Shown one piece after another: positions 1 through 42,958 of a stretch of 42,958 nt of DNA. Each line of letters begins with the position of its first letter. Within the stretch, counting starts at the first letter, position 1. The notes under the pieces were generated by a model. The model was not told the DNA's origin. It saw only the letters and a list, made by a program, of their open reading frames with translations, and ran no database searches. The position numbers were made by a program, and so were the translations under genes. The stretch comes from Candidatus Omnitrophota bacterium (GTDB lineage Bacteria; Omnitrophota; Gorgyraeia; Gygaellales; Profunditerraquicolaceae), in the NCBI GenBank assembly GCA_041308825.1, contig JBFZAU010000121.1, forward strand, positions 1 through 42,958, given 5' to 3'.

Positions 1-17
1 CGACGCTCTTCCGATCT
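1..17 (-). other. Illumina TruSeq adapter remnant at the contig end (not biological sequence)
   Basis: The reverse complement of 1-17 reads AGATCGGAAGAGCGTCG, the canonical adapter read-through sequence. Confidence 0.9.
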
Positions 18-505
18 AAAAGTACCCCGGAAATTTCTTCGGCTTTATTGACGCTTTTAGAGATCACCTCTAAAAGCGCATGCTTACGGGGGAAACGTTT
101 TTCGGATTTATGAAGATTCAGTTGGGTGCGGATAAGATTAATCACATCCTCGGCGTCAGACTGATCGAGAATGGTAAAATTATTGTTTAGCTCAAGCAGC
201 TTGGCGTATTTTCTTAAAATACTATTAGCAAATGAATGAAATGTCCCGCCGGAGACATGCTTGCAACGGTCATCTAAAAGAAGGCTGGCTCTGCGCAGCA
301 TCTCTTCGGCTGCCCGGCGGGTAAAAGTAAGCAGAAGGATACTTTCCGGGGCAATGCCTTTTTCCACTAAATATGCTACCCGATGCACCAAGACCCGGGT
401 TTTCCCGCTCCCCGCCCCGGCAATCACCAAATGCGGTCCGCTAACCGACTCAACAGCTTGAAGCTGGGCCGGGTTTAATTCCCGGCGGTAATCTATTTTT
501 TTCAT
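18..505 (-). CDS. UvrD/PcrA/Rep-family ATP-dependent DNA helicase, N-terminal fragment that runs off the contig
   Basis: Manual translation from ATG at 505-503 gives MKKIDYRRELNPAQLQAVESVSGPHLVIAGAGSGKTRVLVHRVAYLVEKGIAPESILLLTFTRRAAEEM...GGTFHSF. It has the Walker A motif GAGSGKT and helicase motifs Ia/II-like typical of superfamily 1 UvrD helicases. It is absent from the ORF track because it is open-ended. Confidence 0.85.
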
Positions 506-587
506 CTTTTGCCTATTTTAGAATATGAGCTATTTAATCCTGTAAATAGCGAGGTATGCTTGAAAAATTTTTTAGGGATCGGATATT

Positions 588-1181
588 TTATGTGCCGGGG
601 TTAATCTGCGCCCGATTTATTTTCTGCGGAGTGACCGGCCGGTCATCGGCATCAACCGGAGTATTCTCGATCTTTTGCACTGTTTCCAGCCCGTAAATTA
701 CCTCCCCAAAGATAGTATGGCGCATATCCAACCACGGAGTTTTAGCGCAAGTAATAAAAAATTGGCTGCCGTTGGTATTGGGCCCGCTGTTGGCCATCGC
801 CAGAATGCCCGGGCCGTCAAATTTAACCTCGGGAGTTACTTCATCGGCAAAGGGCTTACCCCAAATAGATTCCCCTCCCCTACCGGTGCCCGTAGGGTCG
901 CCCCCCTGGATCATAAACCCTTTAATCACCCGGTGAAAAATTAATCCGTTATAATATCCTTTTTCTACCAATTTTACGAAGTTTTCACAGGCCTTGGGAG
1001 CAATATCCTCTTTAAGCCGGATTTCAATTTTACCTTGATTCGTTTCTAAAATTACGATTGTATTGGCCATCGCAAAAGTTCCTCCGCAGTAAAAGGTTAA
1101 CCCTAAGATTAATAATGCCATAAAGATTTTATTCTTTTTCACCATCATCTCCTCTTTTGGTCTATTTCTCCGGAGGCTCAC
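588..1181 (-). CDS. Secreted cyclophilin-type peptidyl-prolyl cis-trans isomerase
   Basis: The cyclophilin signature FHRVIKGFMIQGGDPTGTGRGGESIWG is present, with an N-terminal signal-peptide-like segment KKNKIFMALLILGLTFYCGGTFAMA. The true start is uncertain: GTG at 1181 overlapping the upstream stop, or ATG/GTG around 1140-1148 after a GAGGAG RBS. Confidence 0.85.
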   Translation of the reverse strand: MSLRRNRPKEEMMVKKNKIFMALLILGLTFYCGGTFAMANTIVILETNQGKIEIRLKEDIAPKACENFVKLVEKGYYNGLIFHRVIKGFMIQGGDPTGTGRGGESIWGKPFADEVTPEVKFDGPGILAMANSGPNTNGSQFFITCAKTPWLDMRHTIFGEVIYGLETVQKIENTPVDADDRPVTPQKINRAQINPGT

Positions 1182-2227
1182 TTTTGGCTATCCGGTATAT
1201 CTTTTTCCTGAGACGGCGAAGAACTGCCGCTATTTTCTAGCCCTGTTTTACTGGTCGGTTCCGGGGCTATATTTTGTACGCTAGAATCCGTCGGTAAATC
1301 TAGTGTTACCGGGGTAGGCGGGTTGCTGCGGGGAAGGTCTTCTTTAATGCCGGTATCCTGCCCGGCGGATGCGTCTTCTACTGGAGGAACTTTTTGTGTT
1401 TGCGGCGCTTCTTCCGCAGCGGAGGTTTCCAGACCTGGTATTGGTTTATCTTCTTCTTTAGTCTGACCGGTTGACTTCGCTTCCTGTCCGAGCTGGCTCT
1501 TTTTATTCTCTTGAGCCGAGCGTAAATGAGCGATTTCCGCAGCAAAGCTCTTCAGCCGTTCCTGGTTGGCCTCAAATTCTTTTTCCAGTTTTGTATATTC
1601 CTCATTCAGCTGGTTAAATTCGGATTTAGGCACCCATTCGCTGATCTTTTCTTTCCGGCTATATTCGGCAATCTTTGCCGCATGTTCATTAATCGTTTGC
1701 GTATGCGCTTCAAGTTGATGCTTCTGCGCCTGCAACTCATCCTCCTTGAGCCGGCAGGCCATCTCCTTAGCCTCCAGGGCCGCCTTAATCTCGCGGACCT
1801 CCCGCGTCAAATTCACGTTTTTAGTAAATTCATCCTCCAGCTCTTTTTCTTTGGCCGTAAACCTATTGGTTAACTCGACATTTTCAGTTTTTATTTTGGC
1901 CAGTTCTGCCTCCGCTTTGGCTACCCATTCTTCCCGGCGTTTTAATTCCGTATTAAATCCCGTTTCCTTTTCTTTAAGCGCGGCCAAATCAGATTTCTCC
2001 TGGCTGCTGGTAGTCTTAGATTCTGCTAATTCTCCTTCCAGCTGAGCAATCTGGCTTTGCAGACGTTGGATCTTTTGTTCCTTGCCGGGATCCGCGGCAG
2101 CCAGAGGAGGATCCTGGATTTTAAGTTTGGAATGGGCCGGGCTGCTACCAGAGGTAAAAACCCCATAGACCGCATAGATGACTAATCCCACTCCTAAAGC
2201 TACTAAAATTTGCATCAAAAGCATCAT
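1178..2227 (-). CDS. Membrane-anchored coiled-coil protein with a low-complexity Pro/Ser/Thr-rich tail (hypothetical)
   Basis: There is an N-terminal hydrophobic helix (MMLLMQILVALGVGLVIYAVYGVF) followed by long heptad-like E/K/L/Q-rich segments. The ORF overlaps both neighbours by 4 nt (ATGA/GTGA coupling). Confidence 0.6.
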   Translation of the reverse strand: MMLLMQILVALGVGLVIYAVYGVFTSGSSPAHSKLKIQDPPLAAADPGKEQKIQRLQSQIAQLEGELAESKTTSSQEKSDLAALKEKETGFNTELKRREEWVAKAEAELAKIKTENVELTNRFTAKEKELEDEFTKNVNLTREVREIKAALEAKEMACRLKEDELQAQKHQLEAHTQTINEHAAKIAEYSRKEKISEWVPKSEFNQLNEEYTKLEKEFEANQERLKSFAAEIAHLRSAQENKKSQLGQEAKSTGQTKEEDKPIPGLETSAAEEAPQTQKVPPVEDASAGQDTGIKEDLPRSNPPTPVTLDLPTDSSVQNIAPEPTSKTGLENSGSSSPSQEKDIPDSQK

Positions 2228-3546
2228 GGCGCATTATCCTTCTGGCGTAGTTTTTCCAGGCGCTCCTTAATCTTAGCCTCATGGCCTAAACCGGTAGGCT
2301 CATAATAGCATATTTTTTGGGAGGTGTATTGTTGTTTTACATAATGCTCCGGATAATCATGGCTGTATTTATATCCCTGCCCATGGCCAAGTTTTTTGGC
2401 ACCTTGATAAGAAGCATCTTTGAGATGATCCGGAACATCCTGTACTTTATTCTCTTGGATGTCCTGGGTCGCCTTTTCCAGGGCTAAATAGCTGGCGTTG
2501 GATTTGGGGGCGCAGGCTACATAAATTACCGCCTGGGCCAAAGGAATCCTGGCTTCCGGCATGCCGACGAATTCGGAAATTTGCAAAGCGGCATTGGCTA
2601 AAACTAAAGCCAGCGGATCGGCATTGCCTACATCTTCGGCGGCTAAAATACAAACCCGGCGGGCGATAAAGCGCGAATCCTCTCCGGCATAGAGCATCTT
2701 GGCCATCCAGTAAATCGCCGCATCCGGATCAGAACCGCGCATCGATTTAATAAAAGCCGAGGCCGTATCATAATGGCCGTCTTCATCATGGTCATAAACT
2801 ACCGCTTTTTTCTGGATTGATTCCTGGGCAATCCCTAAATCAAAACGAACATACCCCTCTTTATCCGCAGGGGTGGTTAAAACCCCAAGCTCCAGGGCTG
2901 ATAAGGCCCGGCGCGCGTCTCCTTCGCTGATCTTGGCTAAAAAATTAAGCGCCTTTTTATCGGCTTTTACCCTGAAATTACCCAGCCCTCTTTCTTTGTC
3001 TTTCAAAGCCAAATTAATTATCTTCAGCAGTTCGGGTGCCTCCAGCGGTTTTAATTCACACACAATCGAACGGGAAAGCAGGGCTGAAGTCAGGGAAAAA
3101 TACGGATTATGCACCGTCGCGCCGATTAATACCAAACCGCCCTCTTCCACATCCGGCAGCAGCACATCCTGCTGGGCTTTATTAAAACGGTGGATCTCAT
3201 CGATAAAAAGGACGGTTTTCTTTTGTTGCTGGCGGGATTTAAGTTTAGCCGTAGCAATAATTTTTCTTAATTCTTCGACGTTGGAGGTTGTGGCGTTGAT
3301 CGCCACATAATTGGCTTGCGTGAGATTAGCGATACACCAGGCCAACGAGGTTTTCCCCGTCCCCGGCGGGCCAAAAAGGATCAGCGAGGCCAGCCGGTCA
3401 GCTTCAATCGCCCGGCGCAATAACTTATTTTTGCCTAAAATATGCTCTTGACCGATGAACTGATCAAGGTGAGCCGGGCGCAGGCGGACGGCTAAAGGAG
3501 CATTTTTATCTTGGGGATTGGGAGTATCTTGAGTAAATAAGTCCAT
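2224..3546 (-). CDS. rarA: Replication-associated recombination protein A (AAA+ ATPase RarA/MgsA)
   Basis: Walker A GPPGTGKTSLA and Walker B LFIDEIHRFNKAQQD are present. The C-terminal MgsA domain is supported by HYDTASAFIKSMRGSDPDAAIYWMAKML and GYKYSHDYP. Confidence 0.9.
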   Translation of the reverse strand: MDLFTQDTPNPQDKNAPLAVRLRPAHLDQFIGQEHILGKNKLLRRAIEADRLASLILFGPPGTGKTSLAWCIANLTQANYVAINATTSNVEELRKIIATAKLKSRQQQKKTVLFIDEIHRFNKAQQDVLLPDVEEGGLVLIGATVHNPYFSLTSALLSRSIVCELKPLEAPELLKIINLALKDKERGLGNFRVKADKKALNFLAKISEGDARRALSALELGVLTTPADKEGYVRFDLGIAQESIQKKAVVYDHDEDGHYDTASAFIKSMRGSDPDAAIYWMAKMLYAGEDSRFIARRVCILAAEDVGNADPLALVLANAALQISEFVGMPEARIPLAQAVIYVACAPKSNASYLALEKATQDIQENKVQDVPDHLKDASYQGAKKLGHGQGYKYSHDYPEHYVKQQYTSQKICYYEPTGLGHEAKIKERLEKLRQKDNAP

Positions 3547-3556
3547 ATAAAAGAGA

Positions 3557-3712
3557 ATCCCCGCAAGAGTGCCGTTGGAATGACATTCTGAACCGATTTG
3601 GCTTCAGGTGGGTGCCCTATCTAGCGGCACACGTGCCGAAAGAATAATGGGGCTCCCATGAAAATAGTGTTGGTTCAACAATTATCAAATTTCCAACGCG
3701 CACCGCAGGGAT
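3557..3712 (-). ncRNA. Candidate structured RNA: long irregular hairpin (6S-like architecture, or a structured 5' leader of rarA)
   Basis: 3557-3580 pairs with 3691-3712, giving about 20 bp interrupted by one internal loop and one bulge. An inner helix pairs 3589-3594 with 3672-3677, and local hairpins lie at 3612-3630 and 3647-3659. On the minus strand the closing helix is followed by a U-rich stretch (UCUCUUUUAU), and a promoter lies about 30 nt upstream. Confidence 0.35.
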
Positions 3713-3740
3713 ATCTAAAAGAACAATTCTATTCTAAAAA

Positions 3741-3769
3741 AGTATAGCATATATTTTTTCCGGAATCAA
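3741..3769 (-). promoter_or_regulatory. Sigma70-like promoter reading toward the structured element and rarA
   Basis: Minus strand TTGATT (3769-3764), a 17-nt spacer, then TATACT (3746-3741). Confidence 0.45.
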
Positions 3770-3805
3770 TCCTAGCTATTTTTTGCGGCGGCCAAACGCC
3801 GGCGA

Positions 3806-5836
3806 TTAACGCAGCTTAATCCCGAATTTTTCCGTTAATAAAGAACAGATGCCGTTATGCACCGGAGTAACCTCTTCCTCCGTCAACGTGCGGTTACCCT
3901 GCCGGTAGATACAGGATACGGTCAGCCCCCTAAAACCGGAAGGAATTTGCTTGCCCTGGTAGTAATCTACGATTTTAGCCAGGCTTAACAGCGGCTGGCC
4001 GCCAGAGCGGATTGCCGCGAGCATTTCACTCACCGAAAAATCTTCTGGCATCACAAAGCTGATGTCCCGGATAATCGAAGGATATTTAGGAATCTCTCTA
4101 AACCGCGTGCTTAAATTCATTGTTTCTAATAATCTTTCCAGGTTCAGCTGGGCTAAAACTACCCGGCGGTTTTTAATCTCGAAGGCTTGTAAAATCCGGG
4201 GAGTTAACTCCAAAAGAAAGCCTGCGGGTTTCTGGTTAATTACAATATTTACCCGCTGGTCTTTTCGGGCAATCAAATCAAAACTTTCAATCCCCAGCCG
4301 GCTTAACAAAGTTTCTAAAATACCTTTTAGGTGTAAAAGAGTAAATTCATCCTTGGCTAAACCGTTCTTGGTAAAAAATGACTTGGCCCCGCAGAGGGCG
4401 ATACCTAATAACGGCTCCTCTGCAACCGAATGGTTTTGACCGGAAAAAACACTGGCCACTTCAAAAAGACTCACCTGTTCCTGCTGTTGGTTTACATTAT
4501 AAGCTACGGCGCCAACCAGGCTTGGCCAAAGCGCCGGGCGTAAAACCTCCTGCTCGGTACTTAAAGGATTGGCAATCGCCACTATCCCGGTATCCTGGCT
4601 GATTTCAGATTGCTTAAGCAGGGTACGATCAACCAGGCTATAGGTAATCGCCTCATTTAAGCCTAAACCGCTTAAGATGCTTTTTATTCGGCCGATAACT
4701 TCCTGCCGATCCTGGTTTGCCATGACCGGTTTAACCGGCGGCAGAGTTTGGGTTATCCGCTCGTAACCATAAATTCTGGCTACCTCCTCAACCAGATCTA
4801 CCGGCTGCTTTAAATCCTGGCGAAAACTAGGAATGCTGACGGTGAGAACATTTTTGCTCTTAACCTTGGCGGGAAGTTCTAAGCGGTTTAAAATCTGCCT
4901 AACCTGGGTGACAGAAATTGCCGTACCTAATAATTTGTTTAAATAAACGGTTTCCAAATTAATCTTGGGGCGGGCGGTTTTAGCTGTTCCTACGTTCTTG
5001 ACTCCTGCCGGTTTGCCGCCGGCTAATTTTAAAATCATTTCCTGGGCGGCCAAAGAAGCAGCGCTAGTACCTGCTAAATCCACTCCTCTTTCAAAGCGGT
5101 AAGCGGATTCCGACTGCAACCCTAATCTTTGTTTAGTCCGGCGGACCAAAACCGGATTAAATACCGCTGATTCTAGCAGAATATTACGCGTATCAAGGGT
5201 CACCTCGGTTTCCGAGCCTCCCATAATCCCCGCAATTGCCACGGGATGATCTCTGTCTGCAATCACCAGCACCCCCGGATCCAAAACCCTATTTTGTCCA
5301 TCCAGGGTAACAAGCTTTTCTCCGGCGCGGCTGCGGCGTACTTTAATTTCCCCTTGAGGCAACTTATCTAAATCAAAAGCATGTAATGGCTGGCCCAGTT
5401 CAAACAAACAATAGTTAGTGATGTCCACAACATTGTTAATACTGCGGCAGCCTAAAGCCGCTAAACTTTTTTGCAGCCACTGCGGAGAAACACCAACCTT
5501 AAGGCCGGAAATAATCCTGGCGCTGTAAAACGGGCAGTCTTTTTTGTCGGCAACTGAAATTTTTACGGGATAAGCCGAGCCGGCCTTAGATTGAGATCCG
5601 CTAAAAACGGGACTTTTCAACTTTAACCCGTAGATGGCGCTTACCTCCCGGGCCACCCCCAGAACGCTTAACCAGTCAGGACGGTTAGAGGTAATCTCGA
5701 TCTCCAGCACAAAATCCTCTCCCTCTTTTTCCAGAGCAACAACCTCTAAACCCGCCATGGTTAGCCCCGCGGCTAAGTTTTGAGGAGAGACCCTAATATC
5801 CACAAATTTTTTTAACCAGCTATAGGTAACTTTCAT
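3806..5836 (-). CDS. pheT: Phenylalanine--tRNA ligase beta subunit (short form lacking the B2 tRNA-binding OB domain)
   Basis: N-terminus MKVTYSWLKKFVD...MAGLEV is followed directly by LEIEITSNRPDWLSVLGVAREV, then the B3/4 domain (NYCLFELGQPLHAFD) and a C-terminal FDX-ACB-like domain. It is adjacent to pheS. Confidence 0.9.
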   Translation of the reverse strand: MKVTYSWLKKFVDIRVSPQNLAAGLTMAGLEVVALEKEGEDFVLEIEITSNRPDWLSVLGVAREVSAIYGLKLKSPVFSGSQSKAGSAYPVKISVADKKDCPFYSARIISGLKVGVSPQWLQKSLAALGCRSINNVVDITNYCLFELGQPLHAFDLDKLPQGEIKVRRSRAGEKLVTLDGQNRVLDPGVLVIADRDHPVAIAGIMGGSETEVTLDTRNILLESAVFNPVLVRRTKQRLGLQSESAYRFERGVDLAGTSAASLAAQEMILKLAGGKPAGVKNVGTAKTARPKINLETVYLNKLLGTAISVTQVRQILNRLELPAKVKSKNVLTVSIPSFRQDLKQPVDLVEEVARIYGYERITQTLPPVKPVMANQDRQEVIGRIKSILSGLGLNEAITYSLVDRTLLKQSEISQDTGIVAIANPLSTEQEVLRPALWPSLVGAVAYNVNQQQEQVSLFEVASVFSGQNHSVAEEPLLGIALCGAKSFFTKNGLAKDEFTLLHLKGILETLLSRLGIESFDLIARKDQRVNIVINQKPAGFLLELTPRILQAFEIKNRRVVLAQLNLERLLETMNLSTRFREIPKYPSIIRDISFVMPEDFSVSEMLAAIRSGGQPLLSLAKIVDYYQGKQIPSGFRGLTVSCIYRQGNRTLTEEEVTPVHNGICSLLTEKFGIKLR

Positions 5837-5839
5837 ATT

Positions 5840-6853
5840 TTAGAATTGTTTTAAAAACCTTAAGTCGTTCTCAAAAAATAACCGGATATCGTTAATCCCG
5901 TATTTAAGCATCGCGATTCTTTCTACGCCCATCCCAAAGGCAAACCCGGTATAAATTTTAGGATCATATCCTACCTGAGTAAATACATTCGGGTGGATCA
6001 TCCCGGCTCCCAGAATTTCCAACCAACCTTTCCTACCGCACACCGAACAACCTTTACCTCGACACATAATACAAGAAATGTCTACCTCTACCGATGGCTC
6101 GGTAAACGGGAAAAAATGCGGACGAAAACGCATTTTAATCTCCTGGCCAAAAACACTGCGGGCAAAAAGCTCCAAAACACCCTTTAAATCGCAAAACCGG
6201 ATATTTTCATCAACCAAAAAACCTTCAATCTGGTGAAACATAAAAAGATGGCTGGCATCCACCGCATCCGGCCGGTAGACCCTGCCTGGCACAACCACCG
6301 CCAAGGGAGGTTTTTGTGTCTGCATCACCCGCACCTGCGCCGGAGAGGTGTGGCTGCGCAACAGCAGCTTGCTGTAATCTTTCAAATAAAAAGTATCGAA
6401 GGCGTCGCGGGAGGGATGTTCTAACGGTATATTTAATCCGGTAAAATTATTATGTTCTGTTTCTACCTCCGGCCCGGAGACTACCGCAAAACCCATCCGG
6501 GTAAAAATGCGGCAAATTTCATCGATAATCTGGGTAATCGGATGACGATGCCCCAGCTCCTGGGCAATCCCCGGCATCCCCATATCAAATCGGCCTGGCT
6601 TGAAATCTCCTTCCGGCAGACTGAATGATTTTTCTTTTTCTGCCAATAAGCCCAGAAGTTTATTTTTTAGCGCATTTACCTCTTTTCCAAAACTCCCCCG
6701 CTGCTCAACCGGCAAACCGGGGATAGAACCAGTGAGCTGTGCAATCAATCCTTTGCGCCCCAAATACTTTAGGCGCAGATCTTCCAGGTCTTGCTGGGAA
6801 GCAATCCCGGCCAGGTCGCTGTCTACTTGTGCTTGAATAGTCTTAAGATCCAT
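5840..6853 (-). CDS. pheS: Phenylalanine--tRNA ligase alpha subunit
   Basis: Class II aaRS motifs are present: HPITQIIDEI, FRPHFFPFTEPSVEVD and GFAFGMGVERIAMLKYGI. Confidence 0.95.
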   Translation of the reverse strand: MDLKTIQAQVDSDLAGIASQQDLEDLRLKYLGRKGLIAQLTGSIPGLPVEQRGSFGKEVNALKNKLLGLLAEKEKSFSLPEGDFKPGRFDMGMPGIAQELGHRHPITQIIDEICRIFTRMGFAVVSGPEVETEHNNFTGLNIPLEHPSRDAFDTFYLKDYSKLLLRSHTSPAQVRVMQTQKPPLAVVVPGRVYRPDAVDASHLFMFHQIEGFLVDENIRFCDLKGVLELFARSVFGQEIKMRFRPHFFPFTEPSVEVDISCIMCRGKGCSVCGRKGWLEILGAGMIHPNVFTQVGYDPKIYTGFAFGMGVERIAMLKYGINDIRLFFENDLRFLKQF

Positions 6854-7308
6854 GTCAGTAATATCGCCCCTAATAAAATAATACTCAAGGTTACTTTATC
6901 GGAATTCAACTTTTCCCCCACCACTCTGCCGGCAGCAATCTTGCGTAAAGCCTGAGCGTGGATATCCAATTCCCCTCCATGCGCAGGACAGGCCCGATGG
7001 AAAATACCGTCTACTTCCACTCTGTCCCCTCGGGTTTTATAGTTACCGATAAAATTTATATCTTTGATTAAAGCGGAGTTGACCCAAACCCCCAGGGTAT
7101 TCTCTCCGTCATGGATATTCACCCAGGCAAATTCCCCCCGCCGCATAATCTCTCCAATCACCTCTCCGGCATAAGTAACGGGTTTGCCGTCATATTCCCG
7201 GGAATGATTAATTAACTCTGCGCTGGTTTGGCTTTGGGCAAAAATAATCCCCGGCAGGCAGGTACAATAAAACACAACCACCAAAATCAATGTTAACTTA
7301 TTTTTCAT
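6823..7308 (-). CDS. Hypothetical exported protein with a signal peptide and a C-terminal membrane anchor
   Basis: Signal-like N-terminus MKNKLTLILVVVFYCTCLPGIIFAQS and C-terminal helix LSIILLGAILLTWILRLF. It overlaps the trkH stop by 4 nt and the pheS start by 31 nt. I recognise no family. Confidence 0.5.
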   Translation of the reverse strand: MKNKLTLILVVVFYCTCLPGIIFAQSQTSAELINHSREYDGKPVTYAGEVIGEIMRRGEFAWVNIHDGENTLGVWVNSALIKDINFIGNYKTRGDRVEVDGIFHRACPAHGGELDIHAQALRKIAAGRVVGEKLNSDKVTLSIILLGAILLTWILRLFKHK

Positions 7309-8807
7309 TTTCCTTCAAACCGGGCGATTAAAACCCCCAGGATCGTAAAGACAGACATAAACTCAAGTCTCCCTACCCACATCTGCAGAATATACGTAAT
7401 TTTGAGGCCGGTTGGCATCGCCGCATTGGTAATCCCGCAAGACAGCCCGACATTAGCGGCGGCCGAAGTTGATTCAAAGAGCGACTCCAAAAAAGGATAG
7501 CCGTAAAACATTCCCGCTAATGTACCCAGCCCATATAAAATTATATAAGCCAGAGTAATCATCAACGCGCCCCTGGCCAGCTTGTCCTCTAAAAATACCT
7601 CCCGGATGTGGTGTAATTTTTCAATCACCAGGGAATGTTCCGGCATAATAATTCTTTTTAAGTCTTCTTTAAATGATTTAATGATTATCCCCAAACGCAA
7701 CATTTTAATCGCACCCGTAGTCGAACAGACCGCGCCGCCTAAGGCCATCGCGACGATCACCCCCGACAAAGCCAGAGGATTCCAGTCGGTGCCAAATTGC
7801 GGGGCATAAATCGTCTGAAAACCCGTTCCGGTATGGCCGGAGAGCAACTGGTAAAATCCTTTCCGGAACAGTATGGCTGCCGCCGGGTATGCCTGGGCCT
7901 GACGCAAGCCTACCGCGACCAGGATAAAAAGAGTAATGACCGTAATAAAAAAAGTCCGGGTTTCGATATTTTTGAACAGCTCTTTACGATTGCCCATCCA
8001 AAGATGATAGTGCAACTTAAAATTAATCGCCCCCAAAACCATAAAGATTATCGTGATTAATTCGAAGGCAAAACTATGGTAATAAAGAATGCTTTGTGAT
8101 TGCGGGCTAAACCCCCCGGTATCAAAAGCCGCCATGAATATGCAGGCGCCATGAAACAAGGAATTAAGCGGATGCATTCCGTTGGCCATTCCGGTTATCC
8201 CCAGAGCCAATGTGCCTAAAATCAGATAGACGATACTCACCAGCCAAATAAACCGGGCGGTGTTGATCACGTTGGGCATGATCTTTTCTTCCCTGGCCTC
8301 ACCCACGTACATTTTGAATGCCCCGGAAAACCCCTTCACGAAAAAAGAAAGCGCAATCACGACGATCCCCTGACCGCCTAAAAACATGGAAAAGTGACGC
8401 CAGAAATTATGCGCATAAGAAAGGTGGTCTAAATCCTGCACCAATATCAGACCGGTCGTGGCAAAACCGGACATCGCTTCAAAACAAGCATCGAGGAATG
8501 ATTTCCAGTGGCCGCTTAAATGTAAAGGAACCGCTCCCAGAAACATCGCCACTACCCAGGATAAACTTACCACAATCATCCCCTGCATCCAGTTAAGATC
8601 CTTGTCGGTATGGCAAATTTTCAGTAACAGCAGGCCGGCTAAAACCGAGATCTCGATACCCAGAATAAAATCCAGGGCCGGATTAGTTTCCTTAAAAGCC
8701 AGGGCGATTAACAAGGGGATCACCATGGTGATGGCTAACCCCAAAATTATTTTACCCAGGTAAAAACCGATAATTTTTAGATCTTCCAGGTGGGGCCTCA
8801 GAATCAT
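7305..8807 (-). CDS. trkH: TrkH/KtrB-family potassium uptake membrane subunit
   Basis: A 500-aa polytopic protein with repeated pore-loop GxG-like motifs (GFATTG, TGGFS, GTGFQ, NVGLS). It sits next to two TrkA genes. Confidence 0.85.
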   Translation of the reverse strand: MILRPHLEDLKIIGFYLGKIILGLAITMVIPLLIALAFKETNPALDFILGIEISVLAGLLLLKICHTDKDLNWMQGMIVVSLSWVVAMFLGAVPLHLSGHWKSFLDACFEAMSGFATTGLILVQDLDHLSYAHNFWRHFSMFLGGQGIVVIALSFFVKGFSGAFKMYVGEAREEKIMPNVINTARFIWLVSIVYLILGTLALGITGMANGMHPLNSLFHGACIFMAAFDTGGFSPQSQSILYYHSFAFELITIIFMVLGAINFKLHYHLWMGNRKELFKNIETRTFFITVITLFILVAVGLRQAQAYPAAAILFRKGFYQLLSGHTGTGFQTIYAPQFGTDWNPLALSGVIVAMALGGAVCSTTGAIKMLRLGIIIKSFKEDLKRIIMPEHSLVIEKLHHIREVFLEDKLARGALMITLAYIILYGLGTLAGMFYGYPFLESLFESTSAAANVGLSCGITNAAMPTGLKITYILQMWVGRLEFMSVFTILGVLIARFEGK

Positions 8808-8920
8808 TTTTTAATATAGATTATCCAGCAGATCAAAAAAGCGACCAGCATAATCAAACCGACATAGAAAATTTCTGCGGTAATTCCGAAAATAATATTT
8901 AAGGTGGGTTTAAGCTTCAT
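8804..8920 (-). CDS. Unannotated 38-aa single-pass membrane mini-protein, translationally coupled to trkH
   Basis: Manual translation gives MKLKPTLNIIFGITAEIFYVGLIMLVAFLICWIIYIKK. Its TGA overlaps the trkH ATG (ATGA), and it fills the trkA-trkH gap exactly. No clear SD is present. Confidence 0.4.
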   Translation of the reverse strand: MKLKPTLNIIFGITAEIFYVGLIMLVAFLICWIIYIKK

Positions 8921-8924
8921 CAGT

Positions 8925-9587
8925 TTAGAGTTTACCGGCCAAAAGGCCCAAAAGTTGCGGTTCATTGCCGATCAAGGTCAGCGCGATCACATCATCCCCG
9001 GTCTTCAGCACGGTGTCTCCTTTAGGCAAAATTACTTCTTCTCCCCGCACAATCGAAACCAATACCGCGTCCTTAGGCAAAGCAATATCTTTAACTTGTT
9101 TGTCGATAACCGGGGCGTCATTTGGCAAATCCACGCGCACAATCGCCAGCTTGCCCCGTTTAAAACTCATCAAATTTACAAAATCCGAAAAAGAAACTTC
9201 CTCTTCGATAATCTTGGCAATAATCTTAGTAGAATCAACCGGCACATCGATACCGAGCTCATTAAAAGTATGTTCATTGTCGGGATTATTAACCCGGCCG
9301 ACGGTACGCTGCAGATCAAACCTTTCCTTGGCCAGCTGGCAGATAATCAGGTTATCTTCATCGTCCCCGGTAACCGCGGCTAAAACATCTGCCCGGGTGA
9401 TACCGGCCTCCTCTAATATGTTGGGGTCGCAGGCATCTCCGTTTACCACCAGGGCATCTAACTCCTTGGCAAGCTCTTCGCAAATCTTGCGGTCCTTATC
9501 GACAATACTGACGGTATGCTTGCTCTGACAGAGGCGCCTGGCCAGAAAATACCCGACTTTACCCGCTCCGACAATCAAAATAAACAT
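8925..9587 (-). CDS. trkA: TrkA/KtrA potassium transporter peripheral subunit (RCK_N + RCK_C)
   Basis: Rossmann motif IVGAGKVGYFLA followed by a TrkA-C-like C-terminal half. Confidence 0.85.
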   Translation of the reverse strand: MFILIVGAGKVGYFLARRLCQSKHTVSIVDKDRKICEELAKELDALVVNGDACDPNILEEAGITRADVLAAVTGDDEDNLIICQLAKERFDLQRTVGRVNNPDNEHTFNELGIDVPVDSTKIIAKIIEEEVSFSDFVNLMSFKRGKLAIVRVDLPNDAPVIDKQVKDIALPKDAVLVSIVRGEEVILPKGDTVLKTGDDVIALTLIGNEPQLLGLLAGKL

Positions 9588-9589
9588 CT

Positions 9590-10243
9590 TTATTTTTCCC
9601 CTAAGTGAAACCTCTCCCTGACCGCTTTCAGACTGGAAACTTTCACTACCCCCATCAGGATATCTTTATTTTTTAAAACGGTGTTGGGCTCGGGGATAAC
9701 CACCCCCTGCATCCGGCGCAAGGCGGTAACAATAAAATCTCCGGGGATATTGATATCCTGAATGGTTTTACCGACCAGTTCATTTTTCACCTCAATCTCA
9801 ATCACCCCTAAATCTTTGGACTCAATCAGGTAACTGGAAAACCGGCTTTCAATAATTTTATCCCTCAGCATCGCCGACAAAAGCATTGTACCGCTGATAA
9901 TATCCAACCCTAAGGCCGCGTAAATATGGGCCCGCTGCGGGTCATAAACCCGCGCGAATACCTTGGGCACATTAAAAATTTTTTTGGCCACCTGGGCGCT
10001 GATTAAATTTGTATTATCTCCGTCAGTGACCGCGCAAAAAGCATCAGCTTTCTCGATTCCCACCTGCTTCAGCAGCGCCAAATCAAAACCGTTACCGACC
10101 ATCGTCAGGCCATTAAAAGTATCACCCAGGCGCTTAAACGCCTCCTGGTTTTTATCAATCACCACTACATCATGGCCTTCCCCGGATAAAAGTTTGGCTA
10201 ACTCTGTCCCTACTCTTCCGCAACCGACAATAATCACGTACAT
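9590..10243 (-). CDS. trkA: TrkA/KtrA potassium transporter peripheral subunit, second paralogue
   Basis: Rossmann motif IVGCGRVGTELA followed by a TrkA-C-like domain. It is in tandem with the previous gene. Confidence 0.85.
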   Translation of the reverse strand: MYVIIVGCGRVGTELAKLLSGEGHDVVVIDKNQEAFKRLGDTFNGLTMVGNGFDLALLKQVGIEKADAFCAVTDGDNTNLISAQVAKKIFNVPKVFARVYDPQRAHIYAALGLDIISGTMLLSAMLRDKIIESRFSSYLIESKDLGVIEIEVKNELVGKTIQDINIPGDFIVTALRRMQGVVIPEPNTVLKNKDILMGVVKVSSLKAVRERFHLGEK

Positions 10244-10288
10244 AACTATTCCTTTATTCTGCGAACGCTAAAGCCAGCAGCCGATAGC

Positions 10289-10636
10289 TTACTTCTTGGC
10301 GGCTGCTACTAGTTTTTTAAATGCCGGATTATCTCTGACCGCGATATCCGCCAGGATCTTGCGGTCCAGAGCAATTTTAGATTTCTTTAGCCCGTTCATA
10401 AAAACGCTGTAGGAAACCCCGATTTCCCGACAGGCGGCATTAATGCGGGCAATCCAGAGACTGCGAAACTCCCTCTTTTTATTCCGGCGGTCACGGTAAG
10501 CGTATCTTAAAGCGTGGACGAGCGTCCTTTTGGCCTGCTGATACTGTTTACTTCTATCCCCCCAATACCCTTTGGCGGCTTTCAGTACTCTTTTCTTCCT
10601 TTTACGGGTTGCTACACTATGTTTAATCTTTGCCAT
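10289..10636 (-). CDS. rplT: 50S ribosomal protein L20
   Basis: [26 protein letters not shown]... The start was moved to ATG 10636, which is preceded by AGGAGAGC. The ORF-track start at 10666 is an upstream extension. Confidence 0.95.
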
Positions 10637-10718
10637 TATTGCTCTCCTAGCCCACAAGGGGCACACCGGCGTAAATCAAATCCGCGCCAGATGTAATTAA
10701 TCGTTGTGAAAAGTTACT

Positions 10719-10919
10719 CTAACCATACGGTAACATTGACTTGATGAATCTTTCTTCTTTTTTCCCGGCCAAAGTCCGGCGGTGCCTTAAATCCCGGATC
10801 TTTTTCGTTTTCTTGGATGAAGCCAGATGGCTTTTGCCACCGGGAGAATACTTAACCCTGCCTTTTTTTGTGATTTTAAAACGTTTGGCCACTCCGCGCT
10901 TTGTTTTTAACTTTGGCAT
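10719..10919 (-). CDS. rpmI: 50S ribosomal protein L35
   Basis: MPKLKTKRGVAKRFKITKKGRVKY..., in the canonical infC-rpmI-rplT order. Confidence 0.95.
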   Translation of the reverse strand: MPKLKTKRGVAKRFKITKKGRVKYSPGGKSHLASSKKTKKIRDLRHRRTLAGKKEERFIKSMLPYG

Positions 10920-10980
10920 CTTTTCTCCTAATTAGACGTAAATTGTCTACTCATTTAATACCCGAATCTTAAGATAAGGG

Positions 10981-11023
10981 GTATAAATTCGTGCATTGAC
11001 TTACGCGCACGCCAGTGCGCGTA
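10981..11023 (-). promoter_or_regulatory. Strong 19-bp hairpin between infC and rpmI (possible attenuator, processing site or L20 operator)
   Basis: gtgc-a-ttgacttacgcgcac / gcca loop / gtgcgcgtaagtcaa-gcac. That is 15 perfect bp plus 4 bp across a 1-nt bulge. No clean U-tract follows. Confidence 0.5.
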
Positions 11024-11047
11024 AGTCAAGCACTCATTTATCATACC

Positions 11048-11554
11048 TTACTTCGGGGCAATTACAAAGGACATAATTTTACCTTCCAGTGACGGTGCCT
11101 TCTCCACCTGCCCCTCTTCTTTGGTCACCAGAATAAATTTATCCAAAACTTTTCTCCCTAAGTCCACATGCTCCATCTGCCGGCCGCGGAAAAAAAGATT
11201 GATTTTAACCTTGTCTTTTTTCTTTAAAAAACTGACCACCTGCTTCACCTTGGTCTCGAAATCATGATCGTCGATATTGGGTTTAAGCCGGATCTCTTTT
11301 AAACGGCCTTGTTTCTGGTGTTTCTTGGATTCCCGCTCCTTCTTTTCCAAGTCGTAGCGGAACTTGCTATACTCAATCACCCGGCAAACCGGCGGATTAG
11401 CCGCCGAAGCCACTTCTACCAAATCCAGCTCTTGTTGATTGGCAATCTCTAAAGCCCGCTGCACAGACATCACCCCCAACTGGCTGCCGTCATGCCCAAT
11501 GACCCGAACCTGCGGTGCGCTGATTCTTTCATTAATCCGTATAAACTTTTTTAT
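11048..11554 (-). CDS. infC: Translation initiation factor IF-3 with a non-AUG (ATA) start
   Basis: The ORF-track protein starts mid-domain. The frame stays open upstream as IKKFIRINERISAPQVRVIGHDGSQLGVMSVQRALEIA, the conserved IF3 N-terminus. AAGGAGG at 11566-11560 lies 5 nt before ATA at 11554-11552. Confidence 0.85.
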   Translation of the reverse strand: MKKFIRINERISAPQVRVIGHDGSQLGVMSVQRALEIANQQELDLVEVASAANPPVCRVIEYSKFRYDLEKKERESKKHQKQGRLKEIRLKPNIDDHDFETKVKQVVSFLKKKDKVKINLFFRGRQMEHVDLGRKVLDKFILVTKEEGQVEKAPSLEGKIMSFVIAPK

Positions 11555-11568
11555 AGCCGCCTCCTTTG

Positions 11569-13293
11569 TTATTTATGCTGTTTAACATCCTTTTCTAATT
11601 CTTGAATAAAATATGCGTACTCCAGCGGAGTCGCATACTTATCCTTATGACCTTTTTCCCGGACACTCACGGTGTTGCCTGCGGCTTCCTTTTCCCCGAC
11701 GATAAAGCAATACGGGATATTTTCCACTTCTGCCGTCCGGATTTTTTTATTCAGAGTTTCATTGCGGTTATCGATCGTTACACGCAAGCCCCTCTCAAGG
11801 CATTCTGCTTTTACCTTCTGGGCATAAGCTAACACCGATTCATTAATCGGAATGATTACAATCTGGGTTGGCGCTAACCATAAAGGTAATTTCCCTTTAT
11901 AGTTTTCGATCAATGCCCCGATAAAACGCTCCAGGCTCCCCAATAAAACCCGATGCAGCATAATCGGCTGTTGTTCTTTTCCCTCAGCATCAATGTAAGC
12001 TAAATTAAACCTTTTCGGTAAAGCAAAATCGCATTGGATCGTCGCGCATTGCCAGGTTCTTTTTAAGGCATCCTTTAATTTAATATCAATCTTGGGCCCG
12101 TAAAATGCGCCCTCTCCTTGATTAACTTCATACGCCAGGCATTTTTCTTTTAGCGCCTGTTCAAGGGCCGCGGTTGCCTTCTGCCAATCTTCATCCGAGC
12201 CGATGGATTTTTCCGGACGGGTGCTGAGTTCAATCCCCCAAGACTCAAAACCAAACACCTTCATTGTCTCAAACACAAAATCAATCACACCTTTAATTTC
12301 TGCCTCCAGCTGCTCCGGTAAACAGAAAATGTGCGCATCATCCTGGGTAAATCCGCGGACCCGCAATAGCCCGTGCAAAACCCCGGCTTTTTCCTTGCGG
12401 TAAACCGTGCCCAATTCAAAAAGCCTAACCGGCAGATCTCGATAGCTTCTAGTTTTCGATTTATAAATTAAAATATGCCCCGGGCAATTCATCGGCTTGA
12501 CCACTACCTCCTGGCCCTCCTCAGAGGTAAAATACATATTTTCTTTATAATAATCGTAGTGTCCGCTTTTTTTCCATAAACCTGCATCCATTAAATGCGG
12601 AGTCGTCACCAGGTCATAACCGCGTTTCAAATGCTCCTTTTTTTCATAGTCCTCAATAATCATCCGCAGCAGCGCGCCTTTAGGGTGATAAAATACAAAT
12701 CCTGCGCCTGCCTCTTCATGATAAATATCAAAAAGCCCTAAAGCCGGCCCCAGCTTGCGGTGATCCCGCAGCTTAGCCTCCTCTAAATTTTTCAGATGCT
12801 CATCTAATTCTTGCTGGCTTTCAAAACAGGTGCCGTAAATCCTCTGCAGCATAGGATTGGTTTCAATCCCGTGCCAATAGGCGCCGGCGACCGATAATAA
12901 TTTAAAGGCTTTGATCTGCCCGGTGGATTGAATATGCGGACCGCGGCAGAGATCCAAAAAATTTTCTCCGGTTCTATAAACCGAAATGGTTTGAGCCGGT
13001 AAACTTTCAACCAACTCTACCTTGTAATCTTCGTGATTTTTTTTAAATAGTGCCAAGGCATCCTGCTTACTCATCTCCTGCCGTAAAAAAATCTCGTTTT
13101 GGGTAATAATTTTCTGCATGACCTTCTCGATGGCCAACAAGTCCGCATCGGTAAACGGTTCCGGTTTATCAAAATCATAATAAAAACCGTCTTCAATCGC
13201 CGGGCCAATTGCTAATTTGACTTCCGGCCAAAGCTCTTTTACTGCTTGGGCCATGACATGTGAACAGGAATGCCGTAAGGTGTCGAGATCCAT
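11569..13293 (-). CDS. thrS: Threonine--tRNA ligase (lacks the N-terminal TGS domain)
   Basis: It starts at the editing domain (RHSCSHVMAQAVKELWP...AIGPAIEDGFYYDFD). Class II motifs and the anticodon-binding domain are present. Confidence 0.92.
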   Translation of the reverse strand: MDLDTLRHSCSHVMAQAVKELWPEVKLAIGPAIEDGFYYDFDKPEPFTDADLLAIEKVMQKIITQNEIFLRQEMSKQDALALFKKNHEDYKVELVESLPAQTISVYRTGENFLDLCRGPHIQSTGQIKAFKLLSVAGAYWHGIETNPMLQRIYGTCFESQQELDEHLKNLEEAKLRDHRKLGPALGLFDIYHEEAGAGFVFYHPKGALLRMIIEDYEKKEHLKRGYDLVTTPHLMDAGLWKKSGHYDYYKENMYFTSEEGQEVVVKPMNCPGHILIYKSKTRSYRDLPVRLFELGTVYRKEKAGVLHGLLRVRGFTQDDAHIFCLPEQLEAEIKGVIDFVFETMKVFGFESWGIELSTRPEKSIGSDEDWQKATAALEQALKEKCLAYEVNQGEGAFYGPKIDIKLKDALKRTWQCATIQCDFALPKRFNLAYIDAEGKEQQPIMLHRVLLGSLERFIGALIENYKGKLPLWLAPTQIVIIPINESVLAYAQKVKAECLERGLRVTIDNRNETLNKKIRTAEVENIPYCFIVGEKEAAGNTVSVREKGHKDKYATPLEYAYFIQELEKDVKQHK

Positions 13294-13702
13294 AGTTTTT
13301 TAAGCGGCTGCTTTAGCGCCTCGTTAAACCTGCCTCTACTTATATCTCCTTCGGCCTTAACTAGATATTCTATAAAGTGGCGGCCGAAGCGTTTTTTCCT
13401 GCTGCGCCTTTCTCCTTCGCGCTTAGACTGGATATTCTCTAAGGTAGCGCGCGAAGCAATTGGCGCTGCTACCGACTTTAGCGCCTCGTCTAAACTATCT
13501 AGTGTACATCGAGCTAAGCCTGGATGTTACGCTTAAGTTATATTCGAATATTGTAACGCTCGATGCAATTTTTCCTGCTGCGCAAGTAACTTGGACGCAC
13601 TCCGCTCGCTACGGAGCAACTATAACGCTTTAGCTCCCGGCTTAAACTGGAATGCCTTTTTAAAGGTAGCGCCGGGAGTAAATTTCGCTGCGCGAAATTT
13701 TA

Positions 13703-13776
13703 TGGGCCCATGAGGATTCGGACCTCAGACCTTTGCGATGTCAACGCAACGCTCTAACCAACTGAGCTATGAGCCC
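13703..13776 (-). tRNA. tRNA-Val (anticodon GAC), CCA not encoded
   Basis: GGGCTCA TA GCTC AGTTGGTTA GAGC G TTGCG TTGACAT CGCAA AGGTC TGAGG TTCGAAT CCTCA TGGGCCC A folds as a canonical cloverleaf. Confidence 0.93.
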
Positions 13777-14149
13777 TAAATTTTAATTTCCCTGCTGCGC
13801 AAGAGCGCATCGTCTAGACTATCTAGTGTACATCGAGCTAGGCCTGGATGTTACGCTTAATTAATATATACTACTCGTTTAGCGCCTCGTCTAGACTGGA
13901 TGCCTTTTTAAAGGTATCCTCGGCGTAAACCTGCTGCTACTTATAGCTCCTTTGGCCGTAAACTAAACATTCTTTAAGGAAGCGGCCGAAGCAAATGTCG
14001 CTACGCCTGGCTCCTTCGAGCTCAAACCTGTATAAATACTTATTGTATCGCTCGAAGCAATTTTGCTTGCTACGCAAGAGCGCCTCGTCTCAACTAGATG
14101 CCTTTTTAAAGGTATCCTCGGCACAAATTTCGGCAAAGCCGAAATTTAG

Positions 14150-14232
14150 TGGGCAAGAAGGGAGTCGGACCCTTACGACCTTGCGGCCAACAGATTTTAA
14201 GTCTGTCGTGTATGCCATTCCACCACTTGCCC
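14150..14232 (-). tRNA. tRNA-Leu (anticodon TAA), long variable arm, CCA not encoded
   Basis: GGGCAAG T...ACAGA CTTAAAA TCTGT, long variable arm GGCCGCAAGGTCG, T arm AAGGG TCCGACT CCCTT, acceptor CTTGCCC A. Confidence 0.9.
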
Positions 14233-14381
14233 CTAAATTTTGCGTAGCAAAATTTGCTTCCGAGTCCACCGCTAAACTCTTTCCACAGACGGACAAGGAG
14301 CTAATAGCAATTCCGCCTCGTCTAGATTGAATGCCTTTTTAAAGGTATCCTCGGCGTAATTTCCGCTGCCGCGGAAATTTA

Positions 14382-14453
14382 AGGCGACGAGCGGAATTGA
14401 ACCGCTGAATAGTTGTTTTGCAGACAACTGCCTTACCACTTGGCTACGTCGCC
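14382..14453 (-). tRNA. tRNA-Cys (anticodon GCA), discriminator U, CCA not encoded
   Basis: GGCGACG TA GCCA AGTGGTA AGGC A GTTGT CTGCAAA ACAAC TATTC AGCGG TTCAATT CCGCT CGTCGCC T. It starts 4 nt after the coaC stop. Confidence 0.92.
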
Positions 14454-14457
14454 AAAA

Positions 14458-15003
14458 TTATAATATTTTTTTAACTTCTTTTACAATCTCGGATAGCTCT
14501 GCTAAACAACCCTGTCCCATTTTCCCGCACGCCAACAGGCCTTGGCGCGGCGGAATAAATTTATAACCGCATGTTTTTAATTTCGCGATATTGCTTTGCG
14601 TAATTTTATGTTGATACATATTCTCGTTCATCGCCGGGGCAATTAAAACCTTGGCGCGGCTGGCACACACCGTACAACTTAAAAGATCATCGCAAATACC
14701 GCCGGCCAACTTGGCAATAATGTTGGCAGTAGCCGGGGCAATCAAAATTAAATCTGCCCTGGCGGCTAAAGACACGTGTTCAATCTCCCAGGCATCCGGA
14801 TCATCAAACAGGCCGCCTGAATAAACTTTCCTGCCGCTTAAGCTCTGAAATACAATCGGCCGGATCAACTCCTGCGCCTCTTGCGTCATCACCACATCTA
14901 CCGCCCAGCCGCATTCTTTGAGCTTGCGAACTAAATCACATGCCTTATAAATAGCGATGCTGGCGGTTACGCCTAAAATGATATTTTTTTGCGTATTTTT
15001 CAT
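14458..15003 (-). CDS. coaC: Stand-alone flavoprotein, phosphopantothenoylcysteine decarboxylase (CoaC domain only)
   Basis: ILGVTASIAIYKACDLVRKL, APATANIIAKLAGGICDDLL and PAMNENMYQH match the CoaC half of CoaBC. At 181 aa there is no CoaB half. Confidence 0.8.
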   Translation of the reverse strand: MKNTQKNIILGVTASIAIYKACDLVRKLKECGWAVDVVMTQEAQELIRPIVFQSLSGRKVYSGGLFDDPDAWEIEHVSLAARADLILIAPATANIIAKLAGGICDDLLSCTVCASRAKVLIAPAMNENMYQHKITQSNIAKLKTCGYKFIPPRQGLLACGKMGQGCLAELSEIVKEVKKIL

Positions 15004-15212
15004 TATTCCTTGGCTTTTGACCTTTTAGCCTCAATCTTACCCGCGGCAATTTCATGCAATGCCACAGTAGATGGCTTAACAGAAGCATCATCCGCCACTA
15101 ACTTAGGCTGCCCTTCGGCAATCTCCAGAGCCCTTTTGGAGGCTAGAATAACCAGTTTATAAATCGACCCCATACTTTTGTCTAGAAGTTTTTCCCTTCC
15201 CTGATAACCCAT
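15003..15212 (-). CDS. rpoZ: DNA-directed RNA polymerase subunit omega
   Basis: SIYKLVILASKRALEI matches the omega core, and the gene follows the gmk-rpoZ-coaBC synteny. Confidence 0.85.
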   Translation of the reverse strand: MGYQGREKLLDKSMGSIYKLVILASKRALEIAEGQPKLVADDASVKPSTVALHEIAAGKIEAKRSKAKE

Positions 15213-15241
15213 TGCGTATCCCCCCCCCGGTGTATTATGCG

Positions 15242-15841
15242 TTAAGCGTTAATTTCCTGTGCAACAATGCTTTTTAGCTCTCTGAGTGCTACCGTTAAGC
15301 TTCGGTTCAAAACACAATAATCAAACTTGTTGGCCGCGCGCAGCTCTTGCCGTGCCAAAAGCAACCTTTGTTTAATCTCCTGTTGTTGGGTGTGCCGACA
15401 ACGATTTTCTATCCTTTCCTTAAGCGTACTTAAAGAAGGCGGCAAAACAAAGATGGTCACGGTATTGTTAGGATATATTTTTTTTAGGATCCTGGCGCCT
15501 TTTAAGTCCAGGCACAAACCAAGGTGCCTGCCCTGACGCAGCTGCGCCTCCAGGGATTCTTTGGGCGTTCCGTAATAATAGCCTAAATACCTGGTCCATT
15601 CAAGAATTTTTTTAGCTTTTAGCAGCTGTTTGAATCGGGCGGGACTGACAAAAAAATACTCCCGGCCATCCCTTTCTGCGGAACGTTTCGGCCGGGTGGT
15701 TACCGAGCGTGATTTTACTAATAATCTGGCGAATTGTTTATCTTGGACTAAGCTGGTCAGAAGGGTAGTTTTGCCGGAGCCGGATGGCCCGCTGATCACA
15801 AAAATTTTACCCGGCTTGTGTTTTCTAGTGGATGCTTTCAC
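15242..15841 (-). CDS. gmk: Guanylate kinase
   Basis: P-loop ISGPSGSGKTTL, TTRPKRSAERDGREYFFVS and LEWTRYLGYYYGTP. Confidence 0.92.
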   Translation of the reverse strand: MKASTRKHKPGKIFVISGPSGSGKTTLLTSLVQDKQFARLLVKSRSVTTRPKRSAERDGREYFFVSPARFKQLLKAKKILEWTRYLGYYYGTPKESLEAQLRQGRHLGLCLDLKGARILKKIYPNNTVTIFVLPPSLSTLKERIENRCRHTQQQEIKQRLLLARQELRAANKFDYCVLNRSLTVALRELKSIVAQEINA

Positions 15842-16677
15842 TACTCGATATTCTGCACCTGTTCGCGGATTTTCTCAATTTGGCTTTTCATCTCTACGGC
15901 GCGGCCGGAAATAACCAGGTCAAATGACTTAGCCGCCAGAGTATTAGCCTCTCGCTGCATCTCCTGGGTAATAAAATCCAGCTCCTTGCCCACCGCGCCA
16001 CCCTGGGTGAGCTTATGCTGAAAATTATTAATATGAAAATGCAACCGGTCAGTCTCCTCGGCCACATCCGCATCTTTTAAGAAGGCCGCGCGCTCCTCTT
16101 CCGCGTGAATGTTTTTTAGCTTATTTTTTACCGCCACCGCAAAACGCTGCTTAATAAAAGTTAAATCCTGCTTCAGGCAAAGACTTCTTTGGCGCAACAC
16201 CCTCGCCAGAGCTTGCCCTTCCTTTTGGCGGGCAATTAATAAGTTTTTAAGTGCCTGAGCAAAAACCGGTTGCAGTTGATCCCAGATTTGGGCACCGGCC
16301 GGCTTATCCTCTTTAAGGGTTAAAATCCCCGGCAGGCGGATTAATGCATCCAGACTAATACCATCATCGATTTTAAATTCTTTTCTAATGCTTTGGAATT
16401 CGCGTAAATAATTCTTCAGCAATTTACGGTTCACAAAAATCCCCTGCGCCGACTGCCCCTTAATGTTCACCGCACAATACACTCTTCCCCGCCGCAGACT
16501 TGCTTCAATCTCTTTTTTTAATTTGTCCTCCCAAGAAAGCAGCCCTTCCGGAAGGTGAAAAACCGTTTCCAAAAATTTATGATTGGTGCAACGCAACTCC
16601 ACGCTGATCCTGCCGACCGAATTAATCTCCATCTCCTGGCAGCCAAATCCGGTCATGCTGTTAATATTTTTTTTCAT
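15841..16677 (-). CDS. yicC: YicC/YloC-family protein (endoribonuclease YicC)
   Basis: N-terminus SMTGFG and a C-terminal DUF1732-like EIEKIREQVQNIE. It overlaps both neighbours by 1 nt. Confidence 0.8.
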   Translation of the reverse strand: MKKNINSMTGFGCQEMEINSVGRISVELRCTNHKFLETVFHLPEGLLSWEDKLKKEIEASLRRGRVYCAVNIKGQSAQGIFVNRKLLKNYLREFQSIRKEFKIDDGISLDALIRLPGILTLKEDKPAGAQIWDQLQPVFAQALKNLLIARQKEGQALARVLRQRSLCLKQDLTFIKQRFAVAVKNKLKNIHAEEERAAFLKDADVAEETDRLHFHINNFQHKLTQGGAVGKELDFITQEMQREANTLAAKSFDLVISGRAVEMKSQIEKIREQVQNIE

Positions 16678-17183
16678 TATTCGGCCCAGGCCTTACTCGC
16701 TAATTCTTTTTGCGTAATGGTTTTTGTCGGGTAAAGATCGACGATAATTTCCTCCGGCGTAAACCAGAGCTTAATCTCTCTTTCTGCCTCGGAATCATTG
16801 GATGAAACATGCACGACGTTTTCATAAACCCCGTGAGTGGTAATCCGGCCGTAAGATCCGCGGATAGAAGTTGCCTCTGCTTCTTCGGGATTAGTTGCTC
16901 CGGCAAGGGTCCGACATTTAGTAATTGCGTCGCTGCCCCAGTAAACCAAGGCCATGACTTTTTTACGGTCATGTAAATCACCTTGTAAATATTTAATAAT
17001 TTCTCCGAAAAACGGTTTGTCTTTTAAATGTTTATAGTGCTCTTCGGCAAGGGCTTGGGATACGCGCACCATTTTAGCCGCAACAATTTCTAGCTTAGTT
17101 TCGGATAAGCGGGTCAGAATGTTGCCGGTTAATGATTTTTTTAACCCGTCGGGTTTAATTAAAATTAACACTGCCTGTCCCAT
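16677..17183 (-). CDS. ndk: Nucleoside-diphosphate kinase (divergent, with a C-terminal extension)
   Basis: ILIKPDGLKKSLTGNIL, HYKHLKDKPFFGEI, GATNPEEAEATSIRGSYG and NVVHVSSNDSEAEREIKLWF. The catalytic His is retained, but the HGSD motif is altered to HVSS. Confidence 0.8.
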   Translation of the reverse strand: MGQAVLILIKPDGLKKSLTGNILTRLSETKLEIVAAKMVRVSQALAEEHYKHLKDKPFFGEIIKYLQGDLHDRKKVMALVYWGSDAITKCRTLAGATNPEEAEATSIRGSYGRITTHGVYENVVHVSSNDSEAEREIKLWFTPEEIIVDLYPTKTITQKELASKAWAE

Positions 17184-17186
17184 GCG

Positions 17187-18050
17187 CTATTTTCCTCCTT
17201 TAATCACATTCACAATCCGGTTAAGGTCCTCCGGTGAATAAAATTCAACGGTAATATGACCGCGTTTTTTTCTTTTGCTGATCCGCACCTTAGTCGCTAA
17301 GGCGTGCTGTAACTGCTCTTCTAAAATTACCACTAAAGGTTCACGTTGCCCGGCGCCGATACTGCGTTTTACGGATTTAGTCCGGACAGTTTTAATTAAA
17401 TTTTCTAACTCGCGCACCGAAAGCCCTTTGGCAATAATATCTTGGGCGAGTTTGCGCTGATGATTGGAATCTACAACCTCCAATAAAGCCCGTCCGTGGG
17501 CAAAACTGATCCTGCCCTTTTTCATTTCCCCTTGTATTTCGTGCGGCAGTTTGAGTAAACGCAAAGTGTTGGCGATGGAGGCCCGGGATTTACCCAAAAC
17601 TTCACTGATTTTTTCCTGGGTTACTTGAAACTTATCCATGAGATGCTGATAAGCATGTGCTTCTTCAATCGGATTCAATCCTTCCCTTTGGATATTTTCA
17701 ATTAAAGCCAGTTCTAAGGAATCCTGATCATTTACTTCTTTCATTATAACTGGTAACTCTTTGAGCCCCAATGATTTAGCTGCACGCAATCTTCTTTCTC
17801 CGGCGATCAATTCGTAGCTGTCTCCTTTTCGCCGCACTAATAACGGTTGAATCACTCCTTTTTCCCGAATTGATTGCGCAAGCTCGTCGATGTTTTGCTG
17901 AATAAAATCTTCGCGGGGCTGAAAAGGATTTGGCCTAATTTTTTCAATATCCACAAAAAGTATTTCTTCTTTTTTGTGCCCAGTAAGGCTATCCACTGAT
18001 ATTTCGGGAATCAACGCACCCAGTCCTTTACCCAAAGCTTTTCTTTCCAT
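17187..18050 (-). CDS. parB: Chromosome partitioning protein ParB/Spo0J
   Basis: MERKALGKGLGALIP, NPFQPRE, LIAGERRLRAAK and an HTH. The start was moved to ATG 18050, which is preceded by AAGGAG. The ORF-track start is an upstream extension. Confidence 0.92.
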   Translation of the reverse strand: MERKALGKGLGALIPEISVDSLTGHKKEEILFVDIEKIRPNPFQPREDFIQQNIDELAQSIREKGVIQPLLVRRKGDSYELIAGERRLRAAKSLGLKELPVIMKEVNDQDSLELALIENIQREGLNPIEEAHAYQHLMDKFQVTQEKISEVLGKSRASIANTLRLLKLPHEIQGEMKKGRISFAHGRALLEVVDSNHQRKLAQDIIAKGLSVRELENLIKTVRTKSVKRSIGAGQREPLVVILEEQLQHALATKVRISKRKKRGHITVEFYSPEDLNRIVNVIKGGK

Positions 18051-18084
18051 TATTGGCTCCTTCTGCCCGCAATTAGTAGGAATT

Positions 18085-18894
18085 TTATGGCTTAATATTC
18101 TTTTCCGCCCTCTCAACACTCATCTTAGAATCCAAAGATAGCCCCAATATTTCCCGACAGAGATCTTGATATTTTTGCGCCCCCAAAGAATCCCGGTCAT
18201 ATAATGCAATTGGCTGACCAAAGCTGGGAGCTTCAGTTAAACGTATATTTCTAGGAATTACAGTTTGGTAAACTTTTTCGTGGAAATGATTGCGCGCTTC
18301 TTGAATCACCTCTTTGGTCAAGTTTGTGCGAAAATCAGCCATCGTCAACAACACGCCTTCAACCGTTAGCGCCGAATTAAGATTCTCTTTTACAAGTTTA
18401 ATCGTATTATGGAGTTGTGTTAAACCTTCCAAGGCATAATATTCACACTGCACAGGTATAATTACTGAATCAGCAGCGCACAAACCATTAATTGTAAGTA
18501 ACCCTAAAGATGGCGGACAATCAATGATCGTAAAATCATAATTTTCTTTTTCCTGTTGCAAAGCACGTTTCAATCTATATTCTCTGCCCAGTGCCCCTAC
18601 CAATTCCACTTCGGCACCGGTTAAATCCAGATTAGACGGAGCCAACACTAAATTATCAATGTTTGTTTTTTGCAGGATGTCGGAAAATTTAGCCTCTTCT
18701 AATAGAATATGGTAGGTGCTTTTTTGAATGTCATGTTTATTGATCCCGATCCCGCTGGTAGCATTCGCTTGGGGATCCAAATCTATTAGCATTACCTTTT
18801 TGGCGGCCAAGGCTAAAAAAGCCGCCAGATTAATCGAGGTAGTGGTTTTGCCTACCCCACCCTTTTGATTACAAATTGCAATAATTTTACCCAT
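18085..18894 (-). CDS. parA: Chromosome partitioning ATPase ParA/Soj
   Basis: MGKIIAICNQKGGVGKTTTSINLA contains the deviant Walker A. The start was moved to ATG 18894, because the ORF-track extension translates through a parS site. Confidence 0.92.
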   Translation of the reverse strand: MGKIIAICNQKGGVGKTTTSINLAAFLALAAKKVMLIDLDPQANATSGIGINKHDIQKSTYHILLEEAKFSDILQKTNIDNLVLAPSNLDLTGAEVELVGALGREYRLKRALQQEKENYDFTIIDCPPSLGLLTINGLCAADSVIIPVQCEYYALEGLTQLHNTIKLVKENLNSALTVEGVLLTMADFRTNLTKEVIQEARNHFHEKVYQTVIPRNIRLTEAPSFGQPIALYDRDSLGAQKYQDLCREILGLSLDSKMSVERAEKNIKP

Positions 18895-18916
18895 TGATAT
18901 TACTTCAGTTAGAGAA

Positions 18917-18932
18917 TGTTCCACGCGGAACA
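18917..18932. promoter_or_regulatory. parS-like centromere site 1
   Basis: TGTTCCACGCGGAACA matches the consensus TGTTTCACGTGAAACA at 13 of 16 positions and is near-palindromic. Confidence 0.7.
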
Positions 18933-18959
18933 CTCCACCTACTCTTCAGGTATATAAAA

Positions 18960-18975
18960 TGTTCCACGCGGAACA
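18960..18975. promoter_or_regulatory. parS-like centromere site 2
   Basis: An identical 16-mer, TGTTCCACGCGGAACA, lies 43 bp from site 1. Confidence 0.7.
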
Positions 18976-18990
18976 TTTATTGCTTAAGAT

Positions 18991-19019
18991 TATTATCCTA
19001 AAATTAACCACTTTGTCAA
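18991..19019 (-). promoter_or_regulatory. Sigma70-like promoter for parAB
   Basis: Minus strand TTGACA (19019-19014), a 17-nt spacer, then ATAATA (18996-18991). Both parS sites fall in the predicted 5' UTR. Confidence 0.5.
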
Positions 19020-19023
19020 GCGG

Positions 19024-19215
19024 TTATTTACCTTCAATTACGCTAATGCGCACTTTTGCCGGTTTAGCGCCGGGCATACCAAATAAACCCTTCTTCTCTT
19101 CGGATAAGCTTTCGATTTTAACTTGATTGCGATTTAGTTTTAACTTCGCTAGCGCCTTCTCAATCGCCTCCTCAACCGTTTTGCCTTCTGATTCTACATA
19201 TTTGACTTTTTTCAT
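19024..19215 (-). CDS. Jag_N-domain-only protein (KhpB/Jag N-terminal homologue, 63 aa)
   Basis: GKTVEEAIEKALAKLKLNRNQVKIE...KKGLFGMPGAKPAKVRI matches the Jag N-terminal domain and sits in the canonical position after yidC. No KH or R3H domains are present. Confidence 0.7.
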   Translation of the reverse strand: MKKVKYVESEGKTVEEAIEKALAKLKLNRNQVKIESLSEEKKGLFGMPGAKPAKVRISVIEGK

Positions 19216-20741
19216 GTTTTTCTATGAATACGAGCTTGGTAAATCAACATTAGTATGCTATTAACAAACCAATAAAGCACTAATCCCGACGGCATTTGAT
19301 AAAATATTACTCCAAACATAATCGGCATAATAATTGCCATCATCTTCTGCTGCTGCGCAGCTTCACCGGTTGCCTGTGGCGAAGCCACCTTTTGTTGTAT
19401 AAACATCCCGATCGCCATTAATATTGGTAAAATATTGATCTGATTGCCTATAAAAGGAATCGAATTTTTTAACACAAACGCCTGGTCAGGAGCTGATAAA
19501 TCCTTGATCCATAAAAAATGAGCTCCTCTTAAGGCAGATGAGCGCATTAACGCCTGATATAAAGCAAAGAAAATGGGCATTTGGAGCAAAAGTGGCAAAC
19601 ATCCGCCTAAAGGATTAACTTTATGCTGACGGTACAGCTCCATGATTTCTTTATTCAATTTTTGCGGGTTATCTTTATACTCCTTACGCAGCGCCTCGAC
19701 CTTGGGTTGTACAAGCTGCATCTCCTTCATAGAGCGCATCTGCTTCATGGAAAGCGGGAACAATAAAAAATAAACCGCCATGCTTAAAATAATAATAGCT
19801 ACTCCCCAATTATGCACCAAATTAAAGAAAAACAGTAATAATTGCATTAAAATTTGCGCGATAAAGTCAAATGTCCCAAAATAAATAATCCCGGACCATT
19901 CGGGATTGATTTTATTAATTACTTTTAAATCCTGCGGCCCTAAATAGATACGCAATAAATGTCCAATCTGACCATTGGCTTGTACACTGAAACTGGGATA
20001 AATTAAACCGACCTCTGATTCATGAGGAGTGATTTTTTTAATGTATGCTTCGGTGATAATTTTGTCCGGCTCGATAATTGTACAAAAATATTGATCTCTT
20101 AAACCAAGGAACTGAATATTCCCCCTACTGAAATTTTTTCCGGGGGAAAGATGTATGGATTTTTCATTGGTTCCTAAAAATATATCCTGATACCTGGCTT
20201 GGGGATTTTTTGTAGAAAGATCCATCCGGCCTAGCACTAATTGCGGTGTTAGAGTTACTATAGAATTGGTTAAATTATAAATTATTGTTTCTAACTCTAT
20301 GTAATAGCTATCTTTAGGAATATAAAACTTCTTAATGATACGCTGATTTTTATCTTCTGCAATGAACGTAATCGATTCTTCGGTGCGGCTTTGCAGTTTA
20401 AAGGCAATCTCATTGTTCATGAGCAACCCCGCTTTTAGCGGCAATTGGTGATCTTTTCCTTCTTTGAAAAGAATCTCTATGATAGAAGCATTGGCCGGGT
20501 TAAAAACTATTTCCCGGTTTTTTTGAATAAACCGGATCGTTTCTTTGATAGGCTCCGTCTCGACCATGGCGACAGGGGATGGTAATGCCGCCGGAACGAT
20601 GCTCGACACAGCAGCGGATAGAGGAGGAGATATAGTCCTAACCTCTTGTTTACCAACTATTTGGGGCTTTGGAAACAAGACCGACCAGCCTAATAATACC
20701 AGAAGGGATAAAGCAATCGCCAACACTAAACGTTTTTCCAT
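19212..20741 (-). CDS. yidC: Membrane protein insertase YidC
   Basis: An N-terminal TM helix and a large periplasmic domain are followed by the conserved core (MRSMKEMQLVQPKVEALRKEYKDNPQKLNKEIMELYRQHKVNPLGGCLP). Confidence 0.93.
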   Translation of the reverse strand: MEKRLVLAIALSLLVLLGWSVLFPKPQIVGKQEVRTISPPLSAAVSSIVPAALPSPVAMVETEPIKETIRFIQKNREIVFNPANASIIEILFKEGKDHQLPLKAGLLMNNEIAFKLQSRTEESITFIAEDKNQRIIKKFYIPKDSYYIELETIIYNLTNSIVTLTPQLVLGRMDLSTKNPQARYQDIFLGTNEKSIHLSPGKNFSRGNIQFLGLRDQYFCTIIEPDKIITEAYIKKITPHESEVGLIYPSFSVQANGQIGHLLRIYLGPQDLKVINKINPEWSGIIYFGTFDFIAQILMQLLLFFFNLVHNWGVAIIILSMAVYFLLFPLSMKQMRSMKEMQLVQPKVEALRKEYKDNPQKLNKEIMELYRQHKVNPLGGCLPLLLQMPIFFALYQALMRSSALRGAHFLWIKDLSAPDQAFVLKNSIPFIGNQINILPILMAIGMFIQQKVASPQATGEAAQQQKMMAIIMPIMFGVIFYQMPSGLVLYWFVNSILMLIYQARIHRKT

Positions 20742-20746
20742 AAGTT

Positions 20747-20983
20747 TTATTTTAGGGGGTCATAACCTGACTTGCCTGAAAAAGGATGGCAACAAGAAAT
20801 TCTGATTATTCCCTTTAATCCTCCGTTAATTAAGCCATATTTTGTAATCGCCTGTTTTACGTATTCCGAACAGCCCGGCTCAAAACGACAGCTGGGCGGA
20901 TACAGCGGCCTTAAGTATTTTTGATACAGCCCGATCAGCTTGAGTATAAGAGTTGCCGGATTTAACCGGGAGATTACGCTCAT
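20747..20983 (-). CDS. yidD: Membrane protein insertion efficiency factor YidD
   Basis: LIGLYQKYLRPLYPPSCRFEPGCSEYVKQAITKYG. The start was set to ATG 20983, which overlaps the rpmH stop (TAATG). Confidence 0.88.
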   Translation of the reverse strand: MSVISRLNPATLILKLIGLYQKYLRPLYPPSCRFEPGCSEYVKQAITKYGLINGGLKGIIRISCCHPFSGKSGYDPLK

Positions 20984-21120
20984 TAAACGCAAAGGCGCTT
21001 TCTGCCCTTGCTCCGTCGACGGGCGAGGAGCTTGCGCCCCGCCTTCGAACTCATTTTACTGCGGAAACCGTGGCGTTTTTTACCCACGATATTGGTAGGT
21101 GTTTTTAAATTTTTCTTCAT
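20983..21120 (-). CDS. rpmH: 50S ribosomal protein L34 (below the ORF-track size cut-off)
   Basis: Manual translation gives [45 protein letters not shown], the L34 signature. Confidence 0.9.
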
Positions 21121-21175
21121 GCCCTTGTTCTCCCTTGCCTATCTCCGTATTTCAGCTTTCACGGAAGATAATAAA

Positions 21176-21184
21176 TTATCCACA
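21176..21184 (+). promoter_or_regulatory. Perfect DnaA box
   Basis: TTATCCACA, located in the predicted rpmH 5' UTR. Confidence 0.7.
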
Positions 21185-21214
21185 TTTTTAGTTGCGTGGT
21201 TTTTGATTTTGTGA

Positions 21215-21243
21215 ATTGTAACACACATTTCCCGACAGGTCAA
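21215..21243 (-). promoter_or_regulatory. Sigma70-like promoter for rpmH-yidD-yidC
   Basis: Minus strand TTGACC (21243-21238), a 17-nt spacer, then TACAAT (21220-21215). Confidence 0.5.
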
Positions 21244-21251
21244 GTTTTTTA

Positions 21252-21279
21252 TTGACGATTGTCTGTATTGTTATATAAT
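21252..21279 (+). promoter_or_regulatory. Sigma70-like promoter dnaA P1
   Basis: TTGACG, a 16-nt spacer, then TATAAT. It lies back-to-back with the rpmH promoter, with 8 bp between the two -35 elements. Confidence 0.55.
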
Positions 21280-21301
21280 AACTGACGTTTAACTTTTTTG
21301 C

Positions 21302-21329
21302 TTGCAAGGTTTTTAGTCTTTGTTATAAT
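21302..21329 (+). promoter_or_regulatory. Sigma70-like promoter dnaA P2
   Basis: TTGCAA, a 16-nt spacer, then TATAAT. The DnaA-box cluster starts about 30 nt downstream. Confidence 0.55.
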
Positions 21330-21360
21330 GGCTTTGTTCGCGCTAAGCTGGCTGTAATTT

Positions 21361-21411
21361 TTATCCACAGATTTATACAAGCTGTGTATAAACTGTGGAT
21401 TCTGTGGGCAT
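21361..21411. promoter_or_regulatory. DnaA-box cluster (oriC / dnaA autoregulatory region)
   Basis: TTATCCACA at 21361-21369 (perfect). Reverse-strand TTATACACA at 21383-21391 (1 mismatch), GAATCCACA at 21394-21402 (2 mismatches) and ATGCCCACA at 21403-21411 (3 mismatches). Together they form an imperfect palindrome of about 45 bp. Confidence 0.7.
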
Positions 21412-21509
21412 ACCAGTAACTCCTCCGGCCATCGTTAGTTAGGCGGTTACAGGGTAGATCTGCCGACGTCAAAAGCAGCTTTTTTGTACTGTATTTTCGA
21501 GAGGAAACC

Positions 21510-22847
21510 ATGTCGGAATTAATCTGCATCTGGGAAGAGACCCAAAATAATTTAAAGGCCGCGTTGGGGGATACAACCTATGCTACCTGGATTGCGCCGC
21601 TTAAGCCGCTTGCACAGGATGAGCATACAATTATCCTGCAGGCGCCGGATCAATTTTTTAAAGACTGGGTGGAAAAACATTATCTCAACCTGATTCAAGA
21701 CACCCTGAAAGCCCGCGGCTTGAATAATCTGTTGGTAAGCTTGGTTGTCAACAGCGCATTGGCCGATACAACTAATATCCCGCCGATCGCAGATTCCCTG
21801 CCTAAACCGATTACCGGTTCCGGATTTATTAATCTTAACTCGCGTTACACTTTTGAAAACTTCGTGATCGGGGGAGGTAATCGCCATGCGCACGCCTATT
21901 CTCTGGCGGTAGCCAATACCCCGGCCAAAACCTATAACCCGTTATTTATTTACGGCGGGGTCGGACTGGGCAAAACACATTTAATCCAGGCAATTTGCCA
22001 TCAGATTAAAAACAGTGTCGGTCCGAACGTTAAGATATGTTACGTATCGAGTGAGCGTTTTACCAATGAATTAATCGATGCCATTGTCCACCGCTCAACC
22101 GCCGCCTTCCGGCAGAAATATCGTAATCTGGATGTTTTGGTCATTGATGATATCCACTTTATCGCCGGCAAGGAATCAACTCAGGAAGAATTTTTCCATA
22201 CTTTCAATACTTTATATGACGCGCATAAACAAATTGTGTTTTCCTCGGATCGGCCGCCTAAAGAAATTACGAATTTACAGGAAAGGTTGGTTTCCCGGTT
22301 TGGTTGGGGGTTGGCCACCGACATCCAACCGCCTGATTTAGAAACTCGGGTCGCAATTCTTAAGAAAAAAATCGAAAGAGAGCCAGTGCAAGTCCCGGAT
22401 GAGGTTATTTTTTTTATTGCCCAGCTTATCAAAACCAATATCCGCGAATTAGAGGGAGCGTTAATCAGAACCATTGCCTATTCTTTATTAGAAGAGGCCC
22501 CGGTCACATTAGATTTAGCCAAAGAAGTACTGAAGGATTTGCTCAAAGAACCGGCTAAACTCATTACAATAGATTTTATTCAGCGCTGTGTGGTGGAAGA
22601 GTTTGGTATTTCTGTGCAAGATTTAAAAACTAAGCGGCGCAATAAACAGGTGGTTTTTCCCCGACAGGTTGCCATGTATTTAAGCCGAGAGCTTACGGAG
22701 CTGTCTTTACCGGAAATTGGTGAATTGTTTGGGGGGAAGGATCATACTACTGTATTGCATTCATATAAAAAGATCAAAGAAGACCTTTATAACAACCCTG
22801 AACTAAAAGAACGAGTGGAAAAAATTATACAAGTGATTAAACAATAG
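21510..22847 (+). CDS. dnaA: Chromosomal replication initiator protein DnaA
   Basis: AAA+ core NPLFIYGGVGLGKTHL, LVIDDIHFIAGKESTQEEFFHTFN and a C-terminal DNA-binding domain (FGGKDHTTVLHSYKKI). Confidence 0.97.
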   Translation: MSELICIWEETQNNLKAALGDTTYATWIAPLKPLAQDEHTIILQAPDQFFKDWVEKHYLNLIQDTLKARGLNNLLVSLVVNSALADTTNIPPIADSLPKPITGSGFINLNSRYTFENFVIGGGNRHAHAYSLAVANTPAKTYNPLFIYGGVGLGKTHLIQAICHQIKNSVGPNVKICYVSSERFTNELIDAIVHRSTAAFRQKYRNLDVLVIDDIHFIAGKESTQEEFFHTFNTLYDAHKQIVFSSDRPPKEITNLQERLVSRFGWGLATDIQPPDLETRVAILKKKIEREPVQVPDEVIFFIAQLIKTNIRELEGALIRTIAYSLLEEAPVTLDLAKEVLKDLLKEPAKLITIDFIQRCVVEEFGISVQDLKTKRRNKQVVFPRQVAMYLSRELTELSLPEIGELFGGKDHTTVLHSYKKIKEDLYNNPELKERVEKIIQVIKQ

Positions 22848-22908
22848 TCCCCAGTTTGTTCAGGATGGATTTTGTTAGTAAATCTTACAATAACAATAAG
22901 TTATATGT

Positions 22909-22975
22909 TTGTCCACATGTTTTTATTGTATTACGATTATTACTGTTTTAAGTTTTTAAATATATAAATAGAAGG
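22909..22975. promoter_or_regulatory. DnaA box variant plus an AT-rich tract between dnaA and dnaN (candidate unwinding element)
   Basis: TTGTCCACA at 22909-22917 (1 mismatch) is followed by about 58 nt of very AT-rich sequence (tgtttttattgtattacgattattactgttttaagtttttaaatatataaatag). Confidence 0.35.
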
Positions 22976-22985
22976 AGAATGCCAA

Positions 22986-24077
22986 ATGAAGTTTAAAGTT
23001 GAAAAAAGTAATTTAATTAATGCTTTGCAGACCGTACAAAACGTTATTACTACTAAATCTGCCTTACCAATTCTTTCTCATATATTAATGGAAGCACAAT
23101 CCGGGGTTTTAAAATTAACTGCCACAGATTTGGATATTGGAATAACCTGTGTAATTCCTGTGGATATCCAAGAGGCCGGCGCCATCACAGTACCGGCCAA
23201 AAGGTTTAGTGATATTATTAAAGAATTTCCGGTAGAAATAATCAATGTGGCGATTAAAAAAAACAACCAGGTTACTATTGATTCGGATATGTGTCAATTC
23301 AAGATTATGGGTTTAGTGAAAGAGGAATTCCCAAAACTGCCGGAATTTAAGGATCGCAAAGCGATTAAGATAGATCAACAAGTATTTAAACAAATATTAT
23401 CATTAACCTCCTTTGCGGTTTCTTTAGATGAAACCCGCTATGTCTTAAACGGTATTTTATTTAAAATCAGTAAAAATATTTTGACACTGGTATCAACCGA
23501 TGGGAAAAGGCTGGCGATTGCCGAACGGAAATTAACCGCCGAATCAGATGCAGAAATCAGTATGATTGTCCCGCTTAAAACTATTCATGAACTCAACCGT
23601 TCTTTACAGGATTCCGGCGAGCTATCTCTGGTAGTAAGCAGTAATCAGGCGCTTTTTGACCTGGGTAATGTGGGGATTGTTTCCCGTCTTATTGAGGGGG
23701 AGTTTCCAGACTATAAACAGGTAGTGCCGCCGGTATCGGAAAATAAAATGAAGGTGGATCGGAACCAGTTATTATTAGCAGTAAAAAGAGCGGCATTACT
23801 GGCTACTGTGGATTATCAGGCGGTAAAGCTCGAGGTATTTAAGAATAAATTAGCCATCTCTAAATCTACCCCGGATGTAGGTGAATTTCATGAAGAGCTA
23901 CCGGTTGAATATCAGGGGCGGGAGCTGGTGATTGGATTTAACCCGGTTTACTTAATTGATATTTTAAAAAATTTAAACGATGAAACAGTCAGTATTGAAT
24001 TGGTGGATGGAGAAAAACCGGGGGTGGTTAGGATTAGCGGTTATGTTTATATAGTTTTGCCGATGCGTCTTAATTAA
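22986..24077 (+). CDS. dnaN: DNA polymerase III beta sliding clamp
   Basis: Three-domain 363-aa protein. Supporting segments are MKFKVEKSNLINALQTVQNVI...ILSHILMEA, TDGKRLA and the C-terminal VLPMRL. Confidence 0.95.
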   Translation: MKFKVEKSNLINALQTVQNVITTKSALPILSHILMEAQSGVLKLTATDLDIGITCVIPVDIQEAGAITVPAKRFSDIIKEFPVEIINVAIKKNNQVTIDSDMCQFKIMGLVKEEFPKLPEFKDRKAIKIDQQVFKQILSLTSFAVSLDETRYVLNGILFKISKNILTLVSTDGKRLAIAERKLTAESDAEISMIVPLKTIHELNRSLQDSGELSLVVSSNQALFDLGNVGIVSRLIEGEFPDYKQVVPPVSENKMKVDRNQLLLAVKRAALLATVDYQAVKLEVFKNKLAISKSTPDVGEFHEELPVEYQGRELVIGFNPVYLIDILKNLNDETVSIELVDGEKPGVVRISGYVYIVLPMRLN

Positions 24078-24081
24078 TAGT

Positions 24082-26861
<2,780 letters not shown>

Positions 26862-26863
26862 TC

Positions 26864-27697
26864 ATGGATATGACTATGCCGAAAGGAAATAATAAGCCGC
26901 CAGTTCATCCCGTGGAAATTTTCCGCCAAAGCTTTACATTCTACCGGCAGAACCTTGCTAAGCTAAGCGCAATCTACGTGATTTTTAATCTGCCGCTTAC
27001 CCTGCTATCTTTAACCCCGCAGATCAAGGCTGTACAAAATCAAAAACCGACCTTAGCAACCTGGGTTTGGTTTTTATTGCTCATCCTCTGCAGTAGCTGG
27101 GGGCATATTGCGTTATTGTTGGGTGCGCAAAAGCCGGTTACGGGGCAAACTTGCACCGCCTGGCAAAGTATCAGCCAGGGGCAGCGGATGTTGGTCAAGT
27201 ATTTAGCATTAATCACCGGCATATTTTTATTTATCGTCGGCCTGTTGGTCACCGGGATGGTGTTGGGCTTGCTCGTAACATTATTGTCCAAAGTGAGCAT
27301 GATCTTGGTTATTTTGCTCTACGTGTTATTGTTAGTAGCGGTTATTTGTCTTTTGGTCTATTTTTTGCTACGCTGGTCTTTGGCTTCGGCGGTATGTGTT
27401 TTTGAACAAACCTGGCCGGTTCCCGCTTTAAACCAGAGCCTGGTTTTGCTTAAAAATTATATCGATCCTTTAACCGGCCTGTATGGATTGATGCTCCTGG
27501 CTTACGGAATTGGATTACTGCCGGTCATACTGGTCCAGGTAATGGCGGGGGCCAACGCAGAAAATCCGGCTGTCCAAACCGGTATAACTTTGTATTTATT
27601 TCTGGTGAATACGGTGCTGGCCACGTTATGGGCTACGGTCACGGTAGGATTATACAAAAAATTAAAGGAAATCGCAGGAACCCATGTACACGCGTAA
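26864..27697 (+). CDS. Hypothetical polytopic membrane protein inserted between gyrB and gyrA
   Basis: A 277-aa protein with at least 6 hydrophobic helices. It overlaps the gyrA start by 14 nt. I recognise no family. Confidence 0.55.
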
Positions 27698-30116
27698 CGA
27701 GAAAATAATCCAGGTTTATATTGAGGATGAGGTTAAGGATTCCTATTTAAATTATGCCATGAGCGTAATTGTCGGTAGGGCCCTGCCGGATGCCCGGGAC
27801 GGTTTAAAGCCAGTGCACCGGCGCATTTTGTATGCGATGCGGGAGCTTAATCTTGAGCACTCCAAGCCCTACAAAAAATGCGCCCGCATTGTGGGCGAGG
27901 CGATGGGTAAGTACCACCCGCACGGAGACGCCGCCATTTATGATACGTTGGTGCGCATGGCGCAGGATTTTTCCCTGCGTTATCCTTTGGTTGACGGGCA
28001 GGGGAACTTTGGTTCCGTAGACGGGGATGCCGCCGCCGCCATGCGTTATACCGAAGCGCGCCTGGCCGCGATAAGCGACGAAATGCTGGGGGATATCGAA
28101 AAAGATACTGTCAATTTCGGGCCCAACTTCGATGCCTCTTTAAAAGAACCGCTGCTTTTACCGGCTACCCTGCCTAACCTTTTAGTGAATGGCTCAAGCG
28201 GTATTGCCGTAGGCATGGCCACTAATATCCCTCCGCATAATTTAAATGAAGTCTGCGAGGCAATCATTTATTTACTGGACAACCCCGAGGCAGAAGCTAA
28301 GGATTTGATGCGTTATATTAAGGGGCCGGATTTTCCTACCGGAGGGCTGATTTGCGGTAAAGGCGGGATTAAAGATGCTTACCAAACCGGACGGGGCAAG
28401 TTACTCGTCAGAGCCAGAGCAACGGTTGAACATCAGAAAAACGGTAAAGACCTGATTATCTTTACCGAAATTCCCTATCAGGTGCAAAAATCCGCGTTGA
28501 TCGAAGCGATTGCGGCATTAGTGGATGAGAAAAAGATTGAAGGGATCTCTGATATCCGCGATGAATCCGACAAGGAAGGGATGCGGCTGGTCGTTGAGCT
28601 GAAGCGCGACACCGAATCCCAGATTGTTTTAAACCAGCTTTATAAGCATACACAGCTGGAAACTACCTTTGGTATTATTATGCTGGCTTTGGTAGACAAC
28701 CGCCCCAAAGTTTTAAATTTACGCCAGGCGTTGGACTGTTATATTGAACACCGCCGGGTGGTGATCCGCCGGCGCACCCAGTTTGAATTAGATAAAGCCT
28801 TAAAGCGCGCCCATATCTTGGAAGGGCTGAAAATAGCGCTGAAGTTTATTGACCGGATTATCAGGGTGATCAAAACCTCTAAAACCGTGGAGAACGCGAA
28901 AGTTAATTTAATGAAGGAATTTGAACTTTCCGAGATTCAGTCGCAGGCAATTTTAGAGATGCAGCTGCAGCGTTTGACGGCCCTGGAGCGGGATAAACTT
29001 GATGCCGAGTACGCCGAGTTGTTGAAAAAGATCGAATTGTGCAGGGCGATTCTGGCTTCGGTAAAAAAAATTGAAGGGATCATCAAAGAAGAACTGCAGG
29101 AATTGGTGAAAAAATACGGGGATAGCCGCCGTACGGATATTGTGGGAGAGGCGCAAGAGCTAGAGGTAGAGGATTTAATTGCCGAAGAGGATGTGGTGGT
29201 GACGATCAGCCATGGTGGTTATATTAAACGCCTGCCGGTCTCATCCTACCGTAAGCAAAAACGCGGAGGTACCGGGGCAACTGCGGCGGAATTAAAAGAA
29301 GAAGATTTTATCGAACACCTTTTTGTGGCCTCCACCAAAGACTATTTGTTGATTTTTACGGATAAAGGGCAGGTGCATTGGCTGAAGGTTTACGAGATTC
29401 CCCAGGCCAGCCGTATATCCAAAGGCAAGGCGATTATTAACCTGGTGCAGATGGAGCAGATCGCCAAGGTTAGTTCGACTATTCCGGTTAAAGAGTTTTC
29501 CGCGGATAAATATTTAGTGATGGTAACCAAGCTGGGTCAGATCAAAAAAACTAAGCTGGATGCCTATGGTAATCCGCGCAAAGGCGGGATTATCGGGATT
29601 ACTTTGGATAAAGGGGATGCTCTGATTGGCGTGGAAATGACCGATGGGAAGCAGGAGCTGTTGATCGGGACCCGCCAGGGTAAAGCGATCAGGTTCTCGG
29701 AGGAGAAGGTGCGGGATATGGGCCGCGGGGCACACGGTGTGCGCGCGGTTTCTTTAGGGAAAAAGGACGAAGTGATTGATATGGTGGTGCCGCAAAAGGG
29801 CTCGACCATTTTAACCGTGACTGAACTTGGGTTTGCCAAGCGTACGACGACAGAAGAATACCGGTTGACCAGCCGCGGCGGCAAAGGAGTGATCAATATT
29901 AAGGTTACCGAAAAAAACGGAGAAGCGGTGAACTTAAAAACTGTAAGCGATAAAGACGGATTGATGGTGATTACTCAAAATGGAATATTTTTACGCTGTG
30001 CGGTGAAAGATATCCGGGAAACCGGGCGTTCCTCGCAAGGGGTGCGCTTAATTAAACTGCAAGATAAAGACCGAGTCTCCTGCGTTGCTCCGGTGATTGC
30101 TGAAGAAGAAGAGTAA
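27684..30116 (+). CDS. gyrA: DNA gyrase subunit A
   Basis: [37 protein letters not shown], the catalytic region [10 protein letters not shown] and C-terminal beta-pinwheel repeats. Confidence 0.97.
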
Positions 30117-30129
30117 ATTTTAAACTGAA

Positions 30130-30290
30130 GTGTTTTTAACAGCTCCGCCGCAGGCGGGTTGGAAAAATAAGGGAATGGCTGTTAAAAACACAAAGGGGTG
30201 CGGGGAAAAATTTTTCCCCGCGGTTGGGGGAGAACAGTGCCTCCGGTAAATAAGAATATAAGCGTTAGGAGGGGGCTTGCCCCCTCCTAA
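30130..30290 (+). other. Three consecutive perfect hairpins downstream of gyrA (terminator-like or structured RNA)
   Basis: A: 30130-30143 gtgtttttaacagc pairs with 30178-30191 gctgttaaaaacac (14 bp). B: 30200-30221 gcggggaaaaatttttccccgc (22-nt perfect palindrome). C: 30265-30290 ttaggaggggg-cttg-ccccctcctaa (11 bp). None has a canonical U-tract. Confidence 0.5.
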
Positions 30291-30381
30291 GGAGTGAGCG
30301 TCAATAGAACCCTATATTGGTAATAGATAACGCTCAAAGTTTTATTGGGTCTGTAATATTGAATAAGCTGTAGCGAACGAC

Positions 30382-30456
30382 GACCCTGTCGTCTAGCCTG
30401 GTCCAGGACAAGAGCTTTTCAAGCTCTCGACACGGGTTCAAATCCCGTCAGGGTCA
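30382..30456 (+). tRNA. tRNA-Glu (anticodon TTC), CCA not encoded
   Basis: GACCCTG TC GTCT AGCCTGGTCCA GGAC A AGAGC TTTTCAA GCTCT CGAC ACGGG TTCAAAT CCCGT CAGGGTC A. Confidence 0.92.
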
Positions 30457-30542
30457 TTAATTTTAGAGGTGCTCTAGTCCTGCTTCGGCTGCGCAGGATT
30501 TCGCTAAATGTGCTTGCCTATGGCAAGCACAGGAGGGTGCTC

Positions 30543-32381
30543 ATGTGCGGGATAGTTGGATATATTGGTGCTAAAGATGGCCAATCCGTACTTTTGTCCG
30601 GCTTAAAGCGTTTGGAATACCGCGGCTATGATTCAAGCGGTATAGCATTAATCCTATCCCGCAAGAAAACCATCGGTGTCAGAAAAATCCCCGGTAAAAT
30701 AAGTGCTTTAGAAAAATTAGTTCAAGCCAAACCCTTAAGCGGTAACGTCGGTATTGCCCACACCCGCTGGGCAACCCACGGTGCCCCCAACCAGGCCAAT
30801 GCCCATCCGCATCTTGATTGCCGCGGCCAAATTGCCGTCGTCCATAACGGGATTATCGAAAACTATGAAATCCTTAAAAATCAATTGAGCAAGGAAGGGC
30901 ATATTTTTCGCAGCCAGACCGATACCGAAGTAATTGTGCACTTAATTGAAAAATTTTATAAAAATGTCCCGCTTGAGGAAGCAGTGGCTGCGGCGCTTAA
31001 GCTTTTAGTCGGTTCATTCGCGATCGGAGTAATTTCGGTACTTGAACCGAATAAATTAGTCGGAGCCCGCAGGGGGAGTCCTTTAATTATCGGTGTGGGC
31101 CGGGGTGAGAATTTTTTGGCCTCGGATGTTCCGGCGGTTTTAGGGTTTACGAAAGAAGTGGTTTTTTTGGATGAAAATGAATTGGTAGTTTTAGACCAGG
31201 AGCATTTTAAAATCAGCACCCTTGACGGCAAAACCGTTTTTAAGGCGATCACCCATATCAGTTGGGATATCGACCAGGCCCAAAAAGGGGGTTTTACGCA
31301 TTTTATGCTCAAAGAGATTAATGAGCAACCCCGGATCCTGGAAAATTTAATTAATTCCCGCATCCAAAAGAAGAGCGGAAAAATTTTCTTTCAGGAGCAG
31401 AATATTCCGGAAGCAGTGCTGAAAGAGATCAAGAGTATTTTTATTGTTGCCTGCGGTACGGCTTATCATGCGGGCTTGGTGGGTAAATATGTACTGGAAT
31501 CATTCTGCCAGCTGCCAACCCAGATCGATGTTTCCAGCGAATTCCGCTACCGGGACCTTCTGTTGGGACCGGAAACCCTGGTGATCGCGATTAGCCAATC
31601 CGGGGAGACCGCTGATACCTTGGCGGGGGTCCGGGAAGCCAAGCGGCACGGTTGCCAAGTGCTTGCGATCTGCAATGTTTTAGGTTCGACGCTTACCCGG
31701 GAGTCCGACGGGGTAATCTACACGCATGCCGGCCCGGAGATTGGGGTGGCTTCTACCAAGGCTTATACCGCCCAACTGGCAGCCTTGTATCTGTTTGCAT
31801 TTTATTTAGCGCAGATCAAAGGGGTTTTATTCAGCGCCAGAATTAATAAGCTACTGAGCGAGTTATGTAAAATTCCTCAATACCAGATCCAAATTTTAAA
31901 GCAACAGCAAAAAATCGCAACGCTTGCCCGCAAACACTCGCACTTAGGTTCGTTTTTGTATTTAGGCAGAAACGTAAATTATCCCTCCGCCCTAGAAGGG
32001 GCGCTAAAACTTAAAGAAATTTCTTATATTCCGGCGGAAGGGTATGCTGCAGGCGAAATGAAGCATGGCCCGATTGCGTTAATTGATGAATACCGGGCCG
32101 TAGTCTGTATCGTGCCCGCCTCCAAAGTTTATGACAAGATGGTCTCTAATATCCAAGAGATCCGTTCCCGTAAAGGTAAAATTATCGCCGTGGCCACCGC
32201 CGGGGATGCAGAGATCCGGGAATTAACCCGGGAAGTAATTTACGTACCCTCAACCGAAGAAGTTTTTTCTCCGCTGTTAGTGGCGCTGCCCTTACAATTA
32301 ATGGCTTATCATATTGCGGTTAAGCGCGGCTGTGATGTGGATCAGCCCCGCAATTTGGCCAAGTCTGTCACCGTAGAATAA
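30543..32381 (+). CDS. glmS: Glutamine--fructose-6-phosphate aminotransferase (isomerizing)
   Basis: MCGIVGYIG with the Cys nucleophile at position 2, two SIS domains and the C-terminal DQPRNLAKSVTVE. The start was moved to ATG 30543, which follows AGGAGG. Confidence 0.96.
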   Translation: MCGIVGYIGAKDGQSVLLSGLKRLEYRGYDSSGIALILSRKKTIGVRKIPGKISALEKLVQAKPLSGNVGIAHTRWATHGAPNQANAHPHLDCRGQIAVVHNGIIENYEILKNQLSKEGHIFRSQTDTEVIVHLIEKFYKNVPLEEAVAAALKLLVGSFAIGVISVLEPNKLVGARRGSPLIIGVGRGENFLASDVPAVLGFTKEVVFLDENELVVLDQEHFKISTLDGKTVFKAITHISWDIDQAQKGGFTHFMLKEINEQPRILENLINSRIQKKSGKIFFQEQNIPEAVLKEIKSIFIVACGTAYHAGLVGKYVLESFCQLPTQIDVSSEFRYRDLLLGPETLVIAISQSGETADTLAGVREAKRHGCQVLAICNVLGSTLTRESDGVIYTHAGPEIGVASTKAYTAQLAALYLFAFYLAQIKGVLFSARINKLLSELCKIPQYQIQILKQQQKIATLARKHSHLGSFLYLGRNVNYPSALEGALKLKEISYIPAEGYAAGEMKHGPIALIDEYRAVVCIVPASKVYDKMVSNIQEIRSRKGKIIAVATAGDAEIRELTREVIYVPSTEEVFSPLLVALPLQLMAYHIAVKRGCDVDQPRNLAKSVTVE

Positions 32382-33034
32382 TGCTCTATATCGTTGCCAC
32401 CCCCATCGGAAATTTAAAGGACATTACTTACCGGGCGGTTGAGGTTTTATCCGCAGTAGACCTGATTGCCTGCGAAGATACCCGGCATACTAAAATTCTA
32501 TTAGAGCACTACCAGATTAAAACTCCGACTACCAGTTTTTTTCAGCATAACCGTTTTGCTAAAGGCGAGTATCTGCTGGGACTATTAAAAGCGGGGAAAA
32601 ATATCGCTTTGGTTTCGGATGCCGGTACCCCGGGTATTTTAGATCCCGGCTATAATTTAATTAATTTGGCAAACCAGCATAATTTGGAGATGACTTATCT
32701 TCCGGGGGCCCTGGCCCTGGTAAATGCGTTGGTATTATCTGGCCGTCCGGCACATGAATTTTGTTTCGGAGGTTTTTTACCCCAGCGGTCCGGGGCGCGT
32801 AAAAATCAGCTGGCAAAGTTTAAAGATTATGAATGTACCATGGTTTTTTATGAATCCTGCCACCGCATTTTAGCCAGCCTGGAGGATATCGCAGCGGTTT
32901 TCGGGGAGCGGGAGATTACCGTGGCCCGGGAGCTGACTAAGAAATTTGAGGAAGTTTTGCGGGGGACCCCGCAAAGTATTCGGGAGAAGTTGGCTAAATC
33001 GAAACCGCGGGGGGAATTTGTGGTTGTAATTTAG
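32381..33034 (+). CDS. rsmI: 16S rRNA (cytidine1402-2'-O)-methyltransferase RsmI (short form)
   Basis: LYIVATPIGNLKDITYRAVEVLSAVDLIACEDTRHT and SDAGTPGILDPGY. Confidence 0.85.
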   Translation: MLYIVATPIGNLKDITYRAVEVLSAVDLIACEDTRHTKILLEHYQIKTPTTSFFQHNRFAKGEYLLGLLKAGKNIALVSDAGTPGILDPGYNLINLANQHNLEMTYLPGALALVNALVLSGRPAHEFCFGGFLPQRSGARKNQLAKFKDYECTMVFYESCHRILASLEDIAAVFGEREITVARELTKKFEEVLRGTPQSIREKLAKSKPRGEFVVVI

Positions 33035-33036
33035 TC

Positions 33037-33064
33037 TTGACAAAGAGGCAGGCAATGGTATACT
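33037..33064 (+). promoter_or_regulatory. Sigma70-like promoter of the pyr operon
   Basis: TTGACA, a 16-nt spacer, then TATACT. Confidence 0.55.
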
Positions 33065-33076
33065 TAAACAAATCAA

Positions 33077-33108
33077 CCTTTAAGCCCGGCTCAGAGAAGC
33101 CGGCAAGG
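33077..33108 (+). promoter_or_regulatory. PyrR-binding (anti-antiterminator) stem-loop
   Basis: cctt-taa-gcccggc-UCAGAGAA-gccggc-aagg. The loop resembles the PyrR binding-loop consensus ARUCCAGAGAGGYU. Confidence 0.6.
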
Positions 33109-33145
33109 TATAAAAATGAGACAGAAATTACGAATAGCCAATTTT

Positions 33146-33178
33146 ACCCAACCAAAAAAACCATGGTTGGGTTTTTTG
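33146..33178 (+). terminator. Intrinsic terminator of the PyrR attenuator
   Basis: acccaacc / aaaaaaaccat / ggttgggt followed by TTTTTT, about 150 nt upstream of pyrR. Confidence 0.75.
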
Positions 33179-33330
33179 TTGCCGACAACGGTGCGCCGCA
33201 GCATAGGCTAGAAGGTCAGCCACCTTGGCTTAAAGGATAGGCCAAGTGTCACCCTGGTGGGTGAACCAATGCTATTCCTATAGGCGTTGGGTGATAGTGA
33301 ACTAGCGTCGGGGATAAAGTAAGGTGGGCC

Positions 33331-33870
33331 ATGAAAGAAAAAGCCAAAATTTTGGATCAGGAAGGGATGAGCCGGGCGATTATGCGCATCTCCCATGAAA
33401 TTATCGAGAAGAACAAAGGAAGTGCCGGACTTTGCGTGATCGGTATCCGTAATCGGGGGGTCTATATTGCCCAGCGTATTGCCCAGCAAATTAAGCAGAT
33501 TGAAGGAATCGAAGTTTTGACCGGATCGTTAGATATTACCTTATACCGGGATGATTTAGCCTTAGCCTCCGGGCAGCCTTTGGTGCGTAAGACGGAGATC
33601 GATTTCGATATTAACGATAAAAATTTAGTTTTGGTGGATGATGTGTTGTATACCGGACGCACGATCCGGGCGGCGCTGGATGCGTTGATTGATTTTGGCC
33701 GGCCTAAGACCATTCAGTTGGCGGTATTAGTCGATCGTGGCCACCGGGAGCTGCCGATCCGGGCGGATTTTGTCGGTAAAAATATCCCTACTTCTAAAAA
33801 AGAGTCGGTAGAGGTGCGCTTGGCGGAAACCGACGGTAAAGATGAAGTCGTAATTGCGGAGAAAGAGTAA
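33331..33870 (+). CDS. pyrR: Bifunctional pyr operon regulator / uracil phosphoribosyltransferase PyrR
   Basis: [22 protein letters not shown], the PRPP motif [21 protein letters not shown] and [17 protein letters not shown]. Confidence 0.95.
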
Positions 33871-34802
33871 TGGTTTGGAACAAGAAAGATCTTTTAGGGC
33901 TTGAATATTTAACCGGGGAAGAGATTGAGTTGATTTTGGAAACGGCGGAGTCGTTTAAAGAAGTTTCCACCCGTGAAATTAAAAAAGTTCCCGCCCTGCG
34001 CGGTAAAACCGCAGTCAACCTGTTTTATGAGCCTTCCACGCGGACCCGCGTTTCTTTTGAGGTGGCGGCTAAAAGGCTTTCTGCTGATGTAATCAACATT
34101 GCTACGGAAACCTCCAGCGTCCGCAAAGGGGAAACTTTGATTGATACCGGGAAAAACATCCAGGCACTTAAAGCCGACATCATTATTATGCGGCATAATT
34201 GTTCGGGGGCGGCTAATATTCTAGCCCGCTCATTAGAGATCAGCGTGATTAATGCCGGAGACGGCTGGCATGAACATCCTACGCAGGCTTTACTGGATAT
34301 TTTTACTTTAAAAGAAAAGCTCGGCAAAATTAAAGGTTTAAATGTGGCGATTGTCGGAGATATCGCGCATTCCCGGGTAGCCCGTTCCAATATCTGGGGG
34401 TTGACTAAGCTGGGAGCCAAAGTAACCGTTTGCGCACCCGAGATGCTTTTGCCGGCCGGCATTGAATTGATGGGGGCCAAAACTTCCTGTAATCTAGATG
34501 AAATTTTGCAAAATGCGGATGCGGTAAATGTTTTAAGGATGCAATTCGAGAGAGACGAAAATGCAGCCTTTCCTTCCCAGCTGGATTATTTCAAAAAATT
34601 CGGGATTACGGAAGAAAGATTAGCCCGGGCAAAAAAAGATATCGTCGTAATGCATCCGGGGCCGATTAACCGCGGGATTGAGATGTCCAGCGGCGTAGCT
34701 GACGGGCCGAATTCGGTAATTTTGGAACAGGTGACTAACGGTATTGCGGTAAGAATGGCGGTGTTATTTTTAGTCAGCCAGGCCAGGGAAGGCAAGTCAT
34801 GA
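33870..34802 (+). CDS. pyrB: Aspartate carbamoyltransferase catalytic subunit
   Basis: FYEPSTRTRVSFE, HEHPTQALLD and HPGPINRGIE. Confidence 0.95.
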   Translation: MVWNKKDLLGLEYLTGEEIELILETAESFKEVSTREIKKVPALRGKTAVNLFYEPSTRTRVSFEVAAKRLSADVINIATETSSVRKGETLIDTGKNIQALKADIIIMRHNCSGAANILARSLEISVINAGDGWHEHPTQALLDIFTLKEKLGKIKGLNVAIVGDIAHSRVARSNIWGLTKLGAKVTVCAPEMLLPAGIELMGAKTSCNLDEILQNADAVNVLRMQFERDENAAFPSQLDYFKKFGITEERLARAKKDIVVMHPGPINRGIEMSSGVADGPNSVILEQVTNGIAVRMAVLFLVSQAREGKS

Positions 34803-34860
34803 GCCCCGCACTTTCTGTAAGCATGTGCGGACGGTTCGTCAATAAGGAAGAAGGTGCGGG

Positions 34861-36135
34861 GTGAGTATTTTGATTAAAAACGGCAGGGTGGTTGATCCGG
34901 CCAATAAAATTGATAAAGTCGCGGATGTATTGGTAGAGAACGGAAAGATAGTCAAAGTTGCCGTTAATCTGAAGGACCAGGCAGAGACGGTTATTGATGC
35001 TTCCGGAAAAATCGTGGCCCCTGGCCTGGTAGATATGCATGTGCATTTGCGTGAACCCGGACGGGAGGACAAGGAAACGGTTTGTAGCGGCACGGCCGCG
35101 GCGGCCAAGGGGGGTATTACTACGGTTTTAGCGATGCCCAATACTATCCCGGCGATGGATTCACCAGAGCACCTGGTTTTACTGCAGGGAATCATCAAGC
35201 GCGCCGCCCGGGTTAAAGTATTGGCCTGTGGGGCGATTACTAAAAGCCGATTGGGACAAGAATTAACCGATATCGCTGCGCTTAAAAATAACGGCGCATT
35301 TGCTATTTCAGATGACGGCGCATCCGTCGATAACGACGCCTTAATGCTGGAAGCTCTTCGGCAAGCTAAGGCAGCCAACCTTTTAGCTATTTGTCACTGT
35401 GAAGATAAGAAACTCTCCGGCAAAGGGGTGATTAATTTAGGGTTTAATTCCACCCGCCTTGGATTGCGGGGTATTTCTAAGGAGTCGGAATATGCCCGCG
35501 TCAAACGGGATATTATGCTGGCGCAGGAAGCGGGCGCCCGGGTGCATATTGCGCATGTCAGCTGCAGAGAATCGGTGGAGACTATCGCGCAGGCTAAACA
35601 AAAGGGGGTGCAGGTTACCTGTGAAACCGCCCCGCATTATTTTGCCTTGACCGAAGATGACATTGTCGATTATGATACTAATATGAAAATCAACCCGCCT
35701 TTAAGAACCCGCCAGGATGTCGAGGCGATTAAACGCGGGTTAAAAGATGGGGTAATCGATGCGATTGCCTCCGATCATGCTCCGCATACAGAAAATGAAA
35801 AAGATATCGAGTTTGAGCGCGCCGAGTTTGGTAAAATCGGACTTGAATCCAATCTGGTTATCAGTATTATGGAATTAGTCGAGAAAAATATGCTGGATTG
35901 GCCGGGCTTGATTAAAGTAATGGCCTTAAATCCTGCGCGGATCCTGGGGGTTGACCAAGGCACTTTAAGCCCCGGGAAGAGCGCGGATTTAATTATTGTG
36001 GAGCCCGCTACAGAGTTTGTGCTGGAAAAAAGCAAGATCCTCTCTAAATCCAAAAATTCGCCTTTTATCGGCAGGAAAGTAAAAGGCCGGGTGGAATATA
36101 CGTTGTATGAAGGGAAAATAATTTATCAAAGCTAA
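34861..36135 (+). CDS. pyrC: Dihydroorotase
   Basis: GLVDMHVHLREPG, a GTG start, and ASDHAPH. Confidence 0.93.
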   Translation: MSILIKNGRVVDPANKIDKVADVLVENGKIVKVAVNLKDQAETVIDASGKIVAPGLVDMHVHLREPGREDKETVCSGTAAAAKGGITTVLAMPNTIPAMDSPEHLVLLQGIIKRAARVKVLACGAITKSRLGQELTDIAALKNNGAFAISDDGASVDNDALMLEALRQAKAANLLAICHCEDKKLSGKGVINLGFNSTRLGLRGISKESEYARVKRDIMLAQEAGARVHIAHVSCRESVETIAQAKQKGVQVTCETAPHYFALTEDDIVDYDTNMKINPPLRTRQDVEAIKRGLKDGVIDAIASDHAPHTENEKDIEFERAEFGKIGLESNLVISIMELVEKNMLDWPGLIKVMALNPARILGVDQGTLSPGKSADLIIVEPATEFVLEKSKILSKSKNSPFIGRKVKGRVEYTLYEGKIIYQS

Positions 36136-36138
36136 AAG

Positions 36139-37377
36139 ATGGAATTTATCGCTGACTTTCACATTCATTCCAAGTATTCGCGGGCGACCAGCCGGGATAT
36201 GGATATTAAGCATTTAGCGCAATGGGCCAAGCTGAAAGGGATTACTCTGATGGGGACGGGAGATTTTACCCATCATTTGTGGCTGGAGGAGCTCAAGCAT
36301 TCCTTAGAAGATTGCGGCAACGGATTATTTAAACACGCCGGTATTTATTTTATGTTGACCGCCGAAATCAGCAGTATTTATTCTAAGGGCAACCGCGGAT
36401 ATCGCATTCATAATTTGATCTTTGCTCCCTCATTTGCGGCGGTGGATAAGATTAATCAGGCATTATTGAGCCGGGGGGCGAATTTATCCAGCGACGGCCG
36501 TCCGATCGTGGGAATCCCGGCGGCGGAGCTGGCTAGGATAGTGTTTGCTATCGATGAAAAATGCATGGTTATCCCGGGGCATATCTGGACTCCCTGGTTT
36601 AGCTTATTTGGGTCGATGTCCGGGTTTGATAAAATCGAGGATTGTTTTGAAGACCAGAGCTCCAAAATATTTGCCTTAGAAACCGGGCTCTCCAGTGATC
36701 CGGCGATGAACTGGAGATTAAGTGCTTTGGACAGATTTACTTTGATCTCTAACAGTGATTCGCATTCACCGCAAAAAATCGGCCGGGAGGCCAATGTTTT
36801 TAACTGCGAACTAGATTATGACACTATCCGGCAGGTATTAAGAACTAAAGACCGGAGTAAATTTTTGTATACGATTGAATTTTTTCCCGAGGAGGGTAAA
36901 TACCATTTTGACGGGCACCGGCTCTGCGGTGTTCGTTTAAGCCCCCAGGAGACGGCTAAGCAGGAAGGCAGATGCCCCAAGTGCGGTAAACCCGTAACCG
37001 TGGGCGTATTAAACCGGGTAGAGAAGTTGGCGGACCGGCCGGAAGGATTTAAGCCCGCCAACGCTATTCCTTATAAAAACCTGATTCCCTTTGATGAGAT
37101 TATTGCTTCGGCTAAAGGTTTGGCGAAAGCAGCGGTGAGTGTGGAGAGGGATTACCATTTATATTTATCTAAATTCGGCACCGAGTTTGATATTTTGCTA
37201 AAAGCTTCTCCTGAGGAACTAAATAAGAATCTGCCTCCAAAAGTAGCGGCAGGGGTCTTGTTGGCCCGGCAAGGAAAAGTCAATATTATACCCGGCTATG
37301 ATGGCGAGTATGGTACGGTTTCGGTATTTGCAGAAACTCAAGCGGTAAAAAGTGAAGAGCAGTTAAAATTATTTTGA
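36139..37377 (+). CDS. PHP-domain protein resembling the endonuclease Q (EndoQ / TIGR00375) family
   Basis: N-terminal PHP metal motif ADFHIHSKYSRATS, a later SNSDSHSP, and a Zn-ribbon-like CPKCGKPVTVGVLNRVEKLADR. The length of 412 aa is similar to archaeal and Bacillus EndoQ as I recall it. Confidence 0.55.
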   Translation: MEFIADFHIHSKYSRATSRDMDIKHLAQWAKLKGITLMGTGDFTHHLWLEELKHSLEDCGNGLFKHAGIYFMLTAEISSIYSKGNRGYRIHNLIFAPSFAAVDKINQALLSRGANLSSDGRPIVGIPAAELARIVFAIDEKCMVIPGHIWTPWFSLFGSMSGFDKIEDCFEDQSSKIFALETGLSSDPAMNWRLSALDRFTLISNSDSHSPQKIGREANVFNCELDYDTIRQVLRTKDRSKFLYTIEFFPEEGKYHFDGHRLCGVRLSPQETAKQEGRCPKCGKPVTVGVLNRVEKLADRPEGFKPANAIPYKNLIPFDEIIASAKGLAKAAVSVERDYHLYLSKFGTEFDILLKASPEELNKNLPPKVAAGVLLARQGKVNIIPGYDGEYGTVSVFAETQAVKSEEQLKLF

Positions 37378-37431
37378 AATGATGCCCCTGCCCTTAGATA
37401 AACTTAGGGAGGGGATTGGGTTAAATTAAAT

Positions 37432-37503
37432 GCCCCTGTAGCGCAATGGATAGCGCATTAGCCTCCGGAGCTAATGGTACAGGTTCGACTCCTGTCAGGG
37501 GCA
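37432..37503 (+). tRNA. tRNA-Arg (anticodon CCG), CCA not encoded
   Basis: GCCCCTG TA GCGC AATGGATA GCGC A TTAGC CTCCGGA GCTAA TGGT ACAGG TTCGACT CCTGT CAGGGGC A. Confidence 0.92.
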
Positions 37504-37644
37504 AAATTTAAAAATAAACAAAAGTGGAGTAGAATAGCATAAAATAAGCTAAAATTATAGTATTTATAGATAATTATACCCAAAATTGTTGCATTTTATG
37601 GCTAAAAGTGGAGTAATGAAATACTTAAATAGGAGCTTTAGATT

Positions 37645-38715
37645 ATGAAAGCAGTATTATTTTTAGAGGACGGGAAAAGTTTTGCCGGGCAGAGTGATGT
37701 TAATACAGAGTGTGCGGGTGAGGTAATTATTAATACCGCGGTAGTGGGTTATCAGGAGATGCTTACTGACCCGGCCAATGCCGGGAAAATTTTGGTATTT
37801 ACTTATCCTTTAATCGGGAACTATGGATGCGCTCTTAAATTCAATGAATCGGCCAAGGTTTGGGTTGCTGCTGCGGTGATGAAAGAAAAAAGCCGCCTGT
37901 ATTCCAATTGGCAGGCGAATACCAGTCTGGATGATTTTCTTAAAAACCATAATAAGGGGGCAATTTATAGTCTGGATACCCGCACCTTAACCGTGTATTT
38001 ACGGGAGAAAGGGCCGTTGTGGGGGGTTATTTCTACCGCGGAGTTTGACCCCAAGAAGCTCCAAGAAAAAATTAATAGATATAAACAGCAGCCAGCCTCT
38101 AGCGTAGTAACCGAAGTTTCGGCGACTAAGCCGCGCACCCAAGGAAGCTTGCGGGGAAAGAAAATTGCGGTTTTAGATCTTGGTGTAACTGCCAGCCTGC
38201 TTGGGCAACTGGAGGGATTGGGATTTTCGCTGAAGATTTTTCCCGGCCACGCAAATTCTAAGCAAATCTTAAGCGTAAAACCCCAAGGTTTAATTATTAC
38301 CAGCGGGCCGGAAAATGACTGTGGTCTGGAAGCGGTTGTGCAGAATATAAAACCCCTGATCGGCAAGATGCCCATTTTAGGGATTGCCGCGGGTTGCCAG
38401 GTTTTAGCCAGCGCTTTAGGAGCGCGCTTGAGCCGCTTAAAACTTGGTCATCGGGGAGTAAATTATCCCATTGCCCGGCCGGGGACATTCAAAGGGGAAA
38501 TTACGACCCAGAATCACGGCTATGTGATTGACAACGATTCTTTACGAAAAATTAAAGGAATCAAAGTTACCGCGTATAATTTAAACGACCATACGATCGA
38601 GGAGATTGAAAGCAAGAAGCTGAAGCTAATCGGGGTGCAATACAATCTGCCCAGCCCCGGGTTTAAACAGGCCAATGCTATTTTAATAAAGTTCAGCAAA
38701 CTATTGGGGAATTAA
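37645..38715 (+). CDS. carA: Carbamoyl-phosphate synthase small (glutaminase) subunit
   Basis: [27 protein letters not shown], and a GATase domain with [12 protein letters not shown] and QNHGY. Confidence 0.93.
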
Positions 38716-38716
38716 A

Positions 38717-41700
38717 ATGCCTAGACGCAAAGATTTTAAAAAAGTTTTAATGATTGGTTCCGGTCCGATCGTGATCGGCCAGGCCTGTGAATTTGATTAT
38801 TCCGGCAGCCAGGCCTGTAAGGCCTTGCGGGAGGAAGGTTATTTTACGATCCTGGTCAACTCTAATCCGGCCACGATTATGACGGATCCCGGCATGGCGG
38901 ATGTGACTTATATCGAACCGCTGAATGTTGAAATTTTAACTAAAATCATCGCTAAGGAGCGGCCGGATGCCCTCTTGCCCACGCTGGGGGGACAAACCGG
39001 ATTGAACCTGGCCTTCTTTTTAATGAAGCAGGGGGTGTTGAAGAAGTATGGAGTAGAATCAATCGGGGCTTCAGTAGAGGCGATCGCCTGTGCCGAGGAT
39101 AGAGAGTTATTTAAAAAAGCCATGCAGGAGATCGGGGTAGAGGTACCCAAAAGCGGGATCGCCACCAGCGTGAAAGAGGGGATGAAGATAGGGCTGGGGA
39201 TTGGTTTTCCTTTAATCTTGCGGCCGGCGTATTGCTTAGGTGGTTCAGGCGGCAGCATCGTTTATAATAAAGAAGAATTGGAGGCATTTTTAGCCAAAGG
39301 CATTGAAACCAGCCCGGTGCATCAGATCTTAGTGGAGCAATCGGTCCTGGGTTGGAAAGAAATTGAATTCGAGGTGATGCGCGATTGCGCCGACAACGTG
39401 ATTATGATCACCTCGATGGAAAACATTGATCCGATGGGCGTGCACACCGGTGACAGTATTGTGGTGGCTCCGGCTCAGACGCTGACTCCTCAGGAATACA
39501 CGGATTTTGTTTGTCTTTGTAAAAAAATCATCCGTAAAATCGGGATTTCCGGCGGCGGAGCTAATATCCAATTCGGCCAGAATCCGGATAACGGTAAGAT
39601 TGTGATTATCGAAGTCAACCCCCGGCTTTCCCGCTCTTCGGCCTTGGCCTCGAAAGCCACGGGTTTTCCGATCGCCCGGGTGGCGACTAAGCTGGCGGTG
39701 GGATTAACCTTGCCTGAAGTAATGAATCAGGTGACAGGCAGAACCACCTCGTTTTTTGAGCCGACGATTGACTACTGCGTATTTAAGATCTGCCGGTTTA
39801 CTTTCGAAAAATTTCCGCACGCCGAAAGAGTACTGAACACCTCGATGAAAGCAGTCGGAGAAGCGATGTCTATCGGCAGGAATTTTAAAGAAGCCCTGCA
39901 AAAAGGGATGCGTTCGATTGAGATTAAGCGTTTTGGTTTCGGAGCGGACGGTAAGGATAAAATTACCGATGCACAGCTGAAAAATCCGGACTCCTCGCTG
40001 TTAAAGCAAATTAAAGATAAAATCCGCGTCCCTAATGACGAAAGGCTGTTTTATTTAAGGTACGCTTTAAAAGCAGGCCTCTCTTTGGATGAAATTTATG
40101 CGCTTAGCCGTATCGACCGTTGGTTTTTGGATAACCTGCGACAGCTGATTGAGCGGGAAGAGGAAATTAAACAATACAGAAATGAAGCAGTTGATGATGA
40201 GCTTAAGGTCCCGGCCGAATTAATCGCCGCCGCCAAAACCGATGGATTCTGCGATATTCAGCTGGCTTTTCTTTTGAACACCAAGGAGGCAAAAGTGAAA
40301 CAGTTACGCAAGAAAGCCGGGATTAAGCCGGCATATAAATTAGTAGATACCTGCGCCGGGGAGTTTAATGCTCGACAGCCGTATTTTTATTCCACGCAGG
40401 AAACTAAAGATGAATCCCGCCCCAGTAAAAATAAAAAGGTCGTAATTTTAGGCGGCGGCCCCAACAGAATCGGCCAGGGGATTGAGTTTGATTATTGTTG
40501 TTGCCACGCGGCCTATGCCCTTAAAGAAGAAGGGATAGACAGTATCATGGTTAATTGTAATCCGGAAACCGTCTCTACGGACTACGATACATCCGACCGG
40601 CTTTATTTTGAACCTTTAACTTTTGAAGATATTATGAATATTATTGAAGTCGAGAAACCGTTAGGAGTGATTGTGCAATTTGGAGGCCAAACCCCGATTA
40701 ACCTGGCGGTAGCCTTACGGGCGGCAGGAGTAAACATTCTGGGGACTAGCTCTGAAAGTATTGATATTGCCGAAGACCGTAAGCGTTTTAAACGGCTGAT
40801 TGATAAACTGGGGTTATTGCAACCTAACAGCGGCACGGTGTTTACCTTTGAAGAGGCTAAAAAAGTCGCCAGCAGCATCGGCTATCCGGTATTAGTCAGG
40901 CCTTCCTATGTTTTGGGCGGCCGGGCGATGGAGATTGTTTATGACCAGGAGGTTTTGGAGAGGTTTATCCGGGAGGCGGCGGAGGTTTCCGGAGAGCATC
41001 CGATTTTAATCGATAAATTTTTGGAGGATGCGATCGAGGTGGATGTGGATTTAATCGGTGACGGTGGAACCTTCGTGATTGGCGGGATCATGGAGCATAT
41101 TGAGCAAGCCGGAGTACATTCGGGGGATGCGGCGATGAGCCTGCCTACTTATACCCTGAGCCCGGATATTTTGAAAAAATTAAGAGAGGCTTCTTACCGG
41201 CTGGCCAAAGAGTTAAACATCGTCGGGTTAATGAACGTCCAGTATGCCGTTAAAGATGCCAAGATCTATGTTTTAGAAGTTAACCCGCGGGCCTCCCGTA
41301 CCGTGCCTTTAGTTTCTAAGGTGATCGGCGTGCCTTTAGCTAAATTAGCCACCAAAGTTATGCTGGGTAAAAAATTAAAAGACCTGGGTTTTACCGATGA
41401 GGTGATTCCGCCTTATGTGGCGGTAAAAGAATCCGTATTTCCTTTTAACCGCTTCCCGGGGGTGGATGTAATGCTGGGCCCGGAGATGAAATCTACCGGA
41501 GAGGTGATGGGAATTGATTTGGATTTTTCCAGCGCTTACATTAAAAGCCAGATTGCCGCCGGACAAAAGGTCCCTAAAAGCGGCAATGTTTTTATCTCGG
41601 TGCATGACCGGGATAAGAGGGATATTGTGTTTATCGCCAAGAAATTAAAGGATTTGGGTTTTAATATTTTTGCCTCCAGCGGTACCGCGTCGGTTTTAGG

Positions 41701-41995
41701 TAAAAATAATATCCCGGCCAAGGTTTTACCTAAAATCAGCGAAGGCCGGCCGAACATCCTGGATCTGATGAAGGATGGCAAAATCCAGATGGTGATTAAT
41801 ACTCCTTCCGGCCGGATTCCCCGTCAGGACGAAGTGAAAATCCGCTCCCAGGTTATTCTTTATAATATACCTTACACCACGACGATCTTCGGGGCCCAGG
41901 CAACGGTGAACGGCATTGAAGTGCTGATCAAAAAAGACTTAAGCGCCAAGTCCCTGCAAGAGTACCATAAAATGAAATGTAAAAAGGTAAAATAA
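38717..41995 (+). CDS. carB: Carbamoyl-phosphate synthase large subunit
   Basis: Duplicated ATP-grasp halves ([21 protein letters not shown] and [21 protein letters not shown]) plus a C-terminal MGS-like domain. Confidence 0.97.
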
Positions 41996-41998
41996 CAG

Positions 41999-42799
41999 AT
42001 GCCCGAGCTGCCGGAAGTAGAAACGATTAAAACCGATCTCAGTAAATTAATTATCGGCAAAAAAATTAAGCGGGTTAATATTTATAATGCCAAAGTAATC
42101 CGGCAGCCAAAACCGGCCATTTTTAAAAAATCCCTGGAAGGCCTAACGATTAAACAGATCCACCGCCGTGGAAAATTGCTGATTTTAAGGTTATCCAGCG
42201 GTAACTTTTTGACCGTGCACTTAAAAATGACCGGGCAGTTAGTGATCCCCGGTGGAGCAAGGTCCAGCCGCGTTTCCTTTGCGTTATCGGGGGGAATGAT
42301 TTTAGATTTTAATGACCAGCGGTTATTCGGGGAATTGCGCTTAATCGATGATTGGCGGCGGCTAAAATTTATCCGGCGCCTGGGGCCGGAGCCGTTTGAG
42401 CTTACCTATCCGCAGTTTAAAGCGATGATTTCGAAAAAGAAGACGACGATTAAACCGCTGCTCTTGGACCAATCATTTATCTGCGGGATCGGCAATATTT
42501 ATGCCGCGGAAATTTTATTTCACGCTAAAATTAACCCGCAGCGTTCGGCGGGAAGTTTAACCGAAAATGAAAAACAGGCGCTTTACCGGCAGATGCAAAG
42601 AGTTTTAAAAAGCGCAATCAAGCATGGTGGTTCTTCCGTAGACGATTATGTGCGGGTTTCCGGTCAAAACGGCCAATACGGCCGGCTGCATAAAGTTTAC
42701 AACCGGCAGGGCAAGCCCTGTTTGGTATGTGCCCAGCCGGTAAAAAGAATCGATCAGGGCGGCCGGGGGACCTATTTTTGCGCGCACTGCCAAGCTTAA
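41999..42799 (+). CDS. mutM: Formamidopyrimidine-DNA glycosylase (Fpg/MutM)
   Basis: MPELPEVETI with the catalytic N-terminal Pro, H2TH (LLDQSFICGIGNIYAAEILF) and a C-terminal zinc finger (CLVC...RGTYFCAHCQ). Confidence 0.93.
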   Translation: MPELPEVETIKTDLSKLIIGKKIKRVNIYNAKVIRQPKPAIFKKSLEGLTIKQIHRRGKLLILRLSSGNFLTVHLKMTGQLVIPGGARSSRVSFALSGGMILDFNDQRLFGELRLIDDWRRLKFIRRLGPEPFELTYPQFKAMISKKKTTIKPLLLDQSFICGIGNIYAAEILFHAKINPQRSAGSLTENEKQALYRQMQRVLKSAIKHGGSSVDDYVRVSGQNGQYGRLHKVYNRQGKPCLVCAQPVKRIDQGGRGTYFCAHCQA

Positions 42800-42825
42800 G
42801 GCTTTAAGAGAGCGGGTTTTGCAAA

Positions 42826-42958
42826 ATGAGCATACAAGAGGTAAAAGCAAAAATAATTTTTAATCAAAGAATTAACGGCGATTACGGATATTTAGAATTT
42901 AGTGCTGCCGCCATTGCCCGCCAGGCCAAACCCGGACAGTTTGTAAATATCCGCATGA
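42826..42958 (+). CDS. pyrK: Dihydroorotate dehydrogenase electron-transfer subunit PyrK, N-terminal fragment that runs off the window
   Basis: MSIQEVKAKIIFNQRINGDYGYLEFSAAAIARQAKPGQFVNIRM is a PyrK-like FAD-binding N-terminus, and the gene sits in the Bacillus-type position after carB. Confidence 0.65.
   Translation, partial: MSIQEVKAKIIFNQRINGDYGYLEFSAAAIARQAKPGQFVNIRM

Follow-up and report, generated by a model that had tools for sequence, protein, structure and literature searches.

A two-hairpin module at the 3' ends of tRNA genes in Omnitrophota, expanded in the tRNA cluster preceding thrS

Short imperfect palindromes lying in intergenic space just past the 3' ends of genes are known from the RAYT-associated REP, BIME and REPIN sequences of Proteobacteria, which may form clusters of mixed orientation, resemble one another within a genome and fold as RNA if transcribed. 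BOX elements of Streptococcus pneumoniae, also noncoding, combine sub-modules in varying number and order and are predicted to form stable hairpins. A second set of parallels comes from stable-RNA transcripts: the sponge RNAs 3'ETS-leuZ and ITS metZ-metW of E. coli come from transcribed trailers or spacers of tRNA operons, while the RNAs of plant tRNA-snoRNA genes and mascRNA, released by RNase Z and RNase P, have ends set by tRNA-processing enzymes. Integrative elements, finally, use att sites directly 3' of tRNA genes.

The module described here, from a Candidatus Omnitrophota contig, resembles each of these in part. Unlike REP-type sequences it lacks a GTAG/CGTC tag (GTAG occurs in some loops of its first hairpin only), has no RAYT gene in its neighborhood, and comprises two hairpins with a conserved tandem G.A core; REP-type sequences are spread over mRNA 3' UTRs, whereas the module is anchored 0-3 nt from tRNA 3' ends. 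BOX elements share no sequence similarity with it and are dispersed near ordinary genes, not tied to stable-RNA 3' ends. The tRNA-operon spacer RNAs work through base-pairing and lack a conserved two-hairpin fold; release of the module, with ends that would likewise be set by tRNA-processing enzymes, is a prediction here. As with att sites, additions have been made directly 3' of tRNA genes with older units displaced downstream (module A2 lies between tRNA-Leu and the H1 remnant of unit D2, listed below), some copies lie in accessory regions and, in one relative (L142), the 3' end of 5S rRNA is duplicated around an insert; but duplicated tRNA 3' fragments are absent from the locus and no integrase was found. 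The pyrimidine-GA-purine context of the core (5'-CGAG/5'-CGAG) is one that favors sheared geometry in tandem G.A pairs.

At gathering threshold, Rfam searches of the window (the whole stretch of DNA analysed, 42,958 nt) and 21 related loci returned only tRNA, 6S, rRNA and RNase P; T-box, L20-leader, other leaders, ribozymes and known tRNA-linked motifs gave no Rfam 15 match reaching threshold. At E<=10 the interval of interest yielded tRNAs only, the best other model (L31-leader, E=0.054) falling below threshold. The first-pass annotation had recognised no known RNA family here, and the Rfam search that it called for agrees. The literature searched mentions no such element for Omnitrophota, and the two-hairpin module is apparently undescribed so far.

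The tRNA cluster and its repeat units

The interval 13294-14457 (1.16 kb) is the conserved Omnitrophota tRNA-Cys/tRNA-Leu/tRNA-Val cluster preceding thrS. It is bounded by the start of thrS (13293, minus strand) and by a flavoprotein (CoaC-like) ORF, in the following order:

14458-15003, minus strand: flavoprotein (CoaC-like) gene, upstream of the tRNA cluster; rpoZ, gmk and yicC precede it
14382-14453, minus strand: tRNA-Cys(GCA), found by ARAGORN and Rfam (tRNA, 69.8 bits); leads the conserved Cys-Leu-Val cluster
14149-14232, minus strand: tRNA-Leu(UAA), found by ARAGORN and Rfam
13703-13776, minus strand: tRNA-Val(GAC), found by ARAGORN and Rfam
11569-13293, minus strand: thrS, downstream of the tRNA cluster; followed by infC, rpmI and rplT

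The order Cys-Leu-Val-thrS is common to ~70 species among related thrS loci, where the cluster spans anything from 260-290 nt (L018, L019, L020, L038, L046, L077) to more than 2 kb, compared to 1160 nt here; in compact relatives thrS starts 5-25 nt past tRNA-Val. That the island is an expanded form of a conserved, normally compact tRNA cluster had escaped the first-pass annotation, which was right that the gap contains no credible ORF: the longest (111 aa), on the strand opposite to tRNA-Leu and overlapping it, has no Pfam match. The 43-kb window is housekeeping DNA surrounding oriC. No transposase or RAYT gene is found among its ORFs, and the tRNA strand carries no terminator-like site between 13000 and 14500.

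The length of the cluster is due to intact, inverted, and truncated or mosaic copies of the module. Its first hairpin, H1, begins 0-3 nt past the tRNA discriminator base; the stem is perfectly paired, AU-rich but topped by a few G-C pairs, and closes on a GNA, GNRA or UUU loop. The second, H2, is a ~45-nt hairpin whose archetype consists of a basal helix (N-x-C-C / G-G-x'-N'), a tandem G.A/A.G in 5'-CGAG/5'-CGAG context above it, and then a G-C pair. A repeat search detected 17 direct-repeat families in the island. Three unit motifs occur there 4, 5 and 6 times, against 0.01, 0.04 and 1.5 occurrences expected across the whole window; outside the island the window holds only two weak matches, each with three mismatches and both to the third motif. 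As assembled, the island comprises four intact modules, one inverted module and six to eight truncated or mosaic copies (R1 and R2 are the covariance models discussed below; z is the fold z-score):

14312-14381, minus strand: intact module A3, 0 nt past tRNA-Cys; H1 14358-14379, H2 14313-14356 (CGCC GAGGAUACCU...GACGAGG GCG); R1 69.1 bits, E 2e-16; z -3.19
14233-14302, plus strand: inverted, partly decayed module adjoining the 5' end of tRNA-Leu, which is on the opposite strand; H1 14236-14254, H2 14256-14302 (CUUCCGAG UCCACC...GGAC AAGGAG); R1 26.2 bits and R2 38.1 bits, plus strand; z -2.47
14079-14148, minus strand: intact module A2, 0 nt past tRNA-Leu; H1 14126-14146, H2 14079-14123, outer pair U.G on the tRNA-sense strand; R1 62 bits
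14014-14078, minus strand: unit D2; H1 remnant 14058-14078 (3' part of a hairpin kept whole in L081), all-Watson-Crick H2 14014-14057 (CUUCGAGC/GCUCGAAG); weak R2 match at 14012-14064; 80% identical to a hybrid unit of L172
13950-14013, minus strand: unit C2; linker 13992-14013, H2 13950-13991 with a single C.A mismatch on the sense strand (G.T on the plus strand)
13881-13949, minus strand: unit A1; degenerate H1 13926-13949, intact A-type H2 13881-13925 (91% identical to A2 as well as A3); R1 47 bits
13804-13867, minus strand: unit B2; B-type stem-loop truncated 5' and joined to an A-type 3' tail (…AGACGAUGCG)
13777-13803, minus strand: H1-like remnant or linker immediately 5' of tRNA-Val
13632-13702, minus strand: intact module A4, 0 nt past tRNA-Val; H1 13681-13699, all-Watson-Crick H2 13634-13678 (CUCCCGGC/GCCGGGAG); R1 33.6 bits, R2 51.6 bits; z -4.25
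13590-13631, minus strand: remnant of a second module type (…CUCCGUAGCGAGCGGAGUGCG…), recognised by reading the sequence; this type, which also has CGAG repeats, is whole after tRNA-Val in L007, L014, L023, L027 and L050 and partial in L172
13480-13589, minus strand: unit B1; H1 remnant 13566-13586, branched stem-loop 13507-13565 (CAUCGAGC/GCUCGAUG), A-type 3' tail 13480-13506; B-type orthologues sit after tRNA-Leu in L081 and L082
13415-13479, minus strand: unit D1; linker 13457-13479, H2 13415-13456 (CUUCGCGC/GCGCGAAG)
13349-13414, minus strand: unit C1; linker 13390-13414, H2 13349-13389 (CUUCGGCC/GGCCGAAG)
13311-13348, minus strand: A-type unit with a 35-nt internal deletion, retaining the A1 flanks only

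This inventory of about a dozen full or broken copies agrees with the earlier description of an island of diverged modular stem-loops: every stem then listed is correctly placed, and the B units, put at about 90% identity, measure 92%. The size of the unit had been underestimated, the real unit being the two-hairpin module, and the supposed ~20-nt linkers are actually H1 or truncated H1 remnants. Nor have the A-type copies lost their outer stem, as had been thought; they retain four Watson-Crick pairs followed by G.A, A.G and G-C. Far from being degenerate, they match a form conserved in at least 13 other contigs, and represent the conserved archetype because the hallmark of the family is the CCGAG...CGAGG core, that is, a tandem G.A in the basal helix.

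Comparison of the copies shows that the island grew via segmental duplication, internal deletion and one inversion. The unit at 13311-13348 together with C1 and D1 is colinear with A1-C2-D2, ~600 nt apart (spacing 599-601; one repeat pair 86% identical), and around tRNA-Leu an inverted repeat runs from the acceptor stem into both flanks. Duplicated tRNA fragments and att-type tRNA 3' ends are absent from the island. Such a structure could be neutral debris – repeated local duplication of tRNA flanks followed by decay, with the arms matched not by selection but by quasi-palindrome correction at the DNA level (intrastrand template switching) – a reading we consider improbable. The A-C-D order present twice, the near identity of B1 and B2, the inverted repeat at tRNA-Leu, the truncations, the 35-nt deletion and the mosaic units all accord with it, but conservation of orthologous modules well exceeds the neutral level, and unrelated contigs repeat this architecture at different tRNAs. 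A4 and its L081 orthologue are identical at 69 of 71 positions, whereas in thrS the same pair agrees at 75% of fourfold-type third codon positions; C1 and C2 each share 86% identity with the only C unit of L172, with thrS third positions at 58%. As judged from these alignments, the copy after tRNA-Val (at least) evolves far slower than synonymous sites.

The least probable explanation of all is an assembly artefact, either a repeat-induced chimera or a mis-joined contig. The contig is metagenome-assembled, and that of the closest relative breaks inside the island (L081 starts within tRNA-Leu); the module repeats themselves may be the reason why the closest relative's contig ends there. Confusion of the assembler is nevertheless unlikely with units this short (40-70 nt), most of them sharing 50-90% identity. 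Moreover, three independent assemblies of relatives (L081, L082, L172) have the same module types at the same places, and the C1/C2 duplication is old, since each copy is equally close to the one L172 unit.

The module family and its genomic positions

The covariance models R1 and R2 were used to search related thrS loci (n=82; ~1 Mb) and metagenome contigs. In the window they recover A3, A2, A1, A4 and the inverted copy; elsewhere, modules are found in 16 of the 82 loci and in ~13 metagenome contigs. Together at least 25 other Omnitrophota loci or contigs carry the module, the outcome of a search beyond the window that the first-pass annotation had proposed. Matches begin between -2 and +3 nt from a same-strand tRNA 3' end in 24 of 35 cases, or in 26 of 35 after correction for L058, which overlaps its tRNA by 4 nt, and L158, where the upstream tRNA is cut at the contig end. 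The model matches thus show a family found in many Omnitrophota and sense-oriented at the 3' ends of tRNA genes; neither its spread nor this anchoring had been noticed before. A blastn-short comparison of the island with 80 related thrS loci gave matches in the tRNAs only, homology being visible solely through motifs and covariance models. A scan of viral contigs gave a single match, a chance hit in GC-rich coding sequence, as likewise were ~75 of 88 metagenome pattern matches. A generic regular expression for GA-core hairpins was abandoned because it was too permissive (0.33/kb in spacers vs 0.16/kb elsewhere).

The anchoring tRNAs are Cys, Leu-UAA, Val-GAC, Ile-GAU (inside the 16S-23S spacer) and Met-CAU, and a single copy is located after 5S rRNA. 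The module is found between co-oriented tRNAs and in the 16S-23S spacer, the location expected of tRNA-operon spacer RNAs, with as little as 7-17 nt between the end of H2 and the next tRNA gene. This range of positions bears on a possible role as cis-regulatory leader, whereby the thrS-infC-rpmI-rplT operon would be controlled by autoregulation (ThrRS or L20) or by attenuation. The module does lie directly between tRNA-Val and thrS in the window and in L001, L003, L011, L049, L058, L071, L081 and L152; however, it also follows tRNA-Cys, Leu, Ile (rRNA spacer) and Met and 5S rRNA without such an operon next to it, and in many species only 5-25 nt separate tRNA-Val and thrS. With no T-box, L20-leader or other leader match in Rfam, no terminator, and no mimic of the tRNA-Thr anticodon loop in the window units, a leader is very unlikely.

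Throughout ~1 Mb of related DNA and the 43-kb window, matches occur almost only in tRNA clusters. At the thrS locus the module is missing from ~80% of related species, including all those with compact clusters, and is therefore dispensable. Most genomes have one to three copies and no array. Some copies follow terminator-like hairpins in accessory regions beside HicAB, ORF6N, KAP NTPase and LAGLIDADG genes, and three copies away from tRNAs have a long terminator-like H1. Intact cores inverted, and so antisense to the tRNA transcript, are present in L074, L017 (twice) and L071; the inverted arrangement at the 5' end of tRNA-Leu is also seen in L074 and L017. Loops specific to a lineage recur among the copies of a genome, and even relatives that are 93% identical differ in copy number. 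Patchy copy number combined with lineage-shared loops is behavior typical of repeat DNA.

The main rival to a functional RNA is accordingly a selfish repeat of REP/BIME or MITE type, a possibility that we hold to be real but clearly short of probable: a strand-specific ssDNA hairpin, mobilised in trans by an HUH/Y1-type or other enzyme, would insert preferentially by hairpin-forming stable-RNA 3' ends and terminators, RNA folding being a side effect. Patchy presence between species and rapid turnover of copy number speak for it, as do intact cores in both orientations, the likeness of copies within a genome, the occurrence of some in accessory regions, and sub-families common to several species (L071, L074 and the inverted copy of the window, for instance, have the UCCGCC/GGCGGA helix in common). 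In L142 the final 18 nt of 5S rRNA are present twice, once on each side of an insert with H2. C-GNA-G triloops and Y-GA-R tandem G.A pairs are, furthermore, very stable in DNA hairpins too, so that both motifs of the module would suit a DNA element. Against this, the 43-kb window encodes no transposase or RAYT, and the conserved GTAG/CGTC tag is absent. Comparison of the filled tRNA-Leu site of the window with the unfilled site of L081 reveals neither terminal inverted repeats nor a target-site duplication after tRNA-Leu, the features of a MITE, and the island has no duplicates of tRNA fragments. Restriction of matches almost entirely to tRNA clusters, and an orthologous copy 97% conserved vs 75% at neutral sites, are unexpected for inert selfish DNA.

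A protein-sponge RNA of, for example, the CsrA/Rsm type, presenting many GGA motifs on a multi-hairpin transcript, is less probable even than a leader. AGGA is indeed found on the sense strand of most units (GAAGGAG at the 3' base of stem types; GAGGAUA in A-type), but GGA is not conserved across the family, in which the CCGAG...CGAGG core is followed by G, A or C. It lies mostly within helices, not loops, an array is lacking in most genomes, with their one to three copies, and the window contains no CsrA gene.

Covariation and the structure-bearing strand

Compensatory stem changes, already pointed out from the window alone, are real both there and among homologues. In the six stem-type units of the window 47 of 48 pairs are Watson-Crick, and five of the eight stem positions vary yet stay compensated; when the arms of these units were re-paired, only 2 of 720 pairings equaled the observed one. 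In an alignment of ~40 homologues 95.4% of cells are paired, compared to 79.4% in shuffles (0 of 500 shuffles reach the observed value) and 25-59% in slid registers. Both-sided changes affect 14 of 17 pairs, and the second outer pair of P1 occurs as U-A, C-G, G-C and A-U. Fold z-scores of the units range from -1.3 to -4.4.

The covariation is to be read with caution in one respect: perfect pairing has repeatedly taken the place of the G.A core in this lineage, so that in most copies this part of the H2 helix is now fully Watson-Crick. Correction of palindromes at the DNA level could yield such a pattern without selection on RNA, and neutral debris gains here in that many stems of the lineage are perfect palindromes whose 3' arm is the exact complement of the CGAG-bearing 5' arm (D2, B1, L082). 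Template switching would, however, erase G.A mismatches, yet these persist across deeply diverged species.

The hallmark core also identifies the strand. Purine-purine G.A pairs exist only on the tRNA-sense strand (the other has C.U/U.C), and on this sequence criterion the structure-bearing strand is the tRNA-sense strand, contrary to the earlier suggestion of a folding strand antisense to the tRNAs. Wobble pairs show no clear strand bias (13 G.U vs 8 A.C). Folding energy favors the sense strand in 24 of 38 units, a weak difference averaging 0.9 kcal/mol, and window copies in which perfect pairing replaces the G.A core fold slightly better on the plus strand.

Several described motifs were considered and set aside. 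A-type copies can be threaded on a K-turn (C stem, GAG bulge, GA/GA), but the family is neither K-turn nor box C/D because distant members (L071, L058, L074) have a symmetric 2x2 loop without the 3-nt bulge. H1 is not an intrinsic terminator, its AU-rich stems lacking a U tract and the tRNA strand at 13000-14500 lacking any terminator-like site. The units, 50-90% identical, are not regularly arranged around unique spacers as in a CRISPR array, and there are no cas genes in the window. L152 contains CUGACGAG, but the GAAA element and cleavage stem of a hammerhead are missing and Rfam gives no match. Mimicry of the 16S 3' end or anti-SD (GGAUACCU against GGAUCACCU) lacks the CCUCC core, and the -35-like TTGAC within H2, considered as part of a promoter, has no matching -10 after it and does not occur in the window copies.

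Possible role of the module

The reading we favor, with evenly divided confidence, is that stable-RNA operons carry the module as a structured RNA element of their 3' trailers or spacers; among the roles first proposed, two still lead, namely modules for the processing or insulation of a polycistron, and duplication of tRNA flanks. The module would be transcribed as 3' trailer or spacer of a polycistronic rpoZ-coaC-tRNA-thrS precursor; the island with no terminator-like site, and the start of thrS so close to tRNA-Val in compact relatives, are compatible with co-transcription. Its two autonomous hairpins would keep neighboring tRNAs and the 5' end of thrS from mispairing. They may also mark the ends of what RNase Z and RNase P produce, in which case cleavage on both sides of a module flanked by tRNAs would free an RNA of ~70-85 nt, while the G.A platform of H2 would serve as a recognition surface, probably for protein. 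Extra copies would be by-products of duplication, persisting because each folds independently without terminating transcription. A function as sense RNA leaves the inverted intact cores (L074, L017 twice, L071) unexplained.

A bolder proposal, which we offer tentatively, is that H1-H2 represents an unrecognised class of element coupled to the stable-RNA 3' boundary of Omnitrophota. As RNA, it would be a discrete small RNA of ~70-85 nt, cut by RNase Z and RNase P and forming an RNP through the tandem-G.A helix. As DNA, it would be a non-autonomous hairpin element homing to tRNA and 5S 3' ends, guided by structure. Such homing could account for junctions of 0-3 nt being found at six different tRNA genes, and for the mirrored copies that adjoin tRNA-Leu at its 5' end, acceptor-stem sequence being the terminus of the bottom strand there as well.

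With this module, an uncultivated phylum of which little is known gains a structured element that is conserved, covaries and is apparently undescribed; the R1 and R2 covariance models allow its annotation elsewhere. The module accounts for the roughly eight-fold variation in length of an otherwise compact, conserved locus. Strict placement at tRNA 3' ends (once at 5S rRNA) is uncommon among bacterial repeats, and the anchoring points either to an unknown step in the 3' maturation or protection of stable RNA, or to a new mechanism by which small repeats are targeted.

Gene context and composition of the island

The window belongs to a Candidatus Omnitrophota genome, and the ThrRS it encodes is at most 78% identical to that of any species representative in the genome collection; its nearest relatives, found in metagenome protein sets, are 93%, 89%, 89%, 86% and 85% identical. 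All genes at the site lie on the minus strand, in the order parA, parB, ndk, yicC, gmk, rpoZ, flavoprotein gene (CoaC-like), tRNA-Cys(GCA), tRNA-Leu(UAA), tRNA-Val(GAC), thrS, infC, rpmI and rplT. The island is the 1164-nt gap between the flavoprotein gene and thrS: examination of its ORFs revealed no credible one, as the first-pass annotation had stated, and the Rfam search proposed there returned only the three tRNAs, even at E≤10. The order Cys-Leu-Val-thrS is kept in about 70 related species, with the span from tRNA-Cys to thrS ranging from 260–290 nt to more than 2 kb. Where the flavoprotein gene ends, directly ahead of tRNA-Cys, there is a promoter-like site (14457-14486, minus strand; TTGTAA, 18 nt, TATAAT; 10 of 12 matches); with no more than 3 nt separating its -10 hexamer from the tRNA, it is of doubtful function.

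Elsewhere, the window carries the chromosomal replication origin region (19000-22900): cumulative GC skew reaches its minimum at ~19-21 kb, and yidC (19212-20741, minus) and dnaA (21510-22847, plus) diverge over a 768-nt AT-rich gap. This gap has perfect DnaA boxes (TTATCCACA) at 21176 and 21361, plus a third box at 21383 that differs at one position. Downstream of dnaA come dnaN, gyrB and gyrA, while parA and parB occupy 18933-17187. A 6S RNA gene (3554-3714, minus; Rfam, 64.4 bits) stands between pheT and an mgsA-like gene, and 6S RNA is also present in related loci L003 and L017.

A repeat search of the interval yielded 17 direct-repeat families. The island contains 4 to 6 occurrences of each of three unit motifs, whereas chance would give 0.01 to 1.5 across the entire window; the only matches outside the island are two weak ones (three mismatches), both to the third motif. 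Misassembly is a less likely source of these repeats. The stems listed by the first-pass annotation were recovered, with 47 of 48 pairs Watson-Crick over six stem-type units, and the compensatory changes it described are real: five of eight stem positions vary, every variant is compensated, and only 2 of 720 arm re-pairings score equally well. Most units fold better than shuffled controls (z-scores -1.3 to -4.4). Neutral decay accompanied by palindrome correction is a less likely account of this pairing.

Architecture and strand of the module

Read on the tRNA-sense (minus) strand, the unit's linker, so named in the first-pass annotation, proves to be a hairpin, H1, or a truncated H1; the stem-loop already described follows it as a second hairpin, H2. 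H1 pairs perfectly and is rich in A and U, as in AAAUUUCGC-GCA-GCGAAAUUU. Apart from four intact copies, those in the island are truncated.

Mapped module features of the island (window coordinates)
13681-13699, intact H1 directly after a tRNA
14126-14146, intact H1 directly after a tRNA
14358-14379, intact H1 directly after a tRNA
14236-14254, one further intact H1
14233-14302, plus strand, inverted module adjoining the 5' end of tRNA-Leu (same arrangement in L074 and L017)
13590-13631, remnant of a second module type

The consensus consists of three helices. H1 spans 8–10 bp; H2 has a basal helix, P1, in which N-x-C-C pairs with G-G-x'-N', and an inner helix, P2, which is ACCU/AGGU in A-type copies and differs in sequence in distant members. 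The two H2 helices are separated by a 5'-CGAG/5'-CGAG core that gives G.A, A.G, then G-C. In a 40-sequence alignment fitted to the model, which favours structure, 95.4% of cells are paired, compared with 79.4% after shuffling; 14 of the 17 pairs carry changes in both partners, none of 500 shuffles reaches the observed pairing, and slid registers are 25–59% paired; a MAFFT-based alignment agrees.

The first-pass annotation had hinted at a folding strand antisense to the tRNAs. Across the family, the data lend this no support: the G.A core is purine-purine on the tRNA-sense strand only, and wobble pairs show no strand bias (13 G.U vs 8 A.C). On the same grounds A-type copies A1-A3 are the family archetype: far from having lost their outer stem, they retain four Watson-Crick pairs plus G.A, A.G and G-C. 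Stem-type copies (A4, C1, D1, C2, D2, B1) carry perfect pairs in place of the G.A part and are homologous to A-type copies over the entire H2; in D2, B1 and the unit of L082 (the 85%-identical relative) the 5' arm is still CGAG and the 3' arm is now its exact complement.

Linkage to stable-RNA 3' ends

Plain BLAST detected nothing common to the spacers of related loci. Inspection by eye and with a regular expression revealed the same H1+H2 module in three loci following tRNA-Val (L001, L003, L011) and in one following tRNA-Cys (L017), and a scan of metagenome contigs for CCGAGGATACCT...GACGAGGNG gave ~13 true modules among chance matches in coding sequence. Covariance models (R1, R2) built from modules of related loci and metagenome contigs matched five window copies and modules in 16 of 82 thrS loci. 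In 24 of 35 matches the module starts at an offset of -2 to +3 nt relative to the 3' terminus of a tRNA on the same strand; accepting an overlap of 4 nt in one case and a tRNA cut by the contig end in another adds two more. The tRNAs concerned are Cys, Leu-UAA, Val-GAC, Met-CAU and Ile-GAU, the last within the 16S-23S spacer, and one copy follows 5S rRNA. The modules thus form one conserved two-hairpin family that shows covariation, is linked to stable-RNA 3' ends and, in this island, has multiplied through local duplication.

The model search found no module at the window's tRNA-Glu or tRNA-Arg (37431-37504). The tRNA-Glu 3' flank (30457-30545) contains two hairpins, UCCUGC...GCAGGA and GUGCUUGCC-UAUG-GCAAGCAC, then an SD-like AGGAGG and the glmS start; these hairpins are not H1-H2 modules.

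Further structured elements occur at related loci. A four-way-junction element of ~95-125 nt, absent from the window and without an Rfam match, lies just 5' of tRNA-Val in relatives. Its opening segment duplicates the 5'-most 15 nt of tRNA-Val, and the pair GCUCAUAGC/GCUAUGAGC closes it; the arms are variable but still paired, and a UUGGU stretch is conserved.

Four-way-junction elements in related loci
L002, 3502-3599
L008, 5811-5908
L012, ~5380-5480
L014, 5592-5690 and 5703-5814
L025, 5806-5898
L037, 4335-4461
L152, 290-399

Free-standing ORFs for endonucleases of LAGLIDADG type are found in L005 (5094-5792) and L014 (4691-5496, preceded by a ~120-nt structured region), in both cases between tRNA-Cys and tRNA-Leu, and in L142 (5362-5895) between 23S and 5S; only the last has a Pfam LAGLIDADG_1 match, the others being judged on sequence alone.

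Growth, conservation and possible role

The A-remnant/C1/D1 segment (13311-13479) is colinear with A1/C2/D2 (13877-14078) at an offset of 599-601 nt, the remnant lacking 35 internal nt found in A1. B1 and B2, 324 nt apart and put at about 90% identity in the first-pass annotation, are 92% identical, and both have A-type 3' tails. The second module type, intact after tRNA-Val in L007, L014, L023, L027 and L050 and partly present at L172 1-40, follows its own H1-like hairpin and reads GGCACUC-AAGCGAGCG-hairpin-UAGCGAGCG-GAGUGCC, with paired CGAG motifs (GCGAGCG on either side of the hairpin); it may belong to the same superfamily. Comparison with L081 shows one additional module in the window, A2, whose insertion separates tRNA-Leu from an older H1 and left no target duplication at the junction. 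The tRNA-Val-to-thrS spacer measures 409 nt in the window and 89 nt in L081, where it comprises H1, A4 and 18 nt more. In L082 a 275-aa ORF without a significant Pfam match (1995-2822) is inserted in this spacer. That the modules serve as a thrS leader is less likely.

The A4 module, which follows tRNA-Val, is identical to that of L081 at 69 of 71 positions, against 75% for fourfold-type third positions of thrS. C1 does resemble C2, as noted earlier (79% identity), yet each is closer to the single C unit of L172 (86%), where thrS third positions are 58% identical. The modules thus evolve more slowly than neutral sites, and the C-unit duplication is old.

In L142 (4559-4758) and L084 (~4476-4674), a second copy of the 3'-terminal 17-18 nt of the 5S gene is present ~165 nt further downstream. 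Between the copies is a hairpin-rich insert, which has an A-type H2 in L142, as if an insertion had duplicated the 3' end of a stable-RNA gene. The flanked L142 insert would suit a REP-like DNA element, as would the patchy distribution across species, inverted copies with intact cores, the likeness of copies within one genome and the presence of some in accessory regions. Against it, orthologous copies are conserved above the neutral level, the window contains no transposase, neither terminal inverted repeats nor a target duplication were seen, and the island has no tRNA-fragment duplicates; we regard such an element as the main rival to an RNA role, but the less likely of the two.

Unlike the family, its covariation and its 3'-end linkage, which are observed, its role is something we infer: there is an even chance that the module acts as RNA. 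It would then be a self-folding trailer or spacer within polycistronic precursors, possibly set free by RNase Z and RNase P, whose G.A helix could be a recognition surface. The sense orientation of most copies, their presence in spacers that must be transcribed and the lack of terminators in the island are consistent with an RNA module; a CsrA-type sponge is less likely. Rfam 15 has no family matching the module in the window or related loci, and the literature searched, including the main Omnitrophota genomics paper, described nothing like it. Both structured intergenic repeats and tRNA spacers with a function are established kinds of element; new here are the strict anchoring to tRNA 3' ends, the pairing of H1 with H2 in one module, and the core of tandem G.A pairs.
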